Source: a virus
Virus record (IMG/VR): IMGVR_UViG_3300047666_000603
Location: 1 to 64,000 of that record
Length of the DNA stretch: 64,000 bases
Reading direction: 5' to 3' (one strand)
Under the pieces are notes generated by a model. It was not told the DNA's origin. It saw only the letters and a list, made by a program, of their open reading frames with translations, and ran no database searches. Of the stretch, positions 1-64,000 are shown piece after piece; the first letter of the stretch is position 1, and each line of letters opens with the position of its first letter. The position numbers and the translations under genes are program-made.

Positions 1-124
1 TGAGTATTGTGATGGTTGATGGTGTTTTTTCATTCTTAGAAGCTCATGTTTTAGGTTGTTTAATCCTTGCCGCGATTTTTCTTCTATTGCTGTTAGAATG
101 TTTAGGAATGGGGCGGAGTAGTTT

Positions 125-523
125 TTACTTTCCTCTGACAGCTTTCTTGCTTGTGTAGCTTTCATACCAAAATTTAATAGGTGTGTTATTTTCTTTTATG
201 ATTCCGTAGTCTAGGGCCATTCTGTATGCTGCGCTATCTCTTTGTAGTCTTTGTGTTTGCAGGTTTATTTCATTACGAAATTGCTCTAATGTCCATGTGC
301 TTTTCCATCTATTGCATCTGGCGCAGCTTGGGTTAAAGTTGGTTTCTTCGTGTTCACCTTTAGTGACACCCCACCTTTTACAGTCTTCTTCCGTACCATT
401 ATGCCAATGTGGTTTTATGTGGTCTATTTGCATTTGCTTATATTCCAATTCTACACCGCAATAGGCGCAACATTTGTTGTACTTATTCCAAACACGATTT
501 CTTATTTCTTTCTTTATATGCAT
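125..523 (-). CDS. HNH endonuclease
   Basis: CAYCG...IDHIKP...NPSCARCNRWK zinc-binding HNH pattern. Confidence 0.85.
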   Translation of the reverse strand: MHIKKEIRNRVWNKYNKCCAYCGVELEYKQMQIDHIKPHWHNGTEEDCKRWGVTKGEHEETNFNPSCARCNRWKSTWTLEQFRNEINLQTQRLQRDSAAYRMALDYGIIKENNTPIKFWYESYTSKKAVRGK

Positions 524-785
524 ATCGTAAAAAAAAATTAGATGGAGAGCAGTTTCTTTATGTCTTCATTTATGTAGTCGTATGCTCTTTCTATTTCATT
601 AAATTCTGATGTTCCCTCTGTTCTTTTTCTCATGTCTTGGGCTATTCTTTGTCTATAACCTAGTAGTCTCATTAAGTTGGGTATGAGGTGTTCTGTTTCT
701 ACTTGGGAGGCTGATTGTATCTTAGCCCATTTGTCGTTGTATGCTGATTCCATTGTTTTTGTGTTGTTTTAGATGTTGCGGGGAT

Positions 786-1121
786 TTAATAATGCCTTAC
801 AAGTGTGTACACGCCTCCTCTCTCAGCTTCTTTGCCCATAATCAGTGCGCGAAGAAATTCAAAGCTATCGCTATCAAATTCCATAACACTCTCAGACCAT
901 TGGCCTCCATGAATACTATACGCTTGGCGTATTAAACTAACACATTCATGTTTTGTGTTTTCACACAGGAACAGGCGTGTTTTCATTCCATATCCTGATT
1001 CATCTCTGTATTCGTAGCACTCTACAATTCCATCTCGGCATGAAAGGAATGAGTTTACATCTGATTCTTTTGTTTCTTCTTTGTCGAGGAATAGTTTATC
1101 TCCTCTATTTAGTTTATCCAT
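786..1121 (-). CDS. hypothetical phage protein
   Basis: 111-aa ATG ORF in tightly packed minus-strand run. Confidence 0.55.
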   Translation of the reverse strand: MDKLNRGDKLFLDKEETKESDVNSFLSCRDGIVECYEYRDESGYGMKTRLFLCENTKHECVSLIRQAYSIHGGQWSESVMEFDSDSFEFLRALIMGKEAERGGVYTLVRHY

Positions 1122-2550
1122 TTGTTTATAATTTGCGGGGATTACTTAACCCTTAGTTTCTGAGGGTTTGAGTATGGGGTGTAGTCTTTATCGTATTTCC
1201 ATAGTTTAGGTGTATTAGCTCCCCGTCTTTCTGGATTGTTAAGAAAAAATCCACATCCATTGTCAAATATCCAATTAATCCAGTCACAACTCGTTGGTCT
1301 TAAATCGTAAACAATTCTTTTAACACTTCCATTTCTATATAGGCCAAGTATCTCATCTCCCAAGTTTGGATGGTATTGGTTTATATCCTTCCAACTGTCG
1401 TTTAAATTTTCTATGAGCTTCATTTCTTTGTGTTTTTACTTATTGCGGGAGGTCTTAACGGGGATTTCTCCCATCCAAATCATTCTATCGTATTCCTCAT
1501 TCATTTTATGAGTAATGCGTATTCCAATGGAGTGTGGACTAGCGTAGTCTTCCACTAGGGAGTCTATGTCTTTCTGAGCCTCTTCTAGTTGCTTTTGTTG
1601 CTTTAGATAGAGGGGATGGGATTTAATGTATTTCTCTATGTGTTTTCTTAGTAGCTTCATTTCTTTGTGTTTTTAATTTTTGCGGGGATTGATGTGGGGT
1701 ATTTAGCTGTGAGTACCGCGTGATGAGGACAAAACCATAAAAACCCTTTGTAATAACCCTTGTAATTCCTGTAGTAATTCCACTTAGTCTCCTCTCCACA
1801 CATTATACACTCCCCTGTAATTTCTGACCCTGTAATTTCTATTTCTTTAGTCTTCATCGGGGCTTATTGGGTGAATATACACATTATTTTCTTCTATTCC
1901 GTATTTATTTATAGCGTCTGTTTTCGCATAGAAATATTCTTCCACGAAATTTTTTATGTCGCTTCTGTCTGGTATCTGATCGCAATAGGATGCTATTAGG
2001 CATTCGTGTCTAAAGTCGTCTATTATTCTGCTTAATGTGTCTATGTCCTCTTTCATATCTTTAATATTTCCTTTATTTTACCCTTTACCCCTATAGGAAT
2101 ATCCCTAATTTCAGAAACGGTTAGTAATACTTCTTGCGCTTCCGCCAACTTATTTCTAAGACTCATTACCTCTGTAAATAGCAACTCTTTCTCTAAGGTA
2201 TCTACTGTTTTGTGATGACAGTCGTATTGATTCATTTTTTTTTATTATCAAGGTTCACTACTTCTGGGTATATTTCCCCTATATTATCAGGAGTCACCAT
2301 TTGCTTTCCGTTATAGAAAGCCCATTCGTTTTTAGGAGACTCACTCTTCACTTTGTTAAGTATTTTCACAAACTTTTCATATGTCATTTCGTCCAATCTT
2401 TTTCTAATGTTATTTCTATTTCGTAATGGGAGCTTTCTATTTCTCCGCAGCCAAGATAGTATTCTTTTCCCGTTTGACGAAGAAGAATGCCAGTTATTAT
2501 TCTTTCTAGCTGTGAGGGGTCTGTCTTGAGGTATACGATTTGTCCTAGCT

Positions 2551-2913
2551 TCATTTCTTATGGGTTTTAGATTTATGACAAGGCTTACAAAGCACTTGGT
2601 AGCCCTCAACATCCTCACAGAATAACCTTTCTACAAAGCCTTTTAGGTCGTCTCCGTTACGTAGGCTGCCAGCTTCAATTTTGTGATCTACGTTTATATT
2701 CTTTTGCGGGTGATGCTTCTTACATTCCGCGCACAAAAACTCCCATTTCTGCCTCTTATTATTGCCTTTGTAGGGTCTACGGGCTTGCTCACGGGCTTGT
2801 TTAATGGGAAGCCAATACATTGTGCGGCGGCGGAGTGTTGAGCGTATCATCCCCCAGAAAGCCGCGTTACTCATTGTGCCGCCATTTCTTGTTTTTTCTA
2901 CACGTCTACCCAT
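2551..2913 (-). CDS. HNH-type endonuclease
   Basis: CAECKK...VDHK...QVLCKPCHKSKT. Confidence 0.75.
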   Translation of the reverse strand: MGRRVEKTRNGGTMSNAAFWGMIRSTLRRRTMYWLPIKQAREQARRPYKGNNKRQKWEFLCAECKKHHPQKNINVDHKIEAGSLRNGDDLKGFVERLFCEDVEGYQVLCKPCHKSKTHKK

Positions 2914-3363
2914 TTATCATTCATTTAAAACTTATATTTGTATGCCGAACTTCTACTTTCTTCAATCTCTTCCTTGCTTCTTGTTTTGATATTTAGCTTA
3001 GGCACTTCAAACCTACTCCCGCACTCACTACACTTCTTACCAACCTCAACTATTACCTTGTCGCATTTAGGACACCATGTTTGAAATCGCTTGTAGTTAG
3101 ATTTCATTTTCCTTATTAAACTCTGAATACGCCTTTTTAAATCCAATAGCCTCACCACTTCTTCTTATCATTGTTGTTCCAATAGTATACATCGGAACAA
3201 TAAAAACCCAAAACTGCCAAGAAATAAAGTTATAGTTAATCATCAGACTACCTGAAAAGAGTATTATTAATGATCCTAGAAACTCACTCTTGCTTAAACT
3301 ATTGAGTATCTTTCTCATAATTTTATTGCTGTCCATTTATTCTTATTTACTGTTGTGCGATTA

Positions 3364-3981
3364 TTATTTAACAAAACTTAAAACCCTATCTATCTCTACT
3401 TTCTCTTGTCTTGAGGGAGCCACTAACTCATAATCACTACTTAAAGCCTCATATTTCTCTTTGTATTCTTCCTTTCTTTTTCTCTCTCGAACGAGGTTTG
3501 CCTCTACAACTCCCTTTTCCTCCGCCATTTTAGCTAAAAGAATCATTTGCTCGTCCATCTTACGCTCCATCCTATTTATTTTCTGCTCGATAATTTTTGT
3601 GTCCTCAAGGATGATTTGGCTCATATCTTTTGACTTGTCTGTTAATTGCCTCCTAAATTGCTTTATGTGAGGAAGGAAGTCTTCATAATGCTGTTGCATA
3701 GTGCGGGAGGATGGGTCTTTTAGCTCCTTGGAGTTATTCCAAGACTTAATGCTATGTATAATTGTAGCGTGATTTTGCCCAAAAACTTTTCCTGTCATTA
3801 TTAATGTGAGCCAAAGTTCTTTGTGTATTATTGCTGTAAGCACTTGCCTAGCTAATATTACGCGTCTCTTGCGGCAAACGGAAAGCATATCCACCCCGTA
3901 ATTCCTTCCCATCTCCCGCACTAAAACCTTTAGATTCAATAAAAGCTTCTTCTCCGTAACATCCTCCATTATGTTTTCCAT
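3364..3981 (-). CDS. DnaA domain IV-like HTH protein with C-terminal coiled coil
   Basis: RKRRVILARQV...TGKVFGQNHATIIHSIK resembles the DnaA C-terminal signature (R..ARQ..IG..FG.RDHSTV.HA); no AAA+ domain. Confidence 0.7.
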   Translation of the reverse strand: MENIMEDVTEKKLLLNLKVLVREMGRNYGVDMLSVCRKRRVILARQVLTAIIHKELWLTLIMTGKVFGQNHATIIHSIKSWNNSKELKDPSSRTMQQHYEDFLPHIKQFRRQLTDKSKDMSQIILEDTKIIEQKINRMERKMDEQMILLAKMAEEKGVVEANLVRERKRKEEYKEKYEALSSDYELVAPSRQEKVEIDRVLSFVK

Positions 3982-5457
3982 TTATTGTTTGTTTAATGTT
4001 TCTCTAATTTCCGTTAATGTTATTTGGTTTTTAAACTCACCATTAACGTATATTGTCTTTAATTCCCCGCCCTCATCTTCACGAGAAACAGATTGTATTA
4101 AAAAATAATCTTCACCATCTTTTTCGACTCTAAGGAGTCCTTTAGCTGATTTTTTGTCACCACTATCTGTTATTGGGTCTTTAAAAATTTCTCTTCCCTC
4201 TCCGCTCACCTCTATATAAGTGGCCTTCATAGCAAACCCATAAGTGTCTCTTGTGTTAAATTGGTAGGTGAATGAGCCGATACCTAATATAATATTGGTG
4301 CTTGCAAACCCCTTTTCAGCCAATCTAAGGCATATTTGTTGCGCTCTATCCACTGTTATACTATCCCCATATATAGCTCCTATATGAGGGTCTAACACCT
4401 TAAATCCCTGCTCATTAATAGTACCACCAAAGATGTCCCAAAGTAATTCTATTACTCCTTTATGTTCTGGTTTTAAACCATTACCTCCGTATGATTCTCT
4501 TTCCTGTTTACTTGAACCTCTACCACAAATAATATCAACAGGATCACCACTATCAGGACGGATAACCACTTTCCCATCACGGGAAAGAATTTCATCTTTA
4601 AGAACGGGTAAATACTCTGTAAGTACTTTCCATAAGTTCCAAGTGTCGCTTACAACAGAAAGAATGCCTACAGGAAATTGATTAAGCAAATACCTAAAAG
4701 TTCCTATCTCATCATCTTTCGTTCCTGCGCTCATAACGCTATGCTCTGTTGCGTTAACTGAATGAACAACATCACCCACCTCGTCGTAGTATTTTCGCGC
4801 CCCATGAATAGTGGGCAACCCGTCAGACCCTTTAAATGATGTAGCGTGGCCTAATCCACTAGAAATTGAAGCGTCAATAGAGTCCATCCCACGCATTGAG
4901 AAATCATGCCCCTGAAAATCCACAAACCCTAAATTGCCTGAGTCTGTTGTTTCGGCCCAAAATAAAAGCGTACCCTTATATATATTCGCAATAGTAGCGG
5001 AGGTTATGGGCTTCCATAAGAGGTTGCTAATTAGCGTCTCAAGATAATTTGTAATCCAATAAAAATCAGGGTGCGTATTTACAACCGTAAGAACAGGGAT
5101 GCCAATAGGCACAATCTCACCCTCTTTTATCCCCTTCACTTCAATGGGTAAATAGCCTAAATCATGCAGGCTCTCGAAGTGAGAAACGTCATAATTAGTA
5201 AATAGGTGCGCGGAAAACTCTCGCTTCAACTCCCCACAAACCTCTTCTTTTGGTTTTGAAAAGAATCCTTCGTTAAACATCTCATTAATCTTCCTTACAA
5301 CCATTTGTTGACCAAAGCTCACCACTCCGCTCAATCCTGCTTTTAAAGCGTGTCTATTACTTCTAGGTGTAAAATTGCTATACACTAATGTTGTTCCTTT
5401 CGGGTACATTAAGTGATGTCCTAATTTGTACGAGTCTGTTGCTAGTAATGGATTCAT
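3982..5457 (-). CDS. nicotinamide phosphoribosyltransferase family (Nampt/Namat-like)
   Basis: TDSYKLGH, HDFSMRG, ATEHSVM, SVVSDTWN, VIRPDSGDP, IYGDSIT, FAMKAT, KDPITDSGDKKSAKG. Confidence 0.93.
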   Translation of the reverse strand: MNPLLATDSYKLGHHLMYPKGTTLVYSNFTPRSNRHALKAGLSGVVSFGQQMVVRKINEMFNEGFFSKPKEEVCGELKREFSAHLFTNYDVSHFESLHDLGYLPIEVKGIKEGEIVPIGIPVLTVVNTHPDFYWITNYLETLISNLLWKPITSATIANIYKGTLLFWAETTDSGNLGFVDFQGHDFSMRGMDSIDASISSGLGHATSFKGSDGLPTIHGARKYYDEVGDVVHSVNATEHSVMSAGTKDDEIGTFRYLLNQFPVGILSVVSDTWNLWKVLTEYLPVLKDEILSRDGKVVIRPDSGDPVDIICGRGSSKQERESYGGNGLKPEHKGVIELLWDIFGGTINEQGFKVLDPHIGAIYGDSITVDRAQQICLRLAEKGFASTNIILGIGSFTYQFNTRDTYGFAMKATYIEVSGEGREIFKDPITDSGDKKSAKGLLRVEKDGEDYFLIQSVSREDEGGELKTIYVNGEFKNQITLTEIRETLNKQ

Positions 5458-5837
5458 TTGTATATTTCTTTTTTAAATTCTGTTAGTATTTCAATAGACT
5501 CATTTAACCCCGCCTTATCATCAAGAAGAATATTAAAGAATGGTTTATCTCCGTTACCGATTATTACAGGCGACCTATTTACGTAGTCAAAATTTATATC
5601 TAACGAATGTAGTATAAATTCCTTGTATTTCAAAGAAGAATTGTCAGAAACAGTGTAAATACAAAGAACAATGTCTTCTTTTTTAAACGATTTTATAAGG
5701 CTTTGAACCCTCGCGCACCTTTCCTCTATGTATTCTGATATTGTTAATGGGAAAATAGTGTCATCAAAATCAAGACCTATAATTATTTTACGGTGTTCAG
5801 AGAACGTTCTAATCAATTTTTCTGTCTCGTACCTCAT
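5454..5837 (-). CDS. HAD-superfamily phosphatase-like protein
   Basis: IGLDFDDTI (DxDxT motif I), KPFFNILLDDKAG. Confidence 0.7.
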   Translation of the reverse strand: MRYETEKLIRTFSEHRKIIIGLDFDDTIFPLTISEYIEERCARVQSLIKSFKKEDIVLCIYTVSDNSSLKYKEFILHSLDINFDYVNRSPVIIGNGDKPFFNILLDDKAGLNESIEILTEFKKEIYK

Positions 5838-6625
5838 ATCACTTTTGTTTGAGATACTAATGGGTTACTTATTTCTTTCACTGAATTTGTTGTTAGTATT
5901 CCCTTAAAATGTTTACCCAATTCATCGAACCCCTTACTAAATATACCATGTGTCACCCATAGAAATAAGTCCCCTCGAAATCCAGACATGGTTAATTGCT
6001 TAGATATTTCCACAAAAGTTCTACCTCCATCGCAAATATCATCTACAATTAAAGCCCTTTCAAATTTAGGTGTCTTACTTAATTTTGTGTGGGTGATTTC
6101 CCCACTTAATGATCTAATCTTTTCGCAAGACACAAAGTCTATGTCTAAATTTCCTGACGTGATTTTATTTAAAAACTCACAAAACGCCCAAACTTTTTTG
6201 TAAGCCCCAAAGTCAGGTGAAATTATGCTTATTCCATATTCCAATCCATTAGTTATCTTCACCACCTCATCAAGAATCATGGGAAATACGTCCATTTGCT
6301 CAAGATTGTCCACGGCGTTCTCTAAAGCCATTGAATGAGGGTCTATCGTAATCACCTTACTAAACCCTTGAGCGTTTATTAATGGGGCTAAAACATCCTT
6401 TACATAGTTTATTCCACCATCTTCAAAAGCCCTGTCGCTTCTACCGCCCATTATGTACGGGGCGTAAAGAGTTATTTTTTCTAATCCGTATCTTTTTAGC
6501 GCAACGCTTTTTACTATCATGTGTTGAAAATCTTCCCAAGAGGCCAATCTTGTTTGTATTTCACTATCATCATCGTCTTCCGCTCTATAAAGTAACTGTC
6601 CGTCTGGAAATTCTGTTAGTATCAT
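5834..6625 (-). CDS. ribose-phosphate pyrophosphokinase family (Prs/Adps-like)
   Basis: FPDGQ, PYIMGGRSDR, IDPHS, SPDFGA, IVDDICDGGRTF, VTHGIFSKG. Confidence 0.9.
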   Translation of the reverse strand: MILTEFPDGQLLYRAEDDDDSEIQTRLASWEDFQHMIVKSVALKRYGLEKITLYAPYIMGGRSDRAFEDGGINYVKDVLAPLINAQGFSKVITIDPHSMALENAVDNLEQMDVFPMILDEVVKITNGLEYGISIISPDFGAYKKVWAFCEFLNKITSGNLDIDFVSCEKIRSLSGEITHTKLSKTPKFERALIVDDICDGGRTFVEISKQLTMSGFRGDLFLWVTHGIFSKGFDELGKHFKGILTTNSVKEISNPLVSQTKVI

Positions 6626-6627
6626 AT

Positions 6628-7158
6628 CTATTTGTTTAAATAACGCGGGAGTTCATATCCAACCCAAAACCCCGCTCTGTTTGCAAATGTATAACATATC
6701 ACCCGTAATACAAAGGTTTTCCAGTTATTTTCACACCTCGGCATTAATAAAAACGTTGCTCCTATGCTGAAATTCCTCAATGTTCTTAAAGCGTGATAGG
6801 CATCTGTTCCTCCCACGAATACAGTGGTGCTTCCAATGAATGCGGGGCCGTCACTCACCTCTCTATTCTTGTATTTGTTCTTCCAAGAAATGTCGGGGTT
6901 GTGCCAAGCGTCATTAACATCCCCGTAGAACGCCTCATAGCTTGCGTAGTCCCATTTCGTGATTTCCGCTGTGCCATCTGCCCATCCCGCTAGAAACATA
7001 GCTGAGGAAGCCCAAATGTCTTTCTTATCTAGCTTCCACCAATTGTCTTGGGCGGAAAGTGATGTTGAAAATAAAATACCAACCAAAATCAAAATTATTG
7101 CTAATAGCAAAAATTTAATGTCAAGCAACCCCTCCTCTATCGGGTCTTTGTCTTTCAT
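6628..7158 (-). CDS. putative membrane/exported protein
   Basis: N-terminal hydrophobic segment ending LSA-Q and further hydrophobic stretches. Confidence 0.55.
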   Translation of the reverse strand: MKDKDPIEEGLLDIKFLLLAIILILVGILFSTSLSAQDNWWKLDKKDIWASSAMFLAGWADGTAEITKWDYASYEAFYGDVNDAWHNPDISWKNKYKNREVSDGPAFIGSTTVFVGGTDAYHALRTLRNFSIGATFLLMPRCENNWKTFVLRVICYTFANRAGFWVGYELPRYLNK

Positions 7159-7511
7159 TTCTCTATGTTTTTAGGTGGGGTGGGAAGAGGCATCCAATGG
7201 GTAGGTATTACTCCACACTCCCCGTTATCCCATAAATCATCATCTGTTTCGCTGTAATAAGCAGCATCAGTCCAGTTGTCACGATTATTACATACTAAAA
7301 ACTTCCAATTTTTAAGAACCTCTTTATTTGTTGGGAGCCTATCCTCAACGCTTATCCATTTATTTTTTTTCCTTAAGCTATCGAAATAATGATTTATAGC
7401 TTTAGGTATTACGGACGAGTGGTGACAAGCTTTTGTAGCTAATTCATCATAATGCTCTAAAGCATCCCTTCGCAAATCTTCTAGTGGTGTTTGACACGCT
7501 CTTTCTTCCAT
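7155..7511 (-). CDS. DUF551-like protein
   Basis: WISVEDRLP...PTHWMPLPTPP. Confidence 0.8.
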   Translation of the reverse strand: MEERACQTPLEDLRRDALEHYDELATKACHHSSVIPKAINHYFDSLRKKNKWISVEDRLPTNKEVLKNWKFLVCNNRDNWTDAAYYSETDDDLWDNGECGVIPTHWMPLPTPPKNIEK

Positions 7512-7533
7512 TACATTAATTTTTGATAAAAAA

Positions 7534-8016
7534 TTACACTTGTTGTCTTGATGAAAATAATTCTTCTTTTAATAACGAAATCTTCTGCACACAACTATCC
7601 CTGTAGGACTTACACGTTTGGTAATATCCGTATACGTAATTATACCCCCGCTCTGAAAATATATGCGTTAAAAGAAACGGAGCTATTAACATTCTAGCTT
7701 TATATTTTGCATCATCCACGCTATATCTGTTGCCCGTTGTCTCATTAACCTCACAGCGTAGCCTCTCGTATTCAGAGTTAAATGCTTGTTGATGATTCAT
7801 TTCCGCGAGGTGCTGTATTTCTTTTGCTTTGGCTAATATCTCCCCGATGTGAAATGAGAGGCCGTTGAAGCTATCTTTGACATCACACAATACATGAGGA
7901 TTGTCTTTGTTCTCATTGTATTCTGCTATTGTAGCCTCTAGCTTCCCCTTCACCTTCTCTCCCGTTACATAGGAGAATAAATTGTCTGCCCTCTGTTGTA
8001 ATGTTAATTCACTCAT
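7534..8016 (-). CDS. hypothetical helical protein
   Basis: 160-aa ORF overlapping the upstream ORF stop. Confidence 0.55.
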   Translation of the reverse strand: MSELTLQQRADNLFSYVTGEKVKGKLEATIAEYNENKDNPHVLCDVKDSFNGLSFHIGEILAKAKEIQHLAEMNHQQAFNSEYERLRCEVNETTGNRYSVDDAKYKARMLIAPFLLTHIFSERGYNYVYGYYQTCKSYRDSCVQKISLLKEELFSSRQQV

Positions 8017-8243
8017 AGATTTTCTTTATGTGCCTTTGGCTTGTGATAGATGTTCTTTATATCTTCGTATTTGTAAAGATGAAGGGCTTGGGTGTATTCA
8101 AATGTTTCTCTCTGATCGTCAGACATTTGTGTGTATACACTCTCTCTTCTTATGTTTAAGGCTTTCGCGGCAGAAGAAACACTACTCCCGTCATTCATCA
8201 TTTCAATGAGCCTTTTAAAATCATCATCACTAATTGCTGCCAT
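8013..8243 (-). CDS. small HTH DNA-binding protein
   Basis: GSSVSSAAKALNIRRESVY helix-turn-helix; start taken at MAAISDD. Confidence 0.6.
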   Translation of the reverse strand: MAAISDDDFKRLIEMMNDGSSVSSAAKALNIRRESVYTQMSDDQRETFEYTQALHLYKYEDIKNIYHKPKAHKENL

Positions 8244-8613
8244 TATTTCTTCTTTAGTTTGTCTAATGGGAAAGCAAATTTGCTGCCCATACAAAACACA
8301 ATTGCTGTGTTCTCTTTCTCGTTTATTTCTACAATGCGGCCTTCTGCGGGTGGATACACTCTCTCCCAATCAAGCACCACCATCTCTCCCTTATTCACCC
8401 TTCTTTGGTGTTATAGCTAATTCGTCCAACACTTCTTTCACACGTCGAGAAAAGTTCTCGTTGAGGTTTTTAATGGCGAGGCGGTTAAAGTCTATTTTAT
8501 TAAACATTTTCTCAATGTCCTTTCGGTTGTCTAAAGCCTTCACTAACGATCCCGTTGATATAACCAATGCGGCTAGTGATATAATAAATGTAAATGCTAT
8601 CATTTGTTTTTAA

Positions 8614-9009
8614 TTAGTTTGCTAGAAAATATTCAATAATGTAAAGACGAGGAGCCACTGTTATTTTAATGAAACCCTCTAAGTCTATAAAAAACATAAT
8701 TACCCCTATTATAAAAGAAAATCCGCTTAAAATATAAAGCGGAACACCTAGCTCATCGCTAATTTCTTTCCCTAAGAAATTAATAGTGTAATTATCTCTA
8801 GTTTCTCTTTTTGCTACCGATCTCATAATCAAAGGTAATCCAAACATAAGAAGTAAGGAGATGAAACATCCTAATACGTGTAAAACTGTATGCCACGTAT
8901 AAAATTCCTGCAATAAAATAGGGGCTTGATCTACAACAAATTCTCCTGTTGCTTCTGCTGCGGCCATTGCTTTTTCAATAATGGGCTTTAATTGTTCTTC
9001 GATTGTCAT
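8614..9009 (-). CDS. membrane protein (2 TM)
   Basis: two long hydrophobic segments. Confidence 0.6.
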   Translation of the reverse strand: MTIEEQLKPIIEKAMAAAEATGEFVVDQAPILLQEFYTWHTVLHVLGCFISLLLMFGLPLIMRSVAKRETRDNYTINFLGKEISDELGVPLYILSGFSFIIGVIMFFIDLEGFIKITVAPRLYIIEYFLAN

Positions 9010-10492
9010 CTGTTTTTATTTTGTTTTTGCTAAGTTAATCATTCTTATCAACACTGGCAAGGATTTTATTTAATTCTGTCTCTAAATGCCAAACTTTCAC
9101 CGTCGGGTCTGAATACAATATAGAGAGTGCTTTGTCTTTTGCGGAAGCTTCGTTTGTCGTCACTTGCTTGGAAATGAGGGCCGAAGCCAATGTTCCTCCG
9201 TTGCGGTAGTGATAGGCGTAGCGAAATCCTCGCTTGAGCCAATTATTTATCTCCTGTTCCATTTTCTTCTTCTTTTCTCATGGCTTTTTCCGCAACCTCA
9301 TTAAAAATATACGACACCACTATTAATATAAGAGATGTTCCCGTACATTTAGCATAAAACAATGGGTCACCCCATATCATCGCTATTACAAACCCAATAA
9401 AAGCAAATACGGAAACTATCATAACTATTCCTGTTACGAAAAACACTGTTTTATACGTTTTCATTTTCTTCTTCTCTTATTGTTAAAAACCCTTTTCCTT
9501 CTAGCTCACCAAAACACATTGATACGTTCATACTTCCGTGTGTTTCGTTTAAAACTCTCGTTAAGTCTTCTAGTTCTATTTCCCCATCAGGAATCATCAC
9601 GGTTAGTATTACGTACATTCCCAATGATGAAAGGGTGAGGTTGTTTAATGCGTCTAGCGGGATGGAGACGGTTAGCTCTGTATTCTCTGTCTTTATTTCG
9701 CTCATTACTCTTCTCTTAGTTGTTTTATTGCTTCTTTTATGTGTTTTGGGAGGTGGCCGAGTAGGTGCATTTCCGCCACTACATTATCACCATCACCGCA
9801 CTCATCAACTCTTTCAATCCAATACGGGAGGAAATAGGCTTGCTTAAACTCACCATCCACCTCAAAAGTGACAATACTACCCGCTTGCTCAAACATATCA
9901 AACTGATCTTTTTTTAGCTGTAGCTTCATCTATCTAGTATTTTCCTGAGTTAAGGTGTCCTTTGTAGATGTTTATTGCGCCACTAGTACTGTATGCCGCA
10001 AACATATCACCATCCATGTCACACTTACCTAGAAAAACTATTTTATTAAGTGCATTGGGAGTATCACCAGTTTCACACCATCCCTCAGTGGTGCTTTGAT
10101 AATGCGTAAACTCTAATGGCTTTTCAGATTCCTGAACTACTTCTCCGATTCTAATTACTTCTCTCATTTGTTTTTTTATTATCGGCCACAGAGCCTATAT
10201 TACTTAATATCGGCCCTAGAGCCTATTTATTTTAATTTAGAGCCACTTTCTCTCACGAGTGAGGTGATTGTATTCCTCATTGTCTTTAACTCGTCTAGGA
10301 GCGTCTGAATGTCGTTTCCATAATCCGCCGCCTTATTCGTATAAGCAATCAAAGCGGTTTCTAGGGATGGGTAATAATATTCCACCTTTGTAATTACAGG
10401 CTTTCCCGTGTCAGGATTTATTTCCCCCTCTTCATAGAATTTAAGAATGACATTGTAGCTGTCTCTTTCTATTGTGTAGTTGCTGTCGATTT

Positions 10493-10912
10493 TCATTTAT
10501 TGTTTATTAGTTCATGTATATTCCCCATCACTTCACATTTATTCGCATCGTCCTCGATTGGGTGGCCTCTGTATTTTATCCCTTCTTCTGGCGCGAACCG
10601 AAAGCATCCGTCTTTAAAGTATATGTTTCTTTCTTCTCCCGCCATCCAGCCATATTTCTGCCAATTATCAGGAATACTCACCACATCACCTTCATATATT
10701 TCATTCCCATTCTTGTCGTGTAAACCCGTATATTGGCCGACTGTTTTTTTTGAAACCCTGCATATGTGGTCAAAAGAATACTCATTAGCATTTGTGGGGA
10801 ATATAAATGCTAAATCTTTATTTGGGGAGTCTATACCATCAGTGATTAAGTCTCCATATTCCCATTTCTTTAATACGGGGGATAGTCCACGAAATTTTAT
10901 TTCTCTACTCAT
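10493..10912 (-). CDS. YopX family protein
   Basis: MSREIKFRG...VGQYTGLHDKNGNEIYEGDV...EVMGNIHE. Confidence 0.9.
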   Translation of the reverse strand: MSREIKFRGLSPVLKKWEYGDLITDGIDSPNKDLAFIFPTNANEYSFDHICRVSKKTVGQYTGLHDKNGNEIYEGDVVSIPDNWQKYGWMAGEERNIYFKDGCFRFAPEEGIKYRGHPIEDDANKCEVMGNIHELINNK

Positions 10913-11426
10913 TACTTATTGTTTTCAGCAAATTTAAGGGATTAGATTCATTCTTGCAAGAGAAAACAGAGAATTAATTCCTTATTCTTATTTAGACTAA
11001 ATAAAAATAGCCCCATAATTGAACTTTAATTTTCCCATAAACTTAGATGTGGCGGCGGAGGCGATAGCCGACGGTGGCGCAGAGAAGTTTATTATTACGT
11101 AGCTTGTAACACTTGCTATTCCCGCACTGTGTATAACAAGCACTAATTATGTTAAAAAGTTTTTGTATATTTAACATACTATGTCAGGAATGTTGGCTAA
11201 CTTTGCAGAGTGTATCTTTTCTACCGCTAAACCCAACGTTAATTAGTGTGTATTTCTAACGCAAATCCACTAACGTTTTTTTTGTTGTGTTGGGTGTTAC
11301 CCAGTGTGTGAGAATAAGTTGGCAATACAGGATGCTTGCGCCCCACCCCCTCGTTTATTTATTTTCAATGTAGTGTTGGTTCTTCCAAATATATTTACGT
11401 ATATTTACGGAAACAAAACAGTAGCA

Positions 11427-12038
11427 ATGAAAAAAGTAACAAAGAAATTACAGCAGTTTATTGATTCAATTTCAACCATTGGAGACAGTACTATACCTGA
11501 TGATGATGGTAAGATTTACTATTCTAAAGTGGACGGCTCCTATTTAACAAGAGTTGGTATGGAAAACGATTTAAACTACCTATTGAAATTAGGAGTAAGT
11601 GAGCAAATACAGAGCGGGTATGGGGAGCCATCCACCGCTTGTATTGGATTTAACCCAACAGAGCAAAAATGGTACGGGTGGAGTCATAGAGCAATATATG
11701 GGTTTGGCGTTGGTAGTGAATGTAAAAAAGGATCGTGCGGATATTCCGCAAGCAATAAAAAAGATTTTGCAGAAGAAAATTTAAGGTGGTATTGCGACAC
11801 AGACATGGATGAAACGTATAAAGTAGACATTTCTGCAAAAGAGGCAATACAAGAAGGTAAGTTAGGTGTTAAAGTTGAATATACATATAACAATAAAGTG
11901 CCAAACGAATCTATGAGAAGCACCACTCATTTTGTTTTTGAGCCGTATCCAAAGAAATGGGGGAAAGGAGAATGGACTGCAAACTCACTTAATGAAGCAA
12001 GAGAAATGGCTGTAGATTTCGCTAAAGGAGTTTCCTAA
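11427..12038 (+). CDS. hypothetical phage protein
   Basis: ATG at 11427 after tandem TATATTTACG; IGFNPTEQKWYGWSHRA. Confidence 0.65.
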   Translation: MKKVTKKLQQFIDSISTIGDSTIPDDDGKIYYSKVDGSYLTRVGMENDLNYLLKLGVSEQIQSGYGEPSTACIGFNPTEQKWYGWSHRAIYGFGVGSECKKGSCGYSASNKKDFAEENLRWYCDTDMDETYKVDISAKEAIQEGKLGVKVEYTYNNKVPNESMRSTTHFVFEPYPKKWGKGEWTANSLNEAREMAVDFAKGVS

Positions 12039-12272
12039 CCCCCGCCAAAAATAAACAACAATAGTAATGATATAAAGACACCATTAAGCGCAAAAGAAGC
12101 TGAACATCTATTGACTCAATTTCACGTGCAAAAGCCATTAGGTGATTAATTTCCCCCAACACCAATAAAAGTCTTCCTATTAGGATTGTACAAAGGGAGT
12201 ACTTATATTGTGGGGGTTAGTTTGTCCAGTTTTTTAACTAATAAACTGGACTTTAACATAACATAAATAACT

Positions 12273-12494
12273 ATGAAAGAACAAGATACAAAGAACAACG
12301 TACTGGACAAATTACCCATAGGTGAGGCTGTAGAACGGTCTTCTTTTTGGTTTAATCAGTTAGGTGATTTTGAAAAATGGCTTAAATACTGCAAAATGAT
12401 TGGTGTAAACACAAGGGAATCTTACAGAACAAATTTTAATCAATATGAAATACTAGATTTATATGAATACCATAAAGCAATAAATAATCTATAA
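12273..12494 (+). CDS. small ORF of eroded cassette A0
   Basis: KLPIGEAVERS spans a degenerate site (GTT>GCT at 12327); stop overlaps TAAC. Confidence 0.55.
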   Translation: MKEQDTKNNVLDKLPIGEAVERSSFWFNQLGDFEKWLKYCKMIGVNTRESYRTNFNQYEILDLYEYHKAINNL

Positions 12495-12607
12495 CACCAA
12501 CAGAAGTCCTTTCCCTTAACGTGGCATTATTAATAAATGTAAATAATTAAGTGCGCAAGTGAATAAAAATATGCGTACATTAACCGATGATAATAAAAAC
12601 GTGAGCA

Positions 12608-12838
12608 ATGAATAAGCCTGAAAATAGTTTAGATGTAGAGGATAAAATAGTTGATATAGTAACAGACCTTTTAAGGGATGATATAACCAAAACAGAAGCA
12701 ATAGATAAGCTATTGATTTTACACAATGTTGTGGGGCGAAGCGAACAGTTAAAGGCTTTTGCTGAACACCTTGATGAAATGCATGGGGGTGAAGAATTTG
12801 CGGTAAATGAAGTTGAACCTTATTTAAAAAGCCTTTAA
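12608..12838 (+). CDS. cassette A1 ORF
   Basis: starts in hairpin loop; crosses GTT core in frame (HN-V-VGRSEQL). Confidence 0.65.
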   Translation: MNKPENSLDVEDKIVDIVTDLLRDDITKTEAIDKLLILHNVVGRSEQLKAFAEHLDEMHGGEEFAVNEVEPYLKSL

Positions 12839-12846
12839 TTGCCTAC

Positions 12847-12958
12847 AACGCTGAGTGTATGGCACGTTGCCAGCACTAACTTAATTAATAACACAAAGAT
12901 TAAAGATATGGTAAAAGATAATTTAGAAAACGAACAGCAATGTGATATACACATTGTT
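12847..12958 (+). repeat. attC-like hairpin site A2
   Basis: AAC-gctga-GTGTATGGCACGTTGC ... GCAATGTGATATACAC-att-GTT. Confidence 0.8.
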
Positions 12959-13126
12959 AGGCATAGTTGCGAGATGATAACCGAAGAGTATGTTTATAAA
13001 AACGACTTTAGATTTCAACGAACACAGAAACACGGTATTTGGTTTGTGACCTACGAAAACCACTTAATAACATTTGGACAATATAGACATGATTTAGAAG
13101 AATGGATTGATAGCAATTATGCCTAA
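12908..13126 (+). CDS. cassette A2 ORF
   Basis: ATG inside loop of site A2; CDIHI-V-RHS crosses core; stop in TAAC. Confidence 0.65.
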   Translation: MVKDNLENEQQCDIHIVRHSCEMITEEYVYKNDFRFQRTQKHGIWFVTYENHLITFGQYRHDLEEWIDSNYA

Positions 13127-13211
13127 CGGTTTGGCTAAGATTACTAGCCTAAGTAATGAACTAATCAATTAAAAACTAAGCATCATAAGGCTATTAATTT
13201 TAGCCGTTGTT
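13125..13211 (+). repeat. attC-like hairpin site A3
   Basis: AAC-ggttt-GGCTAAGATTACTAGCCT ... AGGCTATTAATTTTAGCC-gtt-GTT. Confidence 0.8.
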
Positions 13212-13234
13212 ATGGTGCGTTAATTAACTTGAAA

Positions 13235-13432
13235 ATGACAAAAGAAGAAAGGAATTTAGACCCACACAGACCTGCAAGATGCGCTATGTGGCTGTATGCT
13301 GACCAATATACTCAGCAGAAAGGTGGTAGTATGGATTTTTGGGATAAGCTATCTGATAGTGATAAAAACACTTGTAGAAGAATGGTAGAACAAATTTCTT
13401 GCACAAGACCTGAATCTGATGATGAGCGGTAA
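13235..13432 (+). CDS. cassette A3 ORF
   Basis: ORF lies wholly between GTT 13209 and AAC 13441. Confidence 0.6.
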   Translation: MTKEERNLDPHRPARCAMWLYADQYTQQKGGSMDFWDKLSDSDKNTCRRMVEQISCTRPESDDER

Positions 13433-13440
13433 TGCACCAT

Positions 13441-13485
13441 AACACCAAGAGAAGTGCCGTTACTTAATGGCATTTCTCGGCTGTT
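13441..13485 (+). repeat. conserved short anchor hairpin (array A end)
   Basis: AACACCAA-GAGAAGTGCCGTTA-ct-TAATGGCATTTCTC-GGCTGTT; near-identical to 35679-35724. Confidence 0.85.
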
Positions 13486-13533
13486 GGGCCGAGTTTTAAT
13501 TCGGAATTTCTTTTATTTTCCATTTCCTCTACG

Positions 13534-13541
13534 TATATTTG
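13534..13541 (+). promoter_or_regulatory. Bacteroidota-type -7 promoter element
   Basis: TATATTTG 17 bp before RNA ligase ATG; also at 25202, 34536 (+) and 22850, 56425, 59315 (-). Confidence 0.6.
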
Positions 13542-13558
13542 GCAAAAATCTAAAACTT

Positions 13559-14452
13559 ATGGAGTTCAAAAAGTATATGCATCTTGAGCGTTTTGACGCA
13601 ACAGAGGTGGAAAACATTGAAATAGGAACGTGCTATGTGTTCCCTAAAATAGACGGCACAAACGCTTCTGTTTGGCTTAATGACGCTGCTATTATCGCGG
13701 CGGGAAGTAGAACAAGAACACTTTCATTAGAAAAAGACAATGCGGGGTTTTATGAGTTTGCTAGTCAATGTTCTGAGATAGCTGATTTTTTAGACTCCCA
13801 CCCAACGCTTAGGCTTTACGGTGAATGGCTAGTTCCGCACAGCCTCAAAACATACAGAGAAAACGCTTGGAGAGATTTCTACGTATTTGATGTAATGGAT
13901 GATAGCGGAAGGTATTTACCTTATAATGAATACAAGTTGCTGTTAGATGAGTTTGATTTAAACTACATCCCGCCAATTAAAATCATCAAAAACGGAACAT
14001 ACGATGATTTTGTATTTCAAATGAACAGCAACAATAACTACCTTATTGAAGACGGCAAGGGAATGGGAGAAGGTGTTGTGCTAAAGAACTACTCATTTGT
14101 AAATAAGTACGGAAGAACGACGTGGGCTAAAATAGTAAGTTCTGAATTTAAAGCAAAGCATCACAAAGAAATGGGTGCGCCCGAAGTGGAATATAAGATG
14201 GTGGAGAGTGATATTGTAGATAAATTCGTCACTCAAGCATTATGCGAAAAAGTAAAGGCTAAAATAGAAATGGAGACAGGTGATTGGAAGTCGCAATACA
14301 TCCCCCGACTATTAAACACTGTTTACTACGATTTAGTTAGGGAGGAAATGTGGGAGATAGTAAAGGAATTCAAGAAGCCTAAGATTGATTTTAAAACCCT
14401 TCAACACTTTACAAATAACAAGACAAAAGAACACTTACCTAAAGTATTTTAA
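13559..14452 (+). CDS. RNA ligase (Rnl2-like nucleotidyltransferase)
   Basis: motif I PKIDGTN, LYGEW, FYVFDV, EGVVLK, WAKIV; adjacent to PNKP. Confidence 0.85.
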   Translation: MEFKKYMHLERFDATEVENIEIGTCYVFPKIDGTNASVWLNDAAIIAAGSRTRTLSLEKDNAGFYEFASQCSEIADFLDSHPTLRLYGEWLVPHSLKTYRENAWRDFYVFDVMDDSGRYLPYNEYKLLLDEFDLNYIPPIKIIKNGTYDDFVFQMNSNNNYLIEDGKGMGEGVVLKNYSFVNKYGRTTWAKIVSSEFKAKHHKEMGAPEVEYKMVESDIVDKFVTQALCEKVKAKIEMETGDWKSQYIPRLLNTVYYDLVREEMWEIVKEFKKPKIDFKTLQHFTNNKTKEHLPKVF

Positions 14453-14454
14453 AA

Positions 14455-15348
14455 ATGATAAGAGCATACATAGGAATTTCAGCGAGTGGGAAAACAACCC
14501 TTTGCAAGGGCGATATGAAATTAAATACTAATTCTGTTAGAGTTAATAGAGATGATTTACGTTTTGCTGTTTACGGTCTTGATTACGATTCTTACGGTGA
14601 TTATTTTAAGCGTGATGATTTTTACAGGTGTGAGCAGTTTATATCTGATTTAGCGGATAGAATTGTTTCTCGCGCCATATCTAAGGGAAAAGATGTTTAC
14701 ATAGACAACACTCATCTAAAGCAAAAATATCTAAAGAAATATTACACTTACGGAGTGGATGTTGAGCTTGTTTGGTGTGATGTAGATATTGATCTTGCGC
14801 TTCATAGAAACGTAAATAGAAAAGACCATTTTGTTGACTCTGAAATAATCAAAAAGCAAAATGACTCTTATGAAATTATAAAGAAGAATTGGAAATCACC
14901 CGATGAAGTTGCGGAAAGAAAGATACATAATAACTCATTAAAAAAGAAGTGTTACGTATTTGACATTGATGGAACGCTTGCAGATAAAGGAGATAGAAAC
15001 CCCTATGATTATTCGCGTGTTTCAGAAGATGGTCTTAGAAATTCAGTTCTTGACGCTTATTTAGCCCATTCTTTTGACGGAAAAGAGATGATTATTTGTA
15101 GCGGAAGAGATAGTTCATGCAGAACAGAAACAGAGGATTGGTTAACGAAGAACCAAGTTTATTACACCACTCTTTACATGAGGCAAGAGGGAGACTCAAG
15201 GGCTGATTGGAAAGTGAAAGAGGAGATGTGGGATGAGATATGTAAAGATTATTATATAGTGGCTATGTATGATGATAGAAATCAAGTTGTAGACCACGCT
15301 AGGAGTCTTGGTTTTGATGTATTTCAAGTACAGGAGGGAAACTTTTAA
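14455..15348 (+). CDS. pseT: polynucleotide 5'-kinase/3'-phosphatase
   Basis: P-loop GISASGKTT, RDDLR, IDNTHL; HAD domain FDIDGTLA, SGR, DDRNQVV. Confidence 0.9.
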   Translation: MIRAYIGISASGKTTLCKGDMKLNTNSVRVNRDDLRFAVYGLDYDSYGDYFKRDDFYRCEQFISDLADRIVSRAISKGKDVYIDNTHLKQKYLKKYYTYGVDVELVWCDVDIDLALHRNVNRKDHFVDSEIIKKQNDSYEIIKKNWKSPDEVAERKIHNNSLKKKCYVFDIDGTLADKGDRNPYDYSRVSEDGLRNSVLDAYLAHSFDGKEMIICSGRDSSCRTETEDWLTKNQVYYTTLYMRQEGDSRADWKVKEEMWDEICKDYYIVAMYDDRNQVVDHARSLGFDVFQVQEGNF

Positions 15349-17111
15349 TGATGGTAACAATATTTGATAGTTTGTACGACGACAAGCCTGTGTATTCTGA
15401 GGCTAATGATGTTTTAAGTGCTTTTGCTGTTCGCGGCAAGCATTACAGCACAATAGAGAGAATAAGAAACAGCAAAGAGAAGGGGGAGAGGGATGAGTTG
15501 AAGAAAACATTGCCCATTGTTTGCTTCGGTGGGAGATTTACAGCTAGGAAGAAAGCGGCCTTAGAGAAAGCATCCCAACTCATAATCTTAGACTTCGATG
15601 AGGGGGAAAACCTAAAAACTGTAAGAGAGAGAATGGAGAAATGGAATTGCACATATTCCTGCTTTTCCTCTCCAAGCGGCGGGGATAGATTCAAGGCTCT
15701 CGTGAAGATAGATGAGGTGAAGGATGATGAGGAATTTAAGGAGTATTTTGATTTCTTTGAGCGCAATTACAGCGTAGACATAAGTGGGAAGGACATTTCT
15801 CGTGCTTGTTTTTCTACATACGACCCCGATATATACATAAACGCAAACGCTAAAGTATTTACAAAAGAAATGCTAAAGAAATATGCCCCAAAGCCGCCAA
15901 GGAAACAAACAGACCAAAAGCTAATAGAGCTTGTGAGTAATTGGATACGGCTTGCTCCCCAAGGAACGAGACAACATAATTGCTGTAAAGCTGGATTTTA
16001 TGCGGGAGGTTTAACAAAGATGGGGCAATTAGAACAAACCTCAGCACTCGCGGCATTACATCAAGCAGCCCAAGATAGGGGCGGGGAAATAGATCAGAGC
16101 ATAAGAGCAATAAACGAGAGCTTCGAGCAAGGAAAGTTGCGGCCAATTCTAAACATAAACGAACTGGACAATGTAGTGAGGGGAATGAAGAAGAAGGTGG
16201 TGGATGTAAAGAGCCTGATTGTTTCCCCTGATAAGATGAACCAACAATCAGAAGACCTATACGAAGGAAGGCTTGAAATGGGAAGGGGAATAGGAATAGC
16301 CAACTTCGATAAGTTTGTGAGGTTTAGACAGAACTCATTTACGTTTATAGTAGGGAAGCGTGGAGTGGGGAAAACAGCCACCACCCTCTACCTATTATGT
16401 CTTGACGCGGCAAAGAACAACACCAAGTATTTAGTGTGCGGAATAGAGAACAGCAGCTTCTCGCTAAGAAACCAACTCATTAGTTTCTATTTAAGGGAAA
16501 GAGCCGCCGAAGCATACAAAACAAACAAAATAGGACTGAGAGCAGCGGAGGAATTTATAGACAGCCATTTCGTTTTCATACAATACGATGAGGCATGGGA
16601 GATAGCAGACATATTGAGCATAGCAAAACAGTTAGACGAGGAGCATAACTTCGGAGGGCTGTTCATAGACCCCTACAACGCTGTTACAGTTCCTAACGTA
16701 CCAAATACATTTAAGTACCACGTAGACTCTGCAAATGCTTGTAGAATGTTTAGCGACAGGCATTTTAGTGTATTGCTTACAGCCCACCCCAACAGCGCAG
16801 GGCAAAGAGAGGCGGGAACCCCCTCTGACGTGATGGCTGAACATGGCGGCACATTTCCCAATAAAGCGCACATGACAATGGTAGTGGATAGGAACGCGAA
16901 AGCAGAGGGTGAGGAGAAATACACGACAAGAGTGAGTGTAGATAAAGTGAGAGACAAGGATATATTTGGGGGAGACGAAACCGCAACGGAATTTCCAATA
17001 GTGATGAGGCTAAACCCGATAAACGCAACATTCATAGCCCACCTCCCGATTCACGGAGAATCAAACTATGAGTTTAAAACATACGACTTAATGTCGGAAG
17101 TAAAGAAATAA
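15348..17111 (+). CDS. primase-helicase (VirE-N/BT4734-like primase + SF4-like helicase)
   Basis: LIILDFD, FSSPSGG, KDISRACFSTYDP; Walker A GKRGVGKT, FIDPYN, TAHP. Confidence 0.8.
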   Translation: MMVTIFDSLYDDKPVYSEANDVLSAFAVRGKHYSTIERIRNSKEKGERDELKKTLPIVCFGGRFTARKKAALEKASQLIILDFDEGENLKTVRERMEKWNCTYSCFSSPSGGDRFKALVKIDEVKDDEEFKEYFDFFERNYSVDISGKDISRACFSTYDPDIYINANAKVFTKEMLKKYAPKPPRKQTDQKLIELVSNWIRLAPQGTRQHNCCKAGFYAGGLTKMGQLEQTSALAALHQAAQDRGGEIDQSIRAINESFEQGKLRPILNINELDNVVRGMKKKVVDVKSLIVSPDKMNQQSEDLYEGRLEMGRGIGIANFDKFVRFRQNSFTFIVGKRGVGKTATTLYLLCLDAAKNNTKYLVCGIENSSFSLRNQLISFYLRERAAEAYKTNKIGLRAAEEFIDSHFVFIQYDEAWEIADILSIAKQLDEEHNFGGLFIDPYNAVTVPNVPNTFKYHVDSANACRMFSDRHFSVLLTAHPNSAGQREAGTPSDVMAEHGGTFPNKAHMTMVVDRNAKAEGEEKYTTRVSVDKVRDKDIFGGDETATEFPIVMRLNPINATFIAHLPIHGESNYEFKTYDLMSEVKK

Positions 17112-17397
17112 ATGTTATATTGGCATATGGAAAACAAAGAAATTTCGGTTCTTTTGAAAGAAAGACTACAAGACATTGAAAAAAAATTAAAAGGTAGAGA
17201 TTTTTATTTAATTAAATATGTAAAAGAAGAGGTTATGATGTCCTATTCTGATGGATATAAAGACGCTTCTGATGTTGCTAGAAAGATTTTTTACAAATGA
17301 AAGAATTATTATCAATAGTTATTCCAATATTGCTTGCTGTTTTGTTATTTTGGTTTTGTTTTATTAGAACCCAAGATTGGGACGGGGGAGATGTATT

Positions 17398-18270
17398 ATG
17401 AAAGAAAAATTACTTGTAAGTTTCAGCGGCGGCGAAACATCTGCGTATATGGTGTGGTGGGTAAAGAAACACTGGGCTAATAAATACGATATAAAGTTTG
17501 TATTCGCCAACACTGGTGAGGAAAACGAAGAAACACTTTTGTTTACTAAAAAGTGCCAAGAATATTTTAATATTGATTTAGTTTGGGTGGAGGCTGTATT
17601 TCATAAAGAAAAAGGAAAAGGAACTACTCATAAGGTGGTTCCTTTTGAAGCGGCGGAAAGAAGTAATAAACTATTTATGGATATGGCTGCGGTATATGGG
17701 ATACCAAACCAAATGTTTCCCCACTGCAACAGGGAGCTAAAACTAGCCCCAATTAAGTCTTACTTGAGAAGTGTTGGGTGGAAAAAATATCAAACAGCTA
17801 TAGGGATAAGAAATGATGAAATAGATAGGGTTAACGTAAATAGAGAAAAATATAGGCTTTTATATCCGTTAGTTACAGATCAACCAATGACAAAGCCTAA
17901 AATAAACTTTTGGTGGTCACAACAACCATTCAGGTTAAATTTAAAGGGTTATCAAGGAAACTGCAAAACGTGTTGGAAAAAGGGTGATAATAAATTGTAT
18001 CAAATAGCAAAAGAAAATAGACGGTTTTTTGACTCATTTAAAGAAGTTGAAAAAACTTACACTAATTTTGTTCCAGAAGGAAGAAGTGCTACGGATGAAA
18101 AGATTACATTTTTTAGAAGGGGGAGGTCTACGGAGCAGATATTAAAAGAAGCGGAAAATTTTAACGGTGTAGTAAGAGATGATTCCGCCGAAATAAATTA
18201 TCAAACATCAATACTAGATTACGATGAAAGTGAAAGTTGTGATATTTATGCAATGTGTGGGGATAATTAA
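17398..18270 (+). CDS. PAPS-reductase-like (adenine nucleotide alpha-hydrolase) protein
   Basis: VSFSGGETS, FANTGEE, CNRELK, GIRNDE, GNCKTCWKK. Confidence 0.75.
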   Translation: MKEKLLVSFSGGETSAYMVWWVKKHWANKYDIKFVFANTGEENEETLLFTKKCQEYFNIDLVWVEAVFHKEKGKGTTHKVVPFEAAERSNKLFMDMAAVYGIPNQMFPHCNRELKLAPIKSYLRSVGWKKYQTAIGIRNDEIDRVNVNREKYRLLYPLVTDQPMTKPKINFWWSQQPFRLNLKGYQGNCKTCWKKGDNKLYQIAKENRRFFDSFKEVEKTYTNFVPEGRSATDEKITFFRRGRSTEQILKEAENFNGVVRDDSAEINYQTSILDYDESESCDIYAMCGDN

Positions 18271-18387
18271 AACAGCACTATGAGCGAACAAAGAAGAAGA
18301 CGACGTAAGATGCAAAGGGAATACGAGAAGTATATGCGAGAAATACGTAGGGATGCTTTTAAGAGAGCCGAGGAGCAGAAGGAAGAG

Positions 18388-18455
18388 AAATGATTTTTAA
18401 CACTAAGCTAAGTTCCGTTATTTCAATGGAATTTAGCGGCTGTTAGAAGTTGTTT
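18388..18455 (+). repeat. solo (empty) anchor site of the cassette system
   Basis: AACACTAA-GCTAAGTTCCGTT...AATGGAATTTAGC-GGCTGTT; outer flanks AAATGATTTTTAAC/GTTAGAAGTTGTTT pair with each other (WC or G-T at all 14 positions). Confidence 0.8.
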
Positions 18456-18462
18456 CTTTTTT

Positions 18463-18498
18463 CAATAACAAGGAGCAAAACAGAGAGTGTTACTTTTG
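18463..18498 (+). promoter_or_regulatory. putative late promoter CAATAAC-N21-TACTTTTG
   Basis: one of 7 copies with identical spacing ahead of virion/lysis genes. Confidence 0.7.
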
Positions 18499-18518
18499 GC
18501 TAAACAAAACCGAAAGAA

Positions 18519-20666
18519 ATGTCTGTCACAAGTACTTCTGCGAAAATAAAGTTTACCATAGGTAGTTTTGACTACGATACAACGTTAGTTCTTCCCGCCA
18601 CAACCGAAGAAAATAAACTCACATTAGAGTTTGAGGAATTAGTAACAAGTCAGCTTACGGGTTGGGGTGATATTCCTAGAGATGTATACGTTCTATTAGA
18701 TGTAAAGTTTGAGGGAGAGGATTGGTACAAGAACCCTCAATACGACAGCCCAAGCACAACCCTAGTCCCAACAGACCCCGATATTACAATTGTTCCAGAC
18801 GCAAATCCAGCAACGGTAGAGACTGTAACGATAAACAACCTTGTGCCTATGGTGACAGATATAAGTGGAGACATTTCTATTGGAACATACATAGTGAACG
18901 CTAAGTTTGTTTATTGGGCTAATGACACGGCATTTGGCTCTAGTGTTACAGCATTTACGGCAGACTTATCATGGGAGAGTAAGGAGCCAACACTTTCAGA
19001 GTGGTACGACACCCAAACCCCAAAACTACAAATAACAGACGGTCAAAGCTACGTAATAGACGGGGTGACGGCAGATAGAGACACGGAGTTTGTTCTTTCC
19101 CCACCACAAAACAGAGCGGAAGTGGTAAACACCTTTGACAACATTCAAAAGGTGTCTTACACAAGTTTTTGGACGGGAGGTAATGAGATGACCTATACGA
19201 TTCTTCTCACCTACACATTCACCACCTACATCATTGAAAACGTACAGCAAGACTACAGTGCATTTACGGTGTACAATATAGACAACTGCAAAATATTTAA
19301 TTGCCTCAAAGACCAATACGACATTTGGCAAGCGGCAACTTGCGGAACAAAGAATGAAGTGGTGGCTAAGGACATGTTGTACAAAGCAACCTCAATAGCC
19401 TTACAAATAACACAAGGGTTAGGATGCAATAGCGATGAATTGAGTGCGCTTATAGAAGACTTCAACACATTAGTAGACTGCGACTGCGGCTGCTTAGATG
19501 AAACACCAACACAACTTGGAAGCACAAGCACTGTAACGGCCACAAACCGACAAACTGTAACAGCAGACACAGCCACCACAACCATAGACCTAAGCGCGGG
19601 AAGTAACGTAACAATAAACGTAAGCGCAACTACAGAATTAGACATCACTAATATTGAGCAGTTTACAAACTACAGATTAATATTTGTAGCCTCAGCAGGA
19701 GGGGAAGTGATTTCATTCCCATCAGCCGACTTTGAGGATGACAACGGTGTAGTGGGTGATATAACGTTAGATGTGCGCGGCGTTCTTATACTTGATTTTT
19801 ACGCATACCTATCCACTAAGCTAACATTAGTGAGTAGAAGTGATGCTGATGATTACGATAGAGATTTACAGCAAGTTTCCGCTACAACAGCAGCAACATC
19901 TGTAGATTTGAACGAGGGAAACATAGTTAATGTAGCTCTTGCTGTAGGGGGAGGCACAACAGAAATGAGTGTCACAAATATAAAGGAAAACGACGAATAT
20001 ATGTTTATATTTAGTCGGGGTTTTTCTACGCAAGAAGCAACATTCTCTTCCGATTTCAATGGCCCAAATGCCACTGTACCTTCTGTAACACCACTACTTG
20101 ATGATAAAGTGGTTCTTTCATTTATAGCCACATCATCTAGTGAATTGACACTAACATCGAGAAGTGATGAAGTTACAAGCGCGGTGGAGACAGTGGTGGG
20201 AACGGCAACAGAAATAGACATTGACTCCGCAGATGCTCAAAATCCTATTGTTTCTTTAGCGGTGGAAGTAACAGCATCATTAGCTCTAGCCGACTCCGCA
20301 TTGCAGAGTGGTGATAACGTGAGTGTGTTAACGAATGATGCGGGGTATATTGTTGGTTCTTTTCAAGATGTTGGAGCGCAAACAAGCCCTTACACCATTA
20401 ATTTTGCAAGCGGTAGTATAGCGTATTTAAGTTTTGCTAATGCCGCCATAACTATAGATGCTTCTAGCATAATTGAGGGAAGTGAGTATAAGATAATAAT
20501 TAGAAATTCAGGCGCAGGCTCACAAGACGTAACCCTAACAACAGACCCTTTTTGGTCTTTTGCAGCCATTTCCGTTGGTTCAACGCAAGTATTGGGGATT
20601 ACTTTTGTTTGTGTTGATATTGGGGGTACAAATTACCTAGTTCCAACAGGTCAGCAAATAAACTAA
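18519..20666 (+). CDS. virion structural protein with repeated beta-rich C-terminal domains
   Basis: first gene after late motif; acidic and Thr-rich; CDCGC; repeats TIDLSAGSNV / SVDLNEGNIV / TINFASGSIA. Confidence 0.55.
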   Translation: MSVTSTSAKIKFTIGSFDYDTTLVLPATTEENKLTLEFEELVTSQLTGWGDIPRDVYVLLDVKFEGEDWYKNPQYDSPSTTLVPTDPDITIVPDANPATVETVTINNLVPMVTDISGDISIGTYIVNAKFVYWANDTAFGSSVTAFTADLSWESKEPTLSEWYDTQTPKLQITDGQSYVIDGVTADRDTEFVLSPPQNRAEVVNTFDNIQKVSYTSFWTGGNEMTYTILLTYTFTTYIIENVQQDYSAFTVYNIDNCKIFNCLKDQYDIWQAATCGTKNEVVAKDMLYKATSIALQITQGLGCNSDELSALIEDFNTLVDCDCGCLDETPTQLGSTSTVTATNRQTVTADTATTTIDLSAGSNVTINVSATTELDITNIEQFTNYRLIFVASAGGEVISFPSADFEDDNGVVGDITLDVRGVLILDFYAYLSTKLTLVSRSDADDYDRDLQQVSATTAATSVDLNEGNIVNVALAVGGGTTEMSVTNIKENDEYMFIFSRGFSTQEATFSSDFNGPNATVPSVTPLLDDKVVLSFIATSSSELTLTSRSDEVTSAVETVVGTATEIDIDSADAQNPIVSLAVEVTASLALADSALQSGDNVSVLTNDAGYIVGSFQDVGAQTSPYTINFASGSIAYLSFANAAITIDASSIIEGSEYKIIIRNSGAGSQDVTLTTDPFWSFAAISVGSTQVLGITFVCVDIGGTNYLVPTGQQIN

Positions 20667-20669
20667 TAA

Positions 20670-21332
20670 ATGCTTATAAACGAAATATACGAGGTGTTTA
20701 GGCAGATGGTAAACTCCCAACAGTCGGGAGGGTATTTCAACGCCACAAATTTCAACAACTATTGCGACTACGCACAGAACGCTGTAATAAACGAACTAAG
20801 CGAAATAGCCGACTACAACCAAAGGGTGATAAGCCTTTCCTCGGACGTTTTAAAAACAGCCACAATAAACGTTGTAGACGGTATAGCAGCTCTACCAAGC
20901 GACTATTTCATATACTTGGATGCAAACGCTATGTTCTACGACAATGATGCTAAGAAGTTCGAGGAATACCCCGCAGACTATGTGGGCAAAAGCGAGAGAG
21001 GTGAAAGACTTAGAAGCAAGATAGTAGACCCACAATCAGACTACCCTATAATTACAGAGGGGTTTGGAGGGCTTTTAGTAGAGCCGAGTGAAGTGAGTAG
21101 GATAAAATTAACATATTACTTTCAGCCTGACGCGCCAGTGTGGGCGGGAACAGACACCGTACCTCCCGTATTTGACCCCAACACAAGCACAGACTTCGTA
21201 TTGGGTGATAAGTTCAAGAACATATTAGTGAATAAAATCCTTTCCTACGCGGGAATAGAAATACGAGAGCCTTATTTGCTCCAAGCGACAACACAAAGCC
21301 TTATAAAACCAACAGGAAACCCCACTAACTAA
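20670..21332 (+). CDS. head-tail ring/tubular protein (crAss-like)
   Basis: INEIYEVFRQMVNSQQSGGYF..FN...AQ; ILSYAGIEIRE. Confidence 0.6.
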   Translation: MLINEIYEVFRQMVNSQQSGGYFNATNFNNYCDYAQNAVINELSEIADYNQRVISLSSDVLKTATINVVDGIAALPSDYFIYLDANAMFYDNDAKKFEEYPADYVGKSERGERLRSKIVDPQSDYPIITEGFGGLLVEPSEVSRIKLTYYFQPDAPVWAGTDTVPPVFDPNTSTDFVLGDKFKNILVNKILSYAGIEIREPYLLQATTQSLIKPTGNPTN

Positions 21333-21958
21333 TGGCAACACCACACCCTATATCTCTAAGCAAAATAGGTGAGAGAGTTAAGAGGCTGTTAAGCGCAGGA
21401 AAAGACCTTGTAGAAAACAGGGTGACACAAAGGGATGCTGAATTAGCTGTAGCCGAAGCAAGGGATGAATCAATAGTGGAGTACTTAGGGCAGCTGAAAG
21501 CTGCGGGAGAACCCGCTATGCCATTTGATTTTATAAGCGAGAAAACCGTAACAGCAGAGAAGTCGGGGAACCTACACAAAGCAACCCTACCCACACGTCC
21601 TTTATCAATAGGAGGAAAAGCAAGCGGAATATTTACAGTGGTGTTTGAACAAGACCCCTCACACGAAATATTCCCAACAACAATAAGCCACAACACAATG
21701 TTTAAAGGCCAACCCGCAGAGAACATGGAGAGTGATGCTTATTACACACCATTCGAGGACACTTTAAGAATATGGGGGTTAGAAACCGATAGCTGCAATA
21801 TAATAGTTCAATACGTACAAGTGGGAGAACAGTTTGATGCAGATGAATATTTCGCTGTGCCACCCGAACTTATTGATACGATAGTGGCTAAAGCCGTTAA
21901 AATGCTCTCAATGCAACTTTCCCAAGAAGACCCATTTACCGACGCGAAGAACCTTTAA
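21332..21958 (+). CDS. putative ring/adaptor virion protein
   Basis: coupled to previous gene; C-terminal FAVPPELIDTIV. Confidence 0.5.
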   Translation: MATPHPISLSKIGERVKRLLSAGKDLVENRVTQRDAELAVAEARDESIVEYLGQLKAAGEPAMPFDFISEKTVTAEKSGNLHKATLPTRPLSIGGKASGIFTVVFEQDPSHEIFPTTISHNTMFKGQPAENMESDAYYTPFEDTLRIWGLETDSCNIIVQYVQVGEQFDADEYFAVPPELIDTIVAKAVKMLSMQLSQEDPFTDAKNL

Positions 21959-22821
21959 CTAATCACTTGCCCTTTAAATAGGTTGAAGTTCATTACAATA
22001 TCCCCACTTTCTACAAGTATTATAATATGTTCTGCGTAACGCGCACGACTCTTTGTTTGATAAACAAGGGCCACCTTTCCATTAAACGGTAGTTTAGGAT
22101 TATGAAGCCTAGCTAATCTTTGGTGTTTCGCGGGAACACAGTCATACTTTATTTGAGCCGCCTTATTACCCGTAATAATAATACCATTACGCTCATACTC
22201 CAAACCCTCAAACTCATCCATCTTATAGAACTTACCGTAGGCTTCTCCATCAACAGACGCCACTCTGCTTTTCATTACAGCCCAATACTGCACTTCTTTC
22301 TGCCAAAACTCAACACGTCTTCCGTGTATGTATTCTATTTCAGAGCCAACAGGAATATCATCCTCATTGCTATTCACCACCTCAAGAATGTTTGGATTCT
22401 CCGCATTATACAAAGCAATCCCATTCTTCTCCTCTATCTTATGCTCTTTCGTTTTACCCAACACCCAATTATCACTATAAGCCGTTGTAATATCCGCACC
22501 AACAAAAGCAACCCCACCATCCTTAAAATGATAAATAGGCTTGTCTTCATACTCACCAAAATGCTCATCACCAATAAAACTACTATCAACAACAGTGTTA
22601 GCCACCCATAGATGAGAGCCTATTGGATACTTAGCCCCTTCCGTTCTACCTATAACCTCCACATGATTTGAGAAGTTAGTGTATTTACCCACACCTGTAC
22701 GCGGCCTCATTTCAATTTCAATACCTGTGTCTCCAAGTTCAAACTTATCAAAGCCATCCTTCACCTCTACGGAGAAGTATTTCTCGTTAACATCTTCTAA
22801 GTTTTCAACAATCCTTGTCAT
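21955..22821 (-). CDS. GroES-like co-chaperonin-domain protein
   Basis: repeated (E)KNGI.L / ERNGIII...V...GSEI beta motifs reminiscent of GroES. Confidence 0.4.
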   Translation of the reverse strand: MTRIVENLEDVNEKYFSVEVKDGFDKFELGDTGIEIEMRPRTGVGKYTNFSNHVEVIGRTEGAKYPIGSHLWVANTVVDSSFIGDEHFGEYEDKPIYHFKDGGVAFVGADITTAYSDNWVLGKTKEHKIEEKNGIALYNAENPNILEVVNSNEDDIPVGSEIEYIHGRRVEFWQKEVQYWAVMKSRVASVDGEAYGKFYKMDEFEGLEYERNGIIITGNKAAQIKYDCVPAKHQRLARLHNPKLPFNGKVALVYQTKSRARYAEHIIILVESGDIVMNFNLFKGQVIS

Positions 22822-23023
22822 ATAGCTATAAGTGTTTTATATTTACGTGCAAATATAAACAAAATGAACGAAGAAACAAAGGACTTAAAAATGTGGTGTG
22901 TAGAACAGGCACTAACCGCTGCGGGCAAACAATACACAGGCCCGAACGAGGGATTCCCCGAATACCATAACAACACAACTCTCATCGAATTAGCAATCAA
23001 AATATACGACTTTCTCAAAGAAG

Positions 23024-23479
23024 ATGGACACACAGACACTAATTAACGCGATAGGGGATATTCATTTCCCTAATGAAAAAGCAATACTTAAAGTGAGGGC
23101 TTCGGTCTGGTATAAAAGCCTATCAATTAAGGAGAAATCACAAACCGAAGAGGACGTAAGGAGGCTACTCGATCAAACACAAAAAGCTCTTTTAGGGGTG
23201 CATGAGGTTTACTCCACCCCATTTGACCGCATCACCATACTTTCAATGTTCCATGAGCCAGTGAATCTAATATGGAAAGAGGACAAAACGGTATTAAACG
23301 GTAAGCGGGTGAAGCGGCATTACTTCTCATTAGACAACGTAGACTACAAGCCAAAAACAATAGCAGACTTTGTTAGTTTGATAGATAGCTTGGAAAGGCA
23401 TAAGCTCACTCCTAAGTTTTCGGGGGATAAAAGCTCGGCAGCATTACTATGGAACAAGAGCCGCAATAACACTCAATAG
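23024..23479 (+). CDS. hypothetical protein
   Basis: 151-aa ORF in compact operon. Confidence 0.5.
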   Translation: MDTQTLINAIGDIHFPNEKAILKVRASVWYKSLSIKEKSQTEEDVRRLLDQTQKALLGVHEVYSTPFDRITILSMFHEPVNLIWKEDKTVLNGKRVKRHYFSLDNVDYKPKTIADFVSLIDSLERHKLTPKFSGDKSSAALLWNKSRNNTQ

Positions 23480-23724
23480 CCATGAAGGGAGTAATTTCGG
23501 GAAAACAGAACAGCATGGAGGAAATCTACGTACACTACACAGACGAAGATGGGGAAGAACACACATCCATACATTTCGTAGACCCCGAACTAGCGAACTA
23601 CATACAGGCGTTAGAGAATGACATAGAGGCGTTATCTACGGAAGTGGAGGGCGCAGAGGATACAGCGGAGTATTGGAAACGAATGTTAACCGTCCACATC
23701 ACAAGCGGAATAAAAGCTAACTAA

Positions 23725-24036
23725 ATGGATTGTAAAGAGTTAAAAGTATTTTACGAAAAGGTGACGGAAAGCCCTCACTTTATGGTGTACCTCACATTGC
23801 AGAATAAGTTAAGGCAAGTGTGTGAGAGTTTCGATGGAGTGTTCATTGACATCACCTCCGACGACAAAACCTTTGACAACCTAATGAAGTTTAACAAGCA
23901 AGCATTAGACGTGTTAGAGGACATGGAGAAGATATGGAGCAAGATAGATTCATCAAAACAAGCGGAACTTCGAGCAAGCCAAAGGGAGGCGGGAGAAGCA
24001 TCATTAGAAAGTATGCTAAAGAAATTCAGAGAATGA
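23725..24036 (+). CDS. hypothetical helical protein (possible small terminase)
   Basis: 103-aa helical ORF upstream of packaging genes; function guessed only. Confidence 0.35.
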   Translation: MDCKELKVFYEKVTESPHFMVYLTLQNKLRQVCESFDGVFIDITSDDKTFDNLMKFNKQALDVLEDMEKIWSKIDSSKQAELRASQREAGEASLESMLKKFRE

Positions 24037-24141
24037 GCATTTTTACAGGAGTGAACACAACGTCAGATGATGAGTTTGACGAGATAGTGTATTTCCTATA
24101 CGGAGAATTTGAACATTGCGAAACAACCTATATTACAACAC

Positions 24142-25191
24142 ATGAGTAGTAAGAGAGTTCGTCTGAAACAAGATGAAGTAGAAGTTGTCGATAATTACAG
24201 GAGAATAAAAGAGGAAGCGAAAGCGGAGGGTATTCCTGTTTCAGCCATAAGTTCTGGTTGGATAAAGAATAAGAGCGCAAGCCTACATTTCAAGAACCCT
24301 TTATTTGAAGGGAGCGGCGTAAAACCCGAAGAAGTGAAAAAAAAGTTTCGCGAGGAGATGATGCAATACTCCCCGAAATACGAAGCAATAGTTAGGCCCA
24401 AGTTAAAAGAGCCGCACCTATTTGTTTTAAGCATAGCAGACCTCCATATAGGTAAGCTATCCACTCCAACAAGCACTAGGGAGAAATACGGAACGAAAGT
24501 GGCTGTAAAGAGAGCTAAGGAGGCTACAAACGCATTACTCAATCGCGCACTAGGATACGACATAGATCAAATACTACTTCCATGCGGAAATGACCTACTT
24601 CATGTGGACAACTCAAACAAAACCACCACAAGAGGAACCCCGCAAGATGTAGATGGGAATTGGCACGATAACTTCACCGCAGCAAGAAAACTGTATGTAG
24701 AGATAATAGAACAACTCATGCAAGTGGCAGACGTACACATTTGCCACATACCGTCAAACCACGATTACGTAACAGGGTATTGCCTAACAGATGCACTTTA
24801 CTGTTGGTTTAATAAGTCGGACAACGTAACATTCGACCTAGACATGAACCACAGAAAGTATTATCAATACAGCAATAATCTAATTGGTGTTAGTCATGGT
24901 GATGGAGCGAAGATGCCCGAACTCCCGCTTCTTATGGCAAACGAATCAGCAAAACAATGGGCAGACACAGACTACAGATACTTTTATTTAGGCCACATAC
25001 ATCATAAGGATGTATTTAAGTTTAGAAGCGGAAAAGACTACCAAGGAGTGACGGTGGAGTATTTAAGAAGCCCAAGCGCGGCGGATAGGTGGCACAGCGA
25101 CAATGGCTATCAACACGCTAAAACAGCAATAGAAGCATTTATACATAGCCCAAATGAAGGTCAGGTGGCGAGAATAACCTACAACTTCTAG
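24142..25191 (+). CDS. calcineurin-like metallophosphoesterase
   Basis: ADLHIG, GNDLLH, SNHD, HGD, GHIHH. Confidence 0.85.
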   Translation: MSSKRVRLKQDEVEVVDNYRRIKEEAKAEGIPVSAISSGWIKNKSASLHFKNPLFEGSGVKPEEVKKKFREEMMQYSPKYEAIVRPKLKEPHLFVLSIADLHIGKLSTPTSTREKYGTKVAVKRAKEATNALLNRALGYDIDQILLPCGNDLLHVDNSNKTTTRGTPQDVDGNWHDNFTAARKLYVEIIEQLMQVADVHICHIPSNHDYVTGYCLTDALYCWFNKSDNVTFDLDMNHRKYYQYSNNLIGVSHGDGAKMPELPLLMANESAKQWADTDYRYFYLGHIHHKDVFKFRSGKDYQGVTVEYLRSPSAADRWHSDNGYQHAKTAIEAFIHSPNEGQVARITYNF

Positions 25192-25294
25192 TTTTTATTC
25201 GTATATTTGGAGGGTTAATTACAACGGTTTAAATATAGTGTCGTGGCGCACCCAATAAATGCCACTAAACTTAAAAATTGGTAAATATTTGATT

Positions 25295-25510
25295 ATGAAA
25301 AACAGACTTAAATTTAACCTGCGCTATGCACTATATTTTGTGTTGTGTGTAGTGCTTTTATCTAGCTGCGTTGAACGTAGGTGCTATGATGAAGAGCATA
25401 TACTGTTAATAACCGAAAATGCCTTTTTAGAAGGATATAAAGCAGCATTAATGAAGCAGCACCAAGATAGTGCGTGGAATAATGTGAAACAGCAATACAA
25501 GTTTGACTAG
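25295..25510 (+). CDS. cassette B1 ORF, predicted lipoprotein
   Basis: MKNRLKFNLRYALYFVLCVVLLSS-C lipobox. Confidence 0.65.
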   Translation: MKNRLKFNLRYALYFVLCVVLLSSCVERRCYDEEHILLITENAFLEGYKAALMKQHQDSAWNNVKQQYKFD

Positions 25511-25560
25511 TATTACACACAATGGACAAGGCTAAACGAAGTAATTTAAAAAGATTTGAA

Positions 25561-25827
25561 ATGATAAAACTAAAAGCAGAAGTAAACAAAAGTGCAGTAA
25601 TGAGAGAATTACAAGCAAAAGCAATTGAAAGATTTAAAGACTCTTGGCAACCTGAATTACAAGTACAAGCCTACATGAATGGAGCGCATGACCTTTTTAA
25701 ATTATTGCGTTTAGGTGATGTTAGCGTTTCGTTTACGGATAGATTATTTGAAATAGCTTATGATTACGAATCTTCCGTAAGCGAACGAATGGAACAAATA
25801 AAGACCTTATTAGTAAATGAACGCTAA
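25561..25827 (+). CDS. cassette B2 ORF
   Basis: about 60% encoded within the hairpin site; LGD-V-SVS crosses core; stop in TAAC. Confidence 0.6.
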   Translation: MIKLKAEVNKSAVMRELQAKAIERFKDSWQPELQVQAYMNGAHDLFKLLRLGDVSVSFTDRLFEIAYDYESSVSERMEQIKTLLVNER

Positions 25828-25880
25828 CACCAAGCTATAAAGCGTTTCAATGCTTTTATAGCGTCTGTTGTGATTTAATA

Positions 25881-25916
25881 CAATAACAAGCCCTCACTAG
25901 CAATCGCTTAAATTTG
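25881..25916 (+). promoter_or_regulatory. putative late promoter CAATAAC-N21-TAAATTTG
   Basis: upstream of portal. Confidence 0.7.
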
Positions 25917-25934
25917 CCCCTAAAGCAAATTTTT

Positions 25935-28277
25935 GTGGCTAAAACATCAGGTTATATAGGGGCGTTTCCGAGCGAAATTGATAGTCCCGAACAGAAAGCA
26001 AAAGAAGAATGGGGGTTAAAGTACGCTCAAGCCATTGTATCTTCGTCTGAAAGATCAGATGAAACCTACACTGATAGAAAGGATAGATGGGAAGAGAACA
26101 GGCGATACGGTCGCGGCCTCCAAGATATAGATAAGCTAAAACCAAAAGCAATACCCACAGAGAACGAGTGGGCAACCCTTCCATACGACATAGGAACACC
26201 CGTTCCAAAGCAAATCCGTGTCATACAAGAAACCATTTACTCCCACCCATACAAACCAAAGGTGGAAGTATTTGACAGCCACAGCCACAGCAGACTAGAG
26301 CGAAGAAAGAACGAACTTCTAGCCAAGATGCAGCTTAGTAAAGAAGTGGCTAACATGAAAGCAGAGGGCATCCTACCTGAGCAATTGAGTTTTCAAAAGC
26401 TAGATGGTGCGCCAAAAGACGCGCATGAAGTGGAGATGTACCTAAAAACCAACGCTAAAACCATTGAGGAAATAGCAATAGAGAAGTTGGTGAGGCGGTC
26501 TTTTGCTAGATGTAATATGCCTGCTATTGAGAAGAGGTTTGTTAGAGATGCTGCCGAAATTCAATGGATGGCTTCGTATACAGGTATAGATGACAATGGT
26601 AACTTCTACGCTGAATATATAGACCCAATGCTATCTGGTTCAAGCTACGTGGAGAACGAAGACTTCTCTGACATGACTTGGGCATATCACGTAAGCTACA
26701 TAACGGTTGGTGAGTTCCGAGACAAGATGCCCCACCTAAATGACGACCAAGTTCTAAGTGTCATTCGGCAGAACGTAGGAAACAGACTAAAAGACGACTA
26801 CAACCTAGAGTTAGGAACACGAAACTACTTCAACCTTTCATCCGACGAGAGAAACGCACTTGACAGCGTACTCATTGAAGTACTTAATTTTGAAACCCTA
26901 CAATCAGACAGAGTAACTTACGTAGAGAAAAAACTAAGCACAGGCGGTTTTGACATAAAGAAAAGAAGTGCTGATTACGAAGGGCCAAAAGACCCCGACT
27001 CAAAAAAGAAAACACATAAAGGAATTATAGAGAGAATATACAAAGGATGCTTCATAATGAAGACACAGTATATGCTCAAGTGGGGATTAAAGGAAGGCGT
27101 AGCATACAAGGTGAGAAAAGGCAAGATGATACACAAGCCTTTGTTTGGATATGTATTCTACGCACCGGGTATCCTAAACATGGTGAACAAGTCATTAGTG
27201 GAAGAAGTGAGACCTCACATTGACACAATGGGTATTCTTCAACTAAAGATGCTTCACTTTATTGCTTTAGCAGACCCACCCGGTCACGCAATAGACATAA
27301 CATCAGTTGTAGAGGCAATCAAAGGAATGGGAATGGAAGGCTTAAAGCCTAAGGACATTGCCGAGATGAAGTCATGGACGGGAAACTACTACTACGCCTC
27401 CCGCGATGAAATGGGTAACGCCATAGTACAACCGGGTATGAAGCCAATAGAGTTTCAGCCAAGCACACTAGACCAAGCCGTAGAACGATTTGCAATGCTC
27501 TACAACAATGAATTGCAGAAAGTGAAGGAAATCTTAGGCGTGAATGACGCGGTGGATGGAAGCACTCCCGACAAGAAAGCATTAGTGGGTGTTCAAAACC
27601 AAGCAATAGCCGCACACAAGACAAGCGTAAGATACTTGCAGCAAGCTTACCTACATATGGTGCAGGAAATAGCCCAACGCTGCGCCTACTACCAACAACT
27701 CGCCATAAAGGAAGGAACTATAAGCGATGAGATGAAAGACCTCCTCAGCGAACCTGAATTTGCTGTATTAGATGCAAAGAAGATTGGGGAGCTTATGTAT
27801 AACATCAAAATGGAACTACTCCCCGACGCGCAGCAGCAAGCAGAACTTCGGGAACAACTAAACATAGCATTACAGCAAGGAATGATAAGCGTCGATGACG
27901 TTATAATGATACAGCGAGTAGCTAAGGAGAGCTTGGAGAAAGCCGAGGAGATATTTCAAATGCGCGTAGAAAGGAAGCGTGTACAGCAGCAAGAAGCCTC
28001 ACAACAGCAAATGCAAGCAGAGCAGCAAGCCGCAATGCAAATACTACAAGCCGAAGCCCAAAGAGATATGCAAATCAACGCTGCTAAAATGGAGATGGAA
28101 AACGCGAAAGGCGAAATAGAAATTGCAGCCATACGGGAAAAAGGAATAGAGGCGCGGATGTCTATGACGGAAGAATACGACCGCAAAGAAAAACTAGCAG
28201 AAAAACAAGCTGAACTAGAAGCTCAATACGGAGACACAAAATCAGAATCGAAGAACACCCCTGCAACACCTAGATAA
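25935..28277 (+). CDS. portal protein
   Basis: ~780 aa; FPSEIDSPEQKAKEEWG..YA start, ILGVNDAVDGSTPD..ALVGVQ, Q-rich coiled tail; adjacent to TerL; GTG start assumed. Confidence 0.85.
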   Translation: MAKTSGYIGAFPSEIDSPEQKAKEEWGLKYAQAIVSSSERSDETYTDRKDRWEENRRYGRGLQDIDKLKPKAIPTENEWATLPYDIGTPVPKQIRVIQETIYSHPYKPKVEVFDSHSHSRLERRKNELLAKMQLSKEVANMKAEGILPEQLSFQKLDGAPKDAHEVEMYLKTNAKTIEEIAIEKLVRRSFARCNMPAIEKRFVRDAAEIQWMASYTGIDDNGNFYAEYIDPMLSGSSYVENEDFSDMTWAYHVSYITVGEFRDKMPHLNDDQVLSVIRQNVGNRLKDDYNLELGTRNYFNLSSDERNALDSVLIEVLNFETLQSDRVTYVEKKLSTGGFDIKKRSADYEGPKDPDSKKKTHKGIIERIYKGCFIMKTQYMLKWGLKEGVAYKVRKGKMIHKPLFGYVFYAPGILNMVNKSLVEEVRPHIDTMGILQLKMLHFIALADPPGHAIDITSVVEAIKGMGMEGLKPKDIAEMKSWTGNYYYASRDEMGNAIVQPGMKPIEFQPSTLDQAVERFAMLYNNELQKVKEILGVNDAVDGSTPDKKALVGVQNQAIAAHKTSVRYLQQAYLHMVQEIAQRCAYYQQLAIKEGTISDEMKDLLSEPEFAVLDAKKIGELMYNIKMELLPDAQQQAELREQLNIALQQGMISVDDVIMIQRVAKESLEKAEEIFQMRVERKRVQQQEASQQQMQAEQQAAMQILQAEAQRDMQINAAKMEMENAKGEIEIAAIREKGIEARMSMTEEYDRKEKLAEKQAELEAQYGDTKSESKNTPATPR

Positions 28278-30433
28278 TGCCATATACAAAAGCACAAATA
28301 GAATGCAGAGAAGCGCATAAGAAATTTGAGCGTAGATATGAAGTGAAGAAACACGTTCCTGATGCTATATGGGATTTCCCATACATACGTCCTGAGCCAC
28401 CTTCCGCTCCCGCCAAAATACACAACTACGGAAAGGCAAAAGGTGAGCGGAAGTTTCCTTATTACACAGATGAGTTTGTAGATAAAATGGAAGCCCTTGC
28501 GAGAGAGGACGTTCTTTCAGAAGAGTATATAAGCTTTGTGGAAGGGGAATGGAGTAGACGTGTAAAGGGATTCTTTTTTTACAACGGGAACTCTCTTGAA
28601 TACGTAACAGGACACCACTACTGCACACTGCAATACTGGAAAATACCTGTAACCAAGAAAGTGAGAGGTGTGAGCCGTAAAGGAAGGTACAAGCCTGACT
28701 TTATAGATATGCAGCGGGATATTTGGTACGCTATAGACTATGCCCGAAAGTGCGATGTGTCTACAGGTGTGTGCTTAGTCGGCTTCCGTCGATCAGGAAA
28801 AACAGCTACAGCATTAGCGGAAGGCTATTGGGACTCCACAGAGAACCCTGAAAGCGTATTCGCCATACAAAGTAAACCGGGTAACGATTCCAAGAAGCAA
28901 TTTAAGAAGCTAGTGGATAGTTGGAAGCTAGTTCCCATTTGGTTCAAGCCGAAAGATACAGAGGAAACAACCCAAACCACACGCCTAGTATTTGGAGAAA
29001 AGAAACAGAAAGGACGTAGCATTGAAGACCGTGTATACCAAGAAGTACTTAACTCCGTAATATACGCAGAGAACTCAAAGGAAGAAGCACTCGATGGTGA
29101 GTATGTCAGCTTTGTGTTTCAGGATGAGCTTGGGAAAAGCCCACGAACACTGAACGTAGAAGAAAGGTGGAATATTACAAAGGAAGCCTTATTTGATGGT
29201 AGTGATGTAATTGGGAAAGCCTTCTTAACATCAACCGTAGAAGATCAGAATAAATATGGTAGCGCACACTTCAAGAGAATATTTGACGACTCCGACCCAA
29301 ACAAGCTACTACCAAACGGCCTAACAAACTCAACACTATTCAGACTATTCCTTCCTGCTTATTACGGGTTTCGCGGGGAAGAGAAAAACAAGAAAATAAG
29401 CTTCGTAGACGAATGGGGATACACAAACGTAAAAGAATCTAAGGAATACCACCAAAAGATGTACGACTCTAAGAAAGGAGACTCACTGCTTTCTTACAGA
29501 CGTAAATACCCCATGTCTATAAATGACTGTTGGATTACGAGCGATGCTAAGAACAACTTTAGCAGCCAACGCTTAATGGAGCAGAAGATATGGAATGACG
29601 GAGTGAACTCTACAGAATGGGTGAGAGGTAATTTCATGTGGAAGCAAGGAAGGAAATGGACGGAAGTTGATTTTTATCCCGATGAACAACAAGGAAGGTG
29701 GTTAGTAGCTTGGCAACCCGACGAACACGACCGCAACCAATGGGATTTATACAACGGAACACAGAAACGACCTAAGCGTTCTTTCTGCTTTACGGGAATT
29801 GACCCATTTAGTCACGGGAAAGTGGTGGATGATGAGCAAGGCTCTAACGGCGCAGCAGTGACAATACTAAAAAGCTACGGAGGAACAGACCTTAAAGAAT
29901 CTGTCGTATGCGTTTACAATTACAGACAAGCAGACCCTAACGCGCAGATAGAGGACATGATAATGCAATGCGTGTATTATTCTTCTCCCGCGCTAATTGA
30001 AAGCAACGTAGGATTTGCAATAAACGGATTCCAAGACAAAGGCTACTATGGATTCTGTGAGATGAACCCATTAGAGACCCGTCAGGAGATTATCAGGAAA
30101 GGAAAGAAGGGATATGCCACAACGTCAAAAGAAAGCGTAGAAAACCTTATAAGCAACGTAGCAAGCTATATATTGGATAGGGTGGGGAAGCGAGAAGATG
30201 GTGAGTGCGGATATTTCCCACCGCAGCTCGTAGACCAATGCCTAAACTTCAACCCTGAAAAACGCGGCCCCTATGACCTTGTAATGGCATTAGGGATAGC
30301 TGTAATACTTCTCCGCAACGAAAAACAAAGCACCAACATAGGTTGGGATTTTAGCGATTGGGTTCCTAGAGCAAGTGTTTCCACCTACGAAAGAGTGAAA
30401 ACAGGGCTAAAAAAGAGTCAAATCATCGGCTAG
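28277..30433 (+). CDS. terL: terminase large subunit
   Basis: RRSGKT Walker A, FQDELGK Walker B, TSTV, GIDP nuclease, IESN, YDLVMA. Confidence 0.9.
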   Translation: MPYTKAQIECREAHKKFERRYEVKKHVPDAIWDFPYIRPEPPSAPAKIHNYGKAKGERKFPYYTDEFVDKMEALAREDVLSEEYISFVEGEWSRRVKGFFFYNGNSLEYVTGHHYCTLQYWKIPVTKKVRGVSRKGRYKPDFIDMQRDIWYAIDYARKCDVSTGVCLVGFRRSGKTATALAEGYWDSTENPESVFAIQSKPGNDSKKQFKKLVDSWKLVPIWFKPKDTEETTQTTRLVFGEKKQKGRSIEDRVYQEVLNSVIYAENSKEEALDGEYVSFVFQDELGKSPRTLNVEERWNITKEALFDGSDVIGKAFLTSTVEDQNKYGSAHFKRIFDDSDPNKLLPNGLTNSTLFRLFLPAYYGFRGEEKNKKISFVDEWGYTNVKESKEYHQKMYDSKKGDSLLSYRRKYPMSINDCWITSDAKNNFSSQRLMEQKIWNDGVNSTEWVRGNFMWKQGRKWTEVDFYPDEQQGRWLVAWQPDEHDRNQWDLYNGTQKRPKRSFCFTGIDPFSHGKVVDDEQGSNGAAVTILKSYGGTDLKESVVCVYNYRQADPNAQIEDMIMQCVYYSSPALIESNVGFAINGFQDKGYYGFCEMNPLETRQEIIRKGKKGYATTSKESVENLISNVASYILDRVGKREDGECGYFPPQLVDQCLNFNPEKRGPYDLVMALGIAVILLRNEKQSTNIGWDFSDWVPRASVSTYERVKTGLKKSQIIG

Positions 30434-30677
30434 GCATTAGCGAATAAGCATCCGCAATTGAATAGCCAAGCCCATTAAACAGCTTGGACATCGTAATGAA
30501 CGTGGTGGTTATCTTCTTGTTCTCAATATTACAGATGTGATAGGCTGTCACACCCGACAACACCTCTAACTCTCTCATACTAATCCCCTCAGCGTTTCTA
30601 AGCGTTCTCAAAAGAGTGGCTAAATCAGCCGCATCCACCTTAAACTCTACTGTTTCTTTGTAGTCTTTCTTACTCAT
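30423..30677 (-). CDS. XRE-family HTH regulator
   Basis: LRTLRNAEGISMRELEVLSGVTAYHICNIEN. Confidence 0.8.
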   Translation of the reverse strand: MSKKDYKETVEFKVDAADLATLLRTLRNAEGISMRELEVLSGVTAYHICNIENKKITTTFITMSKLFNGLGYSIADAYSLMPSR

Positions 30678-30697
30678 AGATATAATTTATCAAATTT

Positions 30698-30733
30698 CAA
30701 TAACAAATAGAGAACAAATATACACTTATTTTG
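30698..30733 (+). promoter_or_regulatory. putative late promoter CAATAAC-N21-TTATTTTG
   Basis: upstream of scaffold/MCP. Confidence 0.65.
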
Positions 30734-30754
30734 CATTAAACCAAATTATTGTAT

Positions 30755-31894
30755 ATGAGCGAAGTGCAAGAACAAGTAAGTAATCCATTTGCAGGGATGG
30801 TTCACGGCACAAGAACAGCCCCATCAGCACCATTAGCGGAAGCACCGTCAACAGTAGTGGATGATGAAGAAGTGGTAGAGGACACACCCGACGTGGTGGT
30901 GGACATATCCGAAGAGGCTACAGAAGAAGTGAAGGCGGAAGAGCCTAAAGAAGAAGTGGTGGCGGATGACGTAGTGACGTTAGACTTCGGGCAAAAAGTA
31001 GAACCACAAGAAGTAACAACAGAAACAATAGACGCATACAAAGAGCGACTAAGCACACTAGAGGCGGAATTAGCTAAGGCAAAAGAAACACCCAAGCTAG
31101 ACCCCCGCATAGAGAAATTAAACGACATCATCCGCAACGGAGGCGACATAAACCAATCCGTATGGGAGATGCAATCAAAAGACTACTCTGACATTTCATT
31201 GCAAGAAGTGGAGAACACTTTAAGCATAGTGAAAGACAAGTTGAAGTATTTAGATGGGGATGACGCTGACATGGTGAACATCTACCTAGACGACAAATAC
31301 CCAACACTAAGAGGTAAGAAAGACGCTGACGACTTTGACACAGATGAAGAGTTTGGCGCACAAAAGAAACGAGAAGAAACATTACTGCGGAAAGAGGCAA
31401 AAGAATTTGTTCCAAAGCTGAAAGACTTTCAGGAAGGGATGAGATTGCCAAACGCACCGCAACATAAACAACAAGAGGAATACGAACAAGCAGTGAGGGC
31501 TTATCGGACAGAAGCTATAACGAAAGTTAGTGAAATTAACTCGTTTGACATACAGCTTACAGATGACCTTACAGTGAGGATTCCAATTACAGGGGATGCC
31601 GCTAAATATGCTGACTCCATTGCCACTGAGCCTGAGAATCAAGCACAGTATTTTAATAGGTATAGGAATGAGGATGGAAGCGTGAATTTCCAAAAGCTTA
31701 AAGTAGAGACCTACCGCAGCCAAAACCAAGAGCAGATTGATAAAGCCTTGTTCGATCAGGGCCGAAGTTACGGGAAGAAGGAAGCAATACAGGAACTACA
31801 AGGTGACAACGGAGGCATGACAAGGAAAGCAGCCCCCACCACCAAAAAAACTAACAACCCGTTTTCGGGTATGAAACATTCAAAAAGAAACTAA
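30755..31894 (+). CDS. capsid scaffolding-like protein
   Basis: highly acidic, coiled, directly before MCP; NPFAGM/NPFSGM at both ends. Confidence 0.6.
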   Translation: MSEVQEQVSNPFAGMVHGTRTAPSAPLAEAPSTVVDDEEVVEDTPDVVVDISEEATEEVKAEEPKEEVVADDVVTLDFGQKVEPQEVTTETIDAYKERLSTLEAELAKAKETPKLDPRIEKLNDIIRNGGDINQSVWEMQSKDYSDISLQEVENTLSIVKDKLKYLDGDDADMVNIYLDDKYPTLRGKKDADDFDTDEEFGAQKKREETLLRKEAKEFVPKLKDFQEGMRLPNAPQHKQQEEYEQAVRAYRTEAITKVSEINSFDIQLTDDLTVRIPITGDAAKYADSIATEPENQAQYFNRYRNEDGSVNFQKLKVETYRSQNQEQIDKALFDQGRSYGKKEAIQELQGDNGGMTRKAAPTTKKTNNPFSGMKHSKRN

Positions 31895-31897
31895 CAG

Positions 31898-33349
31898 ATG
31901 GGATATACACCAGTAGGTATAGGGGGAAACTCCCCACAAGGGGTTGGTCTAGCAAGGACTGACTTTAACTTTTTAGGAGCGCAGACTCTAAACGGATTTT
32001 CCGTACTGCATCCTGACGTAGACCCAACGTTGACAAAACGTTATGGGCATCAAGACGACATGATCTCAATGTTTGACAAATTGGGTCTTGCACGTCGAGT
32101 AACGAATAGTACAATCTTCCGTCACTACGAAGAAGAGCGACTACGACCACCTGTGGTTATGGACGCTAGTAGCGTTGGAGGCGCTGGAGCAACAGTGCAG
32201 ATTCCAATTTTAGCGGCTGACCAGTTTAGTATTCCGCAATCAGCTCCGTACATCGGATCAGGAACAACTAATGCTGTAGCACCTCGACTTGGTGATGTAG
32301 GGTTTTTCTCTAACAACGTAGAGGCTGTAGTAACTGCTGTAGCTGCTGATGGCACTACGTTTGATGCAACACCAACACAAACAGGCGAAGTAATTCCAGA
32401 AATCACATCTGGCGATGAGTTTGTCATCACTTCCGCTGTATCTAATGAAGCGGGTACATTCGCAGATAGAGGTTCATTCTCAAGTCGTGTAATCTACTAC
32501 CAAAACAACACACAAATCTTCACTGAGCGTCACGAAATTTCTGGCTCTGCATTAGGTGAAGAAACGTGGATTGACTTTGATGGTAAGTACGGACAAGGAA
32601 AGTACTGGTACTACTACGATATGGACAGAACGTTGAGACGACACAAAAGCTCGTTTGCTAACGGTTGCATCTTCGGAAAGGACATCACTAACGTTACGTT
32701 GGCGGGAATCGCTGGATTTGAGCAAGCTAAGAAAACAAAAGGTTTGATCCCAACAATTCAAGCTTCGGGTATTAATGAAGCCTTTACAACAGGAGCCTTG
32801 ACGCTAGCTGATGTTGAGAATGTTCTTGATGACTTGTCAGAGCAAAGTGCTGCTAACGAGTATATGCTTCTTTGTTCTCAAGGGTTCCGTAAGGACATTA
32901 ACAAACTCGCAAGAGAAGGTGATGGGCTTACTTTCAATCAGGATTCTAGGTCTTCTATAATCTTCGCAGACTTCAATGGCGGTGTTCAAGCTGTAGACTT
33001 TGATATAGATACTGTGAAACACCTAGGATACACATTGAACATTAAAACTCAACGTGCATTCAGTGATCCAACCCAACAAGGAGCAATCACAGCATACAAT
33101 AGTTTTGCTGTCGGAATGCCAATGGGAGAGGTGAACATCTACGAAGAACTAGGTGGAAGCTATGTAAAAACACCTGCAATGCAAGTGGTATACAAAGGAT
33201 CAGGCCCAGAAGGAGGAGATCGTTCAATGGACGAATACGTACAAACTCCAAGAGAGACAGGTAAAGACAACTTAGTACACGTAATGGTGACAGAGGGTGG
33301 TGTTGAAACAAACGCCATTAACCACTGCTTCACAATGCAAGGTTCCTAA
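31898..33349 (+). CDS. major capsid protein
   Basis: 483 aa; RYGHQD, NNTQIFTERHEISGS, TKGLIPTI; followed by strong terminator. Confidence 0.8.
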   Translation: MGYTPVGIGGNSPQGVGLARTDFNFLGAQTLNGFSVLHPDVDPTLTKRYGHQDDMISMFDKLGLARRVTNSTIFRHYEEERLRPPVVMDASSVGGAGATVQIPILAADQFSIPQSAPYIGSGTTNAVAPRLGDVGFFSNNVEAVVTAVAADGTTFDATPTQTGEVIPEITSGDEFVITSAVSNEAGTFADRGSFSSRVIYYQNNTQIFTERHEISGSALGEETWIDFDGKYGQGKYWYYYDMDRTLRRHKSSFANGCIFGKDITNVTLAGIAGFEQAKKTKGLIPTIQASGINEAFTTGALTLADVENVLDDLSEQSAANEYMLLCSQGFRKDINKLAREGDGLTFNQDSRSSIIFADFNGGVQAVDFDIDTVKHLGYTLNIKTQRAFSDPTQQGAITAYNSFAVGMPMGEVNIYEELGGSYVKTPAMQVVYKGSGPEGGDRSMDEYVQTPRETGKDNLVHVMVTEGGVETNAINHCFTMQGS

Positions 33350-33366
33350 GTAGTAATAAATGCAAT

Positions 33367-33397
33367 GGCGCGGGGAAAGACCTCGCGCCTTTTTTTT
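33367..33397 (+). terminator. intrinsic terminator
   Basis: GGCGCGGGG-aaaga-CCTCGCGCC + T8. Confidence 0.85.
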
Positions 33398-33414
33398 ACA
33401 TATACAATCAACAA

Positions 33415-34473
33415 ATGGCAAACTTAGTCTATAGATTAGGACAATCAGGCAGACAGAAGAGAAGCAACCCATCAGATTTAGGTTATTACGCAACAGGTTC
33501 AAGAGACGGAGGAAATCAAGACCTCGCACCACCTATGCCCTATTCGAGAAGGTTTAAAGCAATTCACACTGTAAGAGTAGAGAAAGACGGGAAAATAATT
33601 CCCCGCAAAGTGGCCTACAGCCCCGACGAAGAAAGTATTTTTATGGATGATTGGGTGGATAAAAACTCAAAAGTTGTAAAGATTAAGTTCAAGAAGGGGA
33701 TGCTCATGGTGGATGAGGATAATGAACCACAACTTATTGAACTGTTAAGTTTATTGGACGGGAATGAATCAAAACCAAATAGGGACACTAAAACCCCTGT
33801 TTTATTCCATCAGATTAACAAATCAAAGAAAGCAGAGGAAGTTTTGTTAAACGAAGAGCGTGTAGCAAAAGAACTAGCCGTATATTGGGACTTACCATAC
33901 ACAAGAAAGCAAGCAATTGCAAATTGGGTGGGGATAAGAACAGCAAACCAAGACCCGAATATGTGGCAGCACAGCCTATTCCTATGGGCGAAACACAACG
34001 TCAAGAAGTTTAAAGAAGTTTATCACAACCCCGACCTAGAGTACATGGATTTCATTTCACGAGCAGAGAACATCGGCTTATTGAAGTTTAACACAAATAC
34101 ATGGAAATACGGAGAAGTGAAGATGCTAGTAGTGAGTAGGAATGATATGCGCTACGAGAAGCTAGTGGAAAGGCTCTTAAACGAACCCTCGCTGTACAAG
34201 TCTATTGCTGACGACGTACTTCGGGCAGAAGGTAAAAGCAACCTCATAGTAGCAGGGAAGGAGAAATTTGACTTTGATGCAATGACAGCCGAAGACCTTT
34301 TGGACAAAGCTAAGAAGCATGACTTAGTGAAATACAAAGGAGGAACAGGATTCTACATTGTGGACACAGGTAAAGCTGTGGGTAAATCAACCAAGGAGGA
34401 CGCTATTAAGTCAATAGAGACAGACCCTTATTTGAGACAACAAATAGAGGAACAGTTCAAAAAGCTCATCTAA
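33415..34473 (+). CDS. conserved-type phage protein following MCP
   Basis: 352-aa ORF; SIFMDDW..IKFKKGMLMV. Confidence 0.55.
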   Translation: MANLVYRLGQSGRQKRSNPSDLGYYATGSRDGGNQDLAPPMPYSRRFKAIHTVRVEKDGKIIPRKVAYSPDEESIFMDDWVDKNSKVVKIKFKKGMLMVDEDNEPQLIELLSLLDGNESKPNRDTKTPVLFHQINKSKKAEEVLLNEERVAKELAVYWDLPYTRKQAIANWVGIRTANQDPNMWQHSLFLWAKHNVKKFKEVYHNPDLEYMDFISRAENIGLLKFNTNTWKYGEVKMLVVSRNDMRYEKLVERLLNEPSLYKSIADDVLRAEGKSNLIVAGKEKFDFDAMTAEDLLDKAKKHDLVKYKGGTGFYIVDTGKAVGKSTKEDAIKSIETDPYLRQQIEEQFKKLI

Positions 34474-34500
34474 TAAAAAGGAGGTGATGTTCTAAAATAA

Positions 34501-34532
34501 AAAGCCCTGCATTTGTTTGCGGGGCTTTTTTT
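34501..34532 (+). terminator. intrinsic terminator (possibly bidirectional)
   Basis: AAAGCCCTGC-atttgttt-GCGGGGCTTT + T run. Confidence 0.8.
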
Positions 34533-34602
34533 GTTTATATTTGCTCATAACGTTAAATGTAAAAAGCATTTTAATGATTTTTAAATAATGTTGTAAGTAG
34601 TT

Positions 34603-34714
34603 GCTGCGGTATGCAAGAGTAAATGACTTCTAATTGTCGCCCTGCAAAGGTTGGTCAAAGCAGCGTCCGCAAAACGTGCCGCAAGGTTCGAGGGTTCGAA
34701 TCCCTCTCGTAGCA
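34603..34714 (+). ncRNA. atypical tRNA-like RNA (GCA loop, 34-nt D-loop insert), cassette C1 cargo
   Basis: acceptor GCTGCGG/TCGTAGC, T-arm GAGGG-TTCGAAT-CCCTC, D-arm TGCAAG..TGGTCAAAGCA, arm GCGT-CCGCAAA-ACGT, variable arm GCC-GCAA-GGT. Confidence 0.7.
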
Positions 34715-34973
34715 GCTATTACTTACAACGTTTAGTATAAAAATAGTAAGGGGTGGAGGTTGAAATCTCCCGACTCATAGGTAGCTATAATCTTGTCCAT
34801 ATCCTATGCCAAGCCCGTAGGTTATAGACCCCTTATTTTATTTACACATTGTTGTATGTCTTTTTTAATTGCATACAACTACAAAGCTATGTGGCGTGGC
34901 TACAACAACGCTGAAATAAACAAACAAGTCGCCCAGCCATGCCATATAGGTAATGTTGTGGTGCGTTTTTATT

Positions 34974-35195
34974 ATGAACTTGAAATATGCAATACAAGTA
35001 AAAAAAACAGGGAAGTGGTTAAACTTAGATTTTCATGACGGGTCTGAAATAATAACTGTAAATGACTTTACGAAGGCTTATCATTTCGATGACTCAGAAG
35101 CGGCTGAAAAATTCCTTTCTTATCATAGGCTTGATAAAGGGAATCACGAGATGTTTAAGCTCGAAGTATTTGCTAGGCCGATTGAATGGTCTTAA
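34974..35195 (+). CDS. cassette C3 ORF
   Basis: 73-aa ORF between GTT 34955 and mutated core TAC 35201. Confidence 0.6.
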   Translation: MNLKYAIQVKKTGKWLNLDFHDGSEIITVNDFTKAYHFDDSEAAEKFLSYHRLDKGNHEMFKLEVFARPIEWS

Positions 35196-35303
35196 TGCCC
35201 TACGGCTATGATAAGAACTGGCCGAACAAAAACACTAGATTCAAGCCGTAACGCTGCCGCGGCTTGTTTTTATCAATTGTTGGCAGCAGTTAAATTTTTT
35301 AAG

Positions 35304-35669
35304 ATGATTCGAATTATTAAAGACAAAACAGAACTGAGAAAAGGAAACTTAATTTTTGTTGATAGCATAGTATTCCCACCAAATTTTATTACCGCTAAAC
35401 CGCAAATTCTAGGTGATGGATGGGAAGAGGATATAAATAAAGAGTGGGAAAATTGCGCCTTTCTAAATGCTAAAGAGCAATACATGAAAGATTTATTCGG
35501 CAATGAAATGGAGAAAAACGAGGTGAAAGTTGAGCAATTGGAAAAAGAAGATTTCGACACATTTCCAAAGTGGAAGATGAGTTACAAAAAGGAAACTAAA
35601 GAGGCTTCTTTTATACACCAAGTTCAAAACAATTATGAGGATTGGACTGGTGAAAAGCTCATCCCTTAA
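35304..35669 (+). CDS. cassette C4 ORF (ELR.GN...HQ.QN..TGE family)
   Basis: ELRKGNLI...FIHQVQNNYEDWTGEKL; resembles 61200-61607. Confidence 0.65.
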   Translation: MIRIIKDKTELRKGNLIFVDSIVFPPNFITAKPQILGDGWEEDINKEWENCAFLNAKEQYMKDLFGNEMEKNEVKVEQLEKEDFDTFPKWKMSYKKETKEASFIHQVQNNYEDWTGEKLIP

Positions 35670-35741
35670 TTGCATCCCAACACCAAGAGAAGTGCCGTTT
35701 TTTCAATGGCATTTCTCGACTGTTGTGAGCATATTCTTTAC

Positions 35742-35777
35742 CAATAACAAACACCCTTTGTCTTCTTTGTAATTTAG
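35742..35777 (+). promoter_or_regulatory. putative late promoter CAATAAC-N21-TAATTTAG
   Basis: upstream of tail genes. Confidence 0.7.
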
Positions 35778-35795
35778 CGGGAAAATTAGCCCGTT

Positions 35796-36548
35796 ATGCC
35801 CACCACTGTAGGAGACGTAGTAAGTCAATATTTAATAGAGCAGGATAATAACTCCCAACATGGGCGACCTCGGCTTATAAACATAGCAATAAGCGGCCTA
35901 AAAGAGCTTCATTTTGACGTTACAGGCGCACCCGTATTCACGCAACTAACATTAGACAGCAATAAGACTGCGGCTGTTCCTACGGGCTTAATAAACGTCA
36001 TAGGGATGTTTATGAACTCAGTTAACTACGGGCTATTGGAAATTGTAGAATCAAAACAACTCCCGCCAAACCTTATAAACAGCCAAGGAAGCACCGTTAT
36101 AGCAGACAAATCCACATTCGGAAACGACCCTTCTTTTGGTTTTGGAGGAGGAATGGGAGGAAGCAACGTAGGCTCGGATTTTCAGGGCGGAGAATTTCGC
36201 GGGGGAGTGTATAGTGGCGTAGGCTCCAACCCATACAAATACAATTGGAACAGAAGCACAAACAGATTTGAGTTCTCAAGCAACGTCACCAACCCTATAT
36301 TAGAATACCTCGGCCAATTAGGAACAACAGACGGGAAGCACTGTGTACCTGAGTTCGCTGTGGACGCACTAATACAATGGATTCGATACGTAGACACCCG
36401 CAACAAAGGAATAAGCCCTAGTGAGAAGCGATATAACCAACAATCATGGGTGAACGCAAAGAACTTAGTGCTACGGAGGATGGCAAATATTACACCAGCG
36501 GGTTTACGTGAAGGCTTTAGAAAAAATTATTCACTAACAGTTAAGTAA
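35796..36548 (+). CDS. tail ring/tubular protein
   Basis: AISGLKELHFDV...ILEY...VPEFAVDALIQWI; precedes muzzle-like gene. Confidence 0.6.
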   Translation: MPTTVGDVVSQYLIEQDNNSQHGRPRLINIAISGLKELHFDVTGAPVFTQLTLDSNKTAAVPTGLINVIGMFMNSVNYGLLEIVESKQLPPNLINSQGSTVIADKSTFGNDPSFGFGGGMGGSNVGSDFQGGEFRGGVYSGVGSNPYKYNWNRSTNRFEFSSNVTNPILEYLGQLGTTDGKHCVPEFAVDALIQWIRYVDTRNKGISPSEKRYNQQSWVNAKNLVLRRMANITPAGLREGFRKNYSLTVK

Positions 36549-36549
36549 A

Positions 36550-36759
36550 ATGGCAGATGTTAACGCAAACGCAATTCCGCTCACAGCAAGCACAACCAAA
36601 ATAATGTTTATTGATTATGATGCCCCAACAGGTAATGGGGTGACAACCGTAACAATAGATGCTGTAGCGTACACCGTTCTAGACGATGGTAATGAAAACA
36701 ACAGTTGGGTGGTGATAGATGGATTTGTAGCGGGAGGAAGAATAGTGGCAACCATATAA
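36550..36759 (+). CDS. small virion protein
   Basis: 69-aa beta-rich ORF within tail operon. Confidence 0.45.
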   Translation: MADVNANAIPLTASTTKIMFIDYDAPTGNGVTTVTIDAVAYTVLDDGNENNSWVVIDGFVAGGRIVATI

Positions 36760-36763
36760 GAAT

Positions 36764-39700
36764 ATGCAAGAGAGTAAGTCAAACATAATAGACAATAAAT
36801 TATTCTTCGCTGGAAAAATGAATTTGGACTTAACGCCCGAACTCCAAAAGAACGGGGAGTACGGCGCAGCGTTAAATATAAACCCTGTAAATTATGCAGG
36901 GGGCTTTGTCGGCACTCTAACAAACGTAACAGGTAATGAAGAGGTGGATTACACCTTTACAGGACTAACAGCAGACCCATTCATAAAAGTGGTGGGAAGT
37001 AAGCTAGATGAGAAGCGTAGACGTGTCTATTATTTAATATATGCTCAGAATGCTGGAAGCGACCAATACGCATACATTGTCTATTACTCTTACGACACGC
37101 AAGATATTACAACAGTGTTTAGCTCATCCAACCTTCTTGAGTTCGACCCCAACTTCACTATTTCAGACGTAAACATAATTTACGACGATGAATTGGGTGA
37201 CACCCTTATGTGGGTGGATAGAAACACAGAGCCAAAGAGATACAATGTAACAGCGGGAGATAATAGATTCAACAACTACACAGCGGCCACAACAGGATTT
37301 ACAGTGGGCGACATTGTATTTGCAAACGGAGATGAAAGCATTTCCGCGATAAGACAGTTTATTCCCTGCCGCGCATTAACAACAACCAACGACTACCCCG
37401 CAATAGACTATACAACGGGAGAATTAGACACGGTAGACTGGGAAACCCTACCTGTAGGACAATGCTACCCACCATTCTTAGTTGACACCCTATTCTATCA
37501 GAAAGTACCTAGCCCTTATTGGAGTCCAAATGGAACATTTAGGTATGATGATGGAACGGAAGAAGTGGAGGGTGTAGCTACATTTCTAAGAAGAAAGAGT
37601 TATCAGTTTGCTTACGCCTATATTTATTTTGATGGATCATTAAGCGAGGTGAGTCCTTTTAGTGAATCTGTTCTTTCTCAAGAATTGACAAGTGCTATAT
37701 TTACTATTGGAGAGGTAACAGCCAACCCTGACTACCCAACACCATCAGGGATAGACGTTAAAGTTCCAATACATTCATTTAGGTACACGGATGTTGATGA
37801 TGTGGCTTCTGTGACGGAATTTCCCCATGTAATGATAGCGCGGGTTAAGCTGCTTATTCGGGAAGTTCCTACAGATAGAACACCTACGGATTGGCTTGAG
37901 TGGTTAGATATTCCATACGATGAGTTGTATAAATACAACCTGTCAAGCTCAAACATATCAGAGGGGTTTCCTGTGGCGGGAGATGCGGGAACGTATTATT
38001 ACGATTGGTTTTCGGGAAGCTATTCTTCCGCGCCATCAGGAGAAACAAGCCAAATCACCACTATAACAGCTAGATATGACGGAACTCAAACCCTCATTCC
38101 TGTAGATGTAAAATGGGCGTCAACAAACTCTTACGCTTCGCCAAAAAAAGCAAACAGCCAAGACATCTCTGAGAATAGGACAGTGATGGGCGGAACTACA
38201 GACGGAATGAACGTGAGTAGGGATGTGGTGAGTAGTATAAGTGATAACATTAGTTTGGATTTATTTACCCAAACCCCTAATATATCAGTAAACCCAACAC
38301 AAACAGAAATAAACAAATACAACACATCGACAACAAGTCAGTCTTATAACTCTGGTACAGGCTTGTACACTGGTGTTTTTGATTTGCAAGTCCCGCTAGT
38401 TATTGTTAATTTTGATATTCTTTTTCAAGTTGATTTTACTCTTGAGTGGAAAACAATCCAATCAGGCACTGTAACAAGCATAACCTTATACAATATTCAA
38501 ACTAGCGTGTCTGGTATACCTGATGAGTTTGCGACATATAAAGAATTTTTAGAATCAACAATTAACGACCAAACCCCGTTCACCGCAATTGTAGATGATG
38601 CAACAGGAGAATTAACTATTACAAGGGTGTTTAGCTCAACTTTTTCTAACGCATACGATGTAGATATAGTTAGCAACGTGGGCTTTTTCTCTGTAGATAC
38701 TTATCTCCCATTTAGAACATACAAAAACCACTCAACACAACAATTTGGATTTGTATTCAGAGATGAGTTGGGTAGGCCAACACCTGTAATAACGGGGGAT
38801 TGGGCAACCCTATATATCCCTCACTTTATTAACCAAACCAACCAACCACAAATATATGGTGGCTGGATAAAAGGAATAAGTAATTTCACCACGCCTCCCG
38901 AAGCTAGGGTGATGGATATTGTAAGGAAGCGTAGCGAAAGCTTTCAAAACTTCATTCAATTTGCATTAAGCAGTAGCAACACAGTGCAAGAGAATTGGAA
39001 TTGGGATAGACCATACGTAATAGGCTTTGAAAACCTAGAGATAGATGACTCTGTCCCTAGCGTTATACCAAGCAACAAAAACCTTTACATAAGTCTAAAC
39101 TCAGTGAATGGTGGGGATGGAAACGCCTACAACAGCCTTTTTGATAGCGATATACTTTCATTCCTACCACAAGAAGGTGATGTGCTTAGATTTTTGTACA
39201 GGACTGATCAGGATGGAATTATAATTGAAGAGTATAACGCCTCATTTAATATTAGTAAATACGACGATAGAACTAATACAATAGTTATTAACTTCGAGGA
39301 TTTAGAGGAAAACGAGCCTGATTTAGCTGCCTACCTAGAGGGCTTTATTACAGTGTCTTTTGAATGGACTGTTAGAGTGCTGTGTGAGGTGATACAAAAG
39401 CCGACACAATCAGACAATGAGTTTTATTGGGAAACATCCGCACAACTAAGCTGTACGGATGGAGCTGTAGATATAGATGGAACAGCCTTTCAAGGAAACA
39501 TCACTATATTTGGAGATACATACCTAAAGCTAAGGGGGTATTGCGTGACTTACAACTCAGAAAACCCTGCGATAAGTTTTTTCATAAACTTCGTGTTACA
39601 AGACTTAAACTTCAATGACTTTGCTCCAACATGGAACACAGGACAAGGCCGACCTAACAAACAAGTGAGAAGCTTGCGTAGAGGGCAAAATGAGTACGTT

Positions 39701-41002
39701 GAGGTGACTAGAGACAACCTACTGAGGTATTCAGAGCAAAGCATACAGAACACCGATATAAGACGCTACAACCTCTTCTATGATGAAAACATACAAGAAG
39801 TAGATAACGTATACGGAAGAATAGAGAAGATAGACGCAGACGGTGATGTGCTAAACATCTACCAAGAAGATAAGATGAGTAGGGTGTTGGTGGGGCGTTC
39901 CGTGACAACAGAACTTTCGGGCGACCAAAGAATCATAGCAAGCCAAAACAACGTATTCTCAGACGTAATATACAACAGCTTCAATGGAGGAATAAGCATA
40001 GATGGAGACAGCTTCACAAAAAGCGGCTACCAAAAATACTTCACAGACTCCAAGAGAGGAAAAGTGTACCGTCAAAGTATGGATGGGGTGACACCTATTA
40101 GCGAAGTGGGAATGAGTGGTTACTTCAAAGACATCTTCCGCAAAGTAAGAAACAGCTTCACAACACCCGTAGTGAGAGGGATAGTGGATGAGAGAACAGA
40201 CGAATACATTCTAAGCATAACATACAGTGAGGCAGTGGATGTAGAAGTGGTGAGCGCAAACTCAGGTATATTCACATTCCAAAAGCCTGATAGCGCGGTG
40301 GGCTTCATCACATTTGGTGAGGGGCAGCTTATTCTCATAGACCCATCAGCACTCACCACGAAATACTCCCCATCAGAACTAGCGATAGCAGCAAATGAAA
40401 CAGCCGCAGGAGTAATAACAGTGAGTCAAAATCCATTAGACCTACTCGTACCGGGTGACATTGTAAGAGCAAGCATACCAAAGAACGAAACCCTTGTATA
40501 TAGTGAGAGAACAAAAGGATGGACAACATTCTTAGGATACACAGCAGAGTGGCTAGAGGGCGGAATACAGAGTTATCACACCTTCTTTAACGGAGAGATG
40601 TGGTTTCACGACCTCGGCAACACAGACTACAACACATTCTTTGGAACATTACAAGACAGTAGTGTAGTGGTGTATGGAAACAAAGCCCCTGAATTGACAA
40701 AATATTGGAGGAACATTTCCGCAAAAACCAAAGCACAAAACATAGAAATAGGAGAGGGTGGAATTACAACATCAGAAGAGCAAGTGAGCCACCTCCCTGC
40801 TACAATGTTTGAAAATCGCGAAGGTTCACAACACGCTCCATTCTTAGGGGAGGGAACAGGAACAGGCGTAAACATAGGGGATAAATTAAGAGGCCGTTGG
40901 GTAAAGACACTCATCACCCTACCTAGTGACGCAGAGGACAACCAAGAGTTCAAGCTATTTGGTGTAGCCTTCATAAGCGGAGAGAGTGGATTAACTTATT
41001 AG
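36764..41002 (+). CDS. tail stabilization/muzzle protein (P22 gp10-like, crAss-type)
   Basis: FFAGKMNLDL..GEY.AALNI start, YQFAYAYIYFDG..S.VSPFS, YFTDSKRGKV, KGWTTFLGY, LRGRW. Confidence 0.75.
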   Translation: MQESKSNIIDNKLFFAGKMNLDLTPELQKNGEYGAALNINPVNYAGGFVGTLTNVTGNEEVDYTFTGLTADPFIKVVGSKLDEKRRRVYYLIYAQNAGSDQYAYIVYYSYDTQDITTVFSSSNLLEFDPNFTISDVNIIYDDELGDTLMWVDRNTEPKRYNVTAGDNRFNNYTAATTGFTVGDIVFANGDESISAIRQFIPCRALTTTNDYPAIDYTTGELDTVDWETLPVGQCYPPFLVDTLFYQKVPSPYWSPNGTFRYDDGTEEVEGVATFLRRKSYQFAYAYIYFDGSLSEVSPFSESVLSQELTSAIFTIGEVTANPDYPTPSGIDVKVPIHSFRYTDVDDVASVTEFPHVMIARVKLLIREVPTDRTPTDWLEWLDIPYDELYKYNLSSSNISEGFPVAGDAGTYYYDWFSGSYSSAPSGETSQITTITARYDGTQTLIPVDVKWASTNSYASPKKANSQDISENRTVMGGTTDGMNVSRDVVSSISDNISLDLFTQTPNISVNPTQTEINKYNTSTTSQSYNSGTGLYTGVFDLQVPLVIVNFDILFQVDFTLEWKTIQSGTVTSITLYNIQTSVSGIPDEFATYKEFLESTINDQTPFTAIVDDATGELTITRVFSSTFSNAYDVDIVSNVGFFSVDTYLPFRTYKNHSTQQFGFVFRDELGRPTPVITGDWATLYIPHFINQTNQPQIYGGWIKGISNFTTPPEARVMDIVRKRSESFQNFIQFALSSSNTVQENWNWDRPYVIGFENLEIDDSVPSVIPSNKNLYISLNSVNGGDGNAYNSLFDSDILSFLPQEGDVLRFLYRTDQDGIIIEEYNASFNISKYDDRTNTIVINFEDLEENEPDLAAYLEGFITVSFEWTVRVLCEVIQKPTQSDNEFYWETSAQLSCTDGAVDIDGTAFQGNITIFGDTYLKLRGYCVTYNSENPAISFFINFVLQDLNFNDFAPTWNTGQGRPNKQVRSLRRGQNEYVEVTRDNLLRYSEQSIQNTDIRRYNLFYDENIQEVDNVYGRIEKIDADGDVLNIYQEDKMSRVLVGRSVTTELSGDQRIIASQNNVFSDVIYNSFNGGISIDGDSFTKSGYQKYFTDSKRGKVYRQSMDGVTPISEVGMSGYFKDIFRKVRNSFTTPVVRGIVDERTDEYILSITYSEAVDVEVVSANSGIFTFQKPDSAVGFITFGEGQLILIDPSALTTKYSPSELAIAANETAAGVITVSQNPLDLLVPGDIVRASIPKNETLVYSERTKGWTTFLGYTAEWLEGGIQSYHTFFNGEMWFHDLGNTDYNTFFGTLQDSSVVVYGNKAPELTKYWRNISAKTKAQNIEIGEGGITTSEEQVSHLPATMFENREGSQHAPFLGEGTGTGVNIGDKLRGRWVKTLITLPSDAEDNQEFKLFGVAFISGESGLTY

Positions 41003-41016
41003 AGCGTCATTCCTTT

Positions 41017-41052
41017 CAATAACAAACAACAGTGTGATAGTGGTTAATTTCG
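41017..41052 (+). promoter_or_regulatory. putative late promoter CAATAAC-N21-TAATTTCG
   Basis: upstream of ejection-protein operon. Confidence 0.7.
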
Positions 41053-41070
41053 CATAAAAGCAAATATACT

Positions 41071-41802
41071 ATGTCTCCTACCGTAATTCCTCTTGCAATT
41101 CAGGGCGCAACGTCATTAGCTCAAACAGTGGGTGGGCTAATAGGCGGAAATAAAGCACGTAAAGAATACGAGAACGCAGAAGTTCCCAACTATTTCGATA
41201 CAGCAGCCTATCAAACAGCAGAGAGTTCTGCAAATCAAGCATATAGATACGCCCAAGAAGGACTACCCGAAGCATCAAGACGGATGCAGGAGGATATGAT
41301 AGGGCGAAGCGGCGCAGCCTCATTAGCCTCTCAAGGCAGTTTACGCTCAGGAATAGCGGGTGTAGGCCAAACAGCACAATCAATGTCTGATAGTTATCGA
41401 CAGCTATCAAGTATGGACGCACAGCAGAGAATAGCCAATCGCGGCCAATATTTTAGTCAACTCGGCAATCTTCAAGACGCTCAAAACGTACAAGCAGACA
41501 GAGAGTATGGGCAGTTCCTAAACCAACAAGCGGGGAGGCTATCAAGAATGACAGCTAACAGGAACACAATGAACCAAGGGATACAAGGAATAAGCCAAGC
41601 GGGAACATTAGCATTTCAAGCAGGGTTAACACCAAAAGAGTTTGGAGGTTTTCTAGGAAGCGGAAATGGCGGACAGCAATCAATGGGTGGTGGAGTAAAC
41701 CAAAACGCACAAGGGGGAATGGGCGGATTCTTTAACCCAATGAACACGCTACTCGGACAAGGATTACAACAGCAAGGGGTATTCCAACTAGGTAAGTATT
41801 AA
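41071..41802 (+). CDS. internal virion/ejection protein
   Basis: G/A/Q-rich with hydrophobic N-terminus; podovirus position after muzzle. Confidence 0.6.
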   Translation: MSPTVIPLAIQGATSLAQTVGGLIGGNKARKEYENAEVPNYFDTAAYQTAESSANQAYRYAQEGLPEASRRMQEDMIGRSGAASLASQGSLRSGIAGVGQTAQSMSDSYRQLSSMDAQQRIANRGQYFSQLGNLQDAQNVQADREYGQFLNQQAGRLSRMTANRNTMNQGIQGISQAGTLAFQAGLTPKEFGGFLGSGNGGQQSMGGGVNQNAQGGMGGFFNPMNTLLGQGLQQQGVFQLGKY

Positions 41803-41805
41803 GAA

Positions 41806-43368
41806 ATGGCAGACGAAGCAAGATTACAACCGTTAATCCAACAAGCCTACGGAACAGGTGTTCAAGGATTAGACACAAGCGGAATACAAGACGTATTTAC
41901 TAAAGATGTAGCTAAGAAGGAGAAAGAATACAAGTCTGCCTTAGATATAGGTAGTGATCTTGGCGCACAATATTACACAAAGATAGGTGACGGGTTAGAT
42001 TCTATAATAGATGAAGCAACAAGCGGAAACCTAACAGTGGGTAGCCCTGCTTGGCTCAATAAAGTGGGGAAGCTAAGGAACGCCGCCATTCAAACAAAAC
42101 AAATACAGGACACCTCAGAAGAAATGGGGAACATATTAAGAGATAAGCCTGACACAAACATATTTTACTACACCAATGAGAACGGTGAGCAAGTGGCGGG
42201 AGGATATGACGACTACCTCACCCAAGTGGATAGCCTTCTCAGCCAAGACTACGAAAACGTAGGTGAGTTGCAAAACAAACACTCTACATTACTTCAAGGC
42301 TTTAAACCTATGAGGCAGGGGTTCACTGAAGGGTATGATAGCCTAAGAAATGGCGCACAGGAATTAAGCGTCCTACTGCATAAAGGTGGTGGTACTGAAA
42401 GAAGTGTTCCTGTAACATCAAGGGCGGGTAACTCATACACAGCGAGAACAACGTCAACACTTTCTACCGAACAGGTGGAGGGAGCTGTAGCAACATTTGT
42501 AGATCAACACGAAGAATTTCTAACAGATGATTATTACGTAAAGAAGCGTAATGGACAAACAGACGCAACTAGTCCTAAGGAGTACGTTCAAGGGGCTATA
42601 GATAGAATGCTTATAAAGACAGCCGCGAGTGAGCAGAAAGGAACAATACCCACACCGAAGGATGATAAAAGTAAAAGCCTATCAATAAGAAGGTCTGGGA
42701 GCGGATGGGAAAACGATGATTTCATGTTTGAAAGGATAAGTGAAACAGAAGTGGCTGTAAACTCAAAAGGAAATACGGAGCCTAATAAGGTTTGGAGGGG
42801 TATTGATGAGTTGGGGGGTGAGGATGGAGCGCAAGGGGAAAAGAAGAGTTTAACCTCTGTTGTTTTTAAAGATGGAAAGTTTTACGCTAAATTGGTTGGT
42901 GAAAACCTATTAGAACCCGTTTTAGTTGATTTTGATAAGAATGGAAAACTACTAGCTGATTTTTATGGTGTAACAAAAGAGTCTGCTAAAGAAATTTTAG
43001 GAATGAGTGATTCGGGAGATGCCACACCGAATAATGAAACTATTATGGGTTTAGGTGATCCATTTCCCACTAATCAAGAAATAGACCCTAACGTTGTTGA
43101 TAATAAGGCGTGGGGGCAAGAGGTGGATGATAAGATAAGAAGTACTTCTCGTAAATCTAACACTAAAGATGCATCAAAATGGTTGCTAAATATAGACGGT
43201 GTTACAAATATTGAAACAAGTTTAGGATACATCACTACTGTTACAGTAGATGGGAAAACGTATAATTTAGGAACTGTTCGTGGGGCAGATGAATTAAATA
43301 CAGTTCTTAGAAGGAAAGCACCAACAGGAACAGGTGATACAAAATTAGTGGGAGGAAATGTAAGGTAA
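41806..43368 (+). CDS. internal virion/ejection protein
   Basis: 520 aa, between small and giant ejection proteins. Confidence 0.5.
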   Translation: MADEARLQPLIQQAYGTGVQGLDTSGIQDVFTKDVAKKEKEYKSALDIGSDLGAQYYTKIGDGLDSIIDEATSGNLTVGSPAWLNKVGKLRNAAIQTKQIQDTSEEMGNILRDKPDTNIFYYTNENGEQVAGGYDDYLTQVDSLLSQDYENVGELQNKHSTLLQGFKPMRQGFTEGYDSLRNGAQELSVLLHKGGGTERSVPVTSRAGNSYTARTTSTLSTEQVEGAVATFVDQHEEFLTDDYYVKKRNGQTDATSPKEYVQGAIDRMLIKTAASEQKGTIPTPKDDKSKSLSIRRSGSGWENDDFMFERISETEVAVNSKGNTEPNKVWRGIDELGGEDGAQGEKKSLTSVVFKDGKFYAKLVGENLLEPVLVDFDKNGKLLADFYGVTKESAKEILGMSDSGDATPNNETIMGLGDPFPTNQEIDPNVVDNKAWGQEVDDKIRSTSRKSNTKDASKWLLNIDGVTNIETSLGYITTVTVDGKTYNLGTVRGADELNTVLRRKAPTGTGDTKLVGGNVR

Positions 43369-43369
43369 T

Positions 43370-46300
43370 ATGGAAGATGAATTAGATGTTGTTTTAAAAG
43401 ATTATGTTACTACGGCTAATAGTGGTAAGTATGACTCTTGGGAGGCTATCAATGAAAAGTTTCCCGAACTAAAAGACTACGACCAACAAGCCTTAAAGGA
43501 TTATGTAAGCACAGCCAATAGTGGGGAGTATAATTCTTGGGAGGAAATAAACACTAAGTTCCCTGAAATTTTTGAAAGCCAAGGAGGGGCTGATGTGGGA
43601 AAGCCGCAGGGCGAAATGGATTCTACGCAGTTGTCGGAAGAGTCCGTTTCGGATGGTGGTGGATTGACGGAGACAGTTGGTGCTTCGGAGTCACAAGAAC
43701 CTCCAAAGCAAAAAAAGGATAAATACCTTACAGGGGTTTTGGGTGATATGGTGGATTCTATGGATAGCCCAATGTCTTCCGTGGGGTGGTTGGGGATGGG
43801 TGACTTTATTGATGATATGGCTAGAGCTGTAGGCTCTGGTTTAGCGCAAGGAGATAAATCATCCGCAGCTAAAAAACTAGCAGAAAATACAGATGAAGAA
43901 ACAATAGATAGGTTTATAGCAGCCTCGGAAACTGTAAATAGTATAGAGCCTTCAGATGAAATGAAGAACTACCAAAGAATATACGAGGAAGAGGGTAGTG
44001 GGTTTTATGGTGTAATAAAGGGGTTAGCTAAAAACCCTAGCGTGGTTTCTGAAATAATGGTAAGTTCTCTTGTCGCTATGGGGTCAAATCCCGAATCAGT
44101 AGAAGCTTTTGTTGAGGGTGTCGGCACAGGTACAGCGGGAGGTGCGGTGGTAGGTTCTGTTGTGCCGGGTCTTGGAACAGCCGCAGGTGCAGCCGTTGGA
44201 TTTACAGGCTCTATTCCTATTGCTATTGGTGCTGCCACTGCCACTTTAGAATACGGAGCTACTTTTGCCGAACTTCTTGAAGAAGAAATAGGCGCGGATA
44301 TAACGAAGGAAAGCGTAAAGTCCGTACTTCAAGATAAAGACGCTCTTAATAGAATGAAAAGAAAGGCCGTAATTCGCGGCGTTACTATTGGTGTTATAGA
44401 CGCTTTGACAGGAAAACTAGCGGGTAGCGTCGGTGTTAAGATAGCAACAAAAGGAACTAGGGCGGCAAGAGTTGGAGGGGCGGCTACCGCTACAGTTATA
44501 GAAGGTGTTGGTGGTTCTACAGGGGAGGCAACAGCAAGAGCGGCTATTGGTCAGGAAATGGATGTTTCAGATATAGCGTTAGAAGGTATAGCGGAATTTC
44601 CAATGGCTATTCCTAACCTAGCGGCAGAAACAGCCCGTCAAAAAATAACAGTGAAGGACGCGGCAAAAGCCATTTCACCAAAGGCAAAATACACTGTGGC
44701 CGACGAAGAAGTGAGTAGAGCTGAATTTATGGAGCTAATAAAGGGAGCTACACCCGAAGAGATTGCTCAAATGCCGCTACAGGTGGACAACGACCTTGAG
44801 CTAGAGCAGCAGCTAAATGAGACTTTTAATAAAGCAAGAATAACCACAGATACAAAACAAGCTTACCCTAACCTCTCAGAAAGCGATGTAGATAAGGTGG
44901 TGGGATTGCAACGGGAAATAGATGCGTTAGAAGATAATAAAACAGAAGCGGGGAAGACGAAGAAGTCAGAACTAAGGGGTCAAGTAAAGGAAATAATAGC
45001 ACCCAAAGAAACACAAGAGGGTGAATCACGATCAGACCCTAAAGTAGATAGGTTGAATGAACTGGATGAAAAGGCAAAGTCAAAAGTTTCACAGAAAGGG
45101 CTTATTGGAAAACTTGAGGACTTCGTTTTAGGAAAGGAAGAGAGGGGCTTAACTGAACAAGAGCGAACTGAGAAAGGTCAGCTTAAAGGAGAGGTTCGTC
45201 AATCTGCTTACGAATCAAATCCAGATGAATACAACTCTAGGATGGATGATTTAAACAGAATAGATGATGATTTGAACTCAAATGAGGAGTTTATCAATAC
45301 AAGGAAGAGGGCTGATGAACTTCAATACAAGGGTAATGAAGGAAAATTATCAAGACGGGAAGATAAAGAGTATGATGCCATAATTGATAAGCTTGGTAAG
45401 TTTTATGCGCCCCACGACAAGGCTTCCGCTGAGTTTGATGCATGGGTCAATGAAACAGCAAACAAGAACGCAAAAACAACAAAGGAAGAATTTAAAGCGG
45501 GTGACACGGTAGAGCTAGAGGTAACACCGCAAAAAGAACAAACAAATGAAAAGCAACAAGAAGAAGGTGGCGTACAGCCCCAAGAAGAAGCCAAGCAAGC
45601 CAACGAAGAAGATGGGCGGCAAGAAGAAATAACAACGCAAGCAGATGGCAAAGAAAAAACAGAACCCCTGTTGGAAGGGATGGGAGATGATAGGAACCAA
45701 GAAAAAGGGGGGCAAGACGGTTCCCAACTGCGTCCCCAAGAAACCGAAGTAGCACCCGCCAAGCAAGTAGAAACACTCCGCGCAAAAGAACAAGCAGAAC
45801 TACTAAAGGCTATACCCAATATAGAGGAAGCAAGAGTGGATGGTGAGGTAGATAGAGCCAAACTATCAGAGGCAGACAGAAAGACTTTTGATAAAATCTA
45901 TGATAAGTACGACAAGCTAATTAGTCCTTTATTGGAGGAATCCGCACCTAAAAAGCAAAAAACAGAGCAAGAAGAAATAGATAACCTACCCGTTGTAGAG
46001 GACGTTCCTGACGGAGCCGTGGTGGAAGGTGAGATAGAAATGAAGGAAGCCGTGGTTGAGGAAGCCGCCACCAAAGAGACAGAAATAGCAGAGCCTACAA
46101 CGAAATCAATTCCAACACTTAAAGAAGGAAATGAGGCCACCGTTCCCTTAACGGAAAATGTAGAGGCAAAGATAAAGGTTAAGGAACTTCCTGACGGAGA
46201 ACTTGCGTATTCTATAACAATAGAAAGAGACGGGCAAGTGATAGAGGATAAGGACGGGAACACAGAGATGGAATTTCTCACCAAAGAAGAAGCCGCCACG

Positions 46301-49300
46301 CATATAACTAAGAAGCAGAAGGGGTTTAAGTTAGCTAAACAACCAAAAACAACCAAGCCTGTTACGGTGGAGCAAGTGAAAGACACCTATATAGAGGGTG
46401 ATGAGGTGGAGTTTAGTGTATTTGGGGGAACAGAAAAGGGAACCATCCTACCAAACGGAAGAGTAAAGTCTAAGAGTGGAACAAACTACAGGATAGGAAG
46501 CGGAATAGGTCAAGCCACGATAAATGAAAACCTAGACAGTGCTTTTCAAAAAGGCGCAAGACAGGCTATTAAGTTCCTTGATGATGTAGATAAAAAACTA
46601 GCAAAACAGAGTAGGGAAACATTAGGAATGAACCTACCCATTGCTATTGCTCAATCCGCTGTAAAGGTAGCTAAAGCGGCTATTAAGGCGGGGGCAACAG
46701 TGGCTAATGCAATTGAAAAGGCAATTCAGACAGTGAGGGATTCGGATTGGTACAAAAACCTATCAACCAAGGAGCAAACACAGGCCGAAGAGGATGTGAA
46801 GAAACTATTCAACGCCCCACCGAAATCAGTGCCAACAAAAGCCGAGGCTAAGAAAATAGTTGATGGGGCTGTGCAGCAATCAGAAGAAGCATTGAGAAGC
46901 CCAACCGTAAACCCATTAAACAAGAAGGGAAGGCAGAACATCGTTAATAAGCTACGTTCATGGTTCACGGACAGGCAGGGAACCGTTAAGCAGTTTATAA
47001 GAAGAATGAACCTCCCAAACGCAGAGGCTTTCCTTATAAATGCAAAAGGCGCAAGCGGATATGCAAGCAAACTTTATGAGGGGTTTCATAAGTCAATTTA
47101 CGGGGGGCTAAAATCAGACCTAGCAGAGACGCTAGATAGAATAATATTCCTACGCAGGGTGGTGCAGATTGACGACTCACGAGATGCAGCGGGAGAACTC
47201 CGCGTAAAACACCCAAACAACATCAATAGAGAAATAGCAATTGTTGAACTTGAAAACTTAAAGGAAGAGCTAGGAGACGAGAAGTACAACAGCCTATTAG
47301 AAAGAAGTGACGCTTATTTCGATTCCTTTAGAGAGGTGTTGAAGATGTCATACAAAGAAGGCTTGATAGATGAGGAGACATACAATAAGTTTAAGGACAA
47401 CAACTACCAACCGCGTAAGTTTATTAAATACATATTTGACCCCAATGTAGGTGAATCACAGAAAAACGCAGCCCTACAGAGATTGGCTAGGGAGAATGGG
47501 GTGAGGCAAGAAGTAATAAAGTCGTTAGCAGACGGTAGTACAGAGGAGATATTCTTAGACTCTCGTTTTCTTTTACAGGCAAGTATAAACTCCCTTACAA
47601 AAAGAATAGCACAAAATAAAGCCAATAGAAAGCTAATAGACGACTACAATAAACTTTCCGAAGAAGAGAAGGCCGAAGCCCCTGAAATGAGACAGAGGAA
47701 GCCTATAGCCAAAACAAAGCAAGGTAACTTAGTTTACCCACAAAATCCTGATGGATATTCAGTGGTGTATTATTACGAAGGCGGTCAGCAGAAGTCATTC
47801 TTCTTGCAAGATGATTTGTACGAGCAATGGTATGACTTTAGTAGTAGTATGAACTCCGATTGGGAGAAAGTTATCAGTACGATTTCAGGCAGTAGGCTAT
47901 TGAAAGCTATGGCTACGGGGTTAAATCCTTTATTTATCGCAGCAAACATCCCCCGTGACTTTGGACACATACTTCTTTTTACAGACGCGTATGATAGCGC
48001 AAAAGTATTGGGGGTTCCCATTCTTCCTATTAACGCTTTAAAATTAGCGCGAGACGGAGCTAAGGATTTCTTTGGTTTAATAGCGGGAAATAAAGCCACA
48101 ACAGACCTTCTTAGTCAAGCGGCGGAAGATGGTATGTTAATGGATTTCCTTTCTATACAAGGGAAACCTAAAGGCGGTAAGGTTGCTCGATCTGTTGGTG
48201 GGGCAAGAAAAATATTACGTGGAGCAGCAGATATGGCGGCATATCTAGGAGAGAAGTCTGAGATTGCATTTAGGCTTTCGGTTTATCGAAGACAAATAAA
48301 AGAACTCTCTAAGGAATTTAAAAAAGAAAATGGATCAGACCCGCAGGGGGTGGACTTAGAAAACATTAGGGGTAGGGCAGCGGCTAAAGCGCGAAGTATA
48401 ATTGACTTTAATCAGGGTGGAACTGTTACTAAATCAGCAGAGGCGGCTCTTCCATACATAAGCGCAGCCACACAGGGGGCGAGAGTGGCAGCAGACTACA
48501 TGACAAACCCGAAATCAATTAAAGATTTCATGACTAAATCAGCGCAAGCGGCGGGGTTTGTGGCGGGTATCACTTTATATAATCTATCTTATGGAGAAGA
48601 AGATTGGGAAAACGTACCAGATTGGGAAAAGTTAAGGTATTTTATTTTCCTCCTCCCTTGGAAGGATAAGGATGGAAATAGAGAATACCTACGTCTAGCT
48701 AAAACTCAGCAAGCCATTCCCTTATTTAACATAGTAGAGCATACCACAGAATCACTCATAAGAGAATCAAGGGGTACGGACACGGAGGCAAGCTACCAAA
48801 TGAGAGAGGATAGAATGGTGGAGTCACTGAAAGAGTTTATGCCTGTAAACCCATCGGATGTAGCGTCAAGAAACCCGCTAATCAGTTCAGCAGCATCGTA
48901 CATAACAAACTACGATCTTTATAAAGATAGACCTGTGACAAGAGACTTCAATAAGGTTCTCCCTTACTATGAGGGTGCTAATGACCCGCGAATAGAGGAG
49001 TTTTATAAAGCGATAGGGAGAGAAACAGGAATGTCTCCCGCAAGAGGGAAAGCAGCAATAGAGAAGATAATTACAAGTCCGACAACAAATCCATTAGTGG
49101 GTCTTGCATACGCGGCGGGTGAGTCAATAGTGGCAGATAAGGATGCTGAAAAACAACTACAGAAGTTTGCTAAAAAAACTTTTGAAGGTGTGTCTAGGAA
49201 GTTTTACAGGTCAACATATCCTGAGTGGAAGTCATTTAAGGAAAAGGAAATTGTTGAATTTTACAAGCTAGAAAACGCCACAGAAAAGAGGAGGATAAAC

Positions 49301-49699
49301 AAAGAGCTAAAAGACATTGCAACGGGTTATTTCTTAGACGATAAAAAGACGCAAGACGAGAAGCGTGGGAAGGTGAGGGAAGTGATAGATAAAGTAGACC
49401 CCGAAGACAAGAAAAGCTACGTAAACAGGTTTAAAGCATACGTGAAAGGTGACGGGCTACCTTACGATTATTTTAATATTTCATTTGAGGAAGACGCGGA
49501 AATACAAGCGAGGCTATTTAGAATTAAATTCGGGCCGTATTCACGACTAAACGCAGAAGACAAGAAAGAAATATTTGGGAACCTAAGCAAGGCAGGAATG
49601 AGTAGCCCTAAGAAAATGGTAATAAAACTCAAGAGACTAGAGCTAGAGGAGCCTGTAAAAGAGAATAGAACGTTAATTCAGAAAATGACAGGCCAATAA
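43370..49699 (+). CDS. giant ejection / large polyvalent protein with LPD38-like C-terminal domain
   Basis: 2109 aa; Gly/Ala hydrophobic hairpin, E/K/Q-rich linker, IDFNQGG...LYN...WENVPDWEKLRYFIF. Confidence 0.65.
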   Translation: MEDELDVVLKDYVTTANSGKYDSWEAINEKFPELKDYDQQALKDYVSTANSGEYNSWEEINTKFPEIFESQGGADVGKPQGEMDSTQLSEESVSDGGGLTETVGASESQEPPKQKKDKYLTGVLGDMVDSMDSPMSSVGWLGMGDFIDDMARAVGSGLAQGDKSSAAKKLAENTDEETIDRFIAASETVNSIEPSDEMKNYQRIYEEEGSGFYGVIKGLAKNPSVVSEIMVSSLVAMGSNPESVEAFVEGVGTGTAGGAVVGSVVPGLGTAAGAAVGFTGSIPIAIGAATATLEYGATFAELLEEEIGADITKESVKSVLQDKDALNRMKRKAVIRGVTIGVIDALTGKLAGSVGVKIATKGTRAARVGGAATATVIEGVGGSTGEATARAAIGQEMDVSDIALEGIAEFPMAIPNLAAETARQKITVKDAAKAISPKAKYTVADEEVSRAEFMELIKGATPEEIAQMPLQVDNDLELEQQLNETFNKARITTDTKQAYPNLSESDVDKVVGLQREIDALEDNKTEAGKTKKSELRGQVKEIIAPKETQEGESRSDPKVDRLNELDEKAKSKVSQKGLIGKLEDFVLGKEERGLTEQERTEKGQLKGEVRQSAYESNPDEYNSRMDDLNRIDDDLNSNEEFINTRKRADELQYKGNEGKLSRREDKEYDAIIDKLGKFYAPHDKASAEFDAWVNETANKNAKTTKEEFKAGDTVELEVTPQKEQTNEKQQEEGGVQPQEEAKQANEEDGRQEEITTQADGKEKTEPLLEGMGDDRNQEKGGQDGSQLRPQETEVAPAKQVETLRAKEQAELLKAIPNIEEARVDGEVDRAKLSEADRKTFDKIYDKYDKLISPLLEESAPKKQKTEQEEIDNLPVVEDVPDGAVVEGEIEMKEAVVEEAATKETEIAEPTTKSIPTLKEGNEATVPLTENVEAKIKVKELPDGELAYSITIERDGQVIEDKDGNTEMEFLTKEEAATHITKKQKGFKLAKQPKTTKPVTVEQVKDTYIEGDEVEFSVFGGTEKGTILPNGRVKSKSGTNYRIGSGIGQATINENLDSAFQKGARQAIKFLDDVDKKLAKQSRETLGMNLPIAIAQSAVKVAKAAIKAGATVANAIEKAIQTVRDSDWYKNLSTKEQTQAEEDVKKLFNAPPKSVPTKAEAKKIVDGAVQQSEEALRSPTVNPLNKKGRQNIVNKLRSWFTDRQGTVKQFIRRMNLPNAEAFLINAKGASGYASKLYEGFHKSIYGGLKSDLAETLDRIIFLRRVVQIDDSRDAAGELRVKHPNNINREIAIVELENLKEELGDEKYNSLLERSDAYFDSFREVLKMSYKEGLIDEETYNKFKDNNYQPRKFIKYIFDPNVGESQKNAALQRLARENGVRQEVIKSLADGSTEEIFLDSRFLLQASINSLTKRIAQNKANRKLIDDYNKLSEEEKAEAPEMRQRKPIAKTKQGNLVYPQNPDGYSVVYYYEGGQQKSFFLQDDLYEQWYDFSSSMNSDWEKVISTISGSRLLKAMATGLNPLFIAANIPRDFGHILLFTDAYDSAKVLGVPILPINALKLARDGAKDFFGLIAGNKATTDLLSQAAEDGMLMDFLSIQGKPKGGKVARSVGGARKILRGAADMAAYLGEKSEIAFRLSVYRRQIKELSKEFKKENGSDPQGVDLENIRGRAAAKARSIIDFNQGGTVTKSAEAALPYISAATQGARVAADYMTNPKSIKDFMTKSAQAAGFVAGITLYNLSYGEEDWENVPDWEKLRYFIFLLPWKDKDGNREYLRLAKTQQAIPLFNIVEHTTESLIRESRGTDTEASYQMREDRMVESLKEFMPVNPSDVASRNPLISSAASYITNYDLYKDRPVTRDFNKVLPYYEGANDPRIEEFYKAIGRETGMSPARGKAAIEKIITSPTTNPLVGLAYAAGESIVADKDAEKQLQKFAKKTFEGVSRKFYRSTYPEWKSFKEKEIVEFYKLENATEKRRINKELKDIATGYFLDDKKTQDEKRGKVREVIDKVDPEDKKSYVNRFKAYVKGDGLPYDYFNISFEEDAEIQARLFRIKFGPYSRLNAEDKKEIFGNLSKAGMSSPKKMVIKLKRLELEEPVKENRTLIQKMTGQ

Positions 49700-50070
49700 T
49701 GACTAAAAAATGGCTCCGAATCACCCGTAAAGTAGCAATAAGAGATCAAGAACTCAAAGAGAACCCTTGGGGTAGTAAGATATTCTTTGAGGAGCTACGT
49801 AGAGGAGCTGTAACAGATAGGAGTGAAGTGTATATATACCAAAGAGAGCAGAGAGCAGACGGAGCCTTATACACCCCAAGACGTGTAACAGTGAATGAAT
49901 TGCTTAGTGCTGACCTAGCCGTATTAGATGAGGGCGATAGTTTCAGCAGCTACCTCTCCACACAAGTGTTTAATGAGGGTGATAGTGCTGAGACATATAC
50001 AGCAGAAGAAACATACGAAGAAGGGAATAGTGCTACAGTTTATTCTTTACAGAGCAGCTTTTCTATTTAA
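49699..50070 (+). CDS. hypothetical virion protein
   Basis: C-terminal triple repeat DEGDS/NEGDS/EEGNS. Confidence 0.5.
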   Translation: MTKKWLRITRKVAIRDQELKENPWGSKIFFEELRRGAVTDRSEVYIYQREQRADGALYTPRRVTVNELLSADLAVLDEGDSFSSYLSTQVFNEGDSAETYTAEETYEEGNSATVYSLQSSFSI

Positions 50071-50088
50071 GAAATGTTCACCCTTAGA

Positions 50089-50124
50089 CAATAACATAAC
50101 AACCTACTAAGCTATTTATCTTTA
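50089..50124 (+). promoter_or_regulatory. putative late promoter CAATAAC-N21-TATCTTTA
   Basis: upstream of tail fibre. Confidence 0.65.
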
Positions 50125-50143
50125 CACCTAAATTAAGGGGTAA

Positions 50144-52165
50144 ATGGCACAAATATTCGCTTTAAAGCGTCGCGGTGACACGGCTGCAAATTGGACATCT
50201 AACGCGACAGTTTTACTCGAACGTCAACTTGGATTTCAAACAGACGGGGGTGAAGGCTCTCGACCCTTAATGAAATTTGGTGATGGTGCAACAGCGTGGG
50301 GAAGTCTCCCGTTCATAGCGCGAAAGAACAACCTCACCGCCACGACAAGCCCCACAGTAAGCAACGACAACACCCAATATTATGAGGTGGGTTCGCTTTG
50401 GTCAAATGTAAACGCCCCTGCAAGCCCATTAGTATACATTCTCACAAGCGCAACTACGGGAGCGGCTAATTGGCAGCAAATAAACGCGGGTGGAGGAGGA
50501 GGAAGCGCAGCATGGGGGTCAATAACAGGAACACTCTCCGCGCAAACAGACCTACAAGCAGCCCTAGACGCTAAAGTGGCTACAACAGGGAATGAAACAA
50601 TAGCGGGGGTGAAAACCTTCTCGTCATTTCCTGTAACGCCAAGTTCGGCCCCCACAACAGACTACCAAGCGGCAAATAAGAAATATGTAGATGACAGTCC
50701 TAGTACCGCTGCAAACACTAGTTTAGTAGATACTGACTTAGTTGTAGCTCCCTTCACAAATGTTCAAGACTTTGCAGATGGTATTGATTCGGCTGTACTA
50801 AAGGCAAGAGGTACAGGTGTATCTAGTAGCTATGTATCTACCGTCGCAGTGGGGGGAACTACCTTTGCACAGCCAGCAGTCTCAGGAGAGATAAACAGCG
50901 ATGAAGGCTATTTTTCTATTAGCTACGCGGGGGCAACAGGTATAACGGTTACGACGTTATCAGTAGATTCTACTTATATATACATAGATAACACGGGAGC
51001 TTTACAGCAACAAGTTACAGAACCAACTAGACAAGATTGGTCGCGCAAAATGTTCACAATGCGTATTGCGGTCGATGCAGTTGCTGAAACGATTATTGGC
51101 TTTGAGTATCTGAATAATCCGATTGGTCATTACTCGAATAGTATTAGAGATTTATATACAGCTCTTCTTGCTCAGGGTGTACCGTTTAAAGTTGGTCAAA
51201 CTATTACAGGTCGCGCAACTGATTTAGGCTTTAACGCTTCGGCGGGAACTATCATGGAGTTTGGAGGGACGGGCGATATTAACAACGCTAACCTTTTGGA
51301 CATTGACGAGGTGACTAACGCCACTTACGACTTACTCACAAGGACAACAATTGCGTTTGAAAACCTAACAGACCTTGTAAAGTTCTGGGATAACGCGGGA
51401 ACTATTACAGCACTAGGTTCAACAACAGTAGTAGGTCATAGGTTGTACCGTTTCAGTAACGGTCAGTTTGCCATGCAATACGGACAAGGGAACTACGCTA
51501 ACATTTCTTTGGCTCGTGCGGGTGTACTGCTAGAGGATTACGTTCTTAACCCTCGATTAGTTAACGCTACTTTTTTTGGTTGGTGGTTGATCCAAGAAAC
51601 GGCAACGAATACAGGCGGGACAACTTTAACAGATTTTAGGGAGTACAATATTGGTGTGCAAGGTGGTAGTTCTAGCGTATTAGCTGGATGTTTGCTACAA
51701 GGTAACAACCTTTCCGACTTGCTTGACGCTGATGCAGCGATAGTCAACCTCGGAATAACAGCAACAGCAGCAGAAATTGACCTTGTAATTGGTGGTACAA
51801 GCGCGTTTCAAGCTCAGATTGATGCTTTATCAATACCCGACGAAGAAGATATTAGAGGGACGGCTCTGTACAGTGCCAGCGTTTCAGGAACAGTAACGCT
51901 CAACCTAACCACCTTCACGGCCTTTTACGCTATTCTAACAGGTAACACAACTTTAGCAGTAAACAACACGCCCGCAAGTGGTAAAACATTCACTAGATCG
52001 CTTAAAATAGTATCCACGGCAACAGAATCATTGACACTACCCGCCGCATGGAATGTCATAGGAACTTATGCAGCAGACACAACCGTAAACGATTTGCAAA
52101 TTGAGTTCACCAACTTCCCGACAGTGGGTCTAGTCGTAACTGTTTACATCAATCAATTACCATGA
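50144..52165 (+). CDS. tail fibre protein
   Basis: Mtd-N-like start RRGDTAANWTSN..L...GFQTD; WGSITGTLSAQTDLQAALDAK; AANKKYVD. Confidence 0.8.
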   Translation: MAQIFALKRRGDTAANWTSNATVLLERQLGFQTDGGEGSRPLMKFGDGATAWGSLPFIARKNNLTATTSPTVSNDNTQYYEVGSLWSNVNAPASPLVYILTSATTGAANWQQINAGGGGGSAAWGSITGTLSAQTDLQAALDAKVATTGNETIAGVKTFSSFPVTPSSAPTTDYQAANKKYVDDSPSTAANTSLVDTDLVVAPFTNVQDFADGIDSAVLKARGTGVSSSYVSTVAVGGTTFAQPAVSGEINSDEGYFSISYAGATGITVTTLSVDSTYIYIDNTGALQQQVTEPTRQDWSRKMFTMRIAVDAVAETIIGFEYLNNPIGHYSNSIRDLYTALLAQGVPFKVGQTITGRATDLGFNASAGTIMEFGGTGDINNANLLDIDEVTNATYDLLTRTTIAFENLTDLVKFWDNAGTITALGSTTVVGHRLYRFSNGQFAMQYGQGNYANISLARAGVLLEDYVLNPRLVNATFFGWWLIQETATNTGGTTLTDFREYNIGVQGGSSSVLAGCLLQGNNLSDLLDADAAIVNLGITATAAEIDLVIGGTSAFQAQIDALSIPDEEDIRGTALYSASVSGTVTLNLTTFTAFYAILTGNTTLAVNNTPASGKTFTRSLKIVSTATESLTLPAAWNVIGTYAADTTVNDLQIEFTNFPTVGLVVTVYINQLP

Positions 52166-52737
52166 TAGCTATAACGATAACGCAACGAGATAAGTCTTTA
52201 AACGACTTGAGCAACAAGATAGGCTCTGTACTAACCAAAGGAGAACACCCTAACGTATGGTGGGGCGAAGAGCGTGTAGTAGGTGGCTATAAAAATAGAG
52301 AAGACTTACATGAGCTGGATGGGTGGTATAACGTTGTTCAGCCTGTAATAGGTGAGAATCAAAAGCGCGGTGCAATCTACTTCGATGCTGACAATGATGT
52401 TTTCACATACACAAAAATTGAACTCACAGAGCAGGAGATAGACCAACGTTTAGAAATATCAATGCCGCGCCGAGACTTCAAAGTAGCTTTACTTAAAAAT
52501 CACGAAATCACAAATACAGATGTAGATAATCTTTTTTCTATATTAATTGAAAGTGATTCTGAAATGCTTTTAGCCGTTGAGGAGATGAAAATAATGTGGT
52601 ATGAAAGCGAAGTGTTTACCAATACAACACCTGAGTTATTTCAATTCGCGGGAATGATGACCAGCGTTGCGGGTATTGAACTTTCAGAGCAAGACTTGAA
52701 ACAGATATTTATTGACCATCAAAATGCAGATGTGTAA
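52162..52737 (+). CDS. tail fibre-associated protein
   Basis: overlaps fibre stop; GWYNVVQP...YFD. Confidence 0.5.
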   Translation: MIAITITQRDKSLNDLSNKIGSVLTKGEHPNVWWGEERVVGGYKNREDLHELDGWYNVVQPVIGENQKRGAIYFDADNDVFTYTKIELTEQEIDQRLEISMPRRDFKVALLKNHEITNTDVDNLFSILIESDSEMLLAVEEMKIMWYESEVFTNTTPELFQFAGMMTSVAGIELSEQDLKQIFIDHQNADV

Positions 52738-53513
52738 TGAATAGAAGGATGTTAGGAAAAGGCGGTAAATGTATTACTCCATCATACTCATTTTGGACAC
52801 CGGTAAACATGGTGTCAGGCTTAGAGTATTGGTTTGATTCGGCAAACACTTGTGAAATGTCAATTGAATCTGATAATCAAAGTGTTAATACTTGGAACGA
52901 CCAAAGCGGAAACGCTAGAAATGTTACCGCTTTCTCATCGTCAGCATACCCCAAGGCAAATACCGACTCTTTAAATGGTTATAATGTTATAGATTTCACA
53001 CCAAGCGGAACTGTTGCGGCAGCATTTGTAGCAAATAACAGTGTTACAATAACTCAGTCAGATACTATTGTTGTATTTGCCGCATCGACTGGAACACAAG
53101 GCGCGTATGTAGACTCATATAGTACGCCGCAACACGTGTTTTATAATAGAGGGGAAAGATTAGCCGCTGGCGCTCTTTTAAACGCAGGAACATTAAGCGG
53201 GTTATATAGGATTCAGGGAGTAGAATTAAATGGGGTATCTTCAAAAATATATTCAGACGCTGTTCAAGTTGCTTCTGGAAACACTGGCACAAATTCTTTG
53301 AATGGAATAACAATAGGCAGGTATAGAACAAGTGTTGGAGCATCGGTAGCGGCTGTTTTGACTGGGCAAATAGGAGATGTTATTGTTTTTTCAGGGGTAG
53401 ACACATCAAAACGACAATTTTGTGAAGGATACTTATCTTGGAAGTGGGCGGGTGATGGGAGTTACCTACCAATAGGGCATCCGTATAAATCAACAGCACC
53501 ATCAATACCATAA
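52737..53513 (+). CDS. LamG/ConA-like tail protein
   Basis: WFDS...WNDQSGNARN...GQIGDVIVF...EGYLSWKW..LPIGHPYK. Confidence 0.7.
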   Translation: MNRRMLGKGGKCITPSYSFWTPVNMVSGLEYWFDSANTCEMSIESDNQSVNTWNDQSGNARNVTAFSSSAYPKANTDSLNGYNVIDFTPSGTVAAAFVANNSVTITQSDTIVVFAASTGTQGAYVDSYSTPQHVFYNRGERLAAGALLNAGTLSGLYRIQGVELNGVSSKIYSDAVQVASGNTGTNSLNGITIGRYRTSVGASVAAVLTGQIGDVIVFSGVDTSKRQFCEGYLSWKWAGDGSYLPIGHPYKSTAPSIP

Positions 53514-53528
53514 AACAAACCTAAAAAA

Positions 53529-54626
53529 ATGATACTAAATACAAGAATATTTGAATTTGACAGCAGGGTCTTGGTCAACCTCCCTGAGCAAGTGACACAC
53601 TTTCGAGGCTTTTCCGTTGACTTTTCAGCAACTAAAGTAGATGGCTTGTACCAATACACCGCAGACACAAAGCCTGAGGTATTCAACGATTGGCTAACCT
53701 ATTGCATAACCAACGACCTCTCCGTTGTGTGGACGCTCAATATGTCAAGCTTTACCATCGAAAAAGAAATAGATTTTGTCACTCAATTAATTAGCCAAGG
53801 ACTAAAGATTACTCACTTTCAAATGGGTGGTGAGTTCTGGCTTGGTAAGTATTACTTAGGTGATACAAATCAGAAGGGTGTAGTGGAGCAAGTGAGAATA
53901 GCAGACTACCTATTAATGATGGATGACTGGATTCCTTCTTTACGCTTGCATTTCCCTGATGTACAACTAATGATTCTTGGTTGTTCACACCAAAATGGAG
54001 ACAACCAAACAGAGAAGTACAGAAAGCAATGGAACGATGCCGTAATTGAATACAAGGAAGCGAACGACGCGAATGATACAATGGGCTTCACCGTTCATTA
54101 TTACGCAGGGGCCAAACCTGACTTGCAGCCATCAAACGGAGAAGAGGCAATATTTCAGAACATTGACTGGTCTCCTTTTATTTCTCAATTAAGAGAGCCA
54201 TTTCCCGACGTAGATATAATTATTACTGAAAGCGGATGGTATGCATCAGACAAGAGCCAAGAACAGCTTGATAAAATGGTGGAATTTTACGAGTCAGGAG
54301 TAGAGGCAATCGGAGAGAACGGAATCATGGGCCTTCACGTTCTGAACCAACAAAAAGAAAGCTATCACAACTGGTTTGACAGAGATGGAATTACAGATGT
54401 CGGTGATAATTTCCTTGATTATTTCGATTTACAGATTGAAGAAGAGGAAGAAGTTGTTTTAGTAGGTGTTATTCCCAATAAAAAGGGGCAATGGGTCATG
54501 TGGGGAAGGCAGACGTTGATATTTTCAAATGAGCAACGATTTAAAGTGCGTGTTCGATTTGAAACTTGGCCTTTTAGCTCCGACGATTATGGCAAAACAA
54601 TTAACGAATTAAAGGAAATCAGATAA
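53529..54626 (+). CDS. glycoside hydrolase-like TIM-barrel protein
   Basis: WTLN, FQMGGEFW, TVHYY, IIITESG: clan GH-A-like pattern. Confidence 0.55.
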   Translation: MILNTRIFEFDSRVLVNLPEQVTHFRGFSVDFSATKVDGLYQYTADTKPEVFNDWLTYCITNDLSVVWTLNMSSFTIEKEIDFVTQLISQGLKITHFQMGGEFWLGKYYLGDTNQKGVVEQVRIADYLLMMDDWIPSLRLHFPDVQLMILGCSHQNGDNQTEKYRKQWNDAVIEYKEANDANDTMGFTVHYYAGAKPDLQPSNGEEAIFQNIDWSPFISQLREPFPDVDIIITESGWYASDKSQEQLDKMVEFYESGVEAIGENGIMGLHVLNQQKESYHNWFDRDGITDVGDNFLDYFDLQIEEEEEVVLVGVIPNKKGQWVMWGRQTLIFSNEQRFKVRVRFETWPFSSDDYGKTINELKEIR

Positions 54627-54629
54627 CAA

Positions 54630-54923
54630 ATGTTATACGGTATTGGTATACATTGGCTTGAAAATTTAAACATGGACGTAACAGGTGGAGACGTGCTTCA
54701 ATTAGCTATAATACTCGTGTCAATCGGGGTTGTATACGGGGTAACTAAAACAAGACAGGACGCTCAAGAAAAGCGCATGGACACGCTAGAGGCTATGATA
54801 AACACACAAATACAGGTGGATAATTCCATTAAAGATGTGCTAACGAAGTTAGAAGTAGGGCAAGCTGCAATGACGGTGGAGATAAAAAACCTAATTCATA
54901 GACTTAACGCACATGGGAAGTAA
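54630..54923 (+). CDS. holin-like protein (1 TM + coiled coil)
   Basis: hydrophobic segment; lysis region. Confidence 0.45.
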   Translation: MLYGIGIHWLENLNMDVTGGDVLQLAIILVSIGVVYGVTKTRQDAQEKRMDTLEAMINTQIQVDNSIKDVLTKLEVGQAAMTVEIKNLIHRLNAHGK

Positions 54924-55338
54924 ATGTCTTTTTTTCTTCTTCCTCGCGACAAATGTAGCGACAGCACAAAACACCTTCAAGGCAAACACATACACCTATG
55001 AGAAATACGAAGGTAGCTTAAATGTAAAGCTCATATTCAACGAGACGGTGAGTGTATGGAGTGTGATAGACAGCATCCACTACCTACCCCTAGTGACTGA
55101 CAGTGTTTTAATATTGGAGTTTGTAGGAAGCGGAAACTATCACAGAGATGGATATTGCGAAATACAAGCAACATTACAAGGAGAGAGGTTTTACGTATGT
55201 AAAGATAGGGTGTGTTTTTTGCTCACCATCTCCCCGCCACTCTTTAAAAACAAGAAAACAACTCTGAAATACCTCTACAAAAACTGTGTAGTGACGTGGG
55301 ATGAGGGCAATGACGAAGCAAGAATAGAATGGGAATGA
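54913..55338 (+). CDS. secreted protein
   Basis: signal peptide ending ATA-Q. Confidence 0.45.
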   Translation: MGSKCLFFFFLATNVATAQNTFKANTYTYEKYEGSLNVKLIFNETVSVWSVIDSIHYLPLVTDSVLILEFVGSGNYHRDGYCEIQATLQGERFYVCKDRVCFLLTISPPLFKNKKTTLKYLYKNCVVTWDEGNDEARIEWE

Positions 55339-55661
55339 AAACACCTAAAATAGATTTTACAGGCATGGCGCGTAGCCGCTTAAAGGTTACGTTTATATTT
55401 GGAGGGTTTGGAATGGTCGGTGTTTTCTTTACAATGTTTATGATATGGAAAGCGTCAGAGGTAGGGCAGTACGATGTTGTGGCCGCATGGAGTTCGTTAG
55501 GCTCAATATATGTAGCAACTTTAGCGGTGAGTGGCTACTACCTTTCAAGAGAGACGCAACGCCCCTCACTGCTCTCTAATACATTTGTAGGAATGGGTGA
55601 TGTAGAGAAAAGAATATTAGATGGTGAAGACGAGTCAGACCCCGAATCAATTCCTTTGTAA
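55329..55661 (+). CDS. holin-like protein (2 TM)
   Basis: two TM segments directly before endolysin. Confidence 0.55.
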   Translation: MGMKTPKIDFTGMARSRLKVTFIFGGFGMVGVFFTMFMIWKASEVGQYDVVAAWSSLGSIYVATLAVSGYYLSRETQRPSLLSNTFVGMGDVEKRILDGEDESDPESIPL

Positions 55662-56182
55662 TGGCTAGAAATTTCGGCAGACCTATACAGCAAATAATAT
55701 TACACACCACAGCTACAAGCCAAAGCGCGACAGTGGAGTCAATAAAAACATTTTGGGCTACACCTAAACGGAATAAGGTGACGGGTGAAAAGGAGCCATA
55801 CATACCTAATTTGCAGGGTGGATGCGGATGGTCTACACCAATCGGATACCATTATATTATAGGGGTGAATGGTGAGCGACATATATTAGCTCATTTATCA
55901 CAAGTGGTAAATGGTGTTCGCGGCTACAATTGGAACTCATGCCACATCAGCTACATTGGCGGCAGAAATGGTGACGATAGAACTCCCGCGCAAAAAGCAG
56001 AAACAAAAAAACTCATACAAGAACTACGTAGTGATAAAATACTTGGGCCTATACCCGTTATTGGTCACAGAGACACGTATGGGGATGCAAACAGGGATGG
56101 TGTGATAGATAGCAGGGATTGGAAAAAAACTTGCCCTAGCTTCTCTGTGTCTGATTGGCTTGTAGAGGATGGTGTTATTTAA
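55661..56182 (+). CDS. endolysin, N-acetylmuramoyl-L-alanine amidase (T7 lysozyme-like)
   Basis: IILHTTA, IGYHYII, GVRGYN, ISYIGG, GHRD, KTCPSF. Confidence 0.9.
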   Translation: MARNFGRPIQQIILHTTATSQSATVESIKTFWATPKRNKVTGEKEPYIPNLQGGCGWSTPIGYHYIIGVNGERHILAHLSQVVNGVRGYNWNSCHISYIGGRNGDDRTPAQKAETKKLIQELRSDKILGPIPVIGHRDTYGDANRDGVIDSRDWKKTCPSFSVSDWLVEDGVI

Positions 56183-56449
56183 GATGTTAAGCTTTTAGCA
56201 AACCTTTTGGTTGACATTCTTTTTACATTTCCCACATCATCTTCACAAACAAAAACCTCTCCCTTATAGTATTCTCTATACCAATTCGACTCAGGCTCCC
56301 GCTGTAAAAACATACCCCAATAAGCACATCCAAAAGTAAACGAGTTTGTTGGGTCTAGGCAGTAAAGCATAACTTTCTTCTTGAATGGGGTTCTCAATAT
56401 TCCTGTAGTAATATATTTCATACACAAATATAACCATTCCTTTTGTAAT

Positions 56450-56483
56450 AAAAAAGCCCCACGTTAATTAAAACGCAGGGCTT
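56450..56483 (-). terminator. intrinsic terminator
   Basis: minus strand AAGCCCTGCG...CGTGGGGCTT + T run. Confidence 0.7.
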
Positions 56484-56504
56484 ATACAAACATAAACTAA
56501 AACA

Positions 56505-57713
56505 TTATTCCTTCACTCTAAGGCTTTCCACGTTTACCCCGAACTTATCTGCTATTTCTTGAAGCGTAAGCTCAACCACCTTCTCTTCTTTAGCGGGGAG
56601 AATGGATGCCCATTTACCCATATAGAATACAGTGCCTTGACTTTCATTTAAGAAAAACCCACTATCACGATTTAATAAAGGTGTTCCTTCCTTGTGCGTA
56701 AAGGAACAGCCTCCCGCCACAGATATATATTTCACCCCTTCCTCAAACCCTCTTCGTTTTGCTTCTGCTATTAATGCGGAGGTGATTTCTTCTTTGGTGC
56801 ATTTTCTGTAATTACCATCTACTTCCCACCCTAAGTCATTGTTATGCCATTCTCCACATCCATCAAATCCATATCCTTTAATATATCCATCCCCATCTCT
56901 TTCACCATTAAAATTAACCATTCCAGCACCACAGCCATCCGTATACCACTCACCATTCACCAACTCAGGCTTTTTCTCTTCCACTATTTCAGCCCATTTG
57001 CCGTCTTCATATATTCTAACTCCTGAAAATCTACAGTCCTCCTCAGTTGCGCAAAGATAACTCACATCACCGTTATTAAAGAAGTCACCCGTAATTTCAG
57101 ATATTTCACCATCTAAACCTGTAGCTACAACACCCTTAACAAACCCTCTCTTCTTAGCTTCTTTTATCAAAACTTCTGTCACTTCTTGTTCGCTTGCGGG
57201 AACTAACTTAGGAACCCAATAATCATTAGCCATGCAGTAAATTGAATTATCACTTGAGTAATCCACCCAATCGCCATCTCTACCAATACCGTACCCAAGG
57301 GCTGAACCGTTCTTAGTTATTTCTGTAAGGCAAAATATCTGACACCCACTAGTGGTTGTATATTTATACCACTTTCCCACCTCTAATTCAGGCTTCTCAA
57401 ACAACTCAGGAGCTTCTTTCTCTATTCTTTCTTTCCAAGATTGACAGGCAGCCTTATGCCCATCTAACAGGAATTGCTTTTTCACTTTTACTGTATCTTT
57501 CATTTTCTTTTTTGGTTTGTATTCTTTGATTAGGTCGGCACCAGATTGACGTTCATAAGCAAAATAATTTCCATCTGAAGTGTAAACCTCATTATTCATG
57601 GAATCTATAAATTTGTACTCTGATAGGGTGCAAGAATCAACGCGTCTACCCTTCATTTCACCCGTAATATTCCCATCACGTCTTACATACCTTTTACCTT
57701 CTTCTATTTTCAT
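56505..57713 (-). CDS. hypothetical protein with tandem duplicated domain
   Basis: PELEVGKWY...LIKEAKKRGF and PELVNGEWY...LIAEAKRRGF. Confidence 0.65.
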   Translation of the reverse strand: MKIEEGKRYVRRDGNITGEMKGRRVDSCTLSEYKFIDSMNNEVYTSDGNYFAYERQSGADLIKEYKPKKKMKDTVKVKKQFLLDGHKAACQSWKERIEKEAPELFEKPELEVGKWYKYTTTSGCQIFCLTEITKNGSALGYGIGRDGDWVDYSSDNSIYCMANDYWVPKLVPASEQEVTEVLIKEAKKRGFVKGVVATGLDGEISEITGDFFNNGDVSYLCATEEDCRFSGVRIYEDGKWAEIVEEKKPELVNGEWYTDGCGAGMVNFNGERDGDGYIKGYGFDGCGEWHNNDLGWEVDGNYRKCTKEEITSALIAEAKRRGFEEGVKYISVAGGCSFTHKEGTPLLNRDSGFFLNESQGTVFYMGKWASILPAKEEKVVELTLQEIADKFGVNVESLRVKE

Positions 57714-57790
57714 TTGTTTTGATTTATTTTGTTTGTCTTGATAACGGTGCATCCAATACCATTCTGTTACACTCATTACAATATGTGTTT

Positions 57791-58018
57791 TTATTTTGTC
57801 CAACTAGATTTGTTTTCAAGCATTCTTAGAACGGCGGGGAATAGGTGTTGTAATTGATTTACACTCACGCCGTTCTTTTCAGCTAAATCAGCCATGCAAT
57901 TAGCTAAAGTAGCCTCAGATTCCTCGCCATCTTCAAATAACCAGTTCTTCACGTATTTATGAGCGGGGTATATTTCCCTCACTCCTTTGTTATACTTAAA
58001 TTTCAATACATCTTCCAT
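57791..58018 (-). CDS. hypothetical protein
   Basis: ATG ORF upstream of repeat protein. Confidence 0.5.
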   Translation of the reverse strand: MEDVLKFKYNKGVREIYPAHKYVKNWLFEDGEESEATLANCMADLAEKNGVSVNQLQHLFPAVLRMLENKSSWTK

Positions 58019-58020
58019 TA

Positions 58021-58056
58021 CAATAACGTTTAATTTGTTTGTGAGCCGTAAATTTA
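58021..58056 (+). promoter_or_regulatory. putative late promoter CAATAAC-N21-TAAATTTA
   Basis: upstream of spanin-like pair. Confidence 0.65.
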
Positions 58057-58071
58057 CGAAATACATTTGTA

Positions 58072-58437
58072 ATGGACAAGAATAAGCTCAATTTATACGG
58101 AATTATTATTTGTGTTGCCCTGCTATTAGTGGCTGTCGGCACAATAATAAACCAAGACGCTAAAATACACAATCTAAACGTGAGCCTCAAGGTGTATGAG
58201 AAGCAGCAAGAGCAATTAGAGACAGAGAAAGATGTTCTCCGCAAAGAAATTAAACAAAACGAGAAGCAAATAGCCAAGCTAGAGAAAGAACTAAATAAAA
58301 TTCCTACAGATGCAGAGATTATTACTAACAGTCCTATTGTTTACGTCACTTACGATGATGTGTGGCGCACAATCACTCAACCTATCGAAGAGGCAATTAA
58401 TTTCGTTCAACGGGGAGACAGTGTTATTCCTAACTAA
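58072..58437 (+). CDS. i-spanin-like protein
   Basis: N-terminal TM + coiled coil. Confidence 0.6.
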   Translation: MDKNKLNLYGIIICVALLLVAVGTIINQDAKIHNLNVSLKVYEKQQEQLETEKDVLRKEIKQNEKQIAKLEKELNKIPTDAEIITNSPIVYVTYDDVWRTITQPIEEAINFVQRGDSVIPN

Positions 58438-58732
58438 AGATCAAGCTGTAGCCCAAGCTAATTTCAATTTAGGGGCTTTTCAACTCCGCGAGAGATTTAA
58501 AACAGCCCTATTAAGAGAGGAGAAGCTGCATGAATTATGGGCAAGCACCTCCCGCCAATTACAAACACAACAGACCCTCACAAAGAAAACAGAGGAGCAG
58601 CTTGCATTAAGAGAGCAGGAGATGAAGGACATTCAAAAAACCCATAAGAAAGAGAAACGTAAGAAATTCATCCAGAACACAGGGGTGGGGCTTGTAATTG
58701 GAATCGTGGGGACGCTGCTGTTAACCAATTAA
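58310..58732 (+). CDS. spanin-like protein (signal peptide + coiled coil + C-terminal TM)
   Basis: overlaps previous gene by 128 bp in another frame. Confidence 0.5.
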   Translation: MQRLLLTVLLFTSLTMMCGAQSLNLSKRQLISFNGETVLFLTKDQAVAQANFNLGAFQLRERFKTALLREEKLHELWASTSRQLQTQQTLTKKTEEQLALREQEMKDIQKTHKKEKRKKFIQNTGVGLVIGIVGTLLLTN

Positions 58733-58953
58733 GGTGTTTTTGTTTGTTCAAGGCTTTCTAAATACGCATCTATAATGTCATCGTTAATATCAGGGCAATT
58801 CCACTCATTACTAAGGTGGCTTGCAAAATCTTTTAACTGTTCTCTTTGCTCTACAACACTAAATAAAGCCAATACCTGATCCTCTAATTCAATAACAGGC
58901 ATCGTTTCATCGTTGTAATATTCCTTAAACAGTTTTTTTATTTTTTCTTTCAT
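58729..58953 (-). CDS. cassette D2 ORF, similar to A1
   Basis: FS-V-VEQREQLKDFA...YLESL versus HN-V-VGRSEQLKAFA...YLKSL. Confidence 0.6.
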   Translation of the reverse strand: MKEKIKKLFKEYYNDETMPVIELEDQVLALFSVVEQREQLKDFASHLSNEWNCPDINDDIIDAYLESLEQTKTP

Positions 58954-58986
58954 TGGTACAGTCTTTATTATTTTCGTTGGTAGTAA

Positions 58987-59295
58987 TTATATTTGCTTCC
59001 ATTTCCAATTAGAAGAATCCTCTTCTTTACTTTGGCACATAAATACGCTATAAGATTCTCTCCAACTTGTTAAGTAGGTAACACCCTTAGGGTCTTGTAC
59101 TATTAATTCAGTACTTTTAGGAGGCTCTTGGTCTTTAACGCAAATAAAACTATTGCCATCAACGGGTGCGGTTAATGCTTTCTTTAGTTTTTTAAGATAA
59201 TTATCTAAATTGCAATCTTCATTTTGCACACCCTTATTGTATACCTCAAACAGTATCTCTTGTTCTTTTGTTAGTTTTACTTCTCTCATTTTCAT
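58987..59295 (-). CDS. cassette D1 ORF
   Basis: ALTAPVDGNS spans eroded core. Confidence 0.55.
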   Translation of the reverse strand: MKMREVKLTKEQEILFEVYNKGVQNEDCNLDNYLKKLKKALTAPVDGNSFICVKDQEPPKSTELIVQDPKGVTYLTSWRESYSVFMCQSKEEDSSNWKWKQI

Positions 59296-59340
59296 GTTGT
59301 TTTTGTTTGTTAAGCAAATATACATAGAAAAACATTCATA

Positions 59341-59374
59341 AAAAAGAAAAGCCTCACAAATTAATGCAAGGCTT
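59341..59374 (-). terminator. intrinsic terminator
   Basis: minus strand AAGCCTTGCA-ttaatt-TGTGAGGCTT + T run. Confidence 0.7.
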
Positions 59375-59406
59375 CTCTTTTAAACTCTACGTTAAGAGCC
59401 TATCTA

Positions 59407-59607
59407 TCAAGAACCGCAGGAAAGGCAAAACCCGTCCTCAATGTCACAAACATTTTTTTTTCCCTGCAAGTCATTCAGCTTATGTTTAAGCCTTTTAATA
59501 ATGTTAGAGGTGACGTGTCTATCCTCTTCATCCATACTTGAGAGTGAAATTGTTAGTAATTCAATCTTCTTTGCAATAGCTAATTGTTCTTCCATAAATG
59601 CTGTCAT
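59407..59607 (-). CDS. small protein with C-terminal CxxCGS tail
   Basis: ends CDIEDGFCLSCGS. Confidence 0.55.
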   Translation of the reverse strand: MTAFMEEQLAIAKKIELLTISLSSMDEEDRHVTSNIIKRLKHKLNDLQGKKNVCDIEDGFCLSCGS

Positions 59608-60126
59608 TAAATTTTAGTGTTAGAGGGGAAAGGTACGTAATTGTTTTGGTTGTTTGTTATTAGCCCCAGAATTTCTTTCTACGCTCATTCTTTCCCCGTG
59701 ATGTTAAATGCCAACGCCCTTCTGGACATTGATAGACGCGATGTGGCTTGTTGCTTCTCATGTGCTTGTCTCTCTGTATTTCATGCAGACGTAATGTAGC
59801 TTGCTCTTCCGTGGGGAACGTCTCCTTCCCGCAACATTTAACAGCAACATCAAACACCTCCTCACATTCCACCACCTCTGTCTCTCTCCTCATCTTCCTT
59901 ACGAGTTCTTGTAGCCTTCTATTGGGCGTTTTCTTTATTCGCGGGAGAGCTAAGAACTCTTTAAGAGTCATTGTACGCCCTCCAACACTCTACTTTGTAA
60001 CACCTTCCTAATAATAGCCTCCACATGAGAGGGATAGGAATAGAACACTTTAGGGATTGTGTCAGACATTACAAGAGCGTGTATAGCGTCCTTAATTTCA
60101 TTCTCTGTTAGTTCTTTCATTGTTTT

Positions 60127-60519
60127 CTAGTTTAAATATCCGTTCTCTCTTGCCCATTTAGGAGAAACGTGATGTATTTCATGGTGACACGGGCGACATA
60201 ATGCCATAACATTAGTGAAGTCGTTTAGCTTATCCTCCATACGCCCTCCTTTGTGATGGATGTCTGTTGGATTTGGTGTGCCGCATATTTCACAGACACC
60301 ATGCTCTTTCAAATAAGCCTCTCTAAGCACCTTATAAGCTGTTTGCTGCTTCTTTCTCTTGTCGCTGATAGGCTTTATAGGTTTACGCTTTAAGGGGGCT
60401 ACGTTCTGTTGTAATGGCTTCGACTTACTCTTAGCCACACAATCCATACACCCCACCTTACGATTCCATAGGAATTTCTCCTCTCCACAGGTGGGGCATA
60501 TTTTCTTTTTAGCTTTCAA
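60127..60519 (-). CDS. HNH/NinG-like nuclease
   Basis: CEICG..TDIHHKGGR...MALCRPCHHEIH. Confidence 0.75.
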   Translation of the reverse strand: MKAKKKICPTCGEEKFLWNRKVGCMDCVAKSKSKPLQQNVAPLKRKPIKPISDKRKKQQTAYKVLREAYLKEHGVCEICGTPNPTDIHHKGGRMEDKLNDFTNVMALCRPCHHEIHHVSPKWARENGYLN

Positions 60520-61199
60520 CTCTTGTATAATTCAAACTCATAAACCACGTGTAGTTTTCCGTTGTCGCGCTTTATTAGATAATCATGCCTCCCTGTTTCG
60601 ATTATAGTGGCGTTGGTTCTATAATGTCGCTTCAACCTACTATGTATAGATATTTTTACTCTGTCACCCACTTTAAACCTTTCTTGTAGAGGTGTACTAT
60701 ACCCCCAATTATTATCGAATAGATTTAACAACACCCATAATATTCTTATCATGTCTTTTGTTTTAAGTTAAAATAAGTATTCCGCGCAAATTAAAAGCCC
60801 CATAATAGCTCCAAACAAGCCCATCATAAGCCCTTCCTCTGCTTTCATTTCATTGTAGCGTGGAGAATTGAGCCACCACTTAACCCAACGTCTAAACGCT
60901 TGTCTCCTTTGTACTCTCAAGAGCTTCTTCATTGTCGTTGGTCTTAATTTCAAAAGCATTCTCAACGAGGTCACAATAAGACTTATAGCTTTCCACTAAA
61001 CTATCAGCGTATGCCTCATTCTGTTTATTCAATGTAGCCAACATCCTGTCGTAATGCATTGTAAGGGACTTGGCTGTTATTTTTAGCTGCCCCTTAAACA
61101 ACCCTCCGTAAATAGGATGCTCTCTAAGCTCATTCATATTATCCGTAATATACATTAACGAAATGAGTGTAAGGGCTGCCCTCTTGTCTATTTCTTCCT

Positions 61200-61607
61200 T
61201 CATGTTTGTTTTGTTTTAAGCTCTTCGCCCGTTAGGGAATAAAATAGATTTTGAAGCGTGTGAACTTCCTTCACTGTACGTAAGCACCAAGTATTGCCAT
61301 CCACCTCACTAAATGAAAACACTCTTTTTGTGTTCGGTTGGTATAAGAGATCAGCGCGAAGGCTTTGTATTAGAAACGACCTAATATCTCTATGGGTAAT
61401 CTCGTTAAACCCAAACTTCAACAACCACTCTTCTGTTAAGGGGATTGGAATAAGTTCGTCCTCTCCTTTAGTGATTTCTGTTACTGCGGTTACATACACA
61501 TAATTAGGTGCAATAGTTGTAACTCTATAGTTCATTTCGCACAACTCATTGGTAGTAGTGTCTATTGCATTAACCAAATTCCCAATCCTTAATTCTATTG
61601 CTTTCAT
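61200..61607 (-). CDS. ELRIGN-type phage protein
   Basis: ELRIGNLV, PIPLTEEWLLKFGF, VHTLQNLFYSLTGEEL. Confidence 0.7.
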   Translation of the reverse strand: MKAIELRIGNLVNAIDTTTNELCEMNYRVTTIAPNYVYVTAVTEITKGEDELIPIPLTEEWLLKFGFNEITHRDIRSFLIQSLRADLLYQPNTKRVFSFSEVDGNTWCLRTVKEVHTLQNLFYSLTGEELKTKQT

Positions 61608-61812
61608 TTCCCTTGATTTATTGCCTCCATAGGAACGGCGTAAATAATTGTAATTGCAATAGAACACACTATCATCATAGCCTTAGCCTCCAAATTCCAA
61701 TTCAAAACATCTGCATTACCAAAGACAAACATCCCTGATAATACAAACATAATGAATATAACAAACATAAAACAAGCGTACAATGCTATTTTCTTGATTC
61801 TTCTCTTAGTCA

Positions 61813-62379
61813 TTACGATGTGATGTATTTATACTTGTTTGTAGCGTGTTCTATCAACTCTTCTACAGATTGTATGTTTCTTGCTGTTGTTTCATCTGCG
61901 GCGGCGTGTAGGGCTGTCTGTCGGCTTATCATAAGGCTTGTTTTCGGGTCATCCCATTTCAATAGCGGCCCGTCAATATCACCTAGAACATAAGCTGCAA
62001 TAGTGTTGCATCCCTTCCCGTCTATAAGAACGTGTTGGTGTATTCCGTTTACGGTTCCTGCGGCCTTTACAGCAGAGCCTTTAGCCATGCGTTTGAGTTC
62101 TTCTAACGATGTCACCTTCTCTTTAAAACCACCACCTTTATTTCCACCTCCTGTAAAGGCTTCTCTCACTACTTTGCACTTCCACCCATATTCACCCTCA
62201 TTAGCCTCCACTTCTATCTGTTGGCCAACGGCAATATGTTTAGCGTCTTTTTCTTTAGCCCCGATGTTAAGTAAATGCTCACACCCCTCTATTTTAATGT
62301 CATGGAAATACGTTATCCCTTTCGGCCCTGGCCATTCCTTCTTAAATGCTGACTGTGTAATCTTTCCTTTTACTACCAT
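61813..62379 (-). CDS. putative ssDNA-binding (OB-fold) protein
   Basis: beta-rich N-domain, Gly-rich linker, near nuclease. Confidence 0.4.
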   Translation of the reverse strand: MVVKGKITQSAFKKEWPGPKGITYFHDIKIEGCEHLLNIGAKEKDAKHIAVGQQIEVEANEGEYGWKCKVVREAFTGGGNKGGGFKEKVTSLEELKRMAKGSAVKAAGTVNGIHQHVLIDGKGCNTIAAYVLGDIDGPLLKWDDPKTSLMISRQTALHAAADETTARNIQSVEELIEHATNKYKYITS

Positions 62380-62820
62380 TTGTTTATTGTATTTGGGGTT
62401 AATTGTTTAGTAAATATCAATTTCTGTCATGTCACAACTATACTCATCCTCAAGGTACATATCAATAAACTCATTAGCCATATCACCTTTGAGTTCAAAT
62501 TTAGGCTTATTTTGCTCTTTTTCCGCCTTTCTAATAATCATTTTAAGGATGTTTCTGAGGTGTGATAACTCTAATTCATCAACGTTTATTTTTACCCCTT
62601 GTTTTGTTGTCCAAAAATATTCCATATCCTTATTGTATTTGGTTCATCACTTGTTCATACACATAATCAGAGTCATCATTGATCTCGTCAAGTTGTGCTT
62701 CTGTCATTTTCTTGCCGTCATAATCCGCGCTGTAAATGAAAGCGTTAGAAAAATCAGGGTAGTCTGACGTATTAATACCGTCCACCTCTACGTTGTCTAT
62801 TTTACTTTTGTCCATTTTGT

Positions 62821-63177
62821 TTAGTTAAGTGCTTTTTCGATTGCTGCTTCTGCGTTGCCTACTCTAATGTGCTGAGCATTATCAATGTCGTCTCTATTAA
62901 AAACTAAAACCATTTCCTGCAAAGCCTCAAGCAAGTCAGGCGCGGCGGCTATTAGTTTGGCGTTGGCTTCCCACTTCTGAGTCGTTTCATTGTTACCCCA
63001 TCCTTGATTTTCTGAATCTGTGGCATAATCTACATTGCAAATAATTCTACCCGTATTGTCGTGTACGCTTATTTGATTGTGATAAAACTCTTTACTTCCG
63101 TCTTCGAATCGAGAAAATAATGCGCTTTCAAAAGCTCGCCTTTGTTTCCACTCGCCTTTTGTTCCTTTAAATTCCAT
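62821..63177 (-). CDS. hypothetical phage protein
   Basis: FKGTKGEW...ANAKLIAAAPDLLEALQ common phage motif. Confidence 0.7.
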   Translation of the reverse strand: MEFKGTKGEWKQRRAFESALFSRFEDGSKEFYHNQISVHDNTGRIICNVDYATDSENQGWGNNETTQKWEANAKLIAAAPDLLEALQEMVLVFNRDDIDNAQHIRVGNAEAAIEKALN

Positions 63178-63189
63178 GTTTATTGTTTT

Positions 63190-63930
63190 TTATTGTTTAT
63201 AATTTCCATTCTCAGGGCAAGCCGTTTGCCCACAAATATTTTTGCACCAAAACCAAGAAGGCTTCTTCTCCCATTTGGTTTCTGCTTCTATCTTCCCCGC
63301 GACATCATCCACCCAAGCAGCCACCTTATTGTATTCCTTTAAATCAAACACCTCTGTTAGCTTCTCATTATATCTAGCCATGTAAAAGCTCATGCTCTTT
63401 GGGTATTTGCCGTATTTCTCTTTGACATATCTCGCATAGATGTAGAGTTGGCGTTTCTTAGTTTCAAACTTCTTGCCGCGAAACCCATCAATACCAGAGG
63501 TTTTCCAATCCCAAATATAGTAATCTTTCCCGTCAAAAAGAACTAAATCAGCAAATAATTTCACCTTTCTCCCACTAATTGTAACAACACCCTCACCTTC
63601 TATACCCACCACTTCACCCTCAAACTTAGCAAATACATCAGGGAGATGGTCAAGGAAAGCAATACATTCATTCACCCATTTCTCAGCATATTCCTTCCTC
63701 ATATTGTCAAAGGATAGAATAGGCGTTCCAAAATAAAACCAATCCGATGCTTCTGAGTGTAATATAAGCTCTTTGAGGACATTTTCTACAGCTTCATGTA
63801 GAAAGCTTCCGCCCGTAGACCAATCGTTCCCAATTTCAGGTAGTTTTAGGTTATAGGTGCAATGATAGCTGAATGGGCAAGTTTCAAACTTATCAAGACG
63901 GGAATAGCTATATACCTTCTCTTTAATCAT
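63190..63930 (-). CDS. PD-(D/E)XK (RecB/Cas4-like) exonuclease
   Basis: SYSRL..F.TCP, GSFLH, ADLV, DWKTS, QLYIY, C-terminal Cys cluster. Confidence 0.85.
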   Translation of the reverse strand: MIKEKVYSYSRLDKFETCPFSYHCTYNLKLPEIGNDWSTGGSFLHEAVENVLKELILHSEASDWFYFGTPILSFDNMRKEYAEKWVNECIAFLDHLPDVFAKFEGEVVGIEGEGVVTISGRKVKLFADLVLFDGKDYYIWDWKTSGIDGFRGKKFETKKRQLYIYARYVKEKYGKYPKSMSFYMARYNEKLTEVFDLKEYNKVAAWVDDVAGKIEAETKWEKKPSWFWCKNICGQTACPENGNYKQ

Positions 63931-64000
63931 AAGCAACAACTATTTCATTGTAAATAACACCCATATCTCTTAATGTAGGATAAAGAGCATCCCGAACTAA

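Follow-up and report, generated by a model that had tools for sequence, protein, structure and literature searches.

Does the 140-nt element at positions 34590-34729 (+ strand) of this phage genome encode a working tRNA, the remains of one, or an RNA that keeps the shape of a tRNA for something other than decoding? The window analysed here is a stretch of 64,000 nt (positions 1 to 64,000 of the IMG/VR record IMGVR_UViG_3300047666_000603); the whole record comprises 73,238 nt and has direct terminal repeats. A preliminary description of this locus proposed a non-canonical tRNA-like RNA as the cargo of a cassette, and all the sequence features that it listed for 34590-34729 are present at the positions it gave.

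A tRNA-shaped domain on a long terminal helix

The element can be divided into the following parts:

34590-34599 (+): left arm GTTGTAAGTA, perfect complement of 34720-34729; the fold runs from the acceptor helix through this arm
34603-34609 (+): 5' strand of the acceptor, GCTGCGG, with 7/7 pairs to 34707-34713, as placed by the Rfam tRNA alignment; pair probabilities 0.46-0.86
34612-34617 (+): 5' strand of the D stem, TGC, followed by A13, A14 and G15, as placed by the tRNA-Leu alignment; a thermodynamically weak stem
34618-34650 (+): D-loop insert, a gap in the alignment with tRNA-Leu
34624-34639 (+): insert hairpin 1, TGAC/GTCG; probability 0.81
34641-34650 (+): insert hairpin 2, CCT-GCAA-AGG; probability 0.14
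34651-34662 (+): TTGGTCAAAGCA, the 3' part of the D loop with G18 and G19 plus the 3' strand of the D stem, GCA; aligns with TTGG...ACGC of tRNA-Leu D arms
34663-34677 (+): anticodon-like arm in two registers, either 4 bp with the loop CCGCAAA, or 4 bp with a C-C mismatch and the loop CGCAAAA
34678-34687 (+): variable arm GCC-GCAA-GGT, a tRNA-Leu signature; probability ~0.7
34690-34706 (+): T-arm GAGGG-TTCGAAT-CCCTC, with 5/5 pairs and a loop that fits TTCRANY; within the Rfam and R1 matches (see below)
34707-34714 (+): 3' strand of the acceptor, TCGTAGC, and discriminator A (34714), from sequence reading and the Rfam tRNA alignment
34720-34729 (+): right arm TACTTACAAC, perfect 10-nt partner of 34590-34599

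Two of the seven acceptor pairs (GCTGCGG at 34603-34609 with TCGTAGC at 34707-34713) are G-U and, on reading the sequence, all helices of the element outside the anticodon arm are fully paired. The discriminator A (34714) is followed by GCT, i.e., no CCA is encoded. The 10-nt arms (34590-34599 and 34720-34729) are the sole exact copies of that word within the window. When the 140 nt are folded, the two ends of the element form a terminal helix of ~20 bp which carries the tRNA-like domain. The earlier statement that the complementarity of the cassette ends extends the acceptor stem is thus confirmed: the arms are perfect and the fold continues the acceptor helix through them.

The tRNA features of the element exceed chance. 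Its fold reaches -47.0 kcal/mol, versus -34.4 +/- 3.6 in shuffles (z = -3.54; 0/200 shuffles as low). The Rfam tRNA model (RF00005) matches 34603-34714 with 22.6 bits, below its gathering cut-off of 29 (E of 0.033 for the 601 nt searched, and of 9.5e-4 for the whole genome), and in this alignment 31 nt of the D loop are left as an unaligned insertion. A tRNA-Leu model built in this analysis, here named R1, scores 34.6 bits (E 3.7e-7), the sole match in the window and in the whole record. On the other hand, ARAGORN finds 0 tRNA genes in the window or the whole genome, at default and at lowered thresholds. These scores agree with the non-canonical, tRNA-derived RNA gene of the preliminary description, and standard tRNA finders miss elements of such type.

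In the structural ensemble, the favoured helices are the acceptor (~0.8), the T-arm (0.88), insert hairpin 1 (0.81) and the variable arm (0.7), while the D stem (0.02), both registers of the anticodon stem (<=0.03) and insert hairpin 2 (0.14) are disfavoured. Two other placements were discarded: (i) R1 sets the 5' acceptor strand at 34644-34650, with 5/7 pairs, which was dropped for 34603-34609, with 7/7; and (ii) a hairpin with the loop GTCAAAG (having U33 and CAA), which is preferred by RNAfold and was used by ARAGORN in one deletion test, was not taken as the anticodon arm because it is built from the homologue of the D arm, and the canonical tRNA-Leu of locus L004 can pair alike.

A tRNA-like domain on a long stem made of the two ends of the RNA is also found in YrlA Y RNAs, and the ~20-bp end-to-end helix might then belong to a YrlA-type Y-RNA-like or tmRNA-like module that tethers a protein partner. 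This is the least credible of the explanations weighed here: the Rfam list, taken to E = 10, contains no model for YrlA, Y RNA or tmRNA, ARAGORN finds no tmRNA, and there is no TROVE/Ro60 family among the 58 ORFs scanned. Furthermore, the stem prolongs the acceptor in the element, whereas in YrlA it replaces the anticodon arm.

Leucine tRNA ancestry and the decoding half

The T-arm and the following 7 nt are identical (24/24 nt) to the tRNA-Leu(TAA) of L004. Of the 21 tRNAs in that record, this one matches the element best, with 62/85 of its positions identical. The combined signature of variable arm and T-arm belongs to Leu in 12/13 viral loci (Ser in the remaining 1/13) and in 77/80 cellular loci, with no call in 3/80 and 0 cases of Cys. 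Besides, the element retains U8, A14, the G18-G19 motif, a purine-15/pyrimidine-48 pair, a Leu-type variable arm and discriminator A. At positions 15 and 48, 35/35 aligned tRNA-Leu have A and T and the element has G and C, a double change that preserves the pair.

By these signatures, the ancestor is a tRNA-Leu, not a tRNA-Cys. The cysteine reading of the preliminary description, based on a GCA anticodon, is not supported, in view of the Leu signature, of a long variable arm where tRNA-Cys has a short variable loop, of the Leu(CAA) that ARAGORN calls in the deletion tests described below, and of discriminator A, as tRNA-Cys identity requires U73. Codon use decides nothing: UUG makes up 13% of Leu codons (178/1374) and Cys 1% of all codons. 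Like the phage tRNA-Leu of L004 (TAA) and L025 (CAA), the element has the acceptor, the T-arm, a GCC-GYAA-GGY variable arm, the GG motif and discriminator A; unlike them, it has a D-loop insert, one GCC fewer, no U33, T10 with R11-Y24 and no CCA, and it scores below the thresholds of ARAGORN and Rfam.

Three lesions can be differentiated in the decoding half: (i) a D-loop insert of 31-34 nt between two copies of a direct repeat, TGCAAG (34612-34617) and TGCAAAG (34643-34649), which brings the D loop to ~45 nt between TGC and GCA, versus about 7-11 nt in canonical tRNA; (ii) the loss, compared with tRNA-Leu, of one GCC of the tandem GCC-GCC at the junction of anticodon and variable arms, which leaves the anticodon-like arm 3 nt shorter than its tRNA-Leu counterpart and, in consequence, makes the anticodon stem and the variable stem compete for the same bases; and (iii) a C or G at position 33 in both registers, where T33 occurs in 35/35 aligned tRNA-Leu. 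Each register has an anticodon stem of 4 pairs, as against the canonical 5 bp and 7-nt loop with U33. A CAA anticodon is available only in the register that breaks the variable stem, and GCA in one register only. Hence, the anticodon loop CCGCAAA reported earlier is possible, and indeed has no U33, but it is only one of two registers, both of very low probability in the ensemble. The D stem (T10, R11-Y24) also deviates from all 35 aligned tRNA-Leu. A second copy of the insert turned up neither elsewhere in the genome nor in the fetched loci compared with it. The insert and the lost GCC look like accidents of replication slippage, and it is very probable, from the alignments, that the gene derives from a type-II leucine tRNA and can no longer decode.

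The opposite possibility is that the element is a working tRNA, either as it stands, as a nuclease-resistant Leu(CAA) or Cys(GCA), or after the insert has been cut out and the ends joined with the help of polynucleotide kinase/phosphatase (PNKP) and RNA ligase. Both enzymes are encoded, as the preliminary description had noticed (RNA ligase gene at 13454-14452 and PNKP gene at 14455-15348, in the scan of 58 ORFs), and phage tRNAs whose altered anticodon loops let them evade nucleases are described in PMC10264068. ARAGORN makes no call with the insert in place; only its in-silico deletion leads to a call, a tRNA-Leu(CAA) in both deletion tests; nevertheless, the deletion of 34618-34651 put forward in the preliminary description needs a lowered threshold, and the second deletion leads to a different parse of 97 nt with a poor acceptor. 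A working tRNA is improbable, since neither register has U at position 33 or more than 4 pairs in the anticodon stem, the Leu register destroys the variable stem, and A73 argues against Cys.

The intron-containing tRNA that had been suggested as well is likewise unlikely. Group I introns in tRNA genes are self-splicing, measure some 200 nt or more and lie in the anticodon loop; the insert is far below that size, lies outside the anticodon loop, and its removal still leaves a defective anticodon arm. No splicing endonuclease, which an archaeal-type bulge-helix-bulge intron would need, occurs among the 58 ORFs, nor any intron family in the Rfam list (E up to 10).

The most tRNA-like part of the element is its 3' 45 nt, which is what would be expected from an integration scar or attachment site, in which the 3' part of a host tRNA gene would have been copied and retained for site-specific integration. 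This is very improbable. The exact 24-mer of T-arm and acceptor gives 0 matches in genome_contigs, where 185,579 prokaryote species are represented by a genome each, and the presence of the 5' acceptor strand, U8, A14 and the GG motif indicates a whole tRNA, not a 3' fragment. Moreover, the scan of 58 ORFs turned up no integrase family, the record has its direct terminal repeats, and the site lies within the structural module of the phage.

Promoter and hairpin modules around the element

The virus infects marine or ice Flavobacteria, a placement among the Flavobacteriaceae phages that comes from distant TerL matches; a bacterial host is also what its promoter, terminator and amidase suggest. 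In addition to RNA ligase and PNKP, it encodes a Tad6-like protein and NAMPT (scan of 58 ORFs). The surroundings of the element contain the following features:

34499-34530 (+): intrinsic terminator of the upstream 352-aa gene, 13 pairs and then a T run
34531-34544 (+): promoter-like box TTGTTTATATTTGC, containing TATATTTG (34536-34543), recognised by its copies and relatives
34548-34592 (+): shared leader module with the loop CATTTTAATG, 93% identity over 44 nt to L071
34737-34837 (+): separate conserved structured module 3' of the cassette, 97% identity over 101 nt to L034 1387-1487
34851-34879 (+): 29-nt hairpin module GTTGTATGTC-TTTTTTAAT-TGCATACAAC, from a degenerate-pattern search

The terminator is the sole terminator-like site in 34300-35100. 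Exact copies of TTGTTTATATTTGC occur only at 34531(+) and 22849(-); the same promoter-like box stands behind the homologous gene in L003, and similar boxes of the TA..TTTGCTAACG type lie upstream of hairpins in related viral loci. TANNTTTG shows no enrichment (82 observed versus 71 expected). The leader module is present in several unrelated contigs (runs X3-X6). Beyond 34592 these contigs go separate ways, and two of them enter a reading frame that begins with ATG. At 34568 most leader-sharing contigs read G, so that the family consensus is CGTTTTAATG.

On the other side of the element, ATTACTTACAAC (34718-34729) is the right half of a variant hairpin module in L031, L042, L056 and L075, whose left half is not perfectly complementary, unlike the element's own left arm, and from 34724 on the sequence of the window is shared by a foreign contig of run X4. 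The L034 copy of the module at 34737-34837 (fold z = -1.83) stands without a tRNA-like element. As for the 29-nt hairpin, the degenerate pattern has 76 matches in 75 viral loci, 65 of them identical to the window copy, and for many contigs of runs X3-X5 this stretch is all that matches. With blastn, the 29-mer region had no match among GenBank phages, of which the low-complexity filter may be the cause. The break points between contigs are at 34592, 34724 and 34843-34879.

The comparison of contigs indicates that the element sits in a swappable, PeSL-like regulatory region. The earlier idea of a swappable unit behind a conserved promoter is thereby sustained, with the box kept in L003 and the break points located at arms of the hairpin module that recurs in 75 viral loci. 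Working single tRNA genes (Gln, Leu) occupy comparable sites behind the same promoter modules in related contigs. Pairs of GTTGT...ACAAC are counted genome-wide at 11 versus 3.6 in shuffles (strict) or 28 versus 16.9, with a maximum of 29 (looser); since most of them fall in coding DNA, a genome-wide cassette system is not claimed.

PeSL are described as mobile regulatory cassettes of T4-type phages (PMC2839356, PMC4122927). Compared with what those sources describe, the region analysed here has the same arrangement of conserved promoter and stem-loop modules around a variable cargo, at the break points of modular exchange. In contrast, its module sequences are others, it belongs to another phage group (Flavobacteriaceae phages, by the distant TerL matches), and its cargo, an RNA gene, is enclosed by the arms of a single hairpin.

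Selected mimic or decaying gene

No homologue of the element was found in viral_contigs, genome_contigs, the fetched loci or the R1 runs and, hence, there is no covariation to rely on. An exact 22-mer over the junction of insert and D loop has 0 matches in viral_contigs and 0 in genome_contigs, and a blastn query of 3.2 kb found nothing among GenBank phages. A metagenome scan yielded two loci: L002, which ends 89 nt past the gene, and L003, the nearest relative, which is without the element at the same site. The leader-sharing contigs of runs X3 and X5 continue into other sequence, also without it; gaps in the contig cover of the stretch in X3, X5 and X6 do not count as evidence. In the near-identical strain of run X4 the 140 nt are unchanged, versus 6 changes in 876 nt overall; with ~1 change expected, this comparison has no statistical power. 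Neither the 352-aa neighbour protein, as single query or as alignment, nor TerL has a relative in viral_contigs. Protein relatives of this neighbour exist at 83% and 75% identity (P0002, P0003), in ice and marine samples.

Besides ordinary tRNAs, the R1 runs over 77 loci and 87 related viral records returned a second tRNA-like family as well as other over-long matches; the comparison with the insert, which gave no copy, covered the fetched loci. The second family occurs in related phage contigs (L190-L193, also L048 and L093). Among the four members L190-L193, covariation is seen in the acceptor, in the T stem and in the middle hairpin; the family has no 7-nt anticodon loop, and neither ARAGORN nor Rfam calls it. 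This covariation in RNAs that have no anticodon loop indicates that selected, non-decoding tRNA-shaped RNAs exist in this phage group. The element resembles the family in its Leu-type D arm, 7-bp acceptor, A discriminator, absence of a usable anticodon loop, lack of an ARAGORN call, location in a regulatory intergenic region of the same kind, and R1 score (~30-35 bits). The family differs in its T loop (TTTGATT), its 6-bp middle hairpin, its clear covariation and its non-homologous middle part.

The explanation tentatively preferred here, with a probability of about 45%, is that the element is a non-decoding tRNA mimic kept by selection. Its pattern (paired helices outside the anticodon arm, double change at 15/48, perfect complementarity of left and right arms) looks constrained. 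In favour of the mimic also count the conservation of the promoter in L003 and the presence of RNA ligase, PNKP, the Tad6-like protein and NAMPT, while the covarying family of L190-L193 supports it at the level of a class. Against it count that the element is a singleton absent from L003, its slippage-like lesions, its deviant D stem, and the weakness of its D and anticodon stems.

Such a mimic would be transcribed from the promoter at 34531-34544, as the first item in the leader of the downstream structural operon. The flanking arms would lengthen the acceptor helix to about 20 bp, from which the element would be freed by cleavage. Host enzymes reading the acceptor/T-arm minihelix, RNase P and the CCA-adding enzyme among them, might still be able to process it. 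Most plausibly it would serve as a decoy or sponge, directed at a host protein by which type-II tRNAs are bound or cut; the phage has tRNA-repair genes and other genes of anti-defence type as well.

A possible, though somewhat less probable, alternative is that the element was formerly a working phage tRNA-Leu(CAA), an accessory cassette which slippage inactivated and which is now decaying, co-transcribed in the leader and with no selected function. The repeat-flanked insert and the missing tandem GCC are typical lesions of replication slippage, U33 is lost, and the element is a singleton, absent both from L003 and from the leader-sharing contigs of X3 and X5. Working Gln and Leu tRNA genes at comparable sites make a former real tRNA plausible, odd and over-long tRNA-like matches are frequent in related phage records, and UUG, at 13% of Leu codons, implies no special demand for a tRNA-Leu(CAA). 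Nevertheless, the recognisable damage is confined to the D-loop and anticodon part, with acceptor, T-arm, variable arm and tertiary-pair positions intact; the flanking arms are perfectly complementary; related phages have a conserved non-decoding tRNA-like family; and dead DNA is usually purged from phage genomes. No homologue was found, and none of the 8 runs listed is an RNA run; the mimic and the decaying gene therefore stay close.

A wider proposal, which at present seems rather unlikely, takes the element and L190-L193 as members of one class of non-decoding tRNA-shaped RNAs carried by Flavobacteriaceae phages in exchangeable promoter-hairpin regions. These RNAs would act as decoys for, or inhibitors of, host defences directed at tRNAs, or else as charged, non-decoding Leu carriers, with the type-II 'elbow' of acceptor, T-arm and D loop retained and the anticodon arm replaced.

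Non-decoding tRNA-derived genes have precedents. The tRNA cluster of phage T4 encodes the stable RNAs C and D, which are non-translational tRNA-like RNAs, and genes of this kind, such as tRNA-Other and RNAs C and D, may still be expressed and processed. The tRNA-Other of Bacillus cereus is presented in PMC3399842 as a pseudo-tRNA or tRNA-like RNA with a non-translational role. The element is like both tRNA-Other and RNAs C and D in being tRNA-derived and non-decoding; its D-loop insert and competing stems are its own.

If the element is a dead tRNA, it documents the gain, breakage and loss of single tRNA genes within exchangeable regulatory cassettes of marine and ice phages. Immune nucleases that cleave tRNA are widespread (PrrC, PARIS, the retron effector PtuAB, Schlafen, OLD and Cas12a3), and the known phage answers to tRNA cleavage are (i) repair enzymes and (ii) resistant tRNAs. 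If the element is a selected mimic, a non-decoding tRNA-shaped decoy would be a cheap third answer, placed in this phage beside PNKP, RNA ligase, the Tad6-like protein and NAMPT. And if the proposal of a wider class holds true, these RNAs would be the first RNA-based counter-defence of such kind in phages.

Structure and descent of the element

The IMG/VR virus record comprises 73,238 nt with direct terminal repeats, and the window covers its first 64 kb. The tRNA-like element sits in a gene-free gap of 480 nt, between the end of a 352-aa head-module gene (34473) and the start of the next ORF (34953). All the features listed in the preliminary description are present:

Parts of the tRNA-like element, as read from the sequence
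34590-34599 and 34720-34729: arms, perfect 10-nt complement
34603-34609 with 34707-34713: acceptor stem, 7 bp, 2 pairs G-U
34690-34706: T-arm, consensus
Variable arm: GCC-GCAA-GGT
D loop: insert of 31-34 nt containing two small hairpins, D-arm pieces present
3' end: discriminator A, CCA not encoded

The arms lengthen the acceptor helix, and the first 20 bases of the folded 140 nt are all paired. This fold lies 3.5 standard deviations below shuffles, with equally good folds in 0 of 200. The Rfam tRNA model matches exactly 34603-34714 with 22.6 bits (E 0.033 for 601 nt, 9.5e-4 for the genome), which falls below its cut-off of 29, and a model derived from 35 tRNA-Leu genes (the Leu model) gives 34.6 bits (E about 4e-7). 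Neither the window nor the rest of the record holds a second match to the Leu model, and the Rfam tRNA and Leu models together found no other tRNA-like match in the whole phage genome. ARAGORN found no tRNA in the window or the genome, lowered thresholds included. The element exceeds chance, and it is no callable tRNA.

Across its T-arm and 3' acceptor strand, the element agrees in 24 of 24 nt with a tRNA-Leu(TAA) from an unrelated viral contig, the only match of this 24-mer in viral_contigs; the 24-mer is absent from the genomes of 185,579 prokaryote species (one genome per species). That contig encodes 21 tRNAs, of which tRNA-Leu matches the element far better than the others (62/85 positions identical). 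A degenerate pattern of variable arm plus T-arm matched (i) 13 loci in viral_contigs, 12 of them tRNA-Leu and 1 tRNA-Ser; and (ii) 80 loci in genome_contigs, 77 of them tRNA-Leu and 3 without a call, 2 of which are cut loci. Judging from these comparisons, the element evidently descends from a tRNA-Leu, with which its discriminator A agrees. It had earlier been read as Cys, with anticodon GCA, a reading that depends on one of two loop registers and misfits the body of the molecule, because tRNA-Cys occurs among none of the 13 viral and 80 genome loci and tRNA-Cys identity needs U73. A Y-RNA-like or tmRNA-like module is the least probable of the explanations considered for the element.

Lost and retained tRNA features

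Departures were judged against the tRNA-Leu alignment. The insert of about 31-34 nt interrupts the D loop behind position 15 and is flanked by a direct repeat, TGCAAG (34612) and TGCAAAG (34643). No second copy of the insert was found in the genome or the fetched loci. It is very improbable that the element is an integration scar. At the junction of anticodon stem and variable arm, Leu tRNAs have GCC-GCC and the element a single GCC, which closes one or the other, never both together. Two registers can be distinguished: (i) loop CGCAAAA with anticodon CAA and a stem of 4 pairs plus a C-C mismatch; and (ii) an anticodon stem moved by one base, with loop CCGCAAA. Depending on the register, position 33 is G or C (T in 35/35 Leu tRNAs). 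The D stem is T10-A25, G11-C24, C12-G23, and Leu tRNAs have G10 and G12.

The cloverleaf first proposed folds at -27.7 kcal/mol, the Leu register at -21.2 kcal/mol and the unconstrained optimum at -31.7 kcal/mol; high pair probability is limited to the acceptor, T-arm, first insert hairpin and variable arm. When 34618-34651 was removed, as the preliminary description had suggested, ARAGORN did call a tRNA, but it required a lowered threshold and the call was Leu(CAA), not Cys. Removal of 34612-34642 gave a default-threshold call via an unusual parse of 97 nt whose acceptor is poor. The insert-free element is thus still a poor tRNA, read as Leu and never as Cys. Canonical decoding features have been lost, and a working or spliced tRNA is improbable.

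Pairing is intact in the acceptor (7/7), T stem (5/5) and variable stem (3/3), and the T loop is consensus. The element has also kept U8, A14 and G18-G19, and its base at the A21 position is A. Positions 15/48 (A/T in 35/35 Leu tRNAs) are G/C, a change on both sides that leaves the tertiary pair possible. Thus, all recognisable damage lies within the D-loop and anticodon part. The upper half of a tRNA is read by RNase P and the CCA-adding enzyme. This damage pattern fits selection on the upper half; it fits recent inactivation, too. That a tRNA-Leu cassette broke and survives simply as a relic is only slightly less probable than the favoured reading, a tRNA mimic kept by selection.

Exchangeable modules around the element

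The upstream box TTGTTTATATTTGC comes after the region's only terminator-like site and is kept behind the homologous gene in the viral locus L003, the sole usable relative (neighbouring protein 67% identical). L003 has no tRNA-like element, and its 150 nt after the box are unrelated to the window. Contigs were also compared from four further metagenome runs, on ice or sediment. The element is present on one 13-kb contig of run X4, with 0 changes in 140 nt and 6 in 876 nt overall. Many other contigs have only three short stretches in common with the window, followed by unrelated sequence: (i) 34548-34592, after which contigs of runs X3 and X5 enter an ATG-initiated frame; (ii) a stretch beginning at 34724; and (iii) 34843-34879. 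With such shared modules and break points, the region is so a mosaic of exchangeable regulatory modules.

The leader 34549-34592 is 93% identical to viral locus L071 and is one of a family of hairpins that have the loop CGTTTTAATG and stems that co-vary. Hairpins with the conserved loop CGTTT(T/C)AATG lie at 34560-34590 and 25844, at 67278, 67546 and 67729 of the full record, and in many places in loci L030-L104; they have variable, co-varying stems and often stand just behind a promoter-like box, before GTTGTA. The loop octamer occurs in 89 distinct places, 26 of which have at least 7 flanking pairs, versus 108 of 5000 random positions, and these 26 hairpins carry 25 distinct 5' arms. After the cassette, the structured stretch 34737-34837 is 97% identical to locus L034 over 101 nt. 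A stem (AAGGGGT/ACCCCTT) closes it around three hairpins in a cloverleaf-like outline, with a fold z of only -1.83 and no Rfam match; in L034 it comes after an unrelated gene, ahead of the same promoter and 29-nt module.

This 29-nt hairpin module, GTTGTATGTC-TTTTTTAAT-TGCATACAAC at 34851-34879, gave 76 matches to a degenerate pattern in 75 viral loci (L030-L104), 65 of them identical to the window copy, usually directly behind an ATTACTTATATTTATT box. Since its variants alter the right half with no compensating change in the left, what is conserved may be the sequence, as a promoter or operator, and not the hairpin. In four loci, a variant of the module has a right half that is the same as the element's right arm taken with the two bases before it (ATTACTTACAAC); the left half pairs perfectly in the element and imperfectly in those four. 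The tRNA-like element is a cargo that varies, held by the two arms of one such hairpin, and, on comparison of loci, evidently lies behind a conserved putative promoter in an exchangeable region, so that the earlier description of a cassette behind a promoter element holds. Real single tRNA genes (Gln, Leu) stand at comparable places in 4 of the 75 loci, without such arms.

In its way of working the region resembles the PeSL cassettes of T4-type phages (PMC2839356, PMC4122927); the sequences and the phage group are different. The large terminase has distant relatives only among Flavobacteriaceae phages (87 records: 68 Flavobacterium, 15 Cellulophaga, 2 Tenacibaculum, 1 Maribacter).

Other arm-bracketed units and hairpins were observed. 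In L003, arms GTTGTGTGC / GCACACAAC (5245-5253 and 5653-5661) bracket a 400-nt unit with small ORFs in the place of the window's empty 29-nt hairpin. At 67031-67263 of the full record, outside the window, perfect intergenic 10-nt arms GTTGTAGCCA / TGGCTACAAC surround a 63-aa minus-strand ORF. A long imperfect hairpin (CAACACCAAGAGAAGTGCC ... GGCATTTCTCG.CTGTTG) has three copies at gene borders (13433-13490, 18391-18445 and 35671-35725), one just ahead of the RNA ligase gene, all resembling hairpins of loci L037 and L062. Counts of GTTGT...ACAAC pairs gave no convincing genome-wide excess.

Possible role and related tRNA-shaped RNAs

The phage carries a counter-defence and repair set of five genes, and they include the PNKP and RNA ligase already noted in the preliminary description:

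Predicted counter-defence and repair genes
3982-5457, minus: NAMPT/NAPRTase
11304-12038, plus: Tad6-like Thoeris inhibitor
13454-14452, plus: RNA ligase
14455-15348, plus: PNKP (kinase plus phosphatase)
17377-18270, plus: protein with PAPS-reductase domain

The favoured reading, to which we give a probability of about 0.45, is a selected, non-decoding tRNA mimic. It would act as a processing signal, or as a decoy or sponge that engages a host factor which binds or cuts tRNAs. The element would be transcribed, released from the extended stem and recognised by tRNA-end enzymes, and any function is one that we infer. No homologue appeared in any search made for the element.

The Leu model also matches 101-nt elements in two viral loci (L048:1388-1488 and L093:1542-1642). 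A four-member tRNA-like family of about 101 nt comprises L190:244-344, L191, L192 and L193 (also L048 and L093), L190 and L193 having been added by a D-arm search. Its acceptor is fully exchanged between members (7/7 Watson-Crick in L190, whereas the others have a paired stem of quite another sequence), the T stems co-vary, and T loop TTTGATT, discriminator A and a Leu-type D arm are present. The anticodon arm is replaced by a middle hairpin of 6 bp with a loop of 10-13 nt, and this hairpin is fully exchanged as well. ARAGORN makes no call in this family, nor does Rfam match it at E up to 1. Three members end right at the ATTACTTATATT box. Given this covariation without an anticodon arm, non-decoding tRNA-shaped RNAs under structural selection therefore exist in this phage group, which makes it more probable a priori that the window's element has a use; this is not homology. 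Judging by the same related records, the turnover of odd tRNA genes also seems to be high.

Further over-long or non-canonical type-II-like tRNA genes occur at L223:1501-1624, L198:1501-1598, L196:392-510(-) and L211:1501-1594. Two of them are related (124 and 98 nt), with acceptor and T-arm in common and long middle parts that differ; another contains two hairpins that resemble T-arms, and one has a 6-nt anticodon loop ('tRNA-???' by ARAGORN).

Pseudo-tRNAs and tRNA-like RNAs are already known in bacteria and phages. In the literature searched, no report was found of the element's architecture or of such a location, enclosed by the arms of a hairpin module that is widespread in phages. The broader reading, that of a class of non-decoding tRNA-shaped RNAs in these phages, would be the more interesting one if true.
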